Source: an uncultured Gammaproteobacteria bacterium (lineage in GTDB: Bacteria > Patescibacteriota > Patescibacteriia > UBA1558 > 2-01-FULL-52-15). Taken from it: 64,000 nucleotides of DNA. Where the stretch lies: positions 504,802 to 568,801 of the forward strand of contig CAYOCJ010000001.1 of assembly GCA_964402565.1 (NCBI GenBank), read 5' to 3'. Shown here piece by piece: positions 1-64,000 of this stretch. Numbering within the stretch: the first letter of the stretch is position 1; each line of letters begins with the position of its first letter. A program made the translations under genes and the position numbers. The notes under the pieces are model-generated. The model did no database searches. It was given only the letters and a program-made list of their open reading frames with translations, and was not told the origin of the DNA.

Positions 1-2
1 AT

Positions 3-1049
3 GAAAATTCCGTAACCTCAGTTGTCAAAAAATCCAATCCAGCGGTCGTATCCATTATCATCAGCAAAGATGTCCCGGTGATGGAACAGTATTATGATCA
101 ACAGCCGTCTGATCCGTTCGGTGATTTTTTTGGACCCTTCAATCTGCAAATACCTCAGTACCGGCAAAATGGGACTCAGAAGCAGGAGGTCGGCGGAGGA
201 TCGGGGTTCTTTGTTTCTGATGATGGCATGATCATTACAAATAAACACGTCGTTGATCAAACTGACGCTCAGTACACCGTATTTACCAATGATGGGAAAA
301 AATTCGATGCTGAGGTCATAGCACGCGATCCCGTCAATGATCTTGCAGTTCTGAAAGTTAAAGGCAGCGGTTTTCCGTATCTTACGTTCGGTAATTCTGA
401 TTCCATCCAAGTCGGGCAAACAGCTATCGCCATCGGAAACGCGCTTGGTGAATTCCGCAATACGGTTTCCGTTGGTGTTATCTCAGGCCTTTCTCGCTCA
501 ATTACTGCCGGCGACACCAGCGGCAAAAGCGAGCTGTTGGAAGGAATAATCCAGACAGATGCTGCCATCAATCCCGGGAATTCTGGCGGACCTTTGCTTG
601 ATCTTTCCGGAGATGTCGTTGGCGTGAACGTTGCAATTGCACAAGGGTCTCAAAGCGTGGGTTTTGCTATTCCAAGCAAGATCGCACAAGGCGTCGTCGA
701 GTCGGTGAAAAAAACCGGCAAAATAGTCCGGCCATTCCTCGGCGTCAGGTATATACCGGTGACCAAGGAATTAAAGGATGCGAATAAACTCACTGTTGAT
801 TATGGAGTTCTAATACAGCGTGGTTCGAACGCCGATGAGTTAGCCATCATCCCGGGCAGTCCTGCAGATAAGGCCGGGCTTCAGGAGAATGACATTATTC
901 TTGAAATGGACGGTCTGAAACTTGATGATTCGCACTCGTTAGCGACCTTGGTTAGAAATAAAGCGGTAGGAGACACAATAACCCTAAAAATACTGCATAA
1001 AGGGGACGAGAAGACTGTATCAGTTAAACTTGAGGAAGCAAAGGAATAA
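3..1049 (+). CDS. htrA: HtrA/DegP-family serine protease with C-terminal PDZ domain; 5'-truncated by the window edge (frame open from nt 3)
   Basis: Trypsin-like core with GNSGGPL catalytic-Ser motif, HVV His region and D-L-A-V-L-K Asp region. C-terminal PDZ-like segment (IIPGSPADKAGLQENDIIL). The frame is open upstream of the track's Met back to nt 3 (ENSVTSVVKKSNPAVVSIII). Confidence 0.85.
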   Translation, partial: ENSVTSVVKKSNPAVVSIIISKDVPVMEQYYDQQPSDPFGDFFGPFNLQIPQYRQNGTQKQEVGGGSGFFVSDDGMIITNKHVVDQTDAQYTVFTNDGKKFDAEVIARDPVNDLAVLKVKGSGFPYLTFGNSDSIQVGQTAIAIGNALGEFRNTVSVGVISGLSRSITAGDTSGKSELLEGIIQTDAAINPGNSGGPLLDLSGDVVGVNVAIAQGSQSVGFAIPSKIAQGVVESVKKTGKIVRPFLGVRYIPVTKELKDANKLTVDYGVLIQRGSNADELAIIPGSPADKAGLQENDIILEMDGLKLDDSHSLATLVRNKAVGDTITLKILHKGDEKTVSVKLEEAKE

Positions 1050-1080
1050 GGAATACTAGAGAGTTCAATTCAGCACACTT

Positions 1081-1108
1081 AAAAAGGACCTTTTAGGTCC
1101 TTTTTATT
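1081..1108 (+). terminator. Rho-independent terminator after htrA
   Basis: Stem aaaggacc / ggtccttt with a tttta loop, followed by a T-run. Confidence 0.6.
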
Positions 1109-1299
1109 ATGGCCTTGACAAAAATCTCACTATATACTATGTTCACTTGTTCTATTGACAAACCCTCAAACAAGTAGGACAATGCAAACACTAAAATCTA
1201 ATGAAAAGCGACAAAAAATCCAATTAAAAATATATTTTTACCTTAGCAAAAAAGCAAGGTATTGAACCTAATTAACATCAGAATTTAAACTAAGACACT

Positions 1300-4200
1300 A
1301 TGTTAAAAAAGCTACATACCAAAAGGGGGGTACGTACCGGCTTTTACGTCTTCGTCATTGCCGGTTTAGTTTTAAATAATTTCAGTAGCATCAGGATCCC
1401 AGTGACCTATGCTGCTGACAGCGGATTCTTCGCAGCAAACGCGACCGTTGCAAGCAATAGCGTCACCAGTCCTGACAATGGCTGGGTATCTGATGATAAT
1501 CGCGCAACGTTCAATGCAACAGGCGATACCGCTGATTATAGCTTCGGAAACCTTGGTTTGCCGGCAAATGCCCAGATCGATGGCATTGAAGTTACGATCG
1601 AAGGCCAGAGATCGAGTAGCCGCAATTTGAGCGCAGCGCTATGGAATGCTTCGAACAGTAACCCAGACGCTTATAGCTCAAGCTCAACCGCAACGTTGAA
1701 CACGAATAGCGACACCGTCGTCACGCTCGGCGGACCAACATCAAAGTGGGGCAAGAACTGGGATTCAAATGATTTTGGTGCATCGTTCAAGATCCGAGTA
1801 GCTGGCGCCTCAGGCAGCGGAAACGCCCTGTTGGATCAGCTTCGAGTCAAAGTCTACTACAGCACCTTACCTCAGAGTGCTGAAAATCCATCACTTCCAA
1901 ACTCATGTGGCTTGGATGTGTCTTTAGTTTTGGACAACTCTGCATCCATCGACAACACTGAACTCGGTCAGATGAAGACTGCTTTCAAAGGTTTCGTTGA
2001 TGCATTAGCACCAGGAACTCCAACAGATTTCTCAGTCACGAAGTTCAATAGCAATGGCAGCACTGTATTGGACCCATTCTCTGCAAACGCAACAACGGTG
2101 AAGAATGCGATCGACTCTGTAACCACCTCAAGCGGTCACACAAACTGGGAAGATGGTTTGAACGTTTCTTTCGGGATCTCAGACCCGCGACCTTCTAATC
2201 CGAACGTCATGGTCTTTGCTTCTGACGGAGACCCAAACCGCAAGATCGGTTCAGTCGCTGACATTTCAGCTTTCGACGCAATGACAGCTGCTATCAATAA
2301 GGCAAATACGATCAAAGGCGCTGGCACTCGAATAATTACTCTCGGTGTCGGTAACGCTATCAATACTGCGAACTTGGTCGATATTTCAAGCGCTGACGCA
2401 AACTTCACTACAGCAAACTTCAGCGATCTGAATACAACTTTACAGAACCTCGCTCAGGAGCTTTGTGGCGGAACCATCACGGTTACCAAGAGAATTGGCA
2501 CCCCAGACAGTTCTGTTGCTGCGGGTGAAGGCTGGACATTCAATATCGGCGGAAACCCGAACAAAAACACTGACACAAATGGACAGACTCCATCAGTAAA
2601 TTTGACGAACGGAACCTACGTTGTAACCGAAACCGGCGGCCCTTCAGGCTATGCGTTCAATAGCGCAACATGCGAAGGCGCGACCAATGATGGTTCGTCG
2701 ATCGCAAATGGCGTTGAAGGAATCCAGGTTGGAACGAATGATATTGTCTCATGCACATTCTATAACACTGCAAATGCAGGAACACTAACCGTCATTAAGA
2801 ACGTTGTTGGCGGTGATGCGCAGGCATCTGATTTCAACCTAACGGTAGATAATGGTAACCCGGGATCATTCCCAGGCAGTTCAATAGGCACTGCGGTTAC
2901 AGTTGCTGCTGGAGCATCATACAATGTTGGTGAAGATCCAGTATCAAACTACTCGCCAAGCTATTCTGAAGGCTGTTCAGGTGTTATGCAGCCAGGTGGC
3001 CAGGTTGAGTGCACTGTTACCAATACATACACACCGCCTCAGGAGACAACCGGAACAGTAACCGTGATCAAAAAAGTCACTAAGGATAATGGCGGCACCG
3101 CTGAAGTGGGCGACTTTACCCTTATGGTTGGCGATACATCTGTTGTATCCGGTGAAGCTAATGCATTTTTCCCTGGGCCATACGCGGTCAGCGAAACCGG
3201 CGGCCCTTCAGGCTATGCGGGTTCATTCAGCGGAGACTGCGATGAAAATGGAAATATAAACGTTGTTGCAGGCGAGTCATATGTCTGCACCATCACCAAT
3301 GATGATATTCAACCGAAACTGACCGTTCAAAAGATCGTTGTTGGCGGTAACCTCGATGCAAATAACGTCCCCTTATTCGTGAATGGAGACCCAGTCACCA
3401 ATAATGTTACGAACGGATTTGATGCAGGGACTTACACTGTCAGTGAAACGCCGCAACCAAACTATATTCCAAGTTTCAGTGAGAATTGTCCAAATGGACA
3501 GATCTCATTGGTAGTAGGACAGGAAGCTACCTGTACCATTACGAACACCTACAATCCGCCGGTCGAACAGGACACGACCAATATCGTCGCAACTAAGATC
3601 GTCTGTCAGGATGAAGCAGACTTGCCGAACTGGGGAGAGACCGGTCAGCCGGATATCACCTCTTCGACAGCTGCAGATTTCTTAGCAACACACCCTGGTT
3701 GCCACTTGGCTCCAGACTGGACCTTCCAATACGGCTTTGCTGATAAAGAAGGCCAGGAAGGTGTCGACAAGCTGCCCGGAGATATCATCGGCGACGCAGA
3801 TGGTACGGACTCTACTGGTATGTGCAATGCACCATACTGCGGAGCTAATACCAATACCGGAACCGGCTACAGCGACTGGAAATCATTCGGACCGACAAAC
3901 GGTTCAGGTGAAGCATCAGTTTCGATCAGCGATCTTGAAGGAGCATCTTCTCTCTGGGTTCGTGAATCATTGAAGCCCGGCTATATCCCGTTCACCTATC
4001 CGCCACAGGGTCCGGATGAGAACAATGTAACTGCTGAGATCTATTGCCATAAGGATACGAACCATTACGACAACTATGACAATATTGAAGATGTCTCAGC
4101 TGGAAATACCTACTACTGTGTAGCATTCAATGCACCAAAGCCATTGACTATCGTTGCAAATAAGATCGTTTGTGAAAATGAATCAGACTTGCCGAACTGG

Positions 4201-5091
4201 GGAGAGACCGGTCAGCCGGATATCACCTCAAGTACCGCGACTGAATTCCTGGACACACATCCAAATTGCCACTTACAACCTGATTGGAAGTTCCAGTGGG
4301 GATATGGTGACAAGGATGGCCAAGAAGGCGTCGATAAGCTTCCAGGCGACTTCGTAGGTGAGGCTACTGCTGCCGGTGATTCAACCGGCATGTGCAGCAC
4401 CCCATACTGCGGTGCGAATACAGAGACAGGCCTTGGCTACTCAAACTGGAAGACTTTTGGCCCTACCGATGTAAATGGTACGACCTCAGTGAATATTTCA
4501 GACCTGCAGGGTGCTTCATTGATCTGGGTACGTGAAGTCTTGAAAGATGGGTATATTCCATTCACCTATCCGCCAGAAGCACCGGATGCTGACAATGTGT
4601 CGGCGGAGATTTACTGCAGCATGGATACTAACCACTACGATAATTACGACAATATCGCAAATCCAGAGCTTGGAAATACATACTACTGCGTAGCGTTCAA
4701 TGCTCCAAAGCCTGGTACTGATGTCTGTAACAATATCGAAGGAATTCAGTCAATTATCCCTGATGGTATGGTCTCGAACGGCGAAGGCGGTTGTGAGACC
4801 CCGCAGGATCCAGGCGGTGGTAGTTCGATCACAACCTCAGGCGGTGGTGGTGGAGGAGGAGGCGGTGGCGGAGGAATTCCGAATTTCCCGAACCAGCCAA
4901 CTGGCTCTGATAATCCAAAAGTAGAAGGTTTCTCTACAACCGTTCCTGATAACCCGACTGTTCTCGGATTCGAAGTATTGCCGAATACAGGCGGTGACCT
5001 TACCGGCTACTATGCGGCTGTCAGCACACTCTTTACGCTTATTCTCAGCACGCTCTACGTAAGCTATCGTAGACGCTCAGCGAAAGCATAA
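1300..5091 (+). CDS. Sortase-anchored surface adhesin: signal peptide, vWA domain (MIDAS DxSxS), several Ig-like/CnaB-like beta-sandwich repeats, two tandem ~189-aa Cys-rich repeats, poly-Gly linker, LPNTG sorting signal
   Basis: N-terminal hydrophobic signal (FYVFVIAGLVL). DVSLVLDNSASID vWA MIDAS motif. Repeated T-V-x-K-x-V / VGG..DA..FNL segments typical of isopeptide/CnaB-type domains. C-terminus LPNTGG followed by a hydrophobic TM segment and an RRRSAKA tail, the classic cell-wall sorting signal. A sortase gene lies immediately downstream. Confidence 0.85.
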   Translation: MLKKLHTKRGVRTGFYVFVIAGLVLNNFSSIRIPVTYAADSGFFAANATVASNSVTSPDNGWVSDDNRATFNATGDTADYSFGNLGLPANAQIDGIEVTIEGQRSSSRNLSAALWNASNSNPDAYSSSSTATLNTNSDTVVTLGGPTSKWGKNWDSNDFGASFKIRVAGASGSGNALLDQLRVKVYYSTLPQSAENPSLPNSCGLDVSLVLDNSASIDNTELGQMKTAFKGFVDALAPGTPTDFSVTKFNSNGSTVLDPFSANATTVKNAIDSVTTSSGHTNWEDGLNVSFGISDPRPSNPNVMVFASDGDPNRKIGSVADISAFDAMTAAINKANTIKGAGTRIITLGVGNAINTANLVDISSADANFTTANFSDLNTTLQNLAQELCGGTITVTKRIGTPDSSVAAGEGWTFNIGGNPNKNTDTNGQTPSVNLTNGTYVVTETGGPSGYAFNSATCEGATNDGSSIANGVEGIQVGTNDIVSCTFYNTANAGTLTVIKNVVGGDAQASDFNLTVDNGNPGSFPGSSIGTAVTVAAGASYNVGEDPVSNYSPSYSEGCSGVMQPGGQVECTVTNTYTPPQETTGTVTVIKKVTKDNGGTAEVGDFTLMVGDTSVVSGEANAFFPGPYAVSETGGPSGYAGSFSGDCDENGNINVVAGESYVCTITNDDIQPKLTVQKIVVGGNLDANNVPLFVNGDPVTNNVTNGFDAGTYTVSETPQPNYIPSFSENCPNGQISLVVGQEATCTITNTYNPPVEQDTTNIVATKIVCQDEADLPNWGETGQPDITSSTAADFLATHPGCHLAPDWTFQYGFADKEGQEGVDKLPGDIIGDADGTDSTGMCNAPYCGANTNTGTGYSDWKSFGPTNGSGEASVSISDLEGASSLWVRESLKPGYIPFTYPPQGPDENNVTAEIYCHKDTNHYDNYDNIEDVSAGNTYYCVAFNAPKPLTIVANKIVCENESDLPNWGETGQPDITSSTATEFLDTHPNCHLQPDWKFQWGYGDKDGQEGVDKLPGDFVGEATAAGDSTGMCSTPYCGANTETGLGYSNWKTFGPTDVNGTTSVNISDLQGASLIWVREVLKDGYIPFTYPPEAPDADNVSAEIYCSMDTNHYDNYDNIANPELGNTYYCVAFNAPKPGTDVCNNIEGIQSIIPDGMVSNGEGGCETPQDPGGGSSITTSGGGGGGGGGGGGIPNFPNQPTGSDNPKVEGFSTTVPDNPTVLGFEVLPNTGGDLTGYYAAVSTLFTLILSTLYVSYRRRSAKA
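3587..4713 (+). repeat. Intragenic tandem duplication (2 x ~567 bp) encoding a 6-Cys domain (KIVC..DLPNWGETGQPDITSST...CHL.PDW...PYCGANT...NHYDNYDNI...YYCVAFNAPKP)
   Basis: Two ~189-aa protein repeats with >75% identity. They include a 44-nt perfectly identical DNA stretch (3619-3662 and 4185-4228). Confidence 0.85.
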
Positions 5092-5108
5092 CAAACCAAC
5101 TGTACGGA

Positions 5109-5765
5109 ATGCAGCTCAGGAAACGATACACATTCCTTGCAATCATCATTCTGGCCATATTCGCGGTAACGCTGATATGGCCAGGGTTTGTTATTAATGC
5201 ATTAAGCGAATTCGTAAGCGGCATTAAACAGGGCAGCGACGTCATACAAAAGATACATACCCCGAGCGACATCTTGTCTGAGATCAATTTCGATGTACCG
5301 ACCGATACCAGCACGTCCACGGTCGCGTTTACACCGCCGGACGAGAATGGCGATAATCATTTGATCATACCGAGCATCGGGGTAAATGGCGAGGTTATCA
5401 TCAGCGACAGTCAAAATGCACTCAATAAAGGATTCTGGCATATTCCAGGCTCCGCAGTTCCGGGTACGAAAGGCAATATCGTTGTTTCAAGTCACCGATG
5501 GTTTCATATACCGCCGAATCCAGTAACGTTCTACCGGATCGATGAAGTCAAGATAGGCGATCCTGTCTTCTATAATTACAAAAACAAGCGCTACACGTAT
5601 CAGGTTACTGAAACGAAGATCGTCGACCCGACTGACGTGCATATCTTGGATCAGGACGAAGATAAATTGACGCTTTTTACCTGCCATCCGTTATTTTCTA
5701 CCAAGCAGAGGTATGTGGTGATAGCTACATTCGTTTCAGTCAGTGACATCCCAGCAAAGGAGTGA
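5109..5765 (+). CDS. Sortase (transpeptidase), N-terminal membrane anchor
   Basis: N-terminal TM segment (FLAIIILAIFAVTLIW). Conserved His region (NIVVSSHR). LTLFTCHP motif matching the sortase TLxTC catalytic Cys. It lies directly downstream of the LPNTG substrate gene. Confidence 0.8.
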   Translation: MQLRKRYTFLAIIILAIFAVTLIWPGFVINALSEFVSGIKQGSDVIQKIHTPSDILSEINFDVPTDTSTSTVAFTPPDENGDNHLIIPSIGVNGEVIISDSQNALNKGFWHIPGSAVPGTKGNIVVSSHRWFHIPPNPVTFYRIDEVKIGDPVFYNYKNKRYTYQVTETKIVDPTDVHILDQDEDKLTLFTCHPLFSTKQRYVVIATFVSVSDIPAKE

Positions 5766-5783
5766 TACACTGTACGAACGCGT

Positions 5784-6557
5784 ATGCAGAAATTGAAAAT
5801 CATTTCCTGGAATGTCAACGGCATCCGGGCCATTTCCAACAAAGGTTTTCTCACGTGGCTGAAAAAAACAAAGCCTGATATCCTCGCCATCCAGGAGACC
5901 AAGGCTCATCCTGACCAACTGTCGAAGGAAATCCTTAATCCTGAAGGTTATTTTTCGTACTGGCATTTAGGCGAGCGCAAAGGGTATAGCGGAGTCGGCC
6001 TATATACAAAAAAGGAGCCTAAGGACCTCAAGGTTTCATTCGGAGAAAAACATCTCGACGCTGAAGGGCGTACTATGATGGCAGATTTCGGCACTTTCAT
6101 CCTGTTCAACATTTATTTCCCGAACGGCGGCCAAGGCGAACACCGCATTAAGTATAAGCTTGAGTACTATGATGCTTTCTTAAAACTTGCGGTCAAGCTT
6201 AAAAAAAATGCGAAAAAAGTAATTTTTTGCGGAGATGTAAATACAGCGCATACAGAGATAGACCTTGCGCGGCCGAAAGAAAATTCGACGGTGACTGGTT
6301 TTTTACCTCAGGAACGTGTGTGGATAGACAAATTTATTGACGCAGGCTTTACCGATACATTCAGGAAATTCAACTCAAAACCCAATAACTATACCTGGTG
6401 GGACTATAAAAGCAGGGCACGAGAACGAAATGTCGGCTGGCGGATCGACTATTTTTTTGCCTCTGAGAACATCGTTGGCAATATCAAAAAATCATATATT
6501 TTACAGGATGTACAAGGCTCTGATCATTGCCCTATAGGCATTGAATTAGAGATTTAG
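5784..6557 (+). CDS. xth: Exodeoxyribonuclease III / AP endonuclease (ExoIII family)
   Basis: N-terminal [20 protein letters not shown] and C-terminal [13 protein letters not shown] motifs of the EEP/ExoIII family. Confidence 0.9.
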
Positions 6558-6601
6558 CTGCATCGCCGTAGTATGGTATACTATGTATAACATACCATTT
6601 T

Positions 6602-6979
6602 ATGAAAGATCGGGTATTTGTCGATAGCGACAATATTTTAAACTGGATACCAGGCAATCAAACCGGCGACGTCGAAGGAACCAGCATGTCAGTGAATGTG
6701 CTGTCAGAGTTATTGGAGGAGCGCAGCCCTTCATGTGTTCTGGTTGACCTTTCGCGCGCACAGCGGCCGAACACGCTGCAGCGCCAGATCATTATCAATG
6801 GCCTGCAATCGAATCGCCACAATATTCAAAAAATCGCGCTTTTCGGTGAATCGCCTTTGATGAAAGCAGTTTCGTACTTTATCATCAATACATCGGGATA
6901 CGAGAACATGAAATTTTTCTCAAGTCGTAATAAGGCGGTGACCTGGCTCAAAGAAGGCGAACAAAAAAGCTCTACATGA
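6602..6979 (+). CDS. Hypothetical small protein, possibly STAS/SpoIIAA-like fold
   Basis: 125 aa with no strong motif. The C-terminal ...FFSSRNKAVTWLKEG resembles STAS-domain ends. Its stop overlaps the start of the next gene (ATGA), which suggests translational coupling. Confidence 0.35.
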   Translation: MKDRVFVDSDNILNWIPGNQTGDVEGTSMSVNVLSELLEERSPSCVLVDLSRAQRPNTLQRQIIINGLQSNRHNIQKIALFGESPLMKAVSYFIINTSGYENMKFFSSRNKAVTWLKEGEQKSST

Positions 6980-8061
6980 AATACGGCGAATCATCTCACG
7001 CGGTAGGCATTGATATCTCTGATGGCAGCCTTGAACTCGCAAATATTCAGGAACGTCGGGATGGCGTTCCTGTTTTGATTGATTATGCGCGAGTTACGCT
7101 GCCGGAGCATGTGATCGTGCATGGGCGCATACAGGACGAACCCTTGCTGGACGAAGCTCTCGAGGAGCTACTCGACCAGACAAGCCTCGAGCTGAGGAAT
7201 GTGTCGGTCTGTACAGCTTTGCCTGATTCTCAGATCATTACGAAAATCTTACCCTTGCCGAAAAGTCCGGAAATCCCTTCTTTTGATTCGCTGCATCAAA
7301 GCGCACAATTGCTCTATAAGAGCCTGAATTTTAGGATTGAGGATCCAGTACTGCAATGGACATTCCATGAGCTCCCTGACACGTCAGGCGAATTGACTCT
7401 TTTTGCAACAGCGGCCGATGCGGTGCATCAGTGGGAACGTTTTTTCAAAAAAGAAGGCATGGATCTCCTGAGCCTTGAAATGGAATCTCTTGCCCTCCAG
7501 CGGGCCTTTATTCAAAAGATCCCTCATAATGAATCGATTGCGCTCATTGATTTCGGTTTTAGAATGACGATCATTTCAATAGTTGATGCCAGCGGCCTTC
7601 GGTATTCGCATACCATAGATCAGGGCGGTTTTGATCTCACCACTGCAATTGCGCGGACCACCTCGGCCAAGCTCGACACTGCAGAGCGTTTGAAAATTTC
7701 AGTAGGTCTAACGAATCGGGCTGACAAACCGCTGCACGCGCTTATCACAAAAAATATCGACGACCTATTGCATCTCATTCATGCGTCCTTACAGGACTTC
7801 GGCGGTGCCGTTGACTCGATCATTATTACCGGAGGAGGAGCGAGGCTTCGGGGCATCCGTGCTGAAACCGAGCATGTGCTCAAAATTCCCACCAAGCGTG
7901 GGATTCCTTGGTTTTCACAAGTCCACCAGGTAAAAGGCCAGCTCAACTCCACACAAATTGAGACCACAAAAATGCCTTTGTACGCCGGCGCTTTAGGTCT
8001 TGCATTGCGCGGCATGAATCGATATACTCTTGCGAAAGGAATTAATTTTATCGATGAGTAA
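6976..8061 (+). CDS. PilM-like actin-fold ATPase (type IV pilus assembly protein PilM family)
   Basis: N-terminal VGIDISDGSLELA (the GIDIGS-type phosphate-1 loop of the PilM/FtsA fold). Central LTLFATAAD...LSLEMESLALQRAF. C-terminal IIITGGGARLRGI, matching the PilM LTGGGA motif. Confidence 0.65.
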   Translation: MKYGESSHAVGIDISDGSLELANIQERRDGVPVLIDYARVTLPEHVIVHGRIQDEPLLDEALEELLDQTSLELRNVSVCTALPDSQIITKILPLPKSPEIPSFDSLHQSAQLLYKSLNFRIEDPVLQWTFHELPDTSGELTLFATAADAVHQWERFFKKEGMDLLSLEMESLALQRAFIQKIPHNESIALIDFGFRMTIISIVDASGLRYSHTIDQGGFDLTTAIARTTSAKLDTAERLKISVGLTNRADKPLHALITKNIDDLLHLIHASLQDFGGAVDSIIITGGGARLRGIRAETEHVLKIPTKRGIPWFSQVHQVKGQLNSTQIETTKMPLYAGALGLALRGMNRYTLAKGINFIDE

Positions 8062-8084
8062 CGTGCTGGTCGAGTTCGCTACAT

Positions 8085-9602
8085 ATGTCGCAGGATAAAC
8101 GAAGTTTTTTAATGTACCGCGCACTGGAAATGTTGCCAGGTATTTTAGTATGGGCAACGTTCATCGCTGTTACTGCTCTGTCACTGGTCAGGCCGATTTT
8201 AGCCATTTATTTTATTATCTTGTTCGATCTCTACTGGCTGCTTCGCGTTTCGTATTTGATGCTGTATATTTTCATATCGTGGACTCGCTATCGAAAGACC
8301 AAACGCATCGACTGGAACGAACAGCTTGAAAAGGACTTTCATGATGCAAAGACAAAACGCTGGAGAGAGTATTGGCATGTTATTTTTCTGCCGACATATA
8401 AAGAACCACTCGAGATAGTTGAGGCGAGCATTCGGGCCATCGTTGATTCATCGTACCTAGATAAAAAAAAGATGATCGTGGTGCTCGCAGGCGAGGAGCG
8501 AGATGGTCAGCATTTCAAATCGGTTGCCGAACACATTACGAAAAACTATCAGCAGCACTTCAATGCATTGCTCGTTACCATTCACCCAAGCGGGATTGAT
8601 GGCGAATTGCCTGGCAAGGGTTCTAATTTGTACCATGCGGGGCATGAAGCGCAAGCGTACATTGACCGGCAGGCTATTGAGTACTCAAAAATAATCGTAT
8701 CCACTTTTGACATCGACACCATCGCGCATCGTCAGTATTTTTCATATTTGACGTATCAATTTTTGAACCACCCAAATCCCTACCGTGCGAGTTTCCAGCC
8801 ATTGACGTTTTATCATAATAATATTTGGGAATCTGATCTCATTACGCGCGTCGTCGCGAATTCGACGACCTTTTGGCTCCTGACGGACCTTGCCCGTTCT
8901 GATCGATTGTTCACTTTTTCATCGCACAGCATGAGCTGGCGCGCTCTCGTAGATATAGGTTTTTGGCAAAATAACATCGTAACCGAAGACTCGCGGATCT
9001 TTTTGCAATGCCTTATCCGCTACAATGGCGATTACCAGGTATTCCCTATGTATATAACGGTTTCGATGAATACCGTCTTCGTAGGCTCGCTGAAACGCAG
9101 CCTGATCAATCAATATAAGCAAATGCGCCGCTGGGCATATGGCGTCGAGCATTTTCCGTATATGGTGTGGCACTTTTCGCGGAATAAAAAAATACCGCTG
9201 AAAAAAAAGATCTCATACCTTTGGAATCAGACTGAAGGCGTATATTCATGGGCAACTGCACCGATCATTATGTTCATCGCAGGACGCCTGCCTCTCATGA
9301 TCACGGACATCAATAAAGATAATTCGATTGTCATTCAGCAGGCACCGCTGATCCTGAGTTTTATCATGACCTTAGCGCTCTGGGGCATCATTGTCATAGC
9401 CATACTCAGCACCCTCATCTTGCCTCCGCGGCCAATGAAAGGGATGAATAAAGTGATCCAGTATGGAGTCATGGTCGCTCAATGGGCCTTGTTTCCGATT
9501 ACCATGATCATTTTCGGGGCATTCCCGGCTATCGACGCACAGACGCGGCTAATGATCGGCAAATATTTGGATTTTTGGGTGACTGAAAAAAAATCCGTCT
9601 GA
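8085..9602 (+). CDS. Processive family-2 glycosyltransferase (cellulose/chitin/PNAG-synthase-like) with N- and C-terminal TM helices
   Basis: DxD (FDIDTIAH), TED motif (VTEDSRIF) and QxxRW motif (QMRRWAYG). Multiple TM helices flank the catalytic domain. Confidence 0.75.
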   Translation: MSQDKRSFLMYRALEMLPGILVWATFIAVTALSLVRPILAIYFIILFDLYWLLRVSYLMLYIFISWTRYRKTKRIDWNEQLEKDFHDAKTKRWREYWHVIFLPTYKEPLEIVEASIRAIVDSSYLDKKKMIVVLAGEERDGQHFKSVAEHITKNYQQHFNALLVTIHPSGIDGELPGKGSNLYHAGHEAQAYIDRQAIEYSKIIVSTFDIDTIAHRQYFSYLTYQFLNHPNPYRASFQPLTFYHNNIWESDLITRVVANSTTFWLLTDLARSDRLFTFSSHSMSWRALVDIGFWQNNIVTEDSRIFLQCLIRYNGDYQVFPMYITVSMNTVFVGSLKRSLINQYKQMRRWAYGVEHFPYMVWHFSRNKKIPLKKKISYLWNQTEGVYSWATAPIIMFIAGRLPLMITDINKDNSIVIQQAPLILSFIMTLALWGIIVIAILSTLILPPRPMKGMNKVIQYGVMVAQWALFPITMIIFGAFPAIDAQTRLMIGKYLDFWVTEKKSV

Positions 9603-9605
9603 CCG

Positions 9606-10526
9606 CTACGATTCGAGAATCGACGGGTGGCCGTTCAGAAAAGCAGAGGAGGGCATGCGTGGCTTTCCTTCAGCTTGTAGTTCTAAAATCTCCAAAGCTC
9701 CATCCGCTGTCTGCATTACAAGAGAGCCTTGAGCTGATTTGCTGAATTTTTTTGTCGGCCGGTAACCTTTAAAAATGCAGGCTGAGTGTATCTTGAGTCG
9801 ACGGCTATCCCACACTATATAACAGCCTGGCCATGTTTGCAGGGCGCGTATCTGGGCGTCCAGCACGGTAATTGACTGAGCAGGATCGAGCAAGCCATCT
9901 TCGGAGTTAATAAGCTTGCAAAATGTCGCCTTCGTATGATCTTGAGGAGTCAGGATGATCGTCGAATCAATGTAAGCACGAAATTTTTTCTTGAGCATTG
10001 CAGATCCCAGAAGTGATAATGTATGAGAGAGGGTTTCGTACGTTTCTGAAGGAGTGCATGCGATAGACTCTTGAGCGATCAATGGACCATGGTCCATTTG
10101 ATTATCAAGCTGAATCAGAGATACGCCGGTTGCGGTATCCTGGTTAAGGATCGCTGCCTGGATTGGCGATGGACCGCGGTACTTTGGCAATAATGACGGG
10201 TGTACATTAATGACGCCAGGCGTTGATAGGTTTAAGATGGCTTCAGGAATAATCTTTCCATATGCGGCGACAACAAATAGACATGGCAGGAATTCCTGCA
10301 GCCTCCGGACGAAATCCAATTCCTTTAAGTTCTCCGGTTCAAATATGGGTACACCGAACGATTCAGCTCTTTGTTTAACGGCGGAAGGCACTGTATTTCG
10401 AAGTCCTCGTCCTTGTTTACGTTCCGGTTGAGTGACCACAGCACTCAAAACACTTTCATCGCGGAGCATATCGAGAATAGGAACGGCAAAATCTGGTGTA
10501 CCCCAGAAGACAACAGAATACTTCAT
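9606..10526 (-). CDS. fmt: Methionyl-tRNA formyltransferase
   Basis: N-terminal VVFWGTPDFAVPIL and a formyltransferase core. It is immediately downstream of def and overlaps it by 4 nt. Confidence 0.9.
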   Translation of the reverse strand: MKYSVVFWGTPDFAVPILDMLRDESVLSAVVTQPERKQGRGLRNTVPSAVKQRAESFGVPIFEPENLKELDFVRRLQEFLPCLFVVAAYGKIIPEAILNLSTPGVINVHPSLLPKYRGPSPIQAAILNQDTATGVSLIQLDNQMDHGPLIAQESIACTPSETYETLSHTLSLLGSAMLKKKFRAYIDSTIILTPQDHTKATFCKLINSEDGLLDPAQSITVLDAQIRALQTWPGCYIVWDSRRLKIHSACIFKGYRPTKKFSKSAQGSLVMQTADGALEILELQAEGKPRMPSSAFLNGHPSILES

Positions 10527-11014
10527 TTTTTTGTAGCGTGTTTAGTGTCAAGCGATCCCTTGGTCACCTGTATCGCGTGGTCTATGATCAAGGTGCCGTT
10601 GATATGGTCGATCTCATGCTGCAGGACAATGGCGCGCATGCCGGTAGCCTTTTCGATTATTTTTTTTCCGTCAACATCCTGATAGGATACGCGAATTTTA
10701 GCTCGTCGCTCGACATAACCGAACAGTCCGGGCACCGAGAGGCAGCCTTCCTCAATGGCAACCGTTTTCGCGCTTGAGAAAGTTATCTTTGGATTCACAT
10801 AGCATTTGTATTTGTCGCCCTCGTCGCCTATTTTTACAATGATGATCGAGATGTTTTTCCCGATCTGAGGCGCTGCCAGACCAATGCCATTCTCACGGAT
10901 CATGGTTTCGTTCATTTGCTCTGCAAGCACGCGCAAGTCGTCACCAAATTCAGTGATCGGTTTTGATGGGTGGTGCAAGCTTGCTTTTGGATGTACGGTC
11001 AATGCTAATGGCAT
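10523..11014 (-). CDS. def: Peptide deformylase
   Basis: The three Def metal-site motifs are present: GIGLAAPQIG, EGCLSVPG and QHEIDHINGTL. Confidence 0.92.
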   Translation of the reverse strand: MPLALTVHPKASLHHPSKPITEFGDDLRVLAEQMNETMIRENGIGLAAPQIGKNISIIIVKIGDEGDKYKCYVNPKITFSSAKTVAIEEGCLSVPGLFGYVERRAKIRVSYQDVDGKKIIEKATGMRAIVLQHEIDHINGTLIIDHAIQVTKGSLDTKHATKK

Positions 11015-11086
11015 ACGTCAATTTATATGATTACGGAAACCAGTATACGAATTGCAGATTGGCACGTCAACTGCCGTTAGCGTGCT

Positions 11087-11884
11087 TCAGGCGAAATTAA
11101 GCTGTGCAGTAAGATACCCGACGCCAAGCGGGGATTCAAAGCTAAGCACGTTTACTGAATACGAACGTTCATCAATGATCCCGCACAAAAGCGCAATGGA
11201 ACGCAAAGCACATTCTGATAGCCTTTTCGTTTCATCCGTTTCCATGGTCATAATCGAACGCAGGTCACCAGCGAACACCTTATCATGAATTGCTTTATTA
11301 AATGCTGATGCTCCCGGCAATACGCCTCCGGGTGCATGCTTGCTTGCACCATGGGAAAGATCGCCTGATGCGATCACACCTATGCGCTTGGTGGTTGTAT
11401 TAATTTTTCGATTGATGGCAACGCCTAGATCATAATGCTGGCTCAGTGTCAGATCAGGTGAGGTTCCGATGGGTACAATGCGCAGTGCGTCGGCGCTGTA
11501 GCCGCGCAGTACATGAAAAAGAGGTATGGTCAGTCCATAGTCTAACTCCTGGTTTTCGATCAATGAGATCGGTATCTTCGTTTCCACAGATTCTTTAATA
11601 GAATAGCCGAAACCAACGTCATTATAGAGTTTGAGCGAGTCAGATAAATTGCCGTATGCGGTGAAGGCCGCGAGCAACTCAGGTCTTTGGTTTATGGTAA
11701 GTGCATGTGCGACGCGGAACGCATGCGGCGTGATAGCAATAATCGTGTCCACCTTTGCCGCATAGAGGTTCTCAGAAAGTTCGCGAAAAGCCTTCATGGT
11801 TCCCCGCAGCTTCGGCAAGTGCTCCTTGCCAATATCCGGCACTGCCATCACAGGATGCGGCGTCAAAGCAGCAAAAACGAGCAT
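11087..11884 (-). CDS. Memo1/LigB-superfamily protein (AmmeMemoRadiSam-system protein B-like / class III extradiol dioxygenase fold)
   Basis: Recurrent His-containing motifs TPHP..., ITPHA and ASGDLSHG resemble the Memo/LigB metal-site pattern. The family assignment is tentative. Confidence 0.4.
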   Translation of the reverse strand: MLVFAALTPHPVMAVPDIGKEHLPKLRGTMKAFRELSENLYAAKVDTIIAITPHAFRVAHALTINQRPELLAAFTAYGNLSDSLKLYNDVGFGYSIKESVETKIPISLIENQELDYGLTIPLFHVLRGYSADALRIVPIGTSPDLTLSQHYDLGVAINRKINTTTKRIGVIASGDLSHGASKHAPGGVLPGASAFNKAIHDKVFAGDLRSIMTMETDETKRLSECALRSIALLCGIIDERSYSVNVLSFESPLGVGYLTAQLNFA

Positions 11885-11893
11885 ACAAAAATG

Positions 11894-13327
11894 TTACTTA
11901 ACAATGATAGGGTCTCCGGTCGGGTGTAGATCGAGCACAGCGTCGCTCGTGGTGATGATATTTGACCATTTGTAGCCAATAGTCGTGAAGACCTTTTCCG
12001 AAGTGACATGTCTTTTTTTTCCATTCGATATGACATAGACATCCGGACCTGATCCCTTGACCAGTACGCCGTCTCGCAATAAAACCGGGAAGCCACTTGG
12101 ATATTTCGAAAGGGTATCGGAAGCGACCAAGCTTGTTTTCATAGTTGGATAGTCGATTTGCATGATAGCCTTGTCCAAAATAGGATAGCGCCTTCCGGAC
12201 TCAACGTAGAAGATCTCTTTCGTCTTTTTATCCTGAAGTAGCGCTCCGGTAGGGTATGCATCGCTCAGGCTGATCGGCCTGCCGTCAGGGATCACGCTGG
12301 CTGCTTCGTCAGTAATATCTTCGACTTCTTCCGGATTGAAGCCTAAATTTTTAAATACATCCGGGGATGTAATCAAGCGCTTTTGATCAACTGTAAGCAA
12401 ATAGATCGACCCTGATGTTTTTGCTTTGACCAGCGAGTAGGCAGGAAAGTCAATGGAATAATCCTCAGGGTACAACTCCAAGTCTGTCTTTGTAATAGGC
12501 ACCACCAGTTTCGGGTCGTATCTGGAAACCAGCGCAAGCCGAGAAGTGAATGCATGGCGGACCGAATCTTTGATCAGCCACACGCCTGCTTCGCCGGGAA
12601 CTTGCACCAAGGTCGTGTCAGGCAGGATCGAAACGAAATACCGCTGCCAAAGCGCCTGGAAAAGCTTATTGCCGTGAAGATGCGGCGTATAGTTATACAG
12701 TGCAGCAGTTACTCTGTTCTTTGGAGAGACCGTTATGCCGTCTACGGTCGACTGCCTGCCTGGTTGATATGAGTATTCGTCAATATGGTCGTAATAATAC
12801 CGGAACTGTTCTGCGGCGCTCGGGATTTGTTTGTAAATGCCTCTCCACCGCTCATTGCATGCCTGCCCGTCAAGACATCCGTATCCTGTAGCCCAATCAA
12901 GCTGGTTTTGGGTAGGGGATGGTTCTTCTATAAGACTTTGTTCCTTTTGCAGCAAAACGAGCAAAAACTGCGGGTTGATGTGATGATTTTGTGCTGCTCG
13001 AAATATTTGCTCAGCAATTGACAACCGTTCACCCGTATCGAGCGTACTAAAATACGTCGACAAATAACTCTGCTTACTGGTCAAAAAATCTTGGATGTCC
13101 TGCTGATCCATGGTCTGATAGGCGACCATTTCTTCATCAGAAATGATATACGAGTAATCAAAGGTATCATCCGTTTGTGCAAACGCATGGAGAGGCAGAA
13201 CCGAGGCCAACAAAAAAATTGAAAGTCCGACAGCTAGCGGCTTATATGCATACATAGTGAATGTAGTGTTGACGAAAAGCAGAGCATATTGTTTGACTAT
13301 TATAGCATATATGCACGATATACTCAA
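11894..13327 (-). CDS. Secreted protein with N-terminal signal peptide and four C-terminal ~55-aa repeats (probable cell-envelope binding)
   Basis: Signal peptide (LAVGLSIFLLASVLPLHAFA). Four degenerate repeats with the pattern G..Y.i..g.kr.I.S..vF...G.....I.... Confidence 0.45.
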   Translation of the reverse strand: MSISCIYAIIVKQYALLFVNTTFTMYAYKPLAVGLSIFLLASVLPLHAFAQTDDTFDYSYIISDEEMVAYQTMDQQDIQDFLTSKQSYLSTYFSTLDTGERLSIAEQIFRAAQNHHINPQFLLVLLQKEQSLIEEPSPTQNQLDWATGYGCLDGQACNERWRGIYKQIPSAAEQFRYYYDHIDEYSYQPGRQSTVDGITVSPKNRVTAALYNYTPHLHGNKLFQALWQRYFVSILPDTTLVQVPGEAGVWLIKDSVRHAFTSRLALVSRYDPKLVVPITKTDLELYPEDYSIDFPAYSLVKAKTSGSIYLLTVDQKRLITSPDVFKNLGFNPEEVEDITDEAASVIPDGRPISLSDAYPTGALLQDKKTKEIFYVESGRRYPILDKAIMQIDYPTMKTSLVASDTLSKYPSGFPVLLRDGVLVKGSGPDVYVISNGKKRHVTSEKVFTTIGYKWSNIITTSDAVLDLHPTGDPIIVK

Positions 13328-13369
13328 CTATTTATTGCTTTTTTATGTCTCTTCGGTACAATCCAGACT

Positions 13370-13927
13370 ATGAAAACAGCGCGTTTATTCATTGCTGTGC
13401 ACGTTCCCCAAAAAATTCAGAACACGCTCCTCAGACAGATGGGGCAGCTCGGGCTAACCTCTGAAAATATACGTCCTGTGCCGCTGTCTGACATTCATTT
13501 GACATTGAAATTTATCGGTGAAACAGACGATACGCATATCCCGCCATTACTCGAGATCCTGAAGGTTGTTGCTGAGCGAAATCAGTCATGTGAAATTACC
13601 ATTGAAGGCGGCGTTCTCTTGCCGCCCCGTAAACCGCGAACGTTCGGAGTGCGAATGCAGCACTCAGGTCAATTGCAAGACCTCTATGAAGATATCGATG
13701 ACGAGCTTTCTGCAAACGGTTTATCTGATCGAGATGTCAGGAAATTTTACCCCCATATCACCCTTGCACGGACAAAAGGTCTGATGACACCGCATGAAAT
13801 ATCACAAATACTTTCATGGCCCTGCAAGGGAATGTCCTTCATTGCTGAAGATATTAGATTAATAGAAAGCACCTTGCGTCCCCAAGGGCCGCTCTATACT
13901 GTACTTACCTCAGAACCCTTACAATGA
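13370..13927 (+). CDS. thpR: RNA 2',3'-cyclic phosphodiesterase (2H phosphoesterase, LigT/ThpR)
   Basis: Two H-x-T-x motifs (HLTLKFIG and HITLART). The start was moved to the internal MKTARLFIAV, because the track start at 13289 overlaps the upstream minus-strand gene. Confidence 0.75.
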   Translation: MKTARLFIAVHVPQKIQNTLLRQMGQLGLTSENIRPVPLSDIHLTLKFIGETDDTHIPPLLEILKVVAERNQSCEITIEGGVLLPPRKPRTFGVRMQHSGQLQDLYEDIDDELSANGLSDRDVRKFYPHITLARTKGLMTPHEISQILSWPCKGMSFIAEDIRLIESTLRPQGPLYTVLTSEPLQ

Positions 13928-14637
13928 AGTCTTTTCAATTGCTCGGTATTAAAATATCATTCCTCGATCGACAGGCGCTGAACGACCGGCTAACTCAGAT
14001 GCTGTCTGGAGACAGAATGAATCAGATAGCTACCATCAACCCGGAATTTATCGTTGCCGCTCATAGCGACGAAGAGTACCGGAAACTGCTGCAGCAAGTC
14101 GATCTGGCAACGCCTGATGGCACGGGCATCATTCTGGCAGCACGCATACACCGTATGCGGGTTTCATTTGCTGACCGCATTACAGGAGTTGATCTGACTA
14201 TGCGGGTACTTGAAATTGCCCATGCACAGAAACTTTCTGTATGCATACTCCTCAAAGCAAACAGCCTCAGCTCAGATGATACGGTCAATGCAAAGATCTT
14301 AGAACTCTTTCCTGGATTACATCTTCGAATTTTTAGAGCGCCGATCGATGTGCACCGAATAGGAGAACATTCGCCGCACGTTTTATTCGTCGCTTTCGGA
14401 TCGCCTAGCCAGGAATTCTGGATACGCGAACACCGTAACGATTTGCCGACCATTCGCATAGCCATGGGTGTCGGTGGGACATTCGATTTTATTTCTGGTA
14501 AAATACAACGAGCTCCGGCTATATTGAGAGCAGGAGGGCTTGAATGGGTATGGCGGCTGCTTCGCGAGCCAAAGCGCCTGCCCCGAATTCTGCGGGCAGT
14601 ACTTGTCTTTCCCTTCATTGTTCTAACTAAAAAGTAG
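13924..14637 (+). CDS. WecB/TagA/CpsF-family glycosyltransferase (GT26)
   Basis: LLGIKISFLD...ATINPEFIV...DLATPDGTGII matches the GT26 (WecG/TagA) N-terminal consensus. Confidence 0.7.
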   Translation: MKSFQLLGIKISFLDRQALNDRLTQMLSGDRMNQIATINPEFIVAAHSDEEYRKLLQQVDLATPDGTGIILAARIHRMRVSFADRITGVDLTMRVLEIAHAQKLSVCILLKANSLSSDDTVNAKILELFPGLHLRIFRAPIDVHRIGEHSPHVLFVAFGSPSQEFWIREHRNDLPTIRIAMGVGGTFDFISGKIQRAPAILRAGGLEWVWRLLREPKRLPRILRAVLVFPFIVLTKK

Positions 14638-16062
14638 ATGAAAAAAATAGTAACACGTTTTGCGCCGTCCCCGACCGGATATCTGCATATCGGCGGATTA
14701 CGGACAGCACTGTTCAGCTATCTATGGGCGAAAAAGAACCATGGCCATTTTCTGCTTCGCATCGAGGATACTGACCAAAAACGGGAAGTCCCTGGTGCAA
14801 CGCAAAAATTGATCGAAACACTTGGTCTATTCGACATTCGAACTGACGGAGATCTTGTCATACAGTCAGAACATGCAAAAACCGGAGTATACAAAAAATA
14901 CGCAGAGCTCCTGGTCAGCAAAAAAAATGCATACTATTGTTTCTGCACCGAACAACGGCTCACTGAACTGCGTGCAGCACAGCATGCGTCGAAACAGCCG
15001 CCGCGATATGACGGGCATTGCCGTCATTTGTCAGAGGATGAAATAAAAAATAACCTGGCCAAAAAAATCGAACATGTTGTTCGCATTGCAATTCCGGAAC
15101 GACAAACCATCGTTGCAGAAGATGTTATTCATGGAAAACTATCGTTCGAAAGTGCAACGTTGAATGACGCAGTGCTTCTAAAATCCGACGGCATACCAAC
15201 ATACCACCTTGCCAATGTCGTTGACGACCATCTGATGCATATCTCGCATGTCATACGAGGCGAGGAGTGGATCCCGTCATTTCCGCTGCACATACTCTTA
15301 TACGATTTTTTTGGATTTGATAAACCAATATTTTGTCATTTGCCTTTAATCCTAAATCCTGACAAGTCAAAACTATCTAAACGGCAAGGCGATGTCGCTG
15401 TGGAGCAGTACCTTGAAAAAGGATATCTGAAAGAAGCTCTTTTGAATTATGTCGTTTTTTTGGGATGGAACCCCGGCACTGACAGAGAGATCTTTTCACT
15501 CAAAGAACTCATTCATGATTTCGAACTGGACAAACTGCACTCGGCTGCGGCAGTATTCAGCATCGACAAACTAAATTGGTTCAATAGCTGGTACATAAAA
15601 AATATACTTGCAACAAAAGCACCGGACGAGTTATCAAGCAGCATCGCTCCATTTTTACCGGGGATTGATGCTGAAAAGCGGCTCGGCGTGTTTAACCTGT
15701 TTTTTGAACGCATCAACCGACTTGATGAGCTTGCATCCCTTGCGCAGTTCTTATGGAAATTACCGCATTACGAAAGCGACCTTCTCATTTTCAAAAAAAG
15801 CGACAGTGAAACTACGATCAGGGGCTTGAAGCTTTGCGCTGATCGATTCACCTCATTCAGCGACAAGTGGACTCCTATTAATTTGGAATTACTGCTTAAA
15901 AAAGCAGCCGAGGAGCAGGGGTTGAAGCTAGGGGATGTATTTTGGCCGTTGCGTGTTGCTGTCTCAGGACTTGCAGCAAGCCCTGCGCCGACAGATATAG
16001 CTGCCTTTCTCGGAAAGGAGGAGACTCTGTCTCGCATACAAAGATCGCTTGATAAGCTCTAA
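14638..16062 (+). CDS. gltX: Glutamate--tRNA ligase
   Basis: HIGH motif (PTGYLHIGGLRTALF), KMSKS-type KLSKRQG and a class I catalytic core. Confidence 0.92.
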   Translation: MKKIVTRFAPSPTGYLHIGGLRTALFSYLWAKKNHGHFLLRIEDTDQKREVPGATQKLIETLGLFDIRTDGDLVIQSEHAKTGVYKKYAELLVSKKNAYYCFCTEQRLTELRAAQHASKQPPRYDGHCRHLSEDEIKNNLAKKIEHVVRIAIPERQTIVAEDVIHGKLSFESATLNDAVLLKSDGIPTYHLANVVDDHLMHISHVIRGEEWIPSFPLHILLYDFFGFDKPIFCHLPLILNPDKSKLSKRQGDVAVEQYLEKGYLKEALLNYVVFLGWNPGTDREIFSLKELIHDFELDKLHSAAAVFSIDKLNWFNSWYIKNILATKAPDELSSSIAPFLPGIDAEKRLGVFNLFFERINRLDELASLAQFLWKLPHYESDLLIFKKSDSETTIRGLKLCADRFTSFSDKWTPINLELLLKKAAEEQGLKLGDVFWPLRVAVSGLAASPAPTDIAAFLGKEETLSRIQRSLDKL

Positions 16063-16093
16063 AGCGAGGGTAACTTTATAGAATGCTCTTTTT

Positions 16094-16103
16094 GTGCTAT
16101 ACT
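16094..16103 (+). promoter_or_regulatory. Extended -10 promoter element (TGcTATACT) upstream of the M23 peptidase gene
   Basis: tgtgcTATACT lies 16 nt upstream of the ATG at 16119. Confidence 0.4.
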
Positions 16104-16118
16104 ATGCTTTGAAGAGCT

Positions 16119-17387
16119 ATGATTCAAACAAACACACAAAGAAAATTTAGGCTAACATACGCAGTTGTACCCATTTTTTTGGGTATTTTTTTATACATTT
16201 CGACCGGACTATATGCTGCAGTAGAGCTGAATCTCAATGCGAATTATGACCAGGAGATCTGGCAACTTAACCAGCAGATCAACGATAAACGCAAAGAAGC
16301 TGATTCCCTCAAGCAGCAGGCAGACCTCTATAAAAAAAGCCTGGCGTCAAAACAGCGACAGATTGCGACTCTTAACTACCAAGTATCGACATTAAATCAA
16401 ACTATTACGAAGATTTCTCTAGAAAAGGAAGCGCTCGAAGTCGAGGTCGACGAGATCAATCTCCGCATCAAAAACAACGAGCTTAAGATGCAGGCAACCG
16501 AGGAGAATGTGCAGGAACAGAAGGACCACCTTGCTGATCTGGTGCGTACGCTGTATCAGACTGACAAACAGGATAACCTGCTCATGATCTTGGCAACCAA
16601 CAATGACCTCGGCGATTACCTTTCGCAATTGCAGCACCTGCAGAGCATACAGGGCGGTGTGCTGACCGGACTCGATTCTCTTGGAAACCTAAAAATAGCT
16701 CTTGCCGGAGAACAGAGCAGCCTTGACTCTAACAAGCAAAGTCTCAGTGACCTGCAGGATGAGTTATCCCAAAAAACGCAGCTGCTTGAAGACCAAAAAG
16801 ATGCAAAATTTTCATTGATCGATGAGACGCGAGGACAGGAAAGCAAATATCAGCAGCTGATCCAAGATCTCAAGAGCGAACAAGACAGGACCAACAATGA
16901 CATCGTCAACTTAGAACAAGTTGCCCGCGAAAAATTAAATCGGCAGATCAAGGCCGGAACAGCCAAAGATCTCGGATCAGGTCCTATGATCTGGCCGATC
17001 GCTTCCCGAAAGATCACGACGTATTTTCATGATCCTGACTATCCTTTCCGAAATGTCTTTGAGCACCCTGCTATCGACATCGCGACCCCGCAAGGCACAC
17101 CTATCGCGGCTGCAGCATCGGGGTATGTTGCACGAGCAAAGGATGCGGGCATGGGATATAGCTATATCATGTTGATACATGATAACGGCATTTCAACTGT
17201 CTATGGACATGTCAGCGCTATTAATGTCACCGAGGGCACGTTCGTGACGCAGGGGCAGATCATCGGAGCATCAGGCGCAACACCGGGCACCCCAGGTGCT
17301 GGAAGATTGACTACCGGACCGCATTTACATTTTGAAGTGCGTTTGAATGGGATACCAGTCAACCCCCTCAATTACTTGCCAGAATAA
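16119..17387 (+). CDS. M23 (LytM) family metallopeptidase with N-terminal TM segment and long coiled-coil (EnvC-like)
   Basis: C-terminal HLHFEVR and the HD...G..Y.H M23 motifs. About 250 aa of heptad-rich coiled-coil precede the catalytic domain. Confidence 0.88.
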   Translation: MIQTNTQRKFRLTYAVVPIFLGIFLYISTGLYAAVELNLNANYDQEIWQLNQQINDKRKEADSLKQQADLYKKSLASKQRQIATLNYQVSTLNQTITKISLEKEALEVEVDEINLRIKNNELKMQATEENVQEQKDHLADLVRTLYQTDKQDNLLMILATNNDLGDYLSQLQHLQSIQGGVLTGLDSLGNLKIALAGEQSSLDSNKQSLSDLQDELSQKTQLLEDQKDAKFSLIDETRGQESKYQQLIQDLKSEQDRTNNDIVNLEQVAREKLNRQIKAGTAKDLGSGPMIWPIASRKITTYFHDPDYPFRNVFEHPAIDIATPQGTPIAAAASGYVARAKDAGMGYSYIMLIHDNGISTVYGHVSAINVTEGTFVTQGQIIGASGATPGTPGAGRLTTGPHLHFEVRLNGIPVNPLNYLPE

Positions 17388-17413
17388 TTTGATCAAAGCG
17401 AAAGGCGGTCCGC

Positions 17414-17469
17414 AGATGCGAGCCGCCTTTTTCGATTCCAAAGATGCGAGCCGCCTTTTTCGATTCCAA
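17414..17469. repeat. Perfect 28-bp tandem duplication (agatgcgagccgcctttttcgattccaa x2) overlapping the terminator of the M23 gene
   Basis: Direct reading of the sequence. The first copy includes the ggcgg...ccgcc + ttttt terminator-like hairpin. Confidence 0.8.
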
Positions 17470-17479
17470 GCGATATTGC

Positions 17480-17770
17480 TTACTTGGAAGAGTTGGGATG
17501 AAGCATGAAAGAGAATTGTTGTGACCTGCGAGCGGGAGGCACTTGAACCGCAGGCTCGATCTTCTTGACCCTCAGAGGCGTTCTTCGAGCGACGATTTGC
17601 TCGAAAATGCCGCAGCGCTCTTCGCCGCGAACCACGTAGCCTATCCAGGCGCCGTATAGCTTGCGAGCGGGGTAGGCTGCCAGGTCTTTCTTTCGGATGA
17701 CTCCTTTCCCGTACTTTTTCATAGCACGGTAGTGCAAGATGTCGACCAGCTCGTCTTTGTACATGCACAT
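17480..17770 (-). CDS. Hypothetical small basic protein (unsupported by homology)
   Basis: 96-aa ORF in a 420-bp gap, with a GGAG 9 nt upstream of its ATG. No recognisable motif. It could be non-coding. Confidence 0.25.
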   Translation of the reverse strand: MCMYKDELVDILHYRAMKKYGKGVIRKKDLAAYPARKLYGAWIGYVVRGEERCGIFEQIVARRTPLRVKKIEPAVQVPPARRSQQFSFMLHPNSSK

Positions 17771-17887
17771 CTCCGTACCGGCTATACCGGATTGAAAGAA
17801 CTATGGAATTTATTATAGTACATAAATCTAATAATGTCAAGTATACCGATTTACAGAAAGCATGCTTTACAGTAACCTATATACAGT

Positions 17888-19021
17888 ATGCGACCAACAA
17901 ATTCAGGCGTATATTTATTGCTTTTAATCGCATTTGCCATCACCGTAGGCGGATCGCTTGCCTCATATGGCCGCGGTGTATTAACTGCCATCGCTGATTT
18001 TGACACTTCGATCTCGATTGAGGAGAAGTCGATCCATCGCGAGAAACCAAAAAAAATCGTTTCAAAGGGACTATATCTTACTGCCTACTCGGCATCCAAC
18101 CCTAAGAAGCGAGCCGAAATAATTGACCTTATTCGCCGAACTGAGCTCAATACCGTAGTGATAGATATTAAGGACTATAGCGGGTATGTGCTGTATGACA
18201 GTGCCATACCGATGGTACGCGATCTAAAAACCAAGAAAGTCATTGTTAAAGACATGCGAGCGGTTATCAGTGAGTTCAAAAAAGCTGGGATTTACGTCAT
18301 CGCGCGCCAAACTGTTTTTCAAGACCCCGTTCTGGCTAATGCAAAGCCTGAATGGGCCATCAAGGTTGCTGGAGGAGGATTATGGAAAGATTTCAAGGGC
18401 TTATCGTGGGTCGATCCGACCGTTCATGATATCTGGAAGTACAATATGTCCATTGCAAAAGAAGCCATCAAGCTTGGTTTCGATGAGGTCAACTTTGACT
18501 ATGTCCGATTTCCCAGTGATGGAAATATTAAGACCGCAGTGTATGCAGACCTGCAGGGAGACAAAGCTGCAACCATGAAATCGTTCTATAGCTTCGTACA
18601 GCAGCAAATGAAAGACCAGCCGGCCTATACGTCGTTTGACTTATTCGGGCTAGTCCTTGAGTCCCATGACTTTGACATGAATATAGGCCAGAAGCTGACC
18701 TCTGCTTTGGACCAGGTAGATTATATCTGCCCTATGACATACCCTTCGCATTATCCGGCAGGATATCTGAGTTTTTCAAACCCAGCTGACCATCCCTATG
18801 AGGTCGTCCATAACGGACTGGTAAAATCTGAAGTTATCATGCAAACCGCACAGCGATCGAAGCTTCGGCCCTGGGTGCAGGCATTTAATCTTGGTGCAGT
18901 GTATGATGCTGACAAGATCAGGGCACAGATACAGGCGATCGAGGAGTCAGATTATTCAGCAGGGTGGCTGCTCTGGAATGCATCAAATAGGTACACTGAT
19001 GCAGGCTTGAAAGCGAAATAA
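17888..19021 (+). CDS. Putative glycoside-hydrolase-like TIM-barrel protein (DUF4015-type), N-terminal TM/signal
   Basis: NTVVIDIKDYSGYVLYDS...GIYVIARQTVFQD...FDEVNFDYVRFP matches the DUF4015 putative glycosyl hydrolase pattern. Confidence 0.55.
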   Translation: MRPTNSGVYLLLLIAFAITVGGSLASYGRGVLTAIADFDTSISIEEKSIHREKPKKIVSKGLYLTAYSASNPKKRAEIIDLIRRTELNTVVIDIKDYSGYVLYDSAIPMVRDLKTKKVIVKDMRAVISEFKKAGIYVIARQTVFQDPVLANAKPEWAIKVAGGGLWKDFKGLSWVDPTVHDIWKYNMSIAKEAIKLGFDEVNFDYVRFPSDGNIKTAVYADLQGDKAATMKSFYSFVQQQMKDQPAYTSFDLFGLVLESHDFDMNIGQKLTSALDQVDYICPMTYPSHYPAGYLSFSNPADHPYEVVHNGLVKSEVIMQTAQRSKLRPWVQAFNLGAVYDADKIRAQIQAIEESDYSAGWLLWNASNRYTDAGLKAK

Positions 19022-19080
19022 AAGCTTTCACCTTTTGTATAATGATGATAGAGTAGTACAAGAAAATTAATAATAGTATA

Positions 19081-19584
19081 ATGAATCAGCAAAAAACAAT
19101 AGCAATGGTCGTCGGATCGCTTGCGGTCATCGTCATCCTTGGAGTGATAGTTATGATGCAACCGGCGCATATCATCACACCGGCGAACACAAATACGAAC
19201 GAAACGCTTACAGAAAATGCTAATATTAATCAACCAGTGCCAGAACAGCCAACAACTATGGATACACTCAAGACTGAAACAGTGAAGAAAGGAAGCGGTC
19301 CAGCAGCACAAGCAGGTAATGAAGTAACCGTGCATTATACAGGCACGTTAGACGACGGAAGCAAATTTGATTCGAGCAGAGACCGGGGAACACCTTTTAC
19401 ATTCACGCTCGGGCAGCACCAGGTGATCGAAGGCTGGGAACAGGGCGTGCTCGGCATGCAGGTCGGTGAAGAGCGAAAACTGACCATTCCTTCAAGCCTC
19501 GGTTACGGTGACACTGGCTATCCGCCGGTGATACCAGCGAAAGCAACACTGCACTTCGACATTGAATTGCTGGGAATCAAATAA
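19081..19584 (+). CDS. FKBP-type peptidyl-prolyl cis-trans isomerase with N-terminal TM anchor
   Basis: [65 protein letters not shown] is a canonical FKBP domain. Confidence 0.92.
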
Positions 19585-19592
19585 ATGAAAAT

Positions 19593-19630
19593 AAAATCAC
19601 CCCGACCAACGTCGGGGTGATTTTTTCTTT
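19593..19630. terminator. Bidirectional rho-independent terminator between convergent genes
   Basis: aaaatcaccccgac-caac-gtcggggtgatttt hairpin with T-runs on both strands. Confidence 0.7.
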
Positions 19631-19635
19631 GTCCG

Positions 19636-20094
19636 CTACAATGTTTCGTCAACTCCTTGGCCAGTACTATCTTCTGCTATTGGTGTAACCTTGCAGGCCT
19701 TGCGGTCAGCGGTGAACTGTCTCCACGAGGCATGCTTCGCGTCGCGGAACGTTTTGCGTATGGTTCGCACTGAATCCCGGTAATTCTTCCAGGCAGCCTT
19801 CAATGCTGCTCTGCGCGCAACCTTATCAGTAATGCCCCAGGCAGTAACCAGGGCATTCTTTCGCGTCATCAGAGCTGTCTTTATCGCTGCACTATAGGTA
19901 TCTAAAGCCGATATAATGGCAGTGTCACGCTTTTCAACAGCTGCTTGAATGCATGCAGGATCAAACGGAGGATTGGTATTCGTATTGATCGGGGGCAAAT
20001 CGATCGAAACTTGGGCTCTTCCTACGGATACAGGTGAGAACAACAAGGTTCCTAGGACCGCAAAAAAAGCTAACATGCTGACAATTTTCTTCAT
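19636..20094 (-). CDS. Secreted hypothetical protein (signal peptide, alpha-helical, Lys/Arg-rich)
   Basis: Signal peptide FFAVLGTLLFSPVSVGRA. No known motif. Confidence 0.5.
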   Translation of the reverse strand: MKKIVSMLAFFAVLGTLLFSPVSVGRAQVSIDLPPINTNTNPPFDPACIQAAVEKRDTAIISALDTYSAAIKTALMTRKNALVTAWGITDKVARRAALKAAWKNYRDSVRTIRKTFRDAKHASWRQFTADRKACKVTPIAEDSTGQGVDETL

Positions 20095-20220
20095 AGAATT
20101 ATTATGGTTAATAGTTTTGGAGAGTTCGACGAGGCTCTACATACTGATGACGTATCCAAGATATTTTCTTTCAAGTCGAACTATAGTATAGCACAAAACA
20201 ACAGTTTCTATGCAATTGAC

Positions 20221-20399
20221 GGGGGCTGTTGACTTGTGATCGGCACAAGCAGTAAGGTCGAATTGCAGGTCGGATGCCGCAATCCTGGCTTACAAGATGC
20301 GGGTCGTCAGAAACGACAACGAAAGGAGATAACTCTTGGATACGTTCGACTTGTAGTGGGGCAGGCCCTTTTCGAAGGACACTGCCCCTTCCACTTTTT
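20221..20399 (+). ncRNA. Candidate small structured RNA of unknown family (GC-rich, multi-hairpin, ends in an intrinsic terminator)
   Basis: About 180 nt and GC-rich relative to its flanks. It contains a series of hairpins (cuugug-AUCGGC-acaag; guaagg...cuuac; gucg-ucagaaa-cgac). It ends with ggggcag-N17-ctgcccc + ttccacttttt, which is a terminator only on the plus strand, and no plus-strand CDS precedes it. It could not be matched to tmRNA, SRP RNA, RNase P or 6S by eye. Confidence 0.3.
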
Positions 20400-20408
20400 A
20401 AAGCCCTA

Positions 20409-21740
20409 TTAATCCACTGATCCTGAAAACATCGGTATCCCTAAACGCCGCCGTTTCGTCTCATCCTTGAATAATTGGGTCATGCGCCTCGGCGCATCGC
20501 CCCGTGCACCCAAATGTTGAGAAAAATTATGTGCCTGAAAGCTCGAGGCAAGATACACCACATGCTTCCCGTAATAGCCCGCGAGCTCATCCATGCCTTT
20601 ATATACATAGGATAATTTCTCAGCGCGCACGCTGGCGCCGAATAGATCCATCTGATGCACATCATCAGTAGTCAAATCCAATAGAACCACGCCGGTCATA
20701 CGGTAGCGGAGCGTCGGGTCAAAAAAATCATCAAAAGAATCTTCAAGAACCTTAATGATCTCATTTGGATACGCGCTTGCCCGCGTTAGTTTCGCTGATA
20801 TGGCATATTCCTTGAATTCCTGAGTTCTCAATACGAAAACTACTTCTTTAGCAGCCTGATGATGGCGCCGTGCTTTAATACAGGCATTTTCAATGTTCTT
20901 GGACAGTTGCGCGAGCACGAATGTACGCTCGGATGAGGGGGGAGTAAAGGTCTTCATCTTTTGAATAGAATAATATGTTTCATGTTCATCCGTCAGAAGA
21001 CTCATAACTGAGATGCCGTTCAGCTCCTGCCATATCTCAATAAATGGTTTTGAAAAATGTTTCCGCACCCAAGCCTCCGGACGCTCTGCAAAGGCAAGGG
21101 CAGTGGTAATGCCATACTTCGCCAACAGGGCAGTAGTCTGAGGCCCGATGCCCCAAACGTTGCCAGCAGGGAGGTCCCGCAAAAAATCCTGACGGGTCCG
21201 GGCGCTGATAAGCGTCAGGCCATGGGGCTTATTCCACTTTGAAGCAACCTTTGCCAATACCTTGGTTGGCGCAAGGCCGATGGAAAAAGTAAAACCAAGC
21301 TCGCGCGTCAGGTCGCTATCGATCTTTTCAGCGATCTGGCGATAGGAACTATGCAATGGCCTTCGCATACCGGTAATGTCCGCGAAGCACTCGTCGATCC
21401 CGTACTCTTCGAGGTCCGAGGTATAACGGCGCACAATGCTATAAAATCGTTTCGAAAGGAGACTATAGGTCTCATAATCAGACGGTATGATGATCACCTG
21501 TGGAATAAGTTTTTTGATCTCAGCAAGGCTCATGCCGCGAGTAGCGCCTTGTGCTTTTGCCTCATAGCTGATGCTTGAAGCAATACCGCGTTCTTTGCCG
21601 GTGACGACCGGCTTGCCTTTCAATTTGAAGTTCAGGGACTGCTCGCAGGACGCAAAAAAAGCATCTCCATCGATATGGAGAATCGCGCGCGGGAATGACG
21701 AATGTGCTCCAAATGGCATACGATCAATATTTACGGACAA
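20409..21740 (-). CDS. dinB: Y-family DNA polymerase (DNA polymerase IV / DinB-UmuC family)
   Basis: N-terminal ILHIDGDAFFASCEQ (the Y-family catalytic DxD/FF motif). The UmuC-like core overlaps the lexA stop by 17 nt. Confidence 0.88.
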   Translation of the reverse strand: MSVNIDRMPFGAHSSFPRAILHIDGDAFFASCEQSLNFKLKGKPVVTGKERGIASSISYEAKAQGATRGMSLAEIKKLIPQVIIIPSDYETYSLLSKRFYSIVRRYTSDLEEYGIDECFADITGMRRPLHSSYRQIAEKIDSDLTRELGFTFSIGLAPTKVLAKVASKWNKPHGLTLISARTRQDFLRDLPAGNVWGIGPQTTALLAKYGITTALAFAERPEAWVRKHFSKPFIEIWQELNGISVMSLLTDEHETYYSIQKMKTFTPPSSERTFVLAQLSKNIENACIKARRHHQAAKEVVFVLRTQEFKEYAISAKLTRASAYPNEIIKVLEDSFDDFFDPTLRYRMTGVVLLDLTTDDVHQMDLFGASVRAEKLSYVYKGMDELAGYYGKHVVYLASSFQAHNFSQHLGARGDAPRRMTQLFKDETKRRRLGIPMFSGSVD

Positions 21741-22290
21741 CCGCTTTCACGATCGCTGCGATCTTAAGCTCATCTTTCGGCACAATGGGCGGATACTTTG
21801 GGTTACCAGGCTGCAGCCATGTCTTGCCTTTTTCTTTACGCAAATACTTCATGGTCCAGCCAGTGTCTATTTCAGCAATAACGATATCGCCATCACGAGC
21901 ATCGCTGCGCCGCTCGACCAAAACCATATCACCCGGCATGATGCCTGCCTCGATCATTGAATCGCCTGATACTTTAAGAAGATAGGTTGCATCGCGATGT
22001 TCTATCAAATACTCATCCAGGCTCATAGTATCCGTAAGCTCTTCTTCAGCAGGGGACGGAAAGCCAGCTTCGACAGCACCCAAAAGAGAAATAGACCCCA
22101 TGAGCTTATTGGGGATAAGTTTACCCTTCGCATCCTTGCTCAATATGCCCTCAGAAAGGTAGTTCCTAACCAATTTATAGGCCGAATTCTTTGATTTAAA
22201 GCCCATTAGACGCATGATCTCAGCATAACTGGGCATCCGACGGTTCTGCCTATAAAAATCGTTTATTTTGTGAATTCTTGAAATGGCCAT
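21724..22290 (-). CDS. lexA: LexA repressor (wHTH + S24 peptidase)
   Basis: N-terminal winged HTH (YAEIMRLMGFKSKNSAYKLVRNYL). S24 Ser-Lys dyad context (KVSGDSMIEAGI ... K). The start was trimmed to MAISRIHK at 22290, because the track's upstream TTG start lies inside the -35 box. Confidence 0.85.
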   Translation of the reverse strand: MAISRIHKINDFYRQNRRMPSYAEIMRLMGFKSKNSAYKLVRNYLSEGILSKDAKGKLIPNKLMGSISLLGAVEAGFPSPAEEELTDTMSLDEYLIEHRDATYLLKVSGDSMIEAGIMPGDMVLVERRSDARDGDIVIAEIDTGWTMKYLRKEKGKTWLQPGNPKYPPIVPKDELKIAAIVKAVVRKY

Positions 22291-22296
22291 AGATAT

Positions 22297-22326
22297 AGTA
22301 TAGGTGAACGTTCGTTCACCTGTCAA
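22297..22326 (-). promoter_or_regulatory. lexA promoter: -35 TTGACA, 18-nt spacer, -10 TATACT; transcript probably leaderless or with a very short leader
   Basis: Minus strand reads TTGACA-ggtgaacgaacgttcacc-TATACT. The ATG lies 7 nt after the -10. Confidence 0.6.
22302..22321. promoter_or_regulatory. LexA operator (SOS box): 20-bp near-perfect palindrome AGGTGAACGTTCGTTCACCT, GAAC-N4-GTTC (Cheo-box) type
   Basis: 9-bp inverted arms. It is located exactly in the lexA promoter spacer. The GAAC-N4-GTTC core matches Gram-positive LexA boxes. Confidence 0.7.
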
Positions 22327-22372
22327 ATGCCAGGCCTTAGCAAAGGGTTTTTACTTTTTCACTGATAGAGAA

Positions 22373-23098
22373 TCAGATCTTTTCAGCACAGACGATCAGG
22401 GAGAGTCCAATGAGGGGACTCAGAATGCCGTTCATCAGTTGAGCAAGCGGCAGCATCTGTTCATACAGCTTTACGCCAGAACGGGGGATGCTTGTTTTCT
22501 GGGCTATACCACCCATGAACGCCCAGCCAGGTATGCCGAATGGATTAAAGTAGCGAACGCTGAGGGGTTTCATAGAGTGCCTGGTGACCAGATCAATGCA
22601 TGATTGTTTCGTATATCTGCGTTCATGGCCGAGAGCCTTGTCGAGATGATTAAAAAGCATAGGCAGCGCAGGAACGAATAGCACAATGCGGCCACCAGGT
22701 TTCAGTAATGATCGCATGCTTTCGACAGCAATATCATGATGACGGATATGCTCGAGAACATTGATCGCAAAGATACTGTCAATAGTTCCTTGCAGCCCTT
22801 GGACTGCCGAACCGGCCGCATCGAGCGGCACATTCAAATCAATACGATGTGAGCCGAGATAATTTGGATTCCCCCGGAAGCGCTTATCAAGATCATCGCA
22901 GTAGACCATTTCATAATCGCTCAAAAAACAACGAAACTCCTTAAGCGCCAACTCTGAAAAGGTGCCGGTCCCGCTGCCGAATTCAAAAACTGTCCCTTTC
23001 AGAAATGGCCGTATAGCGCTATACATCCACTGGTTCAGCTTGTGAGCGTCTCCCAAGGTTTCAAGCGTCGTGTGGCCGGTATATTCGAAATGCTCCAT
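22373..23098 (-). CDS. Class I SAM-dependent methyltransferase (small-molecule/protein MTase type)
   Basis: Motif I VFEFGSGTGTFS and motif post-I/II spacing typical of Methyltransf_11/23. Confidence 0.7.
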   Translation of the reverse strand: MEHFEYTGHTTLETLGDAHKLNQWMYSAIRPFLKGTVFEFGSGTGTFSELALKEFRCFLSDYEMVYCDDLDKRFRGNPNYLGSHRIDLNVPLDAAGSAVQGLQGTIDSIFAINVLEHIRHHDIAVESMRSLLKPGGRIVLFVPALPMLFNHLDKALGHERRYTKQSCIDLVTRHSMKPLSVRYFNPFGIPGWAFMGGIAQKTSIPRSGVKLYEQMLPLAQLMNGILSPLIGLSLIVCAEKI

Positions 23099-23103
23099 GG
23101 TAT

Positions 23104-24048
23104 TTATTTTTTTAGGGGATGAAATTTCTGATGCTCTGATTCAGCATAACGATCTGACGCATGTACATAGCGCGTCGTCGTATCAAGTGATTCATGGCCG
23201 AGGAGGACTTGAATTGCGGCCGGGTTAGCTCCTGATTCTGCCAAATAGGTTGCAAAACCATGCCGCAGGCTATGCGCGCTCGTTGGCACATTGATATTCA
23301 AAGCTTCCCGATACTCTTTGATCTTTGCCTGCAAATAATTGGATGAAATGCCTTTGAAGCTGCTGCCGGTATTTCTGCCGCGCAATGGTACCCACAGATG
23401 CGGCAAGCGATCGCCGCGAGTCTTCAAATAGCGGTCGACCTGTTTCAAAGCGCGCTCAGTCAGATACACAAAACGCTCCTTTTTGCCTTTTCCTTTGATA
23501 AAGATCTTGCCGGACTTATAATCGATCTGGTCGCGTTTCAGGCTGAGGAGCTCAGAAATACGCATGCCGGTAGCAAACAGCATCTCAAGCATAGCGCGAT
23601 TGCGCAAACCAACATGTGCATCTTTTTCAAGAGCCTCAGGAGACTCAATGAGCTTGATGAGTTCATCAAGTTCAGCGACTCTGCCATGTTTCTTGTCAGT
23701 GCGGATCAATTTGATCGCCTCGGGCGCCATCGGAACCTTCTCATCCATGTCGATCATAAACTTCAGATAATTCCGTAGTGATGAAAGCATGCGGTTAACT
23801 GAAAAGCTTGAAAGCTTGCCATGTACCTTAGCGCCTTTAGCAGTACGCCTATTGATAGAGTAGAGGTAGGCTTTATAGTCCTCAATAGTAGATTTCTTGA
23901 TAGAGGAGAACTTGGTCTTTTGATACGTCAAAAAATTCTCAAACGTTGTTAAGTCGCGCTCATAATTCAAAAGAGTTTCTTCAGAATAATTGTTGCTCTG
24001 CAAGAATCTGAGAAAGGTCTCTTTTTTTGGAAGCGGGGAATCAGGCAT
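23104..24048 (-). CDS. Tyrosine site-specific recombinase, XerC/XerD-type
   Basis: N-terminal SAM-like core-binding domain (ETLLNYERDLTTFENFL). Catalytic R..HxxR..Y signature (HSLRHGFATYL ... LLGHESLDTTTRYVH). Confidence 0.8.
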   Translation of the reverse strand: MPDSPLPKKETFLRFLQSNNYSEETLLNYERDLTTFENFLTYQKTKFSSIKKSTIEDYKAYLYSINRRTAKGAKVHGKLSSFSVNRMLSSLRNYLKFMIDMDEKVPMAPEAIKLIRTDKKHGRVAELDELIKLIESPEALEKDAHVGLRNRAMLEMLFATGMRISELLSLKRDQIDYKSGKIFIKGKGKKERFVYLTERALKQVDRYLKTRGDRLPHLWVPLRGRNTGSSFKGISSNYLQAKIKEYREALNINVPTSAHSLRHGFATYLAESGANPAAIQVLLGHESLDTTTRYVHASDRYAESEHQKFHPLKK

Positions 24049-24426
24049 AGGTTGCTTCAGCAGTATAGCATACGCGGTGGATTAAATCGAGTGTTTGGGA
24101 TATTATACTCAGTTAATATATATTCCTAGATAAAGCCATTAAAGCCTTATGCCGGCTAAAAATTACATTTAATAGACCAAGCTATGGCCACTCTATACAG
24201 ACATCTGACTCTTATGTGCCTAAGCAGTTATTTAAAATTTAAATTATAGCTGTCTACATACCTTTATATACAAATAAGGCCTTTCTAACACAGGCTTTGA
24301 ATTCTAAGCCAAAGGTATCAAGATACCCTTCAAAGCAAATTTAAAGCGCTTATAGATACTGAGATCCTGTCTCTATACCCCATCAGACTACCTTAACTAC
24401 CAAATAGTTAAGCGTCATAAAATAAT

Positions 24427-27042
24427 TTAGCAACCAATACTCGTACAGCCTGTTTGCGTACAAGTAATACTACATGATGGCTGCACTGGCCCATTCGCAA
24501 ATGTATTGACGCCAAACACATTGTATGAGAAAGACTTTGCTTTTGTATCCCCTGCGCAAAAGGTATAGTCAAAACGATATGGTAATGCTGGCCACGTCGC
24601 CTGAGTCGCAGGTTCATCGATAGTACAAATCTTCTTACCTACGGCAGGTAATTCCTTTCCTGAACAATTAGTGCCTTGATCAGCTTGAATAGATCCGCCT
24701 TTGAGCTGGCATACTGTCAGTGCTGAAACAAGTGCGTTTGCCGTTGATTTTGCTGATGCTACACTCGTGTTATAGAGCTGATTACCAACTCCTGCGCTAG
24801 TCTCTGCTCCTAAATTCCGGGGCGGATACCAAACATCATAATAATCTAATTTACCCGGACCTGCGGGCTCATAACCTTTTGTCACTTCATCGCCATCGGA
24901 GTAGCCATCGCCATCTGAATCTTTTTTATTTGGATCCGAACCATAGTATGCTTCGACAATATCCGGCAGCCCATCAGCATCAGTATCAACGGCTAATGCC
25001 ACCTTTGCCTCCACTGAGATCTCAGTAGCATTTGCCGTGTTGACGCCATTCACATAATTAACAGCCTCATTCACGCCAAATCCGTTCGACATCCCCATGA
25101 ATCCTCCGCCTCCATTGCTTGCCTGTTCTTTTACGCGATGCGGAATTTGCATGGTATATTTCAATGTATACGCATCAGGATTGGTCAGCTTCTCGTATAT
25201 AAACTGCTGTCCGGTGAAACCATCCTGCGGAACAGTTTTCAAGAATGGCGTTTCAGCCAGCTGCTTCTCATACTCCGGATCATTGAAAGAGTTAAAACTA
25301 TCAGGAAAGTCGATCTGAACACCTGTCGCGTTGGTATTGGTAACGGTCTTTTTCGGCGCTTTCGTGAGCTTGCCTCGCGGCGTCGTCAACTCATCGAGTG
25401 AAGCAGGATAAGCCCCGGTATAGGATTTAAACTCAGACAAGGCGCTTCGAACCAGATCTACATTGGTTTGTTGACGCTGTGCACGGTACATTTCTTTTGT
25501 CATGCCGGTAAGCGCTAGTTGCGCATCTTCGAACGATATAGCACCAGCCGGCTCCTCTACCACGACCGGAACATTGATATTGCTTAAGCTCAATGTGAGA
25601 TCAAGTCCGATCTGTTTATCCTTCAGTTTCGTAGCTTTCGCGCCCGGTACGATCCTGAAGCGGTATGACATCTGGACCGGATAACCGGTGTTCTTATCGA
25701 TCAGTATCTTTAACTTGGTATTATTTTTTATAAAGGTTAAGTACTTGGTAAAGGTATCCGTTTTCATGTACCGAAGTGATGTTTCGTCAAGCTTTACCAT
25801 GGCATCAGCTCCGAACTTATCCTGTAATTCCTTGCTCAAATGCTCATACCAGGCAGCGACTTTTGTCTCGTCATACGTAACATTGTAGGCATAGGCCTGG
25901 GTCGTCCCTAAGCTTTCATCAGGCAATGACATGTCAACTTGCAGCACTTTGTCTTCATCCATAGTTTTCAGGATCGTCTGGAACTGTTCCAGCGCCTGAG
26001 TATTCTTCTGCTGCTTATCTCCGATAAACGTACCGATATATGACAAGTCTGAATATCCTACCAAATCCTCCGGCACTGCCTTGATCCATTTATTTTTAAT
26101 GGCGGTCAGATCAATGAATAGAGACGGAAATTTGGAAACCATGCCATAGTAGGTATCGCCTTTTTTCCGCAGCTCAAACTCGGCAGCGACATTGAAGTCT
26201 CCAAACGAAGCGTCCCCTCCAAGATGAAAATTGGCGTCTGCTTTTTTTGCCTGATCTTTCGTCGACGTGCCGCCTGCTCTGAGGTTAAAACTGAAATCAG
26301 ATGGCGCATAATCGAGGTACTCATCAGCGCCCTGCTCAAGCGTCGAAACCCAGGATGGCCTATGCGGTTCACCATTAAAGTAAAAATATGATTCGCTTTT
26401 CTTAGATAAGGTCACTTTTTTGCCATCGACCTGTGTTACTTCTTTTTTGCTATAGCCGGCGACTGCTTTTACGGCATCATCAGTCTCAAACGTGACTGAA
26501 AGCGCATAATCATCATTGCCAGCGTTTAATGCATAGGTAAAATCGCTCAGGTTCTTGGCTGTGAGTGCCGGCACATCAGAAAGCTGATTTGGATATGCGG
26601 TATTGCTTTGACGGTATACCGATAATGCGGACTGGATTGACTGCGCATCAGACACCCTATTCGCATCTCGCTCATACATTTGCGTGTCATTCACAAATTC
26701 AGGAAAGGTAAGAGGCTCGAACGCAGTCGCTCCTGCTTCCCTCGGCTCAGCCTGCAGGCCGAACTTAGCTTCGTACGTTGCTGAGTTTATCGACTGAATT
26801 TTAGAAAAAAAGTTTGCAAAAGCACTTTGCTTCGAAGCAGGACCCATACCCTGGAATGGCCAGATCTTAAAATAAAAAGCGGCTCCTGCATAGGAACCAA
26901 TCACGAGGACGCCGAGTAAGACGATAATAACCATCCATGGCGTTTTTTTAGCTGCCGGCTGCAATGGCTGTGACGACTCAGGCATGGTCGTAACCGGCAT
27001 AGGCGCCTGCTGCGGCGGCTGTTGATATGGTTGTTGGTCCAT
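24427..27042 (-). CDS. Large membrane-anchored surface protein: Pro/Gln-rich N-terminus, single TM, TSP3-like Ca-binding aspartate repeats, Cys-rich C-terminal domain
   Basis: TM segment WMVIIVLLGVLVIGSYAGAAFYF. DTDADGLPD...DSDGDGYSDGDE resembles type-3 thrombospondin Ca-binding loops. Ten Cys lie in the last 100 aa. Confidence 0.6.
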   Translation of the reverse strand: MDQQPYQQPPQQAPMPVTTMPESSQPLQPAAKKTPWMVIIVLLGVLVIGSYAGAAFYFKIWPFQGMGPASKQSAFANFFSKIQSINSATYEAKFGLQAEPREAGATAFEPLTFPEFVNDTQMYERDANRVSDAQSIQSALSVYRQSNTAYPNQLSDVPALTAKNLSDFTYALNAGNDDYALSVTFETDDAVKAVAGYSKKEVTQVDGKKVTLSKKSESYFYFNGEPHRPSWVSTLEQGADEYLDYAPSDFSFNLRAGGTSTKDQAKKADANFHLGGDASFGDFNVAAEFELRKKGDTYYGMVSKFPSLFIDLTAIKNKWIKAVPEDLVGYSDLSYIGTFIGDKQQKNTQALEQFQTILKTMDEDKVLQVDMSLPDESLGTTQAYAYNVTYDETKVAAWYEHLSKELQDKFGADAMVKLDETSLRYMKTDTFTKYLTFIKNNTKLKILIDKNTGYPVQMSYRFRIVPGAKATKLKDKQIGLDLTLSLSNINVPVVVEEPAGAISFEDAQLALTGMTKEMYRAQRQQTNVDLVRSALSEFKSYTGAYPASLDELTTPRGKLTKAPKKTVTNTNATGVQIDFPDSFNSFNDPEYEKQLAETPFLKTVPQDGFTGQQFIYEKLTNPDAYTLKYTMQIPHRVKEQASNGGGGFMGMSNGFGVNEAVNYVNGVNTANATEISVEAKVALAVDTDADGLPDIVEAYYGSDPNKKDSDGDGYSDGDEVTKGYEPAGPGKLDYYDVWYPPRNLGAETSAGVGNQLYNTSVASAKSTANALVSALTVCQLKGGSIQADQGTNCSGKELPAVGKKICTIDEPATQATWPALPYRFDYTFCAGDTKAKSFSYNVFGVNTFANGPVQPSCSITCTQTGCTSIGC

Positions 27043-27107
27043 GAAAAAAAATTACTAGTAAGTGACTCCAGTATAACATATCGCTGGTGCTCTGAATATT
27101 GACTTAT

Positions 27108-28421
27108 CTACAGGCGGCCTATCGAATAATACTCAAAGCCGAGCTCCCGCATATCAGCCGGGATCCAGATATTTCTGCCGTCAATGACTAATTTTTTCTT
27201 CATGAGCTGGCCCACGTGCTTAAAATCAACGCTGCGGAACTCATCGCATTCAGTGACCAGCACCAGCGCGTCTGCACCGGTAACCGCTTCCAAGGCATTT
27301 GCGGCATACTGTATGTCCGCAAAATACATTTTTTTACTCATTTCCATTGCAATAGGGTCAAAAGCGACGACCTGTGCTCCGGCTTCAAGCAATTGTTTGA
27401 TCAGAACCACGGACGGAGCTTCACGCATGTCATCAGTTTTTGGCTTGAATGCTAATCCCCATAGTGCAATTTTTTTGCCGCTCAGGTCCGGCATGCTCGC
27501 CTTCAATTTCGCAAAGGGTATATTTTTTTGGTGCACATTCACGTCCTGAACCGCCTGAATAATTTTAAAGTCATAGCCAGCATCTTTTCCGGTCAGGATC
27601 AGCGCGTCGACATCTTTTGGAAAACAGCTTCCTCCGAACCCAATGCCCGCATGCAGGAAGCGCCTGCCGATGCGATCATCGAGCCCCACTCCCCGCTCAA
27701 TGGCGATAATATCTCCTCCGACGCGTTCGCTGAGCTGGGCGATCTCATTCATGAAAGAGATCTTCGTCGCCAGTAAAGCGTTCGAAGCATATTTGATGAT
27801 CTCAGCGCTTTCAATATTTGTTGTAAAGAACACCGAACCTTTGTCGATGATCGGGGCATAGAGTTTGCGCATACTATCAACTGCCTTCTCAGATTCAGCG
27901 CCAACCACAATGCGGTCAGGTTTTAAACAATCTGCGACCGCGACGCCCTCACGCAGGAATTCAGGGTTTGACACCTGATCATATCCAAAGGTTACACCGC
28001 GCTTCTTGAACTCTGTTAAAATTATTTCCTTGCACAGCTTACCTGTGCCTACCGGTACGGTAGATTTGTTAACGAATAACTTATAAGCGTCTGCGTAGGT
28101 GCCGAAATCAACGGCTACTTGCTTGACGGCAGTAAGATCAGCACGATGATCCTTATCCGGAGGCGTGCCTACTGCTGAAAACACTACTTCGGCCCATGTG
28201 ATGCCGGCTGGTATATCTGTTGAAAATCTGAGTCGACGTGCCGCCGCATTTCTTTTCACCAGATCTTCCAAACCAGGCTCATAGATAGGCAGGATATTGT
28301 TCTGAAGATTCTCGATTTTGACCGTATCCAGATCAACGCATATGACCTCATGGCCCGTTTCAGCAAGACATGCTCCAACGGTCAATCCCACATAGCCTGT
28401 GCCAACGACGGTAATACGCAT
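27108..28421 (-). CDS. ugd: UDP-glucose 6-dehydrogenase (nucleotide-sugar dehydrogenase family)
   Basis: MRITVVGTGYVGLTVGACLAETGHEVICVD Rossmann start. The catalytic Cys region GGSCFPKD is present. The start was trimmed to MRITV at 28421, directly after the stop of the upstream gene. Confidence 0.85.
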   Translation of the reverse strand: MRITVVGTGYVGLTVGACLAETGHEVICVDLDTVKIENLQNNILPIYEPGLEDLVKRNAAARRLRFSTDIPAGITWAEVVFSAVGTPPDKDHRADLTAVKQVAVDFGTYADAYKLFVNKSTVPVGTGKLCKEIILTEFKKRGVTFGYDQVSNPEFLREGVAVADCLKPDRIVVGAESEKAVDSMRKLYAPIIDKGSVFFTTNIESAEIIKYASNALLATKISFMNEIAQLSERVGGDIIAIERGVGLDDRIGRRFLHAGIGFGGSCFPKDVDALILTGKDAGYDFKIIQAVQDVNVHQKNIPFAKLKASMPDLSGKKIALWGLAFKPKTDDMREAPSVVLIKQLLEAGAQVVAFDPIAMEMSKKMYFADIQYAANALEAVTGADALVLVTECDEFRSVDFKHVGQLMKKKLVIDGRNIWIPADMRELGFEYYSIGRL

Positions 28422-28422
28422 C

Positions 28423-30033
28423 TTAGTATCCGTAATGAATGAACTGCTCTGCCCGAGCCAATTGCGGATCGCCATTCGGCTGCGCTTCAACGATGATGTC
28501 AGGCGTGATGCCAACCGAATTGATGCTCGTGCCGCCCGCGGTGAACCATTCGAATGTGGTCATTTTCATGCCCGATCCGTCGGCAAAATTGTAGATGCTT
28601 TGGCCGGTTCCTTTGCCGTAGGTCTTGGTCCCGATCACGGTCGCATCATGGTGCTGCATGAGCGCTGAAGTGAATATCTCAGATGCCGAGGCCGTGCCTT
28701 CATTCGTCAGAATGACAGTCGGGATATTCGGCACATCGCGGCCCGCTGAAGCTTCATAATTTGTCGTCTGATTCGGCCAATGCTCAGAGTAGATGAGTTC
28801 TCCGTTCGTCAGCCAATAATCAGCAAGTTGAGCAGCTGAATCAGTCACACCGCCGCCATTATTGCGCATATCAATAATGATCCCTTTTGTTGACGGCGTG
28901 ATGAGCTTGTCGACCAAATTCTGAAATTGAGGGATAAGGCTGGTCGTAAATACCGAAAACTTGAAGTAAGCGATAGACCCGTTATCCAGTGCTTCTCCGT
29001 CGACATCTGGAATGGTTATTTTTTCCCGGGTGATCGAATACTCGCTTGACGTGCCAGTGCTCGGACGAAGTATTTGCAGCTTGACGATGGTTCCTGCCGG
29101 GCCTTTGATGCGTGAAACAGCAGATTCGACAGATATGCCTTTTGCCGACTCGCCATTGATGCTCAGGATCTGATCCTTGGGCAAGAGGCCGGCGCGTTCC
29201 GCAGGAGCATCCTTCACGAGCCAATCAACAAAAAGTGTTCCGTCCAGAGTATCGATAGAGGCGCCTATCCCCTCGAGCGTCGTATTCCCGGTAAAATATT
29301 CATCGAATTTTTTATTTTTTTCAGGAGAGAAGAATTGCGTATATTTATCTCCGGTGGCCTCTGCCATGCCTTCCAGCGAACCATAATACAGGTCCTGGCC
29401 CGTAAATGTATCTTTATACAAATGGTTTTCTTCGATGATGTTGAATACGTCGCCGTACAGGCTTGGATCTATGTCAGGTATCGTGTTTGGAACAATATCC
29501 TGCTGGTCTGCAGTGAAGCCAAGTTTTTTTGTTTCAGGAATCTGATCAAGCCGGTCAGCGCTTATGTCCAAAGCTAAACCTTGTGCGACCGTAAACCCTT
29601 CATTCCCATTTTGCAAGAAGTACATTTTGAGATCCAGAGGATTCAAATACCATGCTTTGCCATTCGCGTCCACCTGCAGCATGATCGCGCCTTTGAATTT
29701 TTGAAGCATGTCATAGGAAACGACATGCGCCTTTGTATCTGTCGAGGGTAATTGCTGTAATGTCTGTTTCGTTATGCCTTTTCCCTCATTCGTAAGTAGT
29801 CGCGAAAAGCTATTTGATGTATTCACCGCGTACCGCTCGCCAGATGACGGATCGACATACCAATATTGGTCTGTGCCCCCTTTTCGTTCGACCAAAAACG
29901 TTCCTTTATACATGCTGACGTCGATCTGATCGCCAATGACCGTTTCCGCGTGCACGGGAGCTGACATGATATACAGAGAACCGGATACTACCATTCCTCC
30001 GACAACCAGGGCATATAATCTTCGATAACGCAT
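28423..30033 (-). CDS. ctpA: S41-family C-terminal processing peptidase with PDZ domain
   Basis: PDZ (LSINGESAKGISV...), IIDMRNNGGG and TNEGTASASEIF (Ser nucleophile region). Confidence 0.85.
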   Translation of the reverse strand: MRYRRLYALVVGGMVVSGSLYIMSAPVHAETVIGDQIDVSMYKGTFLVERKGGTDQYWYVDPSSGERYAVNTSNSFSRLLTNEGKGITKQTLQQLPSTDTKAHVVSYDMLQKFKGAIMLQVDANGKAWYLNPLDLKMYFLQNGNEGFTVAQGLALDISADRLDQIPETKKLGFTADQQDIVPNTIPDIDPSLYGDVFNIIEENHLYKDTFTGQDLYYGSLEGMAEATGDKYTQFFSPEKNKKFDEYFTGNTTLEGIGASIDTLDGTLFVDWLVKDAPAERAGLLPKDQILSINGESAKGISVESAVSRIKGPAGTIVKLQILRPSTGTSSEYSITREKITIPDVDGEALDNGSIAYFKFSVFTTSLIPQFQNLVDKLITPSTKGIIIDMRNNGGGVTDSAAQLADYWLTNGELIYSEHWPNQTTNYEASAGRDVPNIPTVILTNEGTASASEIFTSALMQHHDATVIGTKTYGKGTGQSIYNFADGSGMKMTTFEWFTAGGTSINSVGITPDIIVEAQPNGDPQLARAEQFIHYGY

Positions 30034-30098
30034 AAAAATAGCTTAATGATTTAATGGATGGCTACAGACTAGCACAAAGCTAGTTAAAAGGAAAAATA

Positions 30099-30971
30099 CT
30101 ACTTCAGATAGACATTATCATCATAACGGAGGTCTATATATTCTGCCGGCGCCTCAAAGTTACGATCCTGGAGATACACAGAAAGACGCTGTAATTGAGG
30201 GTGAATATCCTTATTCGGATCTACGTACACGCGAAATCCCTTATCGGTCGAAACGATAATGCGATCCTTGTCGTCAGTTAGATGAAAGCCGGTAAGCGCA
30301 GCCAGCTGGATCGATTGGCCCCAATCCTCAGCAATGGTCGTAGCTTTTTCCAGATAGTCTACCGGAATGCTGCGCTCTTTAACCGCGCGCTCATCAGCTA
30401 TCAGCAATTGATTCGGCTGAGGTTTGTCGACGGTTTCAAGAGCTTTCCCATCAGTGCCTAAGGTAAAATAGCCGTCCGGTGTTTGCACCACAAATGCAGT
30501 GATGCGCTCATGGACCGAGATCGTGACCGTATGCGGAAAAGATACATGCAGCGATGTGACGGTCAGATAAAACCGCTGCTCAAGCCTTTTCCTCATTTTT
30601 GTCTGAGCCAATAAGAAATAATTATCATTGCGGAAGATGAACAGCCGGCGTCTGTGCAATTCATCCATGATGAAGGATTGCACCTGTTCCAGAGGAATAT
30701 ATTTCAAACCCTGTATGCGCACATCGGTGATCCTGAACTGAGGGATCTGAAAGATGCTCTGCATCAGCAAAAAAACAGCGATCACAATAATGGCGATTTT
30801 CGCATACCGATAGCTCGCGGTCGGCGTTTTTCGTGAATACTGATTCTGATACAATGCTGAGCGGCCGGTGATCTGTGGGGCCATGCCGCCGTGATTTGCA
30901 ATAAACCGCGCCCGCGGCGTTTGATACAATTTTTGATTGATGCGTGGTATGCGTTTGTCCATACTGAACAC
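30099..30971 (-). CDS. ftsQ: Cell-division protein FtsQ/DivIB-like (TM + POTRA)
   Basis: Cytoplasmic N-terminus, then TM segment IAIIVIAVFLLMQSIF, then a POTRA-like FRITDVRIQGLKYIPLEQVQSFIM. Confidence 0.6.
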   Translation of the reverse strand: MFSMDKRIPRINQKLYQTPRARFIANHGGMAPQITGRSALYQNQYSRKTPTASYRYAKIAIIVIAVFLLMQSIFQIPQFRITDVRIQGLKYIPLEQVQSFIMDELHRRRLFIFRNDNYFLLAQTKMRKRLEQRFYLTVTSLHVSFPHTVTISVHERITAFVVQTPDGYFTLGTDGKALETVDKPQPNQLLIADERAVKERSIPVDYLEKATTIAEDWGQSIQLAALTGFHLTDDKDRIIVSTDKGFRVYVDPNKDIHPQLQRLSVYLQDRNFEAPAEYIDLRYDDNVYLK

Positions 30972-32098
30972 TAACTACTAATACGGCGCGGCAACAAAGG
31001 ATTGATGCGCGTAACGATCTCATAGTTGATCGTTCCTGCATGCTTCGCCAGCTCCTCAGCTGTTATTCTTTCCGAGCCTTGTTTTCCTATAAGGACCGCT
31101 TCGTCGCCCGATCGAGCATGCACCTGATGAGGCAATTCAGCCATGGTCAGGTTCATGCATATGCGTCCTCGTACCCGGCATCGCCGCCCTGCGATAAGTA
31201 TAGATGCTGCATTCGATAATTTCCGGTCATAGCCGTCAGCATAACCTATCGCTACGGTAGCGATACGCGTTTTTTTCTGTACACGATAACTCATCCCGTA
31301 ACCTATTGGATCTCCGGCTTTATGTTCCTTGATCTGTAAGATGGTTGTTTTCCAGGTAAGAACGGGCCGCAGCTGTATGTGCGTTCTATAGAATTTTTTG
31401 CTGTCCTTCGACGGCCATAACCCGTAAAGGGCTATTCCCAAACGCACGCCTTCATGAAGATATGACGATCCGCGCAATGCAGATGCGCTGCATGCAATAT
31501 GAGCAGGAGGCGCGGAGAAGCCTTTTTTCCGAATCGCATCAAGGCAAGCCATGAAGCGTTTGTGCTGGGTCTTTGTATATCGTTCATTAACATTTTCAGA
31601 ATCTGCGAAATGTCCGAAAATGCCGACGACATTCAGATGCTCCATTTGAAGCACCTGTACGATCTGATCGATCTCATCATGTTCAAAGCCCAAGCGGGCT
31701 GTCCCTACGTCCAGTTTGATATGCACCTGTATCTTCCTTTTCATCCGCTTACTAAGAGCATTCAGATATTTTGCAGAGCGTACATCGAAAATCGGCAATT
31801 CTACTCCTGCCCGGATGGCCAGTTTCAACTGGGCCTGATCCCGCTGCCACATGCTGAGTACAATGATCCTCTTTCGCGTCAGTTTTGTGAGCATCAAACT
31901 CTCGTCAAGACTGGCTACCATGAATCCGGAGACCGACGCATCAGATCGTAATACGCGCAACACCTCGACCATGCCGTGCCCATATGCATTACTTTTGACC
32001 ACACAAAAAAGGTCGCGGTTTCCGATAATTTTTTTGAAGACTTTGACATTATGCTGAAGTGCCGAGCGCGACACCTCAACCCATGAAAGATGCTGCAT
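30971..32098 (-). CDS. alr: Alanine racemase
   Basis: PLP-Lys motif CVVKSNAYGHG and the typical fold length. Confidence 0.88.
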   Translation of the reverse strand: MQHLSWVEVSRSALQHNVKVFKKIIGNRDLFCVVKSNAYGHGMVEVLRVLRSDASVSGFMVASLDESLMLTKLTRKRIIVLSMWQRDQAQLKLAIRAGVELPIFDVRSAKYLNALSKRMKRKIQVHIKLDVGTARLGFEHDEIDQIVQVLQMEHLNVVGIFGHFADSENVNERYTKTQHKRFMACLDAIRKKGFSAPPAHIACSASALRGSSYLHEGVRLGIALYGLWPSKDSKKFYRTHIQLRPVLTWKTTILQIKEHKAGDPIGYGMSYRVQKKTRIATVAIGYADGYDRKLSNAASILIAGRRCRVRGRICMNLTMAELPHQVHARSGDEAVLIGKQGSERITAEELAKHAGTINYEIVTRINPLLPRRISS

Positions 32099-32101
32099 AC
32101 G

Positions 32102-33370
32102 CTATAGGTGCTTTTCTATCCTCTGCTGCCCGCCCATGTATGGCTGTAACACATTCGGTATGCTAATAGACCCGTCAGCATTCTGATACTGTTCAAGCAA
32201 TGCTATTAAAATGCGCGGGCTTGCGACGACCGTATTATTCATCGTGTGCGGATACTGGGTTCGTCCGCCGGCATCCTTATACCTCATATTTACGCGGCGT
32301 GCCTGCCAATCGGTCAAATGCGAGCAGCTATGCGTTTCACCATAGGCATTCCTGGATGGCATCCAGGTTTCGATATCATACATTTTGTACTTGCCGGCTC
32401 CCATATCGCCGGTGCAGATGCTCAACACGCGATACGGTAATTCCAGATCCTGCAGCACTTCTTCTGCAATGTGGAGCATTTCTTCGAACAGTGCCATTGA
32501 CTTGGATATATCGTTCTCAGCGATGACCACCTGCTCTATCTTCCAGAACTCATGGACTCGATACAATCCTTTTGTATCTTTGCCATAGCTGCCGATTTCA
32601 CGGCGATAGCATGGAGAAATTGCACAGTACTTTAATGGCAGCTCAGAAACATGTAACAGTTCATCAGCACGATAGGCCAGCGTGGATGCTTCGCTGGTAC
32701 CGACCAGGAAGCGATCGTCCACGTTATAAATTTCTTCTCTGCCTGCAGGGAAATGGCCAGACCCGATCAGTGCAAACTCCTTCACCATGGTAGGCGTAAG
32801 CAGGACATGAAAACCTTTAGCGCGCATCTTATTCAGGCAATGGGTAAACAAAGCCCATTGCAGCAATACCAGATCGTTCTTCAAAAAATAACCCCTGAAG
32901 CCGGCGACTTTAACACCGCGGTCAATGTCGATCAAATCCAAATCTTCGCCCAGCTTCATGTGATCCTTAAGCTGAAAGTCAAACTTTTTTGGCTCGCCCC
33001 ATGTACGAAACACGGTATTGCCGGTCTCATCGGTTCCAATAGGTGTGTCGTCTGACGGGATATTTGGCACCAGGAGCATCAGCTCGTGATAGCGGTCCTC
33101 TGCCAGCTTCAAGCGAGGTTCCAATTCAGCGATCTTCTCTTTCAATGCTTTGCCTACAGCGATCGATTGTGCGTCAGGCTTCCCGCCTTGCTGTTGGATC
33201 TGCGCTGAATGCTCATTACGCTGTTTCTGCAAAGACTCTACGGCCTGCAGAAGCTCCTTGCGATCTGCGTCAGCTTTGAGAAGTGAATCAAGATCAAGCG
33301 TTATACGCTTATCCGTGATAGCTTTTCGAACGGTCTCAAGATTTTTTAGTATGTATCCGATATCGAGCAT
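32102..33370 (-). CDS. serS: Serine--tRNA ligase
   Basis: N-terminal coiled-coil arm plus class II motifs (FRGY..., GSGHFPAGREE..., and motif 3 near the C-terminus). Confidence 0.9.
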   Translation of the reverse strand: MLDIGYILKNLETVRKAITDKRITLDLDSLLKADADRKELLQAVESLQKQRNEHSAQIQQQGGKPDAQSIAVGKALKEKIAELEPRLKLAEDRYHELMLLVPNIPSDDTPIGTDETGNTVFRTWGEPKKFDFQLKDHMKLGEDLDLIDIDRGVKVAGFRGYFLKNDLVLLQWALFTHCLNKMRAKGFHVLLTPTMVKEFALIGSGHFPAGREEIYNVDDRFLVGTSEASTLAYRADELLHVSELPLKYCAISPCYRREIGSYGKDTKGLYRVHEFWKIEQVVIAENDISKSMALFEEMLHIAEEVLQDLELPYRVLSICTGDMGAGKYKMYDIETWMPSRNAYGETHSCSHLTDWQARRVNMRYKDAGGRTQYPHTMNNTVVASPRILIALLEQYQNADGSISIPNVLQPYMGGQQRIEKHL

Positions 33371-33383
33371 GGTCGTTTATTAC

Positions 33384-35033
33384 TTAATTAGAGGCGCCGC
33401 TTTGATCCGCGCCCTCGGGATCATTTAACGGCTGCGTTGCATCATCACTGGCAGCACTCACATCAGCAAGACGCTGCAATACAAAATCTCTATCCAGGGC
33501 AGACAGGAACCATCCTGCCTGGGGGCCAGAATTTTTTCCCAAGAAACTTATGTAGATCGCGGAAAAAAGATCAGCAGGAGCAATGGCAAGCGTTGCCTTT
33601 ACCTCATGGATTTGCGTATGCAGCTCTTCACCAGTGAGTTCGTCATGTTCGCGAATATACTCGTAGATAGAACGCAACGACTGACGCTGTAAGGAGGTGA
33701 ACTCTTTTGCACCTTCGGGCGGTGCTTCTTGAATATCAAATTTATACTTTTCAGGGCTATACTGGGACAGCCATATTTTTGCATAGCGGGCCCTATCCTG
33801 ATACTCGCTCGCATCTGCATCGGTCAGTTGAGAACCTTTCATAGACGCAACTTTCTTCGCAAGATCAATGTGAGGCATTTGCACCAGATACGCTATCTGT
33901 GAGAAACGCGGCAGAAACGCTTCCTGAATCATGTTCCTGGACGAAGCCGGATAACATAATGGAAAAACCGATGTCCAATCTGATGCAGCGTTCTTAAAGT
34001 ATTCGCCTGCAATGGTGTCGAAATGATCATAGAGAATCGGAATGGTGTCTCCATAGGGTTCAAAGTCAATCTCATGCTTCGGCTCCTTCATCATAAGAAA
34101 GCGCAGCATGCGCGTCGGCAAAAGATCAGCAATTTCTTTTGCTGATGACCCTTTGCCTTTTGACGAGGACATCTTCGCACCACCGAGGGTAAAAAAATTA
34201 TAGGGAATATCGAGCGGCTCAGGGAACTGATAGATCTCTTTCAAAATTCGGCGCGCGATATCTCGCGATCCGCCTTTCGTATAGTGATCCTTTCCTCCGC
34301 CTTCCAGATGCACGCCTAGCACCATGAACTTTGCCGCCCATTCTACTTTCCAAGGCAATTTCGCTCGTCCGTCAAATGGATCTACTTTGCCAGAATGGCC
34401 GCAACCGACGGCCCACTTCACCAAATCAGCACTGCACGCATAAGATACTTGCTTGCCGTCCCATGCGGTCACCTTTGTAGTGCCTACTTTGCGGCATTGC
34501 TCACAGATGACCTGTAAGGGAAACCAATCATCGCCCTTATCAGATCCAGAAACCTCTTTATATATTTTTCTTATCTTGTCTGCATTGTCCAATGCAAGGC
34601 GAATGGCATTATTATATTTCCCGCCCAAATAAAGCGTACTCGAGCGATAGTACTCGGGCGTAAAGCCGGTATGTTCAACAGCAACCATAAACTCCTGCGC
34701 CCAGTACTCTGCATAGTTCGGTGCTGTCGGATCCGGTGAGGGTACCTCATACAAAGGACGCCCCATATAGGGACGATAGAGCTCCTGGTCAAGGTAGACC
34801 GGCAAACCGTCCATTGGGTCAAAATCATTCACTTCGAATAGGTACTTGTTTGGAATCTTCGCTTCGGTCAGCACATCTGAAACTATGCCATGAATGACGA
34901 CGCCTCTGAGCGAACCCACATGTACTCTGCCGGACATCGTTTTTTCATCGCGAATAATAAGAGGCTTGCCAGCGGCAATTTCTTTTGCAAAACGATTTTT
35001 AGCTGAATCTCGAAGTTTATATCCCCAAAACAT
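33384..35033 (-). CDS. lysK: Lysine--tRNA ligase, class I (LysK type)
   Basis: SGRVHVGSLRG (HIGH-equivalent) and KMSSSKG (KMSKS-equivalent), as in archaeal-type class I LysRS. Confidence 0.8.
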   Translation of the reverse strand: MFWGYKLRDSAKNRFAKEIAAGKPLIIRDEKTMSGRVHVGSLRGVVIHGIVSDVLTEAKIPNKYLFEVNDFDPMDGLPVYLDQELYRPYMGRPLYEVPSPDPTAPNYAEYWAQEFMVAVEHTGFTPEYYRSSTLYLGGKYNNAIRLALDNADKIRKIYKEVSGSDKGDDWFPLQVICEQCRKVGTTKVTAWDGKQVSYACSADLVKWAVGCGHSGKVDPFDGRAKLPWKVEWAAKFMVLGVHLEGGGKDHYTKGGSRDIARRILKEIYQFPEPLDIPYNFFTLGGAKMSSSKGKGSSAKEIADLLPTRMLRFLMMKEPKHEIDFEPYGDTIPILYDHFDTIAGEYFKNAASDWTSVFPLCYPASSRNMIQEAFLPRFSQIAYLVQMPHIDLAKKVASMKGSQLTDADASEYQDRARYAKIWLSQYSPEKYKFDIQEAPPEGAKEFTSLQRQSLRSIYEYIREHDELTGEELHTQIHEVKATLAIAPADLFSAIYISFLGKNSGPQAGWFLSALDRDFVLQRLADVSAASDDATQPLNDPEGADQSGASN

Positions 35034-35188
35034 AAAAAAACGTCGGTTACCCTCGTCTTACAATTCTACCTAATTAAGGCCTAAAAATCAATGATTTTTG
35101 ATCTTGACGCCGCAAAATAGTTTGCTAGGCTGATTGAAAGTTTCGTTCATTCCAATACATCCGTTATTCATCACCAAAGGAGGTGTAC

Positions 35189-35563
35189 ATGAGCAGCTTG
35201 AGGATGGTCCGAGACCTGCGTTTCTGGGGTGTTCTAGTGGTTCTGTTGATCACCGGACTCATCGGCTATGGACTGGGCCAAGGCAAAGGATCAGCAGGCG
35301 ATGTGGCCCACACTTTATTGGGCCTCGTCTGCTCTGGCGTCGGAGCCTTTCTCCTCAATGCGGTAATCATGCCATCCTTTGATCGTTCGAACGGAAATGA
35401 ATCAGGCATGATTGCCGGCATCTTACTGGTTCTCTTTATTCTCGCCGGACTCGTGGTCGGAACGCTGTGGGCGCTCTTCTTCGGACCAAGCGTCGCGCTT
35501 TTCGTCGTGTCGATCGGCATTCAGCTTTTCGGCATAGTCGTGGCCTGCTTCACAGTCAACTAA
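35189..35563 (+). CDS. Small integral membrane protein (3-4 TM helices), hypothetical
   Basis: AAAGGAGG SD lies 5 nt upstream of the ATG at 35189. The sequence is highly hydrophobic. Confidence 0.5.
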   Translation: MSSLRMVRDLRFWGVLVVLLITGLIGYGLGQGKGSAGDVAHTLLGLVCSGVGAFLLNAVIMPSFDRSNGNESGMIAGILLVLFILAGLVVGTLWALFFGPSVALFVVSIGIQLFGIVVACFTVN

Positions 35564-35626
35564 ACCAACAAACCATAACAAGGATTTGCAAATGCAAATC
35601 CTTGTTCACTTTATAACTCGCTAATA

Positions 35627-36259
35627 TTAAACCGAACGTTTATCGCTATTTGATGACCTGATTTCTTTCGACAGTATCTTGCAAGCATCGTCGAACTGAT
35701 AGCAATAGACTTCGCCCGTACCAATTTCAAGATCGCCTATGGTATCATCAGTGATTTGTTCGAGGTGTTTCACAAGTGCCCGCAAAGAATTACCGTGAGC
35801 AACGATCAATACATTTTTTGCCTGAAGCAAATCATTTTTAATCTGCTCCTCATAGTACGGGACTACCCTCGCATGCACGTCTTTCAATGATTCGCCTTCA
35901 GGTATCGGCACATCCCAGCCGCGGCGTAATGCCTGGAACGCCTCGTCGCCTATCTCTTCCTTGACCTGCCATTTATTTTTCCCGGTATGAATACCGTAAT
36001 GCCGTTCATTGATCGCATGGTGGCGCCTGGTTTCTAACTCTTCGATACCAAGCTCTTTCAAAATTTCAGCGAGTGTTTGATGGGTGCGGCGTAGTGCTGA
36101 CACATAAGCGATGTGGATCGTTTCGTTTTTCAGGGCTTCCCCAGCGGCTCGCGCCTCAGCAATGCCTGTTTCTGATAAGTCAACATCAGTATGGCCGGTC
36201 CATTGGCCGAGATCATTCCATGTTGATTTGCCGTGGCGGACTAGAAAAAGGAAGGCCAT
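35627..36259 (-). CDS. gpmA: 2,3-bisphosphoglycerate-dependent phosphoglycerate mutase (histidine phosphatase superfamily)
   Basis: LVRHGKSTWN...GQWTGHTDVDLSETG matches the dPGM RHGE/QWN signature. Confidence 0.82.
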   Translation of the reverse strand: MAFLFLVRHGKSTWNDLGQWTGHTDVDLSETGIAEARAAGEALKNETIHIAYVSALRRTHQTLAEILKELGIEELETRRHHAINERHYGIHTGKNKWQVKEEIGDEAFQALRRGWDVPIPEGESLKDVHARVVPYYEEQIKNDLLQAKNVLIVAHGNSLRALVKHLEQITDDTIGDLEIGTGEVYCYQFDDACKILSKEIRSSNSDKRSV

Positions 36260-36261
36260 AG

Positions 36262-37566
36262 CTATTGCAACGCTGATGCCCCGGCATAGACGGCGCCAGC
36301 ACCTAATGACTGCTCTATGCGCAGGAGCTCGTTATATTTCGCAATACGGTCGGTACGAGACATTGAACCTGTCTTGATCTGGCCGGTGCCAAGACCAACG
36401 GCAATATGCGCGATGCTTACATCCTCGGTTTCGCCCGAGCGATGCGAGATAATAGCTTTCCAATTCGCCTTATGCGCCATATCGACTGCTTGTATGGTTT
36501 CAGTCAAAGTGCCGATCTGGTTCACTTTCACCAGGATTGCGTTTGCAGCTTGTTCGCGTATACCGCGTTCCAAAAATTTTACATTGGTAACCAGCAGATC
36601 ATCACCGACCAGCTGCATACTCTTGCCAAGCTTTGCTGTCATCTGCGACCATCCGGACCAATCATCCTCAGCTAAACCATCTTCAATGGATCGGACAGGA
36701 AATTCTTTTGAGAAATTTTCATACAAAGCGATCATTTCTGCGCTGCTATGTGCGGCATGCTCTGTCGCCAAGTTATATACTCCATCTGAAAAAAGTTCGC
36801 TTGCTGCAACATCCAAAGCAAATGCAATATCCGTACCAAGTGTATAGCCAGCTTTCGCAACTGCCTCAGCAATGAGCTCCAGAGCTTCTCTATTCCCCTT
36901 CTTGACCGCTGGCGCATAACCCCCTTCATCGCCGACTGTCGTGCCATACCCCTTTGTTTTCAAAACCCCCGCAAGCGCATGAAAGACCTCAGCCTGCATC
37001 TGTATCGCCTGTCTGAATGTTCTTGCACCCACAGGCATGATCATGAATTCCTGAATATCTGTGGAGCCTGCTGCATGCTGACCGCCATTGATGATATTGC
37101 ACAGAGGCAGCGGTAAGCACATCTCGCGTTTCACACTGGATACATCGCGAATATACTGAAAGAGCGGAACTTTCTTTGACAGAGCAGCTGCTTTTGCTGC
37201 TGCGAGTGAAACAGCGAGGATCGCATTAGCCCCCAGATTGCTCTTCGTTTCAGTTCCGTCTAATTCGATCATTTTCTGATCAATGACCGTTTGCTGAGAC
37301 GCGTCGGTGCCGATCAAAGCACGGCTGATCGGGCCTGTTACATTATCGACTGCTTTCAAAACGCCCTTGCCACCGTAGCGTGACATATCTCCATCGCGGA
37401 GCTCATGAGCCTCATGTGAGCCAGTAGACGCTCCTGAAGGAACCGCTGCCCTCCCGAGGCTTCCGTCATCCAAGATAACATCCGCCTCTACCGTCGGGTT
37501 TCCGCGTGAGTCTAGAATCTCCCTTGCTTGGATTGATTTAATTTTCATGCCGTTCAAACGTAACAA
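36262..37566 (-). CDS. eno: Enolase (copy 1)
   Basis: [32 protein letters not shown] and KYNELLRIE motifs. Confidence 0.93.
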
Positions 37567-37690
37567 TGCTTATAAGAAGATAAGTATAGCTAGACACTTT
37601 TACATTGTCTAGCTGGAACGAACGTACAAAATATATGATAAGGCTTAGCAAACTGCCATGCCTGAATCTTGCAGTGTACCGGCAGGCAAA

Positions 37691-37939
37691 CTACTTCCTG
37701 CTATTCATAATCTTAAACCAATACAAAATATTTTTATCCCGCGCCTTGCATTCTTTGAATGCAGCGAAAGCCTTCGCATAATCTGCTTTGCACAGCATGA
37801 AAATTGACGCTTTCTCAGTATCTACGCCGCGAAGTTCTTCATAGATCTGCGCAGCAAGGTCCTGCCAAGGCTGCACCGGGTTATTCTTTTTTGACCCGGT
37901 GACATTCCTATTCTTTAAGATATCCTCAATGCTTTCCAT
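37691..37939 (-). CDS. Hypothetical small protein
   Basis: 82-aa ORF upstream of the Nudix gene with no recognisable motif. Confidence 0.35.
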   Translation of the reverse strand: MESIEDILKNRNVTGSKKNNPVQPWQDLAAQIYEELRGVDTEKASIFMLCKADYAKAFAAFKECKARDKNILYWFKIMNSRK

Positions 37940-37945
37940 ACCGTA

Positions 37946-38389
37946 TCATTTCTGAATTTGAGAGGACCAAAAAATTTTTTTATCATGCAGCCATTCAGCT
38001 ACACTTTCCTTCAAACCGGCGGGCAGGATATGCGTCGCGGACATTTCCGTCAAAGGCAGCCATGCAAATGAAATGTGATCTTCGCGCGAGCGCACTTCAG
38101 ACTGTGCAAGCGATCCGACAAAGACAAAACTATACTCATGCCGTTTTTGCCCGTCCTGAACAAAAAAATTCTCTGCGCTGCCCATATAGTCGCCAACATG
38201 AAGATCTAAACCGGTCTCTTCTTTTAGTTCGCGGACCAGGCATGCTTCCGCAGTTTCACCAAATTCAATATGCCCGCCTGGAAAAAAATAATGTCCTTTT
38301 CCCTGCGCTCTGCATAACAATATGCGGTCGTCATGGACAATAACAGCCCGTGCCACTAATTCAATGCCGTGCAGTTCAAGCATGCTCAT
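37946..38389 (-). CDS. NUDIX hydrolase
   Basis: Nudix box GGHIEFGETAEACLVRELKEETGL. Confidence 0.88.
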   Translation of the reverse strand: MSMLELHGIELVARAVIVHDDRILLCRAQGKGHYFFPGGHIEFGETAEACLVRELKEETGLDLHVGDYMGSAENFFVQDGQKRHEYSFVFVGSLAQSEVRSREDHISFAWLPLTEMSATHILPAGLKESVAEWLHDKKIFWSSQIQK

Positions 38390-39191
38390 ATTCGATGTGA
38401 GGATTGCTCTTTCCGCGGTACTTCATGAAATACTTGATATAACTGATATTATGCGCACGGGTGCTTTTATTGAAGAGCAGCGACAGTGCGGTGCCCTCCG
38501 AAGACCCTCCGCGCATACGAATCGCCTTTGCTTGCGGGACATACCAGACTTCATACTTTTGTTCCCAAAATCGTCGACACCAGTCAGTATCCTCAAGATA
38601 CAGGAAAAAACTTTCATCCAGATGCCCGACGCGCTCAAGCGAGCTCATGCGGGTAAGATAGCATGTACCAAAAAGCCAATCAACGCGTCGCTCAGTCGCG
38701 TGGTCCCATTCACGCAAAAAATACCAATCGAGCCATCGTTTCCCAAAAGACGTCGATCCGAGAAACGTTCTTCGAAAGAACGGCAGCCAGGGGTTTGGGA
38801 ATCTGCCGCATGTATACTGTAATGTACCATCTCCATTGCTGATCGCCGGCCCTGCAATGCCTGCCATCGGATGCTTCTCCATAAAAGCATGCAGCGTTTC
38901 GACCAGCGCCGCGGTCAACACCGTATCAGGGTTAATGATCAATGCGTACGCTCCCTGAGCATTTCTCAAACCGATATTATTGCCGGCTGCATATCCATTA
39001 TTATGCTCTGATTGAATAAATCGAACCTGCGGAAATGCATGAGCCATAAGCTCGCCGATGCCGTCATTCGAGTTATTATCTACGACGATAACTTCGACGC
39101 TGAGAGCACACGGCTGTAGATAGAAATGCTTAAGCTGCTCTGCAACCAGCTTCTTGCTTTTATAATTGAGTATGATGATCGAAACATCCAT
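38376..39191 (-). CDS. Glycosyltransferase family 2
   Basis: SIIILNYKS...VIVVDNNSNDG plus DxD context. Confidence 0.85.
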   Translation of the reverse strand: MDVSIIILNYKSKKLVAEQLKHFYLQPCALSVEVIVVDNNSNDGIGELMAHAFPQVRFIQSEHNNGYAAGNNIGLRNAQGAYALIINPDTVLTAALVETLHAFMEKHPMAGIAGPAISNGDGTLQYTCGRFPNPWLPFFRRTFLGSTSFGKRWLDWYFLREWDHATERRVDWLFGTCYLTRMSSLERVGHLDESFFLYLEDTDWCRRFWEQKYEVWYVPQAKAIRMRGGSSEGTALSLLFNKSTRAHNISYIKYFMKYRGKSNPHIEYEHA

Positions 39192-39192
39192 A

Positions 39193-40248
39193 TCATTGAA
39201 GGAGTTGAGCCATGTCTTTCAGCAACGCTGCTTTATTTTTTTGGATCATACGCCTTTTCTTCTTGAACTTCGGCAACAGTTGGAAAAATTCCAACATTCC
39301 CTTCGGGCTTGAGCCGTCCAAAAAAGCTAAATAAAAAAACTTTCCTGTCTCGAACCAGATCACTGACGGCAATTTTTTTAGCGTAATACGCCACTGATGA
39401 TTTTTGTATACCGTGAGCAAATGGTTCCGATATGAGTATCGGTTTATGCCTGAGCGCTTTTTTCGATCAGAACGGTTTTTGGGACTAAGCTCTTGCATGT
39501 ATGAAAACTCAGTTCCATCATTTCCATTTGTGCTTACTGCGCGTATCGTACGCTGATGAAATGCTATTGCATCGCCGACCAAATGCTGCTCGCAATTCTG
39601 CAAGTTAAGCCGCCAGGCAATATCGACATCTTCCTTGTATAAGAAAAAATCCTCGTCAAAATACTCGTTACCGACGCCGCCGATCCGCGGTAGTTTCACG
39701 GCTTCAAGAGCAGACCTGCGGAACATGACGCATGCACCGCTTAATCCAAAAACGCGATGAGAAACCGTTGCTTGATTTTTTTCACTCTGCATGATATCGG
39801 ATGATCGATACGGTCCCTTCACTTGTATCCCGCAGCTGTCGATCGTCCCGACTGGCTGATGCGCAGCATGGTCCCATGAGAGCAGCTTCGGTCCGACCGC
39901 GCCTGCGTGGGCATGCGCATCTGCATATCGCACCAGGCGTTCGAGGCAATGTTCTTCAAAAATAAAATCAGGGTTCACGACAAGCACATATTCAGATTTT
40001 GACCAGGCAATCGAGAGGTTATGCGCCTTTGAAAAGCCGATATTTTCCTTTTGGCGGATGACCTTCGCACTAGGCATGCATTCGCTGACCACCGCTGCTG
40101 ATCGATCATAGGAAGCATTATCGATAGCGATCAATTCCCAGTCAGTGAATGTCTGAGCATGCAAGGAATCGCAAAAATCATGCAGGTATTTCTCGCTATT
40201 ATACGTGACGACGCTGATAGAGATTTTAGGCATATGCAGGTTCAACAC
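39193..40248 (-). CDS. Glycosyltransferase family 2
   Basis: ISISVVTYNSEKYL...LIAIDNASYDRS. The start may be a few codons downstream (MPKISI), since it overlaps the upstream gene by 23 nt. Confidence 0.82.
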   Translation of the reverse strand: MLNLHMPKISISVVTYNSEKYLHDFCDSLHAQTFTDWELIAIDNASYDRSAAVVSECMPSAKVIRQKENIGFSKAHNLSIAWSKSEYVLVVNPDFIFEEHCLERLVRYADAHAHAGAVGPKLLSWDHAAHQPVGTIDSCGIQVKGPYRSSDIMQSEKNQATVSHRVFGLSGACVMFRRSALEAVKLPRIGGVGNEYFDEDFFLYKEDVDIAWRLNLQNCEQHLVGDAIAFHQRTIRAVSTNGNDGTEFSYMQELSPKNRSDRKKRSGINRYSYRNHLLTVYKNHQWRITLKKLPSVIWFETGKFFYLAFLDGSSPKGMLEFFQLLPKFKKKRRMIQKNKAALLKDMAQLLQ

Positions 40249-41695
40249 TATGCTGTAGAACCAGCATCGTCAAGAGCACATAGCCAATGCCTAATGGGTG
40301 GTTCAAATACGGGCTGACGACATGCACGATCAGGATAAAAAAAAGTCCCGAAAGCATGGAGGCTGCCCACAATGCGTCAGTCGTGTCTGCTTTCGAAATG
40401 CGCATGCTGCGGCGGAATTGGCGCACCATAATGAATGCCCAGAGAAGCATCCCGAATAATCCCCATTTCAACCATTGGTCTAGGTACCCCCACTCAAAAG
40501 AATACGTAATGACATTTCCATCGGGGTTAGATGGATTTTTGATGCGGGGATCATTTGAATGATAGCGGACCGTTGTTCCGAAGCCCTGGCCTAAAAAGGG
40601 CGACACTTTGATCGCTGAGAGCAAAGGACCCAGCAGCTGAGCACGGGAGGTGCCGGCAGCATCATTTGCGGAGAAGCGGTCAGTCAATGCGCCCTGTATA
40701 TCCTTTCCCCCATTCGGAATAAAAATAAAAGCTACTACCAGAAACCCTGCTATCGCTAAGCTTATAAACACCTTCAATGATAGATGCACAGAGTCCATGA
40801 AGCGAATTTTTCTGCGAAAGACCGCGATCGCAAAGGTCAGACCCATGGCTACGAATAAGCCGATCCAATAACTGCGCGACATGCTTGCTATAATGCCCGC
40901 GAACAGCACCCCAAGGTACACAATGCGATTGACGCGCATCGTATGATCGTGAATGATCTCGGTGACTGCGTGCATGATGGCTATGCCGATGAACAGTTGT
41001 GATTGAATAAAGATGCGCCAAATCGCAGTTCCCGTGGCAGTGATCTCGCCGACTCTCGTATCTCTAATCCATAGATAGAGATACTGCACATTCAGAGCTT
41101 CATACTGGTTGGTAAAAATATTCATCAAGATCAGTGTTTTAAATGACAGCGCTAACGCAGCTCCGGTGAAGAGCGCTTTCAGAGCCGGGATCGTTTTCTG
41201 ATCATAGACCAGGTGCCATAGGGGAATATACAGCAAATACAGATATGCATTACCGTCAAAAAAAACTGCTCCAAGCGGATGATGCAATCCCAGCCCCCGC
41301 AGCGTTGCCCACGCTGCAGGCAAAGCCAATAGCGCGTACTGCAAAGCATCGCGCTGAAAACCATGCAATGGCACAAATCTGCCTGAGTAGCGTTTCCAGG
41401 CCCAGAATCCCACGCAGATCACAAATAATACTATCCGCACCGGCAAATGCACGGGACCTAATTGCCATTGCAATTCAGAGCCGAATGAACCCCAGGTCAG
41501 CTCAGCAAGCGGCAAAATGAGCAGATTGCGTTCATCCCTTGCGATACAAAAAAAGATAAAAAAGATGACCAGTGGGAGCAGGCACCAGTTAAAAAACGGA
41601 AAGGTATAGGCAGCAAGGGAAATAACATCCAAAACAAAAAAAGCTGTAATTGCATACAACACGTTGCGTGCTATTGATGGACTGTTATTTTCCAT
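40226..41695 (-). CDS. O-antigen polymerase/ligase-like polytopic membrane protein (Wzy/WaaL superfamily)
   Basis: About 12 predicted TM helices with a large periplasmic loop. It is embedded between GT genes and a Wzx flippase. Confidence 0.5.
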   Translation of the reverse strand: MENNSPSIARNVLYAITAFFVLDVISLAAYTFPFFNWCLLPLVIFFIFFCIARDERNLLILPLAELTWGSFGSELQWQLGPVHLPVRIVLFVICVGFWAWKRYSGRFVPLHGFQRDALQYALLALPAAWATLRGLGLHHPLGAVFFDGNAYLYLLYIPLWHLVYDQKTIPALKALFTGAALALSFKTLILMNIFTNQYEALNVQYLYLWIRDTRVGEITATGTAIWRIFIQSQLFIGIAIMHAVTEIIHDHTMRVNRIVYLGVLFAGIIASMSRSYWIGLFVAMGLTFAIAVFRRKIRFMDSVHLSLKVFISLAIAGFLVVAFIFIPNGGKDIQGALTDRFSANDAAGTSRAQLLGPLLSAIKVSPFLGQGFGTTVRYHSNDPRIKNPSNPDGNVITYSFEWGYLDQWLKWGLFGMLLWAFIMVRQFRRSMRISKADTTDALWAASMLSGLFFILIVHVVSPYLNHPLGIGYVLLTMLVLQHSVEPAYA

Positions 41696-42548
41696 AGCCG
41701 CGTATGCGTTGATAGACAGCGACCATCACCAGATTCAGCGGCACCGTCGCGAGTATGGAAAGATACCCGCGAAGTCCATAGTGCTTGCTATAGTAATGCA
41801 AGGCGCTTCGATTAAATAATTTTTGTTTCACGAGCGGCAGCGACTGGGAGAAGCTGCGTCCGCCATGGTGCGTGACCAGCACATGCGGTATATACCTGAT
41901 GCGTTCCCCTGCTTCACGGAATCGCTTGCTGAGATCGACTTCTTCGAACCAAAGAAAAAAACCTTCGTCAAAAAAACCTATGCGATCGAGCACCTCTTTG
42001 CGAATGAACATAGCCGCACCCATAGGCTGGTCTATATCCTGCTGCAGAGAAGGATCAAAATCATCGGCATAATACCGGCGCATGACCTTCACATGCGAAA
42101 GAAGGTATTGTAATTTCAATAAAATAATGACCTGTGAAGTAATGGTCGGGTCGCGCCTGATCGATCCTTTTTGAAAACTCCCGTCAGCATTGACGATCTG
42201 CGGCGCTGCAACGGCGACTCCGGGATGGTCGTCCATAAAGCTGATCAGCGATTCAAGAACTCCCTCATGTAACTCAGTGTCGGGATTTAAAATAAAAACA
42301 TACCTACCCTGCGCTTGTGCAAGGCCAATATTATTCGCGCGAGCGAATCCCCTGTTCATCCCCTGTGCCTTAACCTGCACCCATGGGTATTCGTCACGAA
42401 GCATTTCGAGGCTGCCGTCCGTGGAGCCATTGTCAACCACAATGACTTCTATGGTATAGGCATTGGTCCTGCGATGGATCGAGTCTAAGCATAATTTCAG
42501 ATACTCACGGACATTCCAGTTGACGATGATAATGGAGCAATCGACCAT
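41685..42548 (-). CDS. Glycosyltransferase family 2
   Basis: CSIIIVNWNVREYL...VIVVDNGSTDGS. Confidence 0.85.
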   Translation of the reverse strand: MVDCSIIIVNWNVREYLKLCLDSIHRRTNAYTIEVIVVDNGSTDGSLEMLRDEYPWVQVKAQGMNRGFARANNIGLAQAQGRYVFILNPDTELHEGVLESLISFMDDHPGVAVAAPQIVNADGSFQKGSIRRDPTITSQVIILLKLQYLLSHVKVMRRYYADDFDPSLQQDIDQPMGAAMFIRKEVLDRIGFFDEGFFLWFEEVDLSKRFREAGERIRYIPHVLVTHHGGRSFSQSLPLVKQKLFNRSALHYYSKHYGLRGYLSILATVPLNLVMVAVYQRIRGYGK

Positions 42549-42549
42549 A

Positions 42550-43716
42550 TCAGACGCTTAACTTCTTATCGATGATATCAAGCATCTGGCGGGTACTCGC
42601 TGACCATGAATATTCCTCGACCACCTGCGCACGGGCACGGTGCAACTCAGGCGTATCTTCCTGTAATGCGACGAATAGCTTTCTATTCATATCCTCATCC
42701 GTTTCCGCGATATACACATACTCTTTCAGCGAATCGACCCCAGAGCTCGAAGTAGCGAGCACCGGTATGCCACAGGCTAGGTATTCGTACATTTTCATCG
42801 GATTCGTCGAGGTGACGAATGCTGATGCCCGGTGCGGAATTAAGCCGACATCAAACTGCTGAATATACATGGGCGCTTCGGCGTATGATTTATAACCGAG
42901 CAGATGAATATTCGGCACTTCTTTCAAGGAACCGGCATCTGCATCATGCCAAACGGGGCCCACGATAACGAATGATTTGGCAGGATTTTTTTTCGCCAGG
43001 AATTTTATGAGATCAATGTCTACACGGTCTTGGACAACTCCGATATACCCGATGATTGGTTTTGGCAAGTCGGCGATATCGCGATTCACCAGCACATGCT
43101 TCGACTGGTAATGCGTTATGTCGACGCCGTTCGGAATCCAATAGACATTCGACTGATTATCAAAAAGCTTCTGGAGATCATCCGCGACCGTAAAGATCAC
43201 ATCGGTGGTTTTCTTGATCTGTTCGTAATTTTTTTTCAATCGCTCCTTGAATCGCGCATAGGAAGCATGCTCGATCCAATTATCAACGGCATCGAAAACG
43301 GTCAATTTTGGATCCAGCTGCTGGATATACGGTGTCATGAACGGGAAATATGACCAGACTACGCTCTCATGAAAATCGAGTTTCGCAGCTATTTTTTTTA
43401 CGCTCTGTATAAAATGGCCTGGCCGGATGCAAAACTCACTATTTGAATATACATACAGTTTATCAGAAAGCTTCGTTACTTTATCATATAATGACCACGA
43501 TATGACTTTTCCGTCCTTCAGAGGCGGTACAACATTTTCTATATGATTCCGCAGCGCTCTCTTCAAGGTCAACGGCGGATAATCGACCGCAAGAATTTTA
43601 CGTACCTGTTCGGATTGCAAAAGCTGGCGCAGTACATGATAGTTGCGATTGCTGACACCGCGCTGCCACTCAGCATATCCTGACATATTGAACATGATGA
43701 TATCGAACTGTTTCAT
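42550..43716 (-). CDS. Glycosyltransferase, GT-B fold (GT4-like)
   Basis: C-terminal GLIPHRAS...NPMKMYEYLACGIPVLATSSSGV matches the E-x7-E GT4 motif region. Confidence 0.7.
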   Translation of the reverse strand: MKQFDIIMFNMSGYAEWQRGVSNRNYHVLRQLLQSEQVRKILAVDYPPLTLKRALRNHIENVVPPLKDGKVISWSLYDKVTKLSDKLYVYSNSEFCIRPGHFIQSVKKIAAKLDFHESVVWSYFPFMTPYIQQLDPKLTVFDAVDNWIEHASYARFKERLKKNYEQIKKTTDVIFTVADDLQKLFDNQSNVYWIPNGVDITHYQSKHVLVNRDIADLPKPIIGYIGVVQDRVDIDLIKFLAKKNPAKSFVIVGPVWHDADAGSLKEVPNIHLLGYKSYAEAPMYIQQFDVGLIPHRASAFVTSTNPMKMYEYLACGIPVLATSSSGVDSLKEYVYIAETDEDMNRKLFVALQEDTPELHRARAQVVEEYSWSASTRQMLDIIDKKLSV

Positions 43717-43719
43717 AGC

Positions 43720-44814
43720 TTATGACAATATTTGCTCCAATACTTCTGCCTGCTGTTTCCAATCAGGAATAACGCTCAAATGCTGCTGAGCGTTCTTGCC
43801 AAGGAAGGCGGCTAGCTCGCGATCCTGCAGCAAATGGACCAGCGCTTCAGTGATATCCTCCAGGTTTTCGCCGTCTGCATATACCCCGCAGGCGTCGCCG
43901 CCGATCGCTTCAGCAGTACCCGGTGTTTTTCCCGCAAGGATGGGCAATGCAAAAAAAGCAGCCTCGAGGTATACGATGCCAAAACCTTCAATATCTCCTC
44001 CTATCGTACGTGTCGGCATCGCGAACAACGAAGCTTGTTTATAGTAAGCGCCCAATTTCGAGTCAGGCAGATCGCTGATGATATCGACGTGGCGCTCCAG
44101 GTGCAATTCGGTGATCAGCTCCTCTAAGTAACCCCGGTCAGGTCCGTCGCCTACAATGCAATAATGAGCATCGGGCACTTTTTTGATAACTTCCGGCATC
44201 GCCTGAATGATCATATCCTGTCCTTTGCGCTTGACCAGGCGTCCCACGGTTAAAATTAATTTCTTTTTTCCATACTTTTTTATCGCCTCGCCTGCTGCCT
44301 TATCATTTACGGATAATTTACCTTTATTGAAGTATGGGGTGATCACGGTAATCGGCGATTGCAGTTTCAGATCTGCAACTATCTTTTTAGTTGCCTGGCT
44401 ATTAACCACGATATGCTGCGCACCCTTTAAAATACTCGTGGTCATAGACCGCTTGTTTGCAAGCCCCAGATTGATATCAAGGCCATGCAACGATATGACA
44501 TACGGTATTTTCAAAGATTTGCCTACCGCTTGAGCTATATTACCGAGAGGAAGTACATTAGGCGTCATAATGCACTCGATGCCATGCTCTTTGGCTATTT
44601 TTTTTACTACTGAGATGCCTCTGAACCAGCTTGGCTTCATGAAAGAAGACAGGAGTTTTTTGTTGATGATCGGCACTCTTCGGTCAGATGCTTTTTGATC
44701 GGTCAATACGATGTACCTATGCGGAGGCAGATGTTCAAATAAGTTATAGCAATACCTGGCTATGCCGCCACGGTATGGATAGTATTCATGCGTTAGTAGT
44801 AAGGTCTTTTTCAT
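43720..44814 (-). CDS. Glycosyltransferase family 4
   Basis: LLLTHEYYPYRGGIARY N-terminus and a C-terminal FGIVYLEAAFFALPILAGKTPGTAE (EX7E) motif. Confidence 0.85.
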   Translation of the reverse strand: MKKTLLLTHEYYPYRGGIARYCYNLFEHLPPHRYIVLTDQKASDRRVPIINKKLLSSFMKPSWFRGISVVKKIAKEHGIECIMTPNVLPLGNIAQAVGKSLKIPYVISLHGLDINLGLANKRSMTTSILKGAQHIVVNSQATKKIVADLKLQSPITVITPYFNKGKLSVNDKAAGEAIKKYGKKKLILTVGRLVKRKGQDMIIQAMPEVIKKVPDAHYCIVGDGPDRGYLEELITELHLERHVDIISDLPDSKLGAYYKQASLFAMPTRTIGGDIEGFGIVYLEAAFFALPILAGKTPGTAEAIGGDACGVYADGENLEDITEALVHLLQDRELAAFLGKNAQQHLSVIPDWKQQAEVLEQILS

Positions 44815-46268
44815 GCCCGTTTCAAAAGCGCTTTTACTTGATGCAGCGTCTCATGCGTAATAATGTTCTGCACCCAAAGTCCGGCTACGTACACTCCTAC
44901 CCCGGCCAGAATAGCAATATACCATGGTCCATAGTGAAGCAACCCTCGAATAACAACGTAGCATAAGGCGCCGCTCAACAAAATTCTGAATGCGATCGAC
45001 AGAGCATCAGCGCTGTCAAAATGCAGTACTGTTTGCGCAACCATGATACCCAGCACAAAGACAACCGTCGTACTGATAAGAGATGCGATAGCTGCACCAG
45101 TGATGCCCAGCAAAGGGATCAAGATCACATTCAAAAAGACCGTGGCCACAACCCCGACAGCCAAATGCAGCGTCTGGCGGTTTTGCCTTCCGATGGCATT
45201 CAAGAGCGATCCAATGGGAAAATTTATAAAAAGAAGCGGCAGCGAAGCACAGAGCAAAATCAGCGGCATCACCGATCCTGCAAATTCATCTCGGTACACC
45301 AGCGGTATGATCACGCGCGCTGAACCTGCAATAATTGCAACAACAGGTACTGAAAAGATCAGCAGATAGGTGCATGCCTGTACGAAAATTCTCGGCAGCC
45401 GTTCACGGTCATGATGCCACATTGAGGTAAATGCCGGGTACAAGCTGGCTACGAATGCCATCGGAATGAACTGAAATGCAAAAGTGATCTTGTAGGCGAC
45501 ACTGTAAAGGCCAACGGCTGTGTCATTCAACAGTGCTTTAACGAGAATGGTGTCAGTGTACGCATTCGCTTTGATGCATAACATGGCTACTGCAAACGGA
45601 GCAGCCAGATACAGCAGGCGGATCAGCAGTTTTTGATCAAAGGCCACTGGCGCATGATTGACGAGCATCTTGCGCATAGCAGATATGCCTATCGCGCAGT
45701 TCACCATGCTGCCCAAGAGCAAGGCGCACATGAGAATGGTGACCGGCGCATGTTGATACATTGCAATGCCGCCTGCGCATAATACGGTCACCTGAAACAC
45801 AACGGCAGAAATGCTTTCGTACCATAGATTTTGAAAAGCGCGCACTGTGGCAAATAACGATAAGGATACGGTATCGAAGACCGCAATAGCAAGCGCAATA
45901 TAGATCAAATGCCTCTGAACAGCGTCGGGAGCGATCCATCCGCTCAGCCCAATAAGACCAAGGATCAATACAACAGCAAGCGCTGCTTTAATATACAGCG
46001 TGTGCCAAAGTATCTTTTTTGCATGCTCATGGTCACGGGCCACCTCGCGGGTCAATGCCGGCGTCAAACCAATATCAACAATGCCGATGACTATCCCTGC
46101 TACTGAAAGCGCAAAAAAATACTTGCCGGTCAACGCAGCGCCTAATGACCGGGCGATAAAGACAAAATACAAAAAAGAGAGCGCTTTCTGTATGGTCAGT
46201 GCAGCAATGTAAAATGTCGTATTTTTGGCTATTCTCGTACCCGTAACAGCTGTTTGCATGATGCTCAT
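44811..46268 (-). CDS. wzx: Wzx-type polysaccharide flippase (MOP superfamily)
   Basis: About 14 TM helices. The N-terminal NTTFYIAALTIQKALSFLYFVFIARSLG is typical of Wzx/PST family proteins. Confidence 0.75.
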   Translation of the reverse strand: MSIMQTAVTGTRIAKNTTFYIAALTIQKALSFLYFVFIARSLGAALTGKYFFALSVAGIVIGIVDIGLTPALTREVARDHEHAKKILWHTLYIKAALAVVLILGLIGLSGWIAPDAVQRHLIYIALAIAVFDTVSLSLFATVRAFQNLWYESISAVVFQVTVLCAGGIAMYQHAPVTILMCALLLGSMVNCAIGISAMRKMLVNHAPVAFDQKLLIRLLYLAAPFAVAMLCIKANAYTDTILVKALLNDTAVGLYSVAYKITFAFQFIPMAFVASLYPAFTSMWHHDRERLPRIFVQACTYLLIFSVPVVAIIAGSARVIIPLVYRDEFAGSVMPLILLCASLPLLFINFPIGSLLNAIGRQNRQTLHLAVGVVATVFLNVILIPLLGITGAAIASLISTTVVFVLGIMVAQTVLHFDSADALSIAFRILLSGALCYVVIRGLLHYGPWYIAILAGVGVYVAGLWVQNIITHETLHQVKALLKRA

Positions 46269-46534
46269 TATAGCAAGATATCAGGCCTTTAGACAACAAA
46301 AACTTCAACGCCGCCCGTGGTTTGCGGACAGTGTTATTGCGGCCCAAATCGCCGCTATCACCCATTCTTTGAATCTGAATCAGTCTTACATGCGCGACAT
46401 CCCCCGCATTCTATGCAGTGATCGGTTGGCGTTCCACAACCATCACAATTCCTTGGATACTTCTCGCTTCCGGTTTTTCTCTTGCAGGCATCACACCAGA
46501 TGCTCATGGTAGGCTCCTTTGTAGGTACGAAGTT

Positions 46535-46564
46535 CAAAAAAGAATAGTCCTTTCGGACTATTCT
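46535..46564 (-). terminator. Rho-independent terminator ending the ribosomal-protein operon (after rpsI)
   Basis: Minus strand reads agaatagtcc-gaaa-ggactattct followed by TTTTTT. Confidence 0.7.
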
Positions 46565-46588
46565 GTCGAAATATACTGTAACGTAATG

Positions 46589-46996
46589 TTAACGCTTTGA
46601 CCACTGAGGAGCTCGTCGTGCTTTCTTCAAACCCGGCTTCTTACGCTCTTTCACGCGCGGATCTCGAGTCAACATGCCATTTTTTTTGAGGGTTGCGCGG
46701 TATTCCTCGTTCATGACGATTAATGCTCTTGCAATACCAAGGCGAATTGCTTCAGCCTGGGAATTAATGCCGCCGCCTTGTACTTTGATAGTTACCGGCA
46801 GCATCTCATGGCCGGTCAATTTCAACGGGCTCATGATGACTTCCTGCCACTGCGGATAGTTGAAGTATGCGTCGTAATTTCTGTCATTCACGGTGATCGA
46901 AACTCCAGAACCAGCTTTCGCGTGAAGACGAACACGGGCGATCGATGATTTGCGCCGGCCAACTGTTGCAATATAATCTTTCTTCTTGGTCACCAT
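46589..46996 (-). CDS. rpsI: 30S ribosomal protein S9
   Basis: C-terminal ...KKARRAPQWSKR and an S9 core. Confidence 0.93.
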   Translation of the reverse strand: MVTKKKDYIATVGRRKSSIARVRLHAKAGSGVSITVNDRNYDAYFNYPQWQEVIMSPLKLTGHEMLPVTIKVQGGGINSQAEAIRLGIARALIVMNEEYRATLKKNGMLTRDPRVKERKKPGLKKARRAPQWSKR

Positions 46997-47001
46997 AGGT
47001 A

Positions 47002-47373
47002 TTATTTGGCTTTCTTTGCTTTAGTAAAAGTTAATCGCTTGATCATGACCGGACGCAGTTTGTTCTTTGGCAACATGGCATAGACCATTTTTCTCAAAAG
47101 CTCTTCCGGATTCGTCGCCATGCGTTCACCCAGGCTTTTACTCATAATGCCGCCAGGATAGCCCGTGAAACGATGATATTTCTTATTTGAAAGTTTCTTA
47201 CCGGTGAACTTCAGCTGTGCAACGTTTTCGACCGCAACAAAATCACCCGCATCAATGTGATGCTGAAAGCTGACTTTATGCTTGCCCTGCAGCCAGGTCG
47301 CAATCTGGCTTGCAAGCCTGCCGCCAACTTTTCCTGCTGCATCTACAGAGTGTTTTGTGCGTTCAATGGTCAT
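47002..47373 (-). CDS. rplM: 50S ribosomal protein L13
   Basis: The L13 core is ...DAAGKVGGRLASQIATWLQGKHK.... The start was trimmed to MTIERTKH at 47373, 2 nt after the rplQ stop; the longer track ORF overlaps rplQ. Confidence 0.88.
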   Translation of the reverse strand: MTIERTKHSVDAAGKVGGRLASQIATWLQGKHKVSFQHHIDAGDFVAVENVAQLKFTGKKLSNKKYHRFTGYPGGIMSKSLGERMATNPEELLRKMVYAMLPKNKLRPVMIKRLTFTKAKKAK

Positions 47374-47374
47374 A

Positions 47375-47725
47375 TTATACAAATTCAATGCGAACCATAG
47401 GCGCTGCATCACCCTGGCGCTGACCGAGCTTGGTGATGCGCAAATAGCCGCCAGGTCGCTCTTTATAGCGAGGTCCAAGCACTTCAAGAATTTTCTTAAC
47501 CGCTTTTTTCTCAGGCAAATACTTTCCCAGTTCCTGTTTAGCATGCAGAGACTTGACCTTGCCTTTCGTTACCAGGCGTTCAACAACGGGACGAATGGCA
47601 CGCGCCTTCGTCGCTGTGGTCGTTACTTTCTCATATAAAATAACGCTAGTCGCCAAATTCGAAAGCATAGCCTTGCGCGGCCCTGTCTTCCTTCCAAATT
47701 TAAATACTTTCTTTTGGTGGCGCAT
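47375..47725 (-). CDS. rplQ: 50S ribosomal protein L17
   Basis: MRHQKKVFKFGRKTGPRKAMLSNLATSVI matches the L17 N-terminus. Confidence 0.92.
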   Translation of the reverse strand: MRHQKKVFKFGRKTGPRKAMLSNLATSVILYEKVTTTATKARAIRPVVERLVTKGKVKSLHAKQELGKYLPEKKAVKKILEVLGPRYKERPGGYLRITKLGQRQGDAAPMVRIEFV

Positions 47726-47730
47726 ACGTG

Positions 47731-48501
47731 TTATTCAGCTGATGGTGCTTCTTCATTTTTTTCTGCTTTGTCTGCTTTCTCAGCCTTGGCCTTCTTCTTT
47801 GATTCCTTTACCGGCTCTGCTCCTGCAATTGCTGAGAACTGTTCCTGCAAGATGGCGACGCATTTCTGGACTGCATCTTCAGCGCTCATTGTGCCGTCAG
47901 TCGTTACTGATAAAACTACTTTCTCATAATCAGTACGTTGGCCGACTCGCGTATGCTCGATATTGAAACCGACATTAGCAATCGGGCTGAAGATCGAATC
48001 GATTTGCATCAAACCAATATCCTTCTTATCAACCACACGCTCCTCGACTGGCTCGTAGCCAATGCCTTTCTTAACCACAATTTCCATTGAAAGATCAGCC
48101 TTTTTATCCGTCAGAGTAGCGATAACCATATCAGTATTGATGATCTCAACATCAGCATTCTTCTTTATGTCTGCAGCGGTGACTTCCTTTTCGCCTTTTG
48201 CATGCAATTCAAGCGTTACCGGCTCATCACTGTGGCAAACGACGCGGAGTTTCTTCAAATTCATCATGATCTGTACGATATCTTCCTTCACATGATCCAG
48301 CGTATCGTATTCATGCTGTACGCCATTGACCTTGATGGCACATACTGCTGCGCCTGGCAATGATGATAACAGCACGCGTCGAAGCGCATTGCCTACCGTC
48401 GTTCCATAGCCAGGATAGCAAGGCTCAATGACGACCTCAGTCATATTGTTCTTGCCTGCAGTGTATTTCACCGTTGTTGGTGTTGGAATTGCGCTCGACA
48501 T
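47731..48501 (-). CDS. rpoA: DNA-directed RNA polymerase alpha subunit, NTD only (no alpha-CTD; Lys/Ala/Glu-rich tail)
   Basis: The alpha-NTD core is EPCYPGYGTTVGNALRRVLLSSLPGAAV. The protein is 256 aa and ends in ...KESKKKAKAEKADKAEKNEEAPSAE with no helix-hairpin-helix CTD. The next gene (rplQ) starts 6 nt downstream, so there is no room for a CTD. Confidence 0.85.
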   Translation of the reverse strand: MSSAIPTPTTVKYTAGKNNMTEVVIEPCYPGYGTTVGNALRRVLLSSLPGAAVCAIKVNGVQHEYDTLDHVKEDIVQIMMNLKKLRVVCHSDEPVTLELHAKGEKEVTAADIKKNADVEIINTDMVIATLTDKKADLSMEIVVKKGIGYEPVEERVVDKKDIGLMQIDSIFSPIANVGFNIEHTRVGQRTDYEKVVLSVTTDGTMSAEDAVQKCVAILQEQFSAIAGAEPVKESKKKAKAEKADKAEKNEEAPSAE

Positions 48502-48528
48502 AGCTTCGTAGTGTTAGTTTTTAAATTT

Positions 48529-49143
48529 TTAACGTGAATAGAACTCGACGATAAGATATGTTTCGATATTTTGCGGGAGCTCTTCAGGCTTTGGTTCTGC
48601 GGTCACCGTGATCGAAAGATCCTTAGCATTAACTGACAACCAGCCGGGAACATCTGCCTTTTTCATAGTTTCAAGTACATTCTTCCAATAGGTCGCTCCT
48701 GTTTTTGTGGCTCGCACCTTAATGACTTGGCCGACTTTCACGGTATATGACGGAATATCGACGCGGGCGCCGTTGATCTCGAAATGGCCATGGTTCACAA
48801 GCTGACGAGCTAATTGCTTCGTCGATGCGAGGCCTGAGCGGAACACCACATTATCAAGCCTCTTCTCAAGCAAGGTCATCAAATTAGTCCCAGCGCTGCC
48901 AGGCAATGCCTGAGCCTTTTTAAATGTATTTCTAAATTGACGCTCCAGCAAACCATAGATAAACTTGGCCTTCTGCTTTTCTCGCAGCTGCTTGCCATAA
49001 TCAGAGAGCTTGCCACGCGTCTTTTTCTGTCCATGCTGTCCCGGCGGATAATTCCGCTTAACAACTGGGCACTTGAAACTATCGCAAAGTTTGATTCCTT
49101 CGCGGCGGCAGAGTTTATGCTTTGGTCCTGTTTTACGAGCCAT
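48529..49143 (-). CDS. rpsD: 30S ribosomal protein S4
   Basis: MARKTGPKHKLCRREGIKLC N-terminus and an S4 domain. Confidence 0.93.
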   Translation of the reverse strand: MARKTGPKHKLCRREGIKLCDSFKCPVVKRNYPPGQHGQKKTRGKLSDYGKQLREKQKAKFIYGLLERQFRNTFKKAQALPGSAGTNLMTLLEKRLDNVVFRSGLASTKQLARQLVNHGHFEINGARVDIPSYTVKVGQVIKVRATKTGATYWKNVLETMKKADVPGWLSVNAKDLSITVTAEPKPEELPQNIETYLIVEFYSR

Positions 49144-49149
49144 ACTGTT

Positions 49150-49581
49150 TTATACTCTTCGGGCTTTCTTAGCGCGCACGCCATTGTGCGGGATCGGGGT
49201 TGTGTCCTTGATCGAGAGCACTTCAAGTCCAGCGCCATGCAAAGCGCGGACTGCTGATTCGCGTCCCTGTCCTACGCCTTTCACAAATACATCCACTTCT
49301 CGAAGCCCATATTCGCGGGCTTTCTCAACTGCAGCGCGTGAAATGATACCAGCTGCATAGGGCGTTGATTTCTTCGGCCCCTTGAACCCATTCTTCCCAG
49401 CGGATGACCAAGCCAGAACATTGCCCTGCGGATCAGTAATGCTGACGATAGTATTATTATAGGTTGCCTGCACATAGGCGCGGCCACGCGGAACGATCTG
49501 CTTCTTCTTTTTGCGTGCTTTAACCTTCGGCGCTGCAACTGCATCGGTAGTATCTGCTGCTGGTTTCTTTTGTTCGTCCAT
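49150..49581 (-). CDS. rpsK: 30S ribosomal protein S11
   Basis: C-terminal ...[18 protein letters not shown]. Confidence 0.93.
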
Positions 49582-49595
49582 AGTCTCTATAAAAA

Positions 49596-49985
49596 TTATG
49601 TCTTCTGAGCAGCTGCCTTACGACCGCTTCCCATAGTCTTACGTACATTGCCGCGTACAGTCCTGGTATTAGTCTTGGTGCGCTGGCCGCGTACCGGCAA
49701 ATGCTTCGCGTGTCGCGAACCGCGATAGCTATTGATCTCTTTCAATCGCTTGATGTTCGAAAGCACTTCGCGCCTCAAATCACCCTCGACCCGATGCGTA
49801 TCTTCAATCACGCGTCGAAGATTATTTACTTCGCTTTCTGAAAGATTTTTCACTCTGGTATCCGGATTGATCTTCAGCTGGGCAAGGATTTTTTGAGATG
49901 TGGTAAGCCCGATACCGTAGATATAGGTAAGCGCTACTTCAACTCGCTTCTCCACTGGAATGGTAACTCCTGCTATACGTGCCAT
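49596..49985 (-). CDS. rpsM: 30S ribosomal protein S13
   Basis: [26 protein letters not shown]. Confidence 0.93.
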
Positions 49986-49988
49986 AGA

Positions 49989-50102
49989 TTATCCTTGTCT
50001 CTGCTTATGCTTAGGATTTTCGCAAATAACAACCAAACGTCCCTTTCTGCGGACCTTTTGGCATTTTGAACAAATTTCTTTTACAGAAGCTCGTACCTTC
50101 AT
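49989..50102 (-). CDS. rpmJ: 50S ribosomal protein L36 (37 aa; absent from ORF track)
   Basis: Manual translation of the minus strand gives [37 protein letters not shown] with the zinc-ribbon C..C...C..H pattern. It sits between infA and rpsM, as in canonical operons. Confidence 0.88.
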
Positions 50103-50106
50103 TCGA

Positions 50107-50340
50107 TTATTTACGATATGTTATGCGCCCCTTGGTGAGGTCGTACGGACTGATCTCAACCCGAACTCTGTCACCTGGTATCAAGCGAATTTTATTCATC
50201 CGCATTTTTCCGGACAAATGACACAAAATTTCATGTCCATTATCCAAAGTCACCTTGAATGTAGCGCTCGGAAGTAATTCCTCGACCACACCCTCCATCT
50301 CTATAAATCCTTTGGACGTATCTTGGCTGTCTTGTGGCAT
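50107..50340 (-). CDS. infA: Translation initiation factor IF-1
   Basis: S1-like OB fold: [60 protein letters not shown]. Confidence 0.92.
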
Positions 50341-50398
50341 TAGTCTCTCTTAAACAAAAACTATAATCAGCCGTAAAGGCTGAAAATAACTCGTGATA

Positions 50399-50426
50399 AT
50401 TATACAGTTTTTCTCTAACCTGTCAA
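50399..50426 (-). promoter_or_regulatory. Sigma70-type promoter of the infA-ribosomal operon (-35 TTGACA, -10 TATAAT)
   Basis: Minus strand reads TTGACAggttagagaaaaactgTATAAT, about 55 nt upstream of infA. Confidence 0.6.
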
Positions 50427-50498
50427 GAATTAAAGCTCCCGCAGTACCTTAAACCAACTGCATGTAAAAACAGCACTAATATTAGCATTTTCTGACTA

Positions 50499-50527
50499 TT
50501 GACAAAAATTAGATAATCGTGTATATT
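50499..50527 (+). promoter_or_regulatory. Divergent outward-facing consensus promoter (-35 TTGACA, 17-nt spacer, -10 TATATT)
   Basis: Plus strand reads TTGACAaaaattagataatcgtgTATATT. It drives the GC-rich 250-nt unit described below. Confidence 0.55.
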
Positions 50528-50605
50528 GTTGACGATTGATTTCTGGTCTTCGAGTCCGGCAAACAGTCCACAAACCAAAACCAACGTCGAAAGGGAGGTG
50601 GTACC

Positions 50606-50707
50606 TTGAACAAGTTCCATTGCACCGCAGCGCGGAGCGCGCATCTGGGCCTGAAGGCCATTTATAACAACGCGACCGGCGACGCCGAGACCAGCTCGAT
50701 CAACTGA
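50606..50707 (+). CDS. Candidate small ORF (33 aa, TTG start) inside a GC-rich promoter-terminator cassette; may instead be part of a non-coding RNA
   Basis: Strong SD GGGAGGTG lies 5 nt upstream of TTG. Predicted peptide: (M)NKFHCTAARSAHLGLKAIYNNATGDAETSSIN. No homology recognised. Confidence 0.25.
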   Translation: MNKFHCTAARSAHLGLKAIYNNATGDAETSSIN

Positions 50708-50724
50708 TCGACCAGGCCGACGGC

Positions 50725-50790
50725 AAGGGGCAGCACTCGTGGAAATGGGAAGACCATTTTCAATGAGCAGCTGCCCCTTCTCTTTTCCAA
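50725..50790 (+). terminator. Rho-independent terminator of the small plus-strand unit
   Basis: ggggcagc ... gctgcccc two-tier stem followed by ttctcttttcc. Confidence 0.55.
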
Positions 50791-50794
50791 AAAA

Positions 50795-52549
50795 TTATTC
50801 GAGTACAGCCTTAATACGCCTGACGCCAGCAGAACTAGCTTCTTCCTTTTGAATCTTAAGCTTTCCCATATCTTTCGTGTTCTGCACATGCGGACCACCG
50901 CAAATTTCTTTACTAAAGTCGCCCACAAAATAGACTTTGACTTTGTCTCCATACTTGTGCTCAAAAACACCTGTTGCGCCAATCTTCTTCGCATCAGCGA
51001 CTGACATCTCTTCGAAATGAACATCATGTCCCTTGGCGATCTCGGTATTGACCATTTCCTCTATTTTGTGAATCTCATATTCTTCAAGCTTGCGAGGAAA
51101 TGTAAAATCAAAACGCAAACGCTCAGCCGTGATATTACTGCCACGCTGGTTAATATCCTCGCGTCCCAAGATGCGCTTCATAGCCTCGAGCATGAGATGG
51201 TTTGCTGTATGATACTTCACTGTTTGATCACTATGATCAGCAAGTCCACCTTTGAATTTCCCGGCTGAGGCGGTGCGGCTTTTATCTTGATGGTCTTTCA
51301 TCAATGCAGTAAAGCTAGCAACATCGACTGATATATTCTTTTCATGTGCAAGCTCCTGCACCATTTCCAGTGGAAAACCATAACTTGAAAATAAGGTAAA
51401 TGCATCTTCACCAGAAATAGTTCCAGCTTTTGCATATTTCTCGAAAGTTCTGGTTCCTTGATCTATTGTCTTTGAAAACTTTTCCTGCTCCTTATGCAGC
51501 TCCTCTACTACTACATCATGATTACGTCCAAGTTCTGGATAGTCATTGTGATATTCTCGTGTAACGATCTGAACCAATGAATCAAATTCTTTGGAATCCA
51601 AATCAATCATCTTCGCGTAGCGTACCATACGGCGAATCAACCTGCGCAGGACATAACCCTGGTCAACATTCGAAGGCCGGATAGCTCGTTCATCAGCCAG
51701 CATGAAAACAGTAGCACGAATATGATCAACGATGATCCTAACAGCTCGATCGTTTCCTTGTGCCTTTTTCGCTGTTCGATTCACATGCGTAATGAGCGGC
51801 TCAACCGTATCAATGCTATAGACCGAGTCCTGACCATCAAGCACTGCAACGGTGCGCTCCAAGCCCATACCAGTATCAACATTTTTCTGCTTCAATGGCG
51901 TATAGGAGCCATCTTTCTGTTTTTCATAGGCCATAAATACATTATTCCAAATCTCGATCCAACGGCTATCTTTCGGATCATATATCTTGGGCGCAGGCTC
52001 ATTAGCGCTCCAGTAAAATATCTCTGTGTCAGGTCCGCAAGGACCAGAATCTCCTACTGGTCCCCAGAAATTATCATCGAGATACGCGATCCGATCTTTT
52101 GAAACGCCATGTAGTTGCCAAAGATGCGCTGTTTCTTCATCTCGTGGAATACCTTCTTTTTCATTGCCGTCGAAAACAGTAAATGCCAATTTATCCAGAG
52201 AAATACCAAGATATTTTTTATCTGTAAGGAATTCAAAGCTCCATTCAACGGCATCTGTTTTGAAATAGTCGCCTAAAGACCAATTGCCGAGCATTTCGAA
52301 AAAAGTCAGATGCGTACCATCGCCTACTTCATCGATATCCCCGGTACGGATACACTTCTGTGCATTGGCGAGCCTGAGACCCTGCGGATGCTTCTCTCCT
52401 TTGAGAAATGGGGTTAAGGGGTGCATACCAGCTGTGGTAAAGAGCACGGTCGGATCATTCTCTGGAATCAAAGAAGCCGAAGGCACGATCTCGTGGCCTT
52501 TGGAACGGAAAAAATTGAAGTAGAGGTTTTTGAGCTGACGGCTAGTCAT
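50795..52549 (-). CDS. alaS: Alanine--tRNA ligase, short form (catalytic + tRNA-binding + editing domains; lacks the C-terminal C-Ala domain)
   Basis: N-terminal FNFFRSKGHEIVPSASLIPENDPTVLFTTAGM. Editing-domain HTANHL...CGGPHV Zn motif. The gene is 584 aa, versus about 870 aa for typical AlaS. The start was trimmed to MTSRQLK at 52549. Confidence 0.85.
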   Translation of the reverse strand: MTSRQLKNLYFNFFRSKGHEIVPSASLIPENDPTVLFTTAGMHPLTPFLKGEKHPQGLRLANAQKCIRTGDIDEVGDGTHLTFFEMLGNWSLGDYFKTDAVEWSFEFLTDKKYLGISLDKLAFTVFDGNEKEGIPRDEETAHLWQLHGVSKDRIAYLDDNFWGPVGDSGPCGPDTEIFYWSANEPAPKIYDPKDSRWIEIWNNVFMAYEKQKDGSYTPLKQKNVDTGMGLERTVAVLDGQDSVYSIDTVEPLITHVNRTAKKAQGNDRAVRIIVDHIRATVFMLADERAIRPSNVDQGYVLRRLIRRMVRYAKMIDLDSKEFDSLVQIVTREYHNDYPELGRNHDVVVEELHKEQEKFSKTIDQGTRTFEKYAKAGTISGEDAFTLFSSYGFPLEMVQELAHEKNISVDVASFTALMKDHQDKSRTASAGKFKGGLADHSDQTVKYHTANHLMLEAMKRILGREDINQRGSNITAERLRFDFTFPRKLEEYEIHKIEEMVNTEIAKGHDVHFEEMSVADAKKIGATGVFEHKYGDKVKVYFVGDFSKEICGGPHVQNTKDMGKLKIQKEEASSAGVRRIKAVLE

Positions 52550-52740
52550 GGGAATTAGTATATTGTAAAAGTACAAGGAAAACAAGATTTTTTATATTCA
52601 GGAGCTTTTACTACTATAAACTATTGACAAAATATATTATTTATGCTATTTTACTCGGTCTTTTGCATCACAGTCAGAAGGCTTAGTTCTTCGAAATCAC
52701 AATTTACGGCGACTATGGTCGCTCTAAGAAGGGAGAAAAT

Positions 52741-53994
52741 GTGCGCTTTCAAAAACGTCTTTTTCTGTTCATCGCGGCCGCTCTGTTGAGCGCAACTCAA
52801 CTCAGCGCCCAAGCACCGCCAGAAATGCTCAGTCTTTCCGCGCCCTACGGATACAACGGTGAGACGGTGGCGATCGACGGGCACTATCTCTTCGGTCCCT
52901 ACCAGACGACGGTGACATTCAACGGTTCTCCTGCGCTGATCATCTTCCAGAGGACCTACGGATCAGATTCACCAATCCTCCAGGAGATCGTCATGCTGGT
53001 TCCGGATGATGCCTGCTCGGGCCCAGTGTGCGTACGGACGCCGTACGGAACGACTTGCTGGCCAGATTCATTCACAGTCTGGCCGTATTCCGAAACGGAT
53101 GATGACTTCATCGGTGACCACTGCGACAACTGTCCGAGTGTAAACAACCCCGACCAGTCGGACAGCGACGGTGACGGGGTCGGCGACGCTTGTGACAATT
53201 GCCCGACCATCTACAATCCGAGTCAATCGGATTTCAACTCCGACGGCCAGGGAGACCACTGCGACAACGACGACGGCACCGTCTATCTCTCGTTGCCCGA
53301 AAAAAGTACGATCGAGTGGGACGGCGACTCAGGAGCCCATCCCTGGAACATCTACCGAGGTGATCTAGCGGAGCTCCGAGCGAGCGGAACCTATACGCAG
53401 CCTAGCGGCACGAATCCTGGAGCTGGACGAGAGTGCAGCCTGATGCAAGTTCAAACCACAGACTTCGACGTTATCAACCCCGGTGAAGTGTGGTTCTATC
53501 TCGTGAATGGTACCTACCCGAACGGGATCGAATACGCTCTTGGCGCGGATTCGAGTGGAACCATGCGACCGAACGACAATCCGTGCGGTGTTCAAACGCC
53601 TAACACATTTACGGCAAAATACTGGAACACACCAATGTACCAGTACGAGCCGCCGATGCCGACGTGGGCACCGGACATCGTGACACAGGTTCCCACGGTC
53701 GACTTCAACTGGGGGCAAGGCTCTCCAGATCCTGCCATCACCAACGACCACTTCATGGCGGAATACACGAAGTACCAATTCTTTGTAGGCGGCCCCTATC
53801 AGTTCAGGGCAAAGGTCGATGACGGAGTTCGAGTCTTCGTCGATGGCTACAGGGTCATCGATGAATGGCGCGATCAGGGTGAGCCGACCTTCTATGGCAA
53901 CATTACCCTCAACGAAGGACTGCATGCCATCAAAATCCTCTACTACGAGGATGGCGGCGGTGCTGTCATCCAGGTAAACTGGCAGCGTCAGTAG
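52741..53994 (+). CDS. Secreted protein with thrombospondin type-3 Ca-binding repeats and a C-terminal PA14 domain; GTG start; GC-rich relative to neighbours
   Basis: Signal peptide [19 protein letters not shown]. Three DxDxDGxxDxCDNCP TSP3 repeats. PA14-like [26 protein letters not shown]...[22 protein letters not shown]. Confidence 0.7.
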
Positions 53995-54067
53995 CAATCA
54001 TCCGCGGGGGACGATCACTATCAATTCGGAATCAACCGAAGCGATACGGATCTCCCCCGCTTTTCTT

Positions 54068-55183
54068 TTACGTAATTACCCCACTCCCGACAAGTTCCTT
54101 ACCATTATAAGCAGCGAAAGTTTGGCCTGGTGAAACTGCTCTTTGCGGGCGAGCGAAGCGAGCCCGCACAATTACTTTGCCCTCTGACTTCACGACGGGA
54201 TTTTTCGACTTCGTCCCGCTTCGCGGGACTTCGCTCAAAATGACTGCCTGATCCTGTTGCCGATAGCGTATCTTTGCTTTGCACTTCAATGGAAAGCAAA
54301 GCGGCTTGGCAACCAAATGCCAGTCTGAAACAGTAATTTCTTTTTTGAAAAGCTGTAATTGATGTTCAGTGCCAACAACTAAGCGATTCTTTTTCAGGTC
54401 TTTATCTATGACATAGAGCGCCGGTCCTCCGCCAATATGAATTCCTTTCCTTTGGCCGATAGTGTAGTAATACACTCCCTGATGCTGCCCGAGTACTTTC
54501 CCATTCGTATCAACGATATCTCCTTTCTTTGGCTTGATCCATTCTTTCAAGAAATCGTCCATATCAATATTTCCGACAAAACATACGCCCTGGCTGTCAG
54601 GCCTAGTAGCATTTGGTAATTTAATTCTCTTCGCAAGAGTCCGTACCTCAGGCTTTGTTATCTCCGCCAATGGAAAAACTACATGAGATAATTGCTCCTG
54701 TCCCAGTCCTGCCAGAAAATACGATTGATCCTTGTTCTTGTCCTTGCCTTTCAATAGATGAAAGATGCCGTCTTTTGTCTTTTTCACTCCTGCATAATGC
54801 CCTGTAGCGATTGATTCGTACCCCTCTTTTTTTGCACGATCCAAAAACACACCGAACTTGATTTGCGTATTACACATGATGTCGGGATTTGGTGTTCTGC
54901 CGCTCTTATACTCATAGACCATATAGTCAAAAACCTGTTTGTGATACTCTCGTTCAAAATTCCAAGTCTCGAAAGGAATTTTCAAAAACCTTGCTACTCT
55001 ACGAGCTTCTCTCATGTCCTCTTTCCAGGGGCAATCGACACCTTTCATTGGCAATGAGAAATTCTTCATGAATACGGCATGTACTTCATAGCCTTGTTTT
55101 TTCAGCAGATAGGCAGAAACAGCAGAGTCTACGCCGCCCGATAATCCGATCAAAATGTTCTTCTTACTTTTCATAAGATGCAC
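54068..55183 (-). CDS. mnmA: tRNA-specific 2-thiouridylase
   Basis: PP-loop ILIGLSGGVDSAVSAY. The Cys pair and C-terminal barrel are typical of MnmA. Confidence 0.88.
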   Translation of the reverse strand: MHLMKSKKNILIGLSGGVDSAVSAYLLKKQGYEVHAVFMKNFSLPMKGVDCPWKEDMREARRVARFLKIPFETWNFEREYHKQVFDYMVYEYKSGRTPNPDIMCNTQIKFGVFLDRAKKEGYESIATGHYAGVKKTKDGIFHLLKGKDKNKDQSYFLAGLGQEQLSHVVFPLAEITKPEVRTLAKRIKLPNATRPDSQGVCFVGNIDMDDFLKEWIKPKKGDIVDTNGKVLGQHQGVYYYTIGQRKGIHIGGGPALYVIDKDLKKNRLVVGTEHQLQLFKKEITVSDWHLVAKPLCFPLKCKAKIRYRQQDQAVILSEVPRSGTKSKNPVVKSEGKVIVRARFARPQRAVSPGQTFAAYNGKELVGSGVIT

Positions 55184-55353
55184 TATCTATAATGCAGGCA
55201 CCGACGCTTCACACCCGGGCCCGCTCTTTAGGGTGTCCAGCGCACGCGCCTGCATCATGATTCATTGTACAAACTTACTCACTACGAGCAGGGATGTGTG
55301 TCGAAAGTCCCTTGCGTAGCATGGGATGCGAAACGGCAGCCCGGCGAGAATAG

Positions 55354-56340
55354 TTATAAATACCTTTCCTTATTCTTCTGATGCTCGGCGAACGTTTTTG
55401 CATAGTGGACAGTGCCGGCGCTATCCGTTAAAAAATAATAATACGGATTCGACTCAGGGTAGATCACCGCTTTGAGGGCGTCAAGGCTTGGGTTACCTAT
55501 GGGGCCAGGGGGAAGGCCGCGATATTTGTAGGTATTGTAGGGCGAGTCTATCAGCAAATCCTTGGCCGTGGATTTTGTTCGGCCGCTATCAGTTATGTAA
55601 TTCACCGTGGCGTCTGATTGCAGGGCGATATTGTCTTTGAGCCGTTTCAGGAAAATATCAGCCACGATTTTACGATCCTTGGTTTGGGAAACTTCCTTTT
55701 CAATGATCGAAGCTAAAATGACAACCTCCTCTATCGTACTTTTTTGTTTTGCAATAGCCTCACGCATGTCCTGGCTCATCTTCGAGTCAAAATTCCGGAG
55801 CATTTTTTGCAGCAGCTGCTTCGTATCTCTATCAGTATCTACCGCATACGTATCGGGAAACAAATATCCTTCGAGAGTAGCCTTGCCGATCGGCTTCAGA
55901 AAGTCATAATTGCCGTTCCACAGCTCCGCATTCTTGGTCAGGGAGTCAAATGCATCAGCTGAAAATCCCTGTTTCGAAAGGTAGGTGCGATATTCCTTCA
56001 GATCCCAACCCTCGATCAATGTGACCGTTCCTCCGGTGGCAAATTTTCCTGACGTAAGAACAGTGATGACCTGCAGGACATTTTGATCGGGTGTCAGTGA
56101 ATAGGTGCCTGCGTGGATTTTGGCTTCTGCATGCATTGCCCGCACCAGGATGTCAAAGGCCAGCGAACTTTTGACCAGGCCGGCTGACTTCAGCGTGCGT
56201 CCGACTGCATTCACTCCTTGTCCGGCTCCGACGCGAAAAATTTGTTCATGCGCATCAGCAGAAACTGCTCCTAAAAGCGAAACTGACCGGAACAAAAAAA
56301 TTACACCTAAGAGTACTAGCAGTATAAGAAACTTGCGCAT
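55354..56340 (-). CDS. mltG: Endolytic murein transglycosylase MltG (YceG-like)
   Basis: N-terminal TM segment. Conserved YRGLPPGPIGNPSLDALKAVIYPE motif. Confidence 0.85.
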   Translation of the reverse strand: MRKFLILLVLLGVIFLFRSVSLLGAVSADAHEQIFRVGAGQGVNAVGRTLKSAGLVKSSLAFDILVRAMHAEAKIHAGTYSLTPDQNVLQVITVLTSGKFATGGTVTLIEGWDLKEYRTYLSKQGFSADAFDSLTKNAELWNGNYDFLKPIGKATLEGYLFPDTYAVDTDRDTKQLLQKMLRNFDSKMSQDMREAIAKQKSTIEEVVILASIIEKEVSQTKDRKIVADIFLKRLKDNIALQSDATVNYITDSGRTKSTAKDLLIDSPYNTYKYRGLPPGPIGNPSLDALKAVIYPESNPYYYFLTDSAGTVHYAKTFAEHQKNKERYL

Positions 56341-56343
56341 AGG

Positions 56344-57432
56344 CTATAGATGATCCTCCAAGCCCAGCTCCTTCATTTTCTCGAGTAATTCTTTGATGTC
56401 TGCTGATTGCTTTAACGACGATATAAACAAAGCATCTTTGGTATCGATCACTGCAAGGTCATGGATGTCATTAGCGACTAATACTTTTTTCCCAACGGTC
56501 GAGTATAGTAAATTATTTGTTGCATTTGAGTGCACCACGGTGCCGCGGGTTACGTTTGCGGATGTCTCTGATTCTGCCATTCGCTTAACGACATGCCATT
56601 TGCCCAAGTCGCTCCAGCCGATTCGATTTGATACGCTCATTGCAAGCTTTTCAACGTGCTCAGTGAGAGCGGTCTCGATGGTAATTTTTTCAAGCTCAGC
56701 ATACTTCGCTCGAATACGAGGATCGGAAGGATCATGGACCATGATCTTGGCTACCTCGCGGCATATCTCGAACATACCAGGCTGAAATTTCTCGAACAGA
56801 TCGAGAACGGTGCCCAGACGCCAGATATACATGCCCGTATGCGCATAGTATACGCCGGATTTCATGATCTCCTTCAAAAAATCGGGCTCAGGCTTTTCTA
56901 CGATATCGTCGATCTCGAAGATGCCTTCAGCTCCCACCTGCTGCAAATTCTTCCCGGCTTTAAAATAGCTGTAGCCGGTATCAGGATAACTCGGCGTCAC
57001 AGCCGGGGTCAAAATGTAATCATGATGAGACTTGATGAACTGTTCGCTAGCGCGCAACAGATCCTGAAATGCACCTACATCTCCTATGAAATCGTCTGAG
57101 GGCAATGAGGCAATGATTTCGCCTCGATCTACGAATTCTGCCACGTAACAGACCTCAAGGCACATGGACGGGCCGGTATTTCGCGTATCAGTTTCAATGA
57201 TCTGATTTGCTGCCGGTATCTCAGGCGCTAATTCGCGAAAGCGTTCGACAAAACGCTCGTTTACTGAAACGAATACATCTTCAGGTCCATGGATGAGGGG
57301 TGTCAGGCGCTCATACGTCATCCGGATCATGGATTGCTCGCCGACCAGGTTTTGGAATTGCTTCGGATTGGTTTTACGGCTCAATGGCCAAAGCCTTGTC
57401 CCGATACCGCCTGCTCGAATGACGTATTTCAT
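56344..57432 (-). CDS. manC: Mannose-1-phosphate guanylyltransferase-like sugar nucleotidyltransferase
   Basis: AGGIGTRLWPLSRKTNPKQFQ, the GGxGTRLxPLS nucleotidyltransferase signature. Confidence 0.78.
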   Translation of the reverse strand: MKYVIRAGGIGTRLWPLSRKTNPKQFQNLVGEQSMIRMTYERLTPLIHGPEDVFVSVNERFVERFRELAPEIPAANQIIETDTRNTGPSMCLEVCYVAEFVDRGEIIASLPSDDFIGDVGAFQDLLRASEQFIKSHHDYILTPAVTPSYPDTGYSYFKAGKNLQQVGAEGIFEIDDIVEKPEPDFLKEIMKSGVYYAHTGMYIWRLGTVLDLFEKFQPGMFEICREVAKIMVHDPSDPRIRAKYAELEKITIETALTEHVEKLAMSVSNRIGWSDLGKWHVVKRMAESETSANVTRGTVVHSNATNNLLYSTVGKKVLVANDIHDLAVIDTKDALFISSLKQSADIKELLEKMKELGLEDHL

Positions 57433-57521
57433 ATATAATACTGTAACAAAAACACGTGAAAAAGACTACTCGCTGCACTTCTTTTCTCAATTCCTACGAT
57501 AGATGCTATACTAACTATGCT

Positions 57522-57944
57522 ATGCGTCTATTTATAGTACCTATTGCGGTCATGCTGGTAACCCAGGCGATAAAGCTGTCTATTGAATATTACCAGGGAA
57601 ATTTCAGCTGGAGTCACGTCAATAGCTACGGCGGCATGCCATCATCACATGCGGCTTTTGTCTCTTCGCTGTCCTATACGCTGGCGCATTACGACGGGAT
57701 CAGCAGCCCTGCCTTCGCAGTTTCAATAATTCTTTTAGTTATTGTACTGCGCGATGCCATGGGCTTCCGCTGGCAACTAGGCATTCACGGCAAAATACTG
57801 AATAAGCTGATCAAAGAACTCCCGGCAACAAAAGAATATCAATTTCCGGTACTCTCAGAACGACTCGGGCATACGCCCCTCGAGGTGACTGTCGGGCTTG
57901 TGACAGGCATCATCCTCAGCATGATCGCCATAGCGCTCATTTAG
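57522..57944 (+). CDS. Divergent PAP2 / acid-phosphatase-vanadium-haloperoxidase-related membrane protein (DUF212, YuiD-like)
   Basis: YGGMPSSHAAFVSSL motif. The start was moved to MRLFIVP. Confidence 0.65.
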   Translation: MRLFIVPIAVMLVTQAIKLSIEYYQGNFSWSHVNSYGGMPSSHAAFVSSLSYTLAHYDGISSPAFAVSIILLVIVLRDAMGFRWQLGIHGKILNKLIKELPATKEYQFPVLSERLGHTPLEVTVGLVTGIILSMIAIALI

Positions 57945-57951
57945 GGGCCGA

Positions 57952-59547
57952 CTAGAGTAGCGATATCCCGATAATCTCATCGGGTTTTTTTAACCCCATT
58001 ATTTTTAAAATGGTCGCAGTTATATCCGGCAAAATACCGGCAGATGAAGCCATACTCAAATCGTGTCCACGAATACCATAGGAGACATTTTTACCCTGCC
58101 ATGGTTTACCAATAATGATAAAGGGCACCGGATTATTTGAATGCATCTTATCAACCGCGCCAGTTTGTAAATTAAAGAGGCTTTCGGCATTACCGTGATC
58201 TGCAGTAATCAAAACCGCACCATCATAGGCAAGGGCAGTATCGACGATCTGACCTATGCACTCATCCAGCACCTGAACGGCTTCGATCGTTGCCTGCAAA
58301 TTTCCGGTGTGGCCTACCATGTCTGCATTGGCAAAGTTAACGACGATAAAGTCATATTTCGACTCGCGGATCTCGGATATCAACCGAGCCGTGATTTCCC
58401 GGGCGCTCATTGCTGGTTTTTGATCATAGGATGCAGATTTTACTGATGGTATCAAGATATGCTCCTCGCCGGGATATTTCTTCTCCTGGCCTCCGTTAAA
58501 AAAATAAGTCACATGCGCATATTTTTCTGTTTCTGCGATATGCAGCTGGGCTAAGCCTGCGTCGCTTATGACTTTAGCCAGAGGCATCGTAACTGCTTCC
58601 GGAGGAAAGGCGACAGGCACCGGCAAATCTTTTTCATACTCGGTCATTGCAAGAAAATGCAGATCCTGCATATACACACGTTCAAATTTATTAAAACCCG
58701 GAAGTACAAAAGCTTTCGTTAACTGACGTGCCCGGTCGGCGCGAAAGTTAAAGAAGACAACACCATCCCCATTTGAGATCGTTGCCACCGGTTTTCCATG
58801 ATCAGTGATGACCGTCGGCACTAATTGCTCGTCATAGACGCCCTTATCGTATGACTCCTGAATGGCCTTCTGCGGATCGTCAGACATGACATCAGCAACA
58901 CCCTGTACCATAGCGCGATACGCTTTCTCAGTGCGATCCCACCTATTATCCCTGTCCATGGCATAGAAACGGCCGGCAAGCGTAGCGATTTTTCCAATGC
59001 CTAATTTTTTCAACACATCCTGCAGCTTACTGACAAAGGTCAATCCGCTATTGAGCGGCGTATCTCTGCCGTCGAGAAAACAATGTATAAATACCTTCTC
59101 CATTTTTTGCTGTTCGGCCAATTCTAACAGCGCATACAGGTGCTCATTGAAGCTATGCACGCCTCCCGAGCTGACCAAACCTATGATATGCAATGCCGTG
59201 CCGTTCTTTTTGACCGTCTTGTACAGCTCGAGAAATTCTTTATTCTGAAAAAAAGTTCCGTCTGCGATCGATTTTGAAATACGCGGCAGGCTCTGATACA
59301 GCACTCTGCCTGATCCAAGGCTCAAGTGGCCCACCTCCGAATTGCCTACCTCGCCCCACGACAAGCCTACTGCTTCCCCTGCGGCCTGTATGGACATGGC
59401 CGGATAATTCGTCAAATACGAATCCATGTTCGGCGTCTTGGCAAGACTGATGGCATTAGCCCGGGATGGCGGCGCAATGCCCCACCCGTCGAGTACGATC
59501 AGTACCACAGGGCGCGGTCGGACAAATGGTGCATTCGAGGGTGGCAT
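57952..59547 (-). CDS. gpmI: 2,3-bisphosphoglycerate-independent phosphoglycerate mutase (copy a)
   Basis: VLIVLDGWGI, GNSEVGHLSLGSGR (catalytic Ser) and ITADHGN. Confidence 0.9.
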   Translation of the reverse strand: MPPSNAPFVRPRPVVLIVLDGWGIAPPSRANAISLAKTPNMDSYLTNYPAMSIQAAGEAVGLSWGEVGNSEVGHLSLGSGRVLYQSLPRISKSIADGTFFQNKEFLELYKTVKKNGTALHIIGLVSSGGVHSFNEHLYALLELAEQQKMEKVFIHCFLDGRDTPLNSGLTFVSKLQDVLKKLGIGKIATLAGRFYAMDRDNRWDRTEKAYRAMVQGVADVMSDDPQKAIQESYDKGVYDEQLVPTVITDHGKPVATISNGDGVVFFNFRADRARQLTKAFVLPGFNKFERVYMQDLHFLAMTEYEKDLPVPVAFPPEAVTMPLAKVISDAGLAQLHIAETEKYAHVTYFFNGGQEKKYPGEEHILIPSVKSASYDQKPAMSAREITARLISEIRESKYDFIVVNFANADMVGHTGNLQATIEAVQVLDECIGQIVDTALAYDGAVLITADHGNAESLFNLQTGAVDKMHSNNPVPFIIIGKPWQGKNVSYGIRGHDLSMASSAGILPDITATILKIMGLKKPDEIIGISLL

Positions 59548-59549
59548 AC

Positions 59550-61106
59550 CTACTTTCGTATGAGACTCGACCCTGTCATGAGGTCTGGTTTATCAACGTG
59601 CAATAGCTCAAGCAAGGTTGGCGCAATATCAGCGAGGATGCCTTTCTTGCGAAGCTGCAGCTTCGGCCCTTTTTTGATGATAATGCAGGGCACGGGATTT
59701 TTTGAGTGTTCAGTGTCTATCTCACCGGTTGTTCTATTTACCAGTTCCTCTGCATTGCCGTGATCTGCAGTAATGCATATCATACCGTTCTTTGCGAGAA
59801 CCGCTGCAACCATTTTACCAAGACAATGGTCTACGTACTCTGCTGCTTCGATGGTAGCCGGTACGCTTCCCGTATGCGCCAGCATGTCTGCATTTGAAAT
59901 ATTAACCCCGATAAAATCATACCTGTCGCTACTTATTGCTTTCAAAAATTGGCTGGTGATAGACGGCAGGCCCATTTTCGGAGTTTTTTTGTATGAAAGC
60001 ACGTCCGGTGATGGGACCATGATGCGCTTTTCGCCTGCGACCGGCCGGTCATAACCGCCATTAAAGAAATAGGTCATGTGCGCGTATTTCTCGCTCTCAG
60101 CGATATACAATTGCCGGAAATTGCTCAGCACGACCGGCAAGGTGTCCACGATGTCGCGGCTCGGATATGCAGTGAGAATCGTTTCCAGATCCGGGCCAAA
60201 ATCAGTCATGGCGACGAAAAAAACATTTTTTAATACTTTCAAGCGCTTAAATGCATGTGCATTGACCTTTTCAAAATCAAATTGCGTAAACGGCTTTGAG
60301 AGCTGCCGAGCGCGATCAGACCGTAAATTGAAAAAAACAACACTGTCCTTGTCGCTTATCTTCCCCACCGGCTTGCCATTTGAGGTGATCACGGTCGGCA
60401 GAATGAACTCATCGGTCTCGCCGCGATTATACGCATGCAGAACAGCATCCTCGGCTGAACTCGCTGTCTGGGGCGCTACGCCGCGAACCATTGCATCGTA
60501 AGCTAATTGCGTATGCTTCCAGTCCTTTTTCCTGTCCATCGCATATGCTCTGCCGATAATAGAAGCTATGGTGCATTGTGCGTTGAACAAATTCTGATAC
60601 TTGCGAAGAAGCCGGATCGCAGAATACCGGGAGCTGTCCCGTCCATCCGTAAACAAATGCAGATAAATATTCTTAACCTTTTGGTAGCGGAAAAATGTAA
60701 TAAGCGCTATCAGATGATCAGGCTGCGAATGTGCGCTTTGTCCGTTCGACAAGAGCCCCATCAAATGCACATTCGATTTATACTTGCGGGCATGTTTTGC
60801 TGCCTGCAAAAAAGCAGGATTCTTGAAAAAAGTTCCGTCTGAGATCGAGCGCGAGATCATCACGCTGTCTTGTTCGACAATGCGTCCTGCTCCGATATTC
60901 ATATGGCCTGCTTCGGAATTTCCATCCTGGCCAAGCGGCAATCCCACATGGACCGATGAAGCCAATAATTCTGTGTATGCGTACTTACGCTTAAACTCAT
61001 CCATATGGGGCGTTTTTGCCTGATAGAGCGCATTGCTCTCATCATGGGGGCCGATCCCCCAGCCATCAAGAATAAATAGCACAAATGGTTTGCTAGTTTT
61101 TGCCAT
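59550..61106 (-). CDS. gpmI: 2,3-bisphosphoglycerate-independent phosphoglycerate mutase paralogue (copy b, ~35-40% identity to copy a)
   Basis: FVLFILDGWGIGP, GNSEAGHMNIGAGR and ITADHGNAE. The start was trimmed to MAKTSKPF at 61106. Confidence 0.85.
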   Translation of the reverse strand: MAKTSKPFVLFILDGWGIGPHDESNALYQAKTPHMDEFKRKYAYTELLASSVHVGLPLGQDGNSEAGHMNIGAGRIVEQDSVMISRSISDGTFFKNPAFLQAAKHARKYKSNVHLMGLLSNGQSAHSQPDHLIALITFFRYQKVKNIYLHLFTDGRDSSRYSAIRLLRKYQNLFNAQCTIASIIGRAYAMDRKKDWKHTQLAYDAMVRGVAPQTASSAEDAVLHAYNRGETDEFILPTVITSNGKPVGKISDKDSVVFFNLRSDRARQLSKPFTQFDFEKVNAHAFKRLKVLKNVFFVAMTDFGPDLETILTAYPSRDIVDTLPVVLSNFRQLYIAESEKYAHMTYFFNGGYDRPVAGEKRIMVPSPDVLSYKKTPKMGLPSITSQFLKAISSDRYDFIGVNISNADMLAHTGSVPATIEAAEYVDHCLGKMVAAVLAKNGMICITADHGNAEELVNRTTGEIDTEHSKNPVPCIIIKKGPKLQLRKKGILADIAPTLLELLHVDKPDLMTGSSLIRK

Positions 61107-62373
61107 GTAATTCCCGTTCAATTTCCAGCAATCGATTATACTTTGCAATGCGTTCGCCGCGGGCAGTAGACCCTGTTTTAATAAAATCCGCATTAACACC
61201 TACGGCAAGGTCTGCAATAAATGTGTCCGGGGTCTCACCGCTTCGATGCGAAATAGCAGTTGCATAGTTGTGCTGCTGTGCAAGCTGAATGCAAGATAGC
61301 GTCTCCGTTAATGTCCCGATCTGATTCAACTTGATCAAAATACTATTTGCGGCCCCCTGGTCGATGCCTTTTTGCAGCCTTTTAACATTGGTCACAAAAA
61401 GATCATCGCCGATCAGCTTTAGTTTTTCATGATGCGCCTTGGATCGTGCGGTATACTGTTGCCATGCCCGCCAGTCTTCCTCGGCAAAAGGATCTTCAAT
61501 TGCGCTAATAGGATACTCGCGAATAAGCCCGTCATAGTATTCGGCCAGTTCAGATGAATCCATTTCTGTATGCTCAAGCTGTAACTTATATTTTTCTATT
61601 TCATGATCATAGAAAACCGATGATCCTGCGTCGATGCCAAGGGCAATCTCGCTTCCCGGCGTATAGTTGGCTTGCTCAATGGCATGCAGCAGCAGATCAA
61701 AGACGCGACGATGATTAGGAAAATTCGGCGCATATCCGCCTTCATTGCCCAGATCGGTATCCATATGTTCTGAAGTTAATACTGATCCTAGTGCATGAAA
61801 AATTTCACTGCCCTGCTCTAAGCGTTCAGCAAACGCTGTTGCATGATGCGGAATGATCCAGAATTCCTGGATATTGAGATTCGTCGCAGCATGCATACCT
61901 CCGTTGATGACATTGATAAGCGGAGTCGGCAAGTGATAGTCCTGATCGTCGCTTTCGCTCAGCGATCTAATATACCTATAGAGCGGCACGCCGAATGCTT
62001 GCGCAGCAGCACGAGCACAAGCGAGCGAAACGCCTAAAATCGCATTTGCTCCTAAGCGGCTTTTATTTTCAGTGCCATCAAGACCTATCATCAATTGATC
62101 CAGCCTCTGTTGATCATTCACATACATACCTGAAAGATGGGCAGCGATTTCGTTATTTACATTTGCAACAGCTTTCAAAACCCCTTTACCTCCGTATCGC
62201 TTCTTGTCGCCGTCGCGCAATTCAAATGCTTCAAAGGTGCCAGTAGACGCGCCCGACGGCACTGAAGCAGTTGCCTGCATGCCATTTTCCAAATGGACCG
62301 TTACTTCAAGCGTAGGATCGCCGCGGGAGTCCAAGATTTCCAATGCCTCGATTTTTTTTATTTTTTTTGACAT
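61093..62373 (-). CDS. eno: Enolase (copy 2; SHRSGETPD variant of the SHRSGETED motif)
   Basis: ILDSRGDPTLEVTV, SHRSGETPDTFIADLAVG and KYNRLLEIE. The start was trimmed to MSKKIKKIEALEI at 62373, 3 nt after the pgk stop. Confidence 0.9.
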   Translation of the reverse strand: MSKKIKKIEALEILDSRGDPTLEVTVHLENGMQATASVPSGASTGTFEAFELRDGDKKRYGGKGVLKAVANVNNEIAAHLSGMYVNDQQRLDQLMIGLDGTENKSRLGANAILGVSLACARAAAQAFGVPLYRYIRSLSESDDQDYHLPTPLINVINGGMHAATNLNIQEFWIIPHHATAFAERLEQGSEIFHALGSVLTSEHMDTDLGNEGGYAPNFPNHRRVFDLLLHAIEQANYTPGSEIALGIDAGSSVFYDHEIEKYKLQLEHTEMDSSELAEYYDGLIREYPISAIEDPFAEEDWRAWQQYTARSKAHHEKLKLIGDDLFVTNVKRLQKGIDQGAANSILIKLNQIGTLTETLSCIQLAQQHNYATAISHRSGETPDTFIADLAVGVNADFIKTGSTARGERIAKYNRLLEIERELHGKN

Positions 62374-62375
62374 GA

Positions 62376-63539
62376 TCACTTCTTCTTCACCAGCGGTCGC
62401 AATGCAGGGCACGGTGTTCCCTGCAAGAACGACAGCATGGCTCCTCCTCCTGTTGAAACAAAATGAATCTTTTTCTCCGCTTTTGCAGCAAGCACAGCTT
62501 TTACTGTTTCGCCGCCACCGATATATGCTTTAGCGCGCGCTTTCATTAGAATGTGGACCAAAGCATGCGTTGCCTTCGCATAACGCGGGTCTTCAAAGTA
62601 ACCCAATGGCCCGTTCCAGATCACGGTACGCGCTTTTTGGATAACCTGCTCATACAAAGCGATGGTATCAGGACCAAGGTCCAGTATCATCTCACTTTTA
62701 CGAACGCTCCCGACTGCAGAGACGCGCGCTTTTGCAGTTAGCGATGAGGATACCAAGGCATCGACCGGCAGTTTCAGCTTATTGCTCATGAGATTCTTGC
62801 TCCAGGCAAGCATATGCGGTTCAATTTTTGATCTACCGACATCGTAATTCAATGCTGCAAGGACATTGTTCGCCAAAGCACCGCCCAGGAGCAAATACTC
62901 AACTTTTCGGAGCATGCGCTTCAGTAAAACGATCTTTGATGAAATTTTATTACCCCCTACAATAGCTACGATAGGATGTGCTGCATGACTCAGCAATCCA
63001 TAGAGACGCTCGACCTCATACTGGAGCAAAAAACCCGCATAGGACGGCAAATGACGAGTCACGGCGACCATGGATGCATGATTTCGATGTATATTGCCGA
63101 ATGCATCATCGACATATACATCTGCTAAAGCAGCCAATTCTTTACCGAGCCTGGGATCATTTTGTTCTTCCCGGATATCAAATCGAATGTTTTCAAGGCA
63201 TGCTATCTGGCCGGGTTTTAGTTTTTTTGACCATGCAGCATAGTCGTCCATGCTTCCGTTCCAAAAGGCTATCGGCTTTCCCAAAAGCCTCGTCAGAGCA
63301 GCGACTATCGGCTTCAGGCTCAAGTCATGATCATGGCCATGCGGCCTGCCACGATGCGACACCACGATAACTCTCGCTTTTTTCTCGAGGAGATATCGTA
63401 TAGTCTTGAGCGAGCTCTCTAGCTTCCACAGATCATCAGGCCCTATCTTCCCCTTTGTCACTGATGCATTCAAATCGCATCGAAGCAAAACCCGTTTGTT
63501 TCGAAGTAGCAGCACAGAACGTATGCTTCGCAATTTCAT
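62376..63539 (-). CDS. pgk: Phosphoglycerate kinase
   Basis: VLLRCDLNA...VIVVSHRGRP N-domain and C-domain GGGA/GGGE motifs. Confidence 0.9.
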   Translation of the reverse strand: MKLRSIRSVLLLRNKRVLLRCDLNASVTKGKIGPDDLWKLESSLKTIRYLLEKKARVIVVSHRGRPHGHDHDLSLKPIVAALTRLLGKPIAFWNGSMDDYAAWSKKLKPGQIACLENIRFDIREEQNDPRLGKELAALADVYVDDAFGNIHRNHASMVAVTRHLPSYAGFLLQYEVERLYGLLSHAAHPIVAIVGGNKISSKIVLLKRMLRKVEYLLLGGALANNVLAALNYDVGRSKIEPHMLAWSKNLMSNKLKLPVDALVSSSLTAKARVSAVGSVRKSEMILDLGPDTIALYEQVIQKARTVIWNGPLGYFEDPRYAKATHALVHILMKARAKAYIGGGETVKAVLAAKAEKKIHFVSTGGGAMLSFLQGTPCPALRPLVKKK

Positions 63540-63940
63540 TATTCGGCGATTGAAATTTTAGTTATACCCGGCAGATCCGCCAAAAAACATAAATGATTCA
63601 CTGTTGTATCAGCAACCGCATAATCCAGGATCCACGTATTGATATCAAGCATGACGCCGGCTGTTGCAAAATAGTCCTTCACATCCTGCGACGGCTTCTC
63701 TGAAAAATGAATCAACAACTGGATCGGCGCTGTGGAGCTCTTTCTCGCATTCAGAAGTTGTTTCTCAAATAAAGGACTTTTCGCGCAACTCAAATACGAA
63801 CCGATCGGCTTCTCAGTACTATACAAAAAATCCAAAGAAAATCGTTTAGCATCTTTTCCTAAATAAAAAAGAGCCAGCATAACGAGCACGATAATGGCTA
63901 TGACAAACTTATATTTTTTTGCTAATTGCAGGATTGCCAT
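63539..63940 (-). CDS. Hypothetical membrane-anchored protein
   Basis: N-terminal TM segment VIAIIVLVMLALFYL. No recognised motif. It overlaps the pgk start by 1 nt. Confidence 0.4.
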   Translation of the reverse strand: MAILQLAKKYKFVIAIIVLVMLALFYLGKDAKRFSLDFLYSTEKPIGSYLSCAKSPLFEKQLLNARKSSTAPIQLLIHFSEKPSQDVKDYFATAGVMLDINTWILDYAVADTTVNHLCFLADLPGITKISIAE

Positions 63941-64000
63941 ACAGTCCTATACCTGCATAGTATACCATAATACTGCTGCATGTTTAAACCCAGTCTCTCT

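Follow-up and report, generated by a model that had tools for sequence, protein, structure and literature searches.

Some PA14 domains bind proteins or serve self-recognition rather than binding sugars; the anthrax protective antigen contains a PA14 domain, and in myxobacteria TraA, alongside TraB, a protein with thrombospondin type-3 (TSP3) repeats, recognizes kin by means of a PA14-like domain. The solved PA14 domains closest to the one described here, those of RsgI3 and RsgI4 from Clostridium thermocellum and C. clariflavum (PDB 6qe7 and 6qdi), belong to biomass sensors for pectin and xylan and bind polysaccharides in a Ca2+-dependent manner. In PA14A of RsgI3, the “DcisD” pair D86-D87 on strand β5 and Q130 on calcium-binding loop 2 hold the Ca2+ that contacts the ligand; PA14 modules without the DcisD pair fail to bind either calcium or polysaccharide; and RsgI4 no longer binds xylan in the presence of EDTA (PMC6852018). 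A PA14 barrel with a DcisD Ca2+ site also ends the extended, Ca2+-stiffened extracellular chain of RTX adhesins (Marinomonas MpIBP and Marinobacter Lap) and of fungal Flo/Epa adhesins, and thrombospondin and COMP carry repeats of the DxDxDGxxDxCDNCP type with paired cysteines.

Here we describe a gene for a 417-aa protein, at 52741..53994 on the + strand of a 64-kb stretch of DNA (the window), that carries both TSP3 repeats and a PA14 domain. Our analysis suggests that the gene probably encodes a secreted, modular Ca2+/glycan-binding protein and was acquired horizontally, as a whole, into the slot between mnmA and alaS. The protein is not a thrombospondin, an MtsC/TraB protein, an RsgI anti-sigma factor or an adhesin of the RTX or Flo/Epa type, as it lacks their defining features; by analogy, it would work most like the Ca2+-dependent PA14 lectin modules. 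We infer its export, its binding of Ca2+ and of a glycan, its biological target and the direction of transfer.

The coding sequence runs from a GTG start to a TAG stop. The GTG at 52741 is the earliest possible start downstream of an in-frame stop in the ORF list, and a Shine-Dalgarno sequence, AGGGAG (52730..52735, + strand), read directly from the sequence, lies 5 nt ahead of it, in agreement with the GTG start given in an earlier note on this DNA. An identical protein on record (P0001) and a homologue with 46% identity (P0003) support the gene call. The same note had assigned the gene its own consensus promoter near 52623; we find a predicted σ70-like promoter at 52624..52652 (+ strand), TTGACA-17 nt-TATTTT with a TG extension, which matches the consensus at 10 of 12 positions in a scan and lies about 89 nt upstream of the start codon, and the promoter stands as a consensus match. 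Downstream, an intrinsic terminator oriented for the + strand (54004..54069) consists of a 57-nt GC-rich hairpin (54004-54060) followed by TTTTCTTTT (54061-54069); the hairpin has a fold energy of −34 kcal/mol (z −6.07; none of 200 shuffles was equally stable), and was overlooked by a simple scanner because its loop is long. The T-tract shares 2 nt with the stop codon of mnmA.

The protein is composed of five parts: a signal peptide, an orphan β-rich domain, three TSP3 repeats, a β-sandwich similar to fibronectin type III (FN3) domains, and a PA14 domain. The earlier note had listed the TSP3 repeats and the PA14 domain, both of which we recover, but had overlooked the orphan N-terminal domain and the FN3-like domain. 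The first part has the sequence features of a Sec-type signal peptide (MRFQKR...TQLSA/QA; 52741..52809, + strand), with predicted cleavage around residues 23-25 and a helix at residues 4-16 in the AF2 model, so that the protein would be exported via Sec; no lipobox cysteine is found in the signal peptide sequence. The mature chain is very acidic (55 D/E vs. 16 K/R), as would suit an extracellular protein loaded with Ca2+. The sequence contains no LPXTG motif, transmembrane segment, lipobox or C-terminal sorting signal that could serve as a cell anchor.

The orphan β-rich N-terminal domain (aa 24-118; 52810..53094, + strand) contains three cysteines and shows a weak similarity to IPT/TIG domains: searched alone against Pfam TIG (PF01833), it gives an E-value of 0.0022 and 18.4 bits, against a cut-off of 20.9, over part of the model only. 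The AF2 confidence of this domain is low (block-mean pLDDT 29-68), and homologues of aa 24-118 are absent both from the top hits and from the results of a dedicated search, which also missed the identical database protein.

The three TSP3 repeats (aa 119-179; 53095..53277, + strand) are supported by Pfam TSP_3, by PDB matches and by a local match to NCBIfam MtsC, and are modelled by AF2 with a pLDDT of 86-91. They match thrombospondin-2 and COMP in the PDB (1yo8 and 3fby) with an E-value of 6e-30. The TSP_3 HMM (PF02412) gives 31.8 bits, in three stretches, for the repeat region searched on its own, whereas the whole protein, at 22.7 bits, stays under the cut-off of 25. The earlier note had described three repeats of the form DxDxDGxxDxCDNCP; the number three stands, but only repeat 2 (aa 141-155) has the motif in full, repeat 1 being degenerate and repeat 3 truncated (...CDNDD). 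By analogy with thrombospondin and COMP, the repeats would wrap Ca2+ and be stapled by disulfides into a rigid connector.

The repeats are followed by a seven-strand β-sandwich (aa 180-285; 53278..53595, + strand) that is superposable on FN3 domains and falls outside all Pfam families. It is marked by conserved W, WNxYRG, YTQ, LVxG and RPNxxPC motifs, and by the cysteine pair C232/C282. In the proposed arrangement, this FN3-like domain would act as a spacer between the TSP3 connector and the PA14 domain, which would thereby sit at the tip of a Ca2+-stiffened stalk and bind a glycan or polysaccharide via Ca2+.

The C-terminal PA14 β-barrel proposed in the earlier note (aa 286-417; 53596..53991, + strand) is clearly recovered by Pfam, PDB, Foldseek and AF2: Pfam PA14 (PF07691) matches aa 315-416 with 51.8 bits against a cut-off of 24; the AF2 model has a pLDDT of about 90-97 over aa 310-417; and the top Foldseek matches of the model are the PA14 domains of RsgI and MpPA14, the PA14 inserts of GH31 enzymes, Epa and Flo. 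The closest PDB match by sequence is RsgI3 (6qe7; E-value 2.4e-21). In the HMMER alignment, D360-D361 lie opposite the DcisD pair D86-D87 of RsgI3; E403 lies opposite Q130; and E403-D404-GGG (YYEDGGG) occupies the position of calcium-binding loop 2. The adjacent Asp-Asp and the polar ligand in loop 2 of a DcisD-type PA14 lectin are hence both present in the alignment. D336 lies opposite D61, in the second calcium site of RsgI3; this site is only partly conserved, as the adjoining threonine is a histidine here. As judged from this alignment, Ca2+-mediated glycan binding is the most likely mechanism of the PA14 domain.

The window protein shares with RsgI3/RsgI4 the pattern DFxWGxGSP...DDGVRxxVDG...YYE, the DcisD pair and the polar or acidic ligand in loop 2, and keeps the CBL1b site only partly. 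RsgI3/RsgI4 are anti-sigma factors anchored in the membrane, and have PA14 as a tandem dyad but no TSP3 repeats, whereas the window protein would be soluble and secreted and has a single PA14 domain. The likeness to RTX and Flo/Epa adhesins is one of fold, and the sequence similarity is weak (E-values of 5e-9 to 3e-3): the window protein is 10 to 30 times smaller than these adhesins, and has no RTX/T1SS signal, no tower of Ig-like repeats, no GPI anchor and no Ser/Thr stalk. The giant adhesins of the RTX/LapA type are defined by RTX nonapeptide repeats and a T1SS signal at the C-terminus and by a retention module at the N-terminus; the window protein, by comparison, has 417 aa, an N-terminal Sec signal and no RTX match in Pfam, and the similarity is confined to the PA14 domain. 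Compared to thrombospondin and COMP, it has only three repeats, one of them truncated, and lacks the EGF and C-terminal L-lectin-like TSP_C domains by which this animal family is defined; neither EGF nor TSP_C is matched in Pfam, and the matches to 1yo8 and 3fby lie within the repeats.

The earlier note had called the protein an adhesin or a carbohydrate-binding protein. The second term is favoured by the retained DcisD pair and by the nearest structures, which are Ca2+-dependent polysaccharide binders; the label “adhesin” is unproven, as a cell anchor is missing and retention of the protein on the cell is unsupported. If it does act as an adhesin, it would have to be held non-covalently, perhaps through the orphan N-terminal domain. 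The target, in a probably episymbiotic Patescibacteria cell, may be a glycan carried by the partner cell or present in the matrix around it.

An alternative is that the gene was acquired as proposed, while its PA14 domain recognizes a protein or mediates self-recognition and does not bind a glycan. The repeat region does match, locally, the myxobacterial cohesion and exchange proteins MtsC (NF047638; E-value 7e-18) and TraB (NF033763) of NCBIfam, and a paper on TraA (PMC6372800) mentions both PA14 and thrombospondin type 3. However, these matches cover TSP3 repeats only, are confined to aa 114-178 and are far under the family cut-offs (64.6 vs. 350 bits for MtsC; 7.6 vs. 700 bits for TraB); MtsC bears a MYXO-CTERM sorting tag, whereas the window protein ends in PA14 without a C-terminal tag; and the nearest PA14 structures, by sequence as well as by fold, are all Ca2+-dependent sugar binders whose DcisD pair is kept here. 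We therefore consider recognition of a protein or of self unlikely, and glycan binding by the PA14 domain the better reading.

The earlier note had also described the gene as markedly GC-richer than its flanks, and the GC and codon-usage analysis bears this out. Base composition is not uniform in the window: the GC content of the gene is 0.561, vs. 0.473±0.024 in the other 58 window ORFs of at least 90 aa (z 3.7), the highest of the 59; its GC3 is 0.665, vs. 0.502±0.048 in those 58 ORFs (z 3.4); and among 1-kb bins across the 64 kb, 53001-54000 alone reaches 0.56 (0.561), the runner-up being 0.505. When the same protein was recoded with the synonymous codon frequencies of the window, the expected GC content was 0.503±0.008 (z 7.1 for the observed value); about one third of the GC excess can thus be attributed to a protein rich in D, G, P and T, and about two thirds to synonymous codon choice. 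All five segments of the gene are GC-rich (0.54-0.585). Upstream, the spacer has a host-like GC content of 0.33; downstream, the spacer with the terminator reaches 0.52. The uniformly GC-rich segments and the host-like upstream spacer make the gene look like one foreign unit that has not adapted to the host.

The clearest codon signal lies in the codons that end in a pyrimidine, where the gene prefers C to T: pooled over these codons, C accounts for 74% in the gene and 39±8% in host genes (z 4.3). The share is 78% vs. 31% for AAC, 71% vs. 30% for TAC, 95% vs. 46% for ATC and 79% vs. 42% for TTC. We used this test instead of the per-codon log-likelihood under host codon usage, as the latter (z −0.7) does not discriminate because host usage is nearly flat. 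In many bacteria, such a bias towards C is known to mark translational selection; however, rpoA and the genes for ribosomal proteins that lie a few kb away have only 34-52% C at these codons, which argues that translational selection in the host genome is not the source of the pattern.

The same composition accounts for a 210-aa antisense ORF (53365..53997, − strand), which is codon-aligned with the 417-aa gene and is not a gene; the earlier note had already explained it as a shadow of the base composition. TTA, CTA and TCA codons occur at 12 per 1000 in the gene, compared to 33.5 per 1000 in host genes, and the final such sense codon is the CTA at 53365; past this point antisense stops are impossible, and the shadow ORF is a by-product. 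We therefore rejected it as a gene, given that it is open through avoidance of these codons.

The gene lies in a run of housekeeping genes in the order rpsI, rplM, rplQ, rpoA, rpsD, rpsK, rpsM, infA, alaS, the 417-aa gene, mnmA and mltG, and is the sole + strand member of this − strand run. It is divergent from alaS (50795..52585, − strand; a short AlaRS with Pfam tRNA-synt_2c and tRNA_SAD) and convergent with mnmA (54068..55183, − strand; Pfam tRNA_Me_trans). The best AlaRS matches in species-representative genomes have 48-56% identity, and 80 loci were kept; the matched bins include many Patescibacteria MAGs (Uhrbacteria, Staskawiczbacteria and unclassified Patescibacteria) and some evidently mislabelled bins, and the host is probably a divergent lineage of Patescibacteria. 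In nine of the related loci mnmA lies directly upstream of alaS in the same direction. The gap between the two is empty in one locus (L023), encodes a conserved membrane protein (about 250 aa) in four of the nine, and contains other same-strand genes in the rest; these differing contents suggest that the site is a variable slot. None of the nine, all of them distant (AlaRS at most 56% identical), has a TSP3 or PA14 gene in the gap, and no homologue of the membrane protein is found in the window.

Horizontal acquisition of the gene, which the earlier note had held likely, is well supported by the synonymous-codon bias, the lone opposite orientation, the gene's own promoter and terminator, and its absence from the nine related mnmA-alaS slots; as these syntenic loci are distant, the empty-site evidence is only indicative. 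The acquisition was probably recent. We propose that the entire gene, probably including the terminator, was transferred as one unit into the variable slot and would have yet to adopt the codon usage of the host. A mobility signature does not accompany it: no flanking repeats were found around the gene, no integrase was found, and no tRNA or Rfam match occurs anywhere in the 64-kb window; tblastn against phage records gave zero matches, and matches in plasmid records are restricted to the PA14 domain and come mostly from the Bacillus cereus group. A diversity-generating retroelement was also considered and rejected, with neither a template repeat nor a paralogue in the window. The named search hits diverge, with Chloroflexota (Anaerolineae and Ardenticatenaceae) for PA14, Acidobacteriota for TSP3 plus the FN3-like domain, and Myxococcota for TSP3 alone; given such sparse and divergent labels, we do not name a donor lineage.

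The absence of a mobility signature would also suit a native gene, whose odd composition comes from its amino-acid content or from strong translational selection on a highly expressed secreted protein. Amino-acid content by itself does lift the expected GC content from 0.473 to 0.503; the preference for C fits translational selection; and the host encodes further surface proteins of large size, of which one has bacterial TSP3 repeats. Nonetheless, the synonymous excess persists with the protein sequence held fixed; the codon preference is not shared by the ribosomal-protein genes of the window; the native protein with bacterial TSP3 repeats has a host-like GC content of 0.465 and no detectable similarity to the 417-aa protein; and the gene is missing from the slot in the relatives. 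A native origin accordingly has a small probability in our view, compared to horizontal acquisition. That foreign DNA was chimerically joined into a Patescibacteria contig during assembly or binning, as the abrupt change of composition at either end of the gene might suggest, is very improbable, since Logan contigs from two independently assembled runs (SRR12313479 and SRR12313480) carry the same junctions and match the window at 100% identity for 21.3 kb and 12.9 kb, an NCBI contig of 633 kb likewise encodes the identical protein, the terminator runs with its T-tract into the stop codon of mnmA, and the AT content of the upstream spacer is host-like.

Our work has implications for the biology of Patescibacteria, organisms with tiny genomes that rely on other cells; to our knowledge, little is known of how they recognize and hold their partners. 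A recently imported, secreted, Ca2+-dependent lectin-like protein would be a concrete candidate for recognition of a partner or of the matrix, and its gene would illustrate that the tightly packed housekeeping core of these genomes can take in a single foreign gene. It is conceivable, though doubtful, that the protein is a lectin for host attachment or host range, captured by an episymbiotic member of the Patescibacteria from another phylum, possibly from its own host lineage, and belonging to a very rare fusion family of two known members. None of this overturns current understanding; the biology is plausible, and the gene acquisition itself is a fairly ordinary one.

The modules of the protein are known except for the orphan N-terminal domain and the FN3-like domain; the combination of TSP3, FN3-like and PA14 domains is rare, and the FN3-like module represents an undescribed family. 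This module, which always follows bacterial TSP3 repeats and has no Pfam family, could be described as a new one. Bacterial proteins with TSP3 repeats and the FN3-like domain (for example P0005, P0020, P0024, P0034 and P0048) are 37-49% identical to aa 119-285 and share the W, WNxYRG, YTQ, Cys and RPNxxPC positions with the window protein; in these proteins the FN3-like domain is C-terminal, whereas in the window protein and in P0003 a PA14 domain comes next. A word-indexed search returned 3045 matches, nearly all of them with TSP3 only or PA14 only. HMMER with aa 173-417 against 1.84 billion representatives returned 14,846 proteins; among the best 150 of these, the protein itself and P0003 alone span the FN3-like and PA14 domains, the remainder being tandem-PA14 proteins. 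A scan of metagenome contigs yielded two weak PA14 fragments and nothing further.

P0003, a protein of 434 aa from the metagenome runs SRR308137xx, is 46% identical to the window protein over 278 aa, and is the sole relative found in which the TSP3, FN3-like and PA14 domains lie in one continuous match. Unlike the window protein, it has a signal peptide with a lipobox (LSAC), two TSP3 repeats and a second PA14 domain, and lacks the N-terminal β domain. Given its lipobox, P0003 is probably tethered to the cell surface, which points to a cell-surface role of the family. Uninformative as to the host of P0003, an enolase fragment next to it is 63-79% identical to enolases of many phyla and 61% identical to the enolase of the window.

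The sole relative found with the full architecture of the GC-rich protein encoded at window 52741-53994 is P0003, a 434-aa metagenome homologue with 46% identity, encoded at 961-2265 of its locus. P0003 carries a lipobox (LSAC) at Cys19 and a second PA14 domain. As the GC content of its gene, 0.566, exceeds that of the flanks (0.45-0.53, across four short contigs), this gene, like the one in the window, may be foreign in its own location.

The gap between mnmA and alaS is a slot of variable content in Patescibacteria. In four of the loci compared (L010, L021, L025 and L034), it holds a conserved membrane protein of ~250 aa, at about 7100-8000 in each, with 45-54% mutual identity; elsewhere (L015, L077 and L023 compared), it contains unrelated genes or, in one locus, is empty. 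At 54061-54070 of the window, the terminator that follows the GC-rich gene has a T-tract whose last 2 nt are shared with the mnmA stop codon, mnmA being convergent with that gene; the foreign unit therefore borders the host gene without spare sequence.

Another TSP3-repeat protein is encoded in the window (871 aa; 24427-27042, minus strand), with a T2SSG pseudopilin-like N-terminus and bacterial TSP3 repeats (PF18884). No similarity is detectable between it and the protein at 52741-53994 and, unlike the latter, it is encoded at a host-like GC content (0.465); the host therefore has its own TSP3-type surface protein. A 1263-aa protein with VWA and SpaA/SpaA_2 prealbumin-fold domains (1300-5091, plus strand), encoded by a gene of host-like base composition, resembles a surface protein of the pilus or adhesin type.

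A word-indexed protein search with the orphan N-terminal domain (aa 24-118) as query did not recover even the identical database protein, P0001; negatives from such short queries in that search are therefore weak evidence.

Two small ORFs without a Pfam match, both opposite in strand to their neighbours, have raised GC3: 17480-17770 (minus strand; 96 aa; GC3 0.66) and 35183-35563 (plus strand; 126 aa; GC3 0.65), the latter resembling a membrane protein. They could be additional small foreign genes, or else spurious ORFs. Adjoining the enolase and PGK genes, two paralogues of cofactor-independent phosphoglycerate mutase, each with Metalloenzyme and iPGM_N domains, lie in tandem on the minus strand (57952-59547 and 59550-61199).
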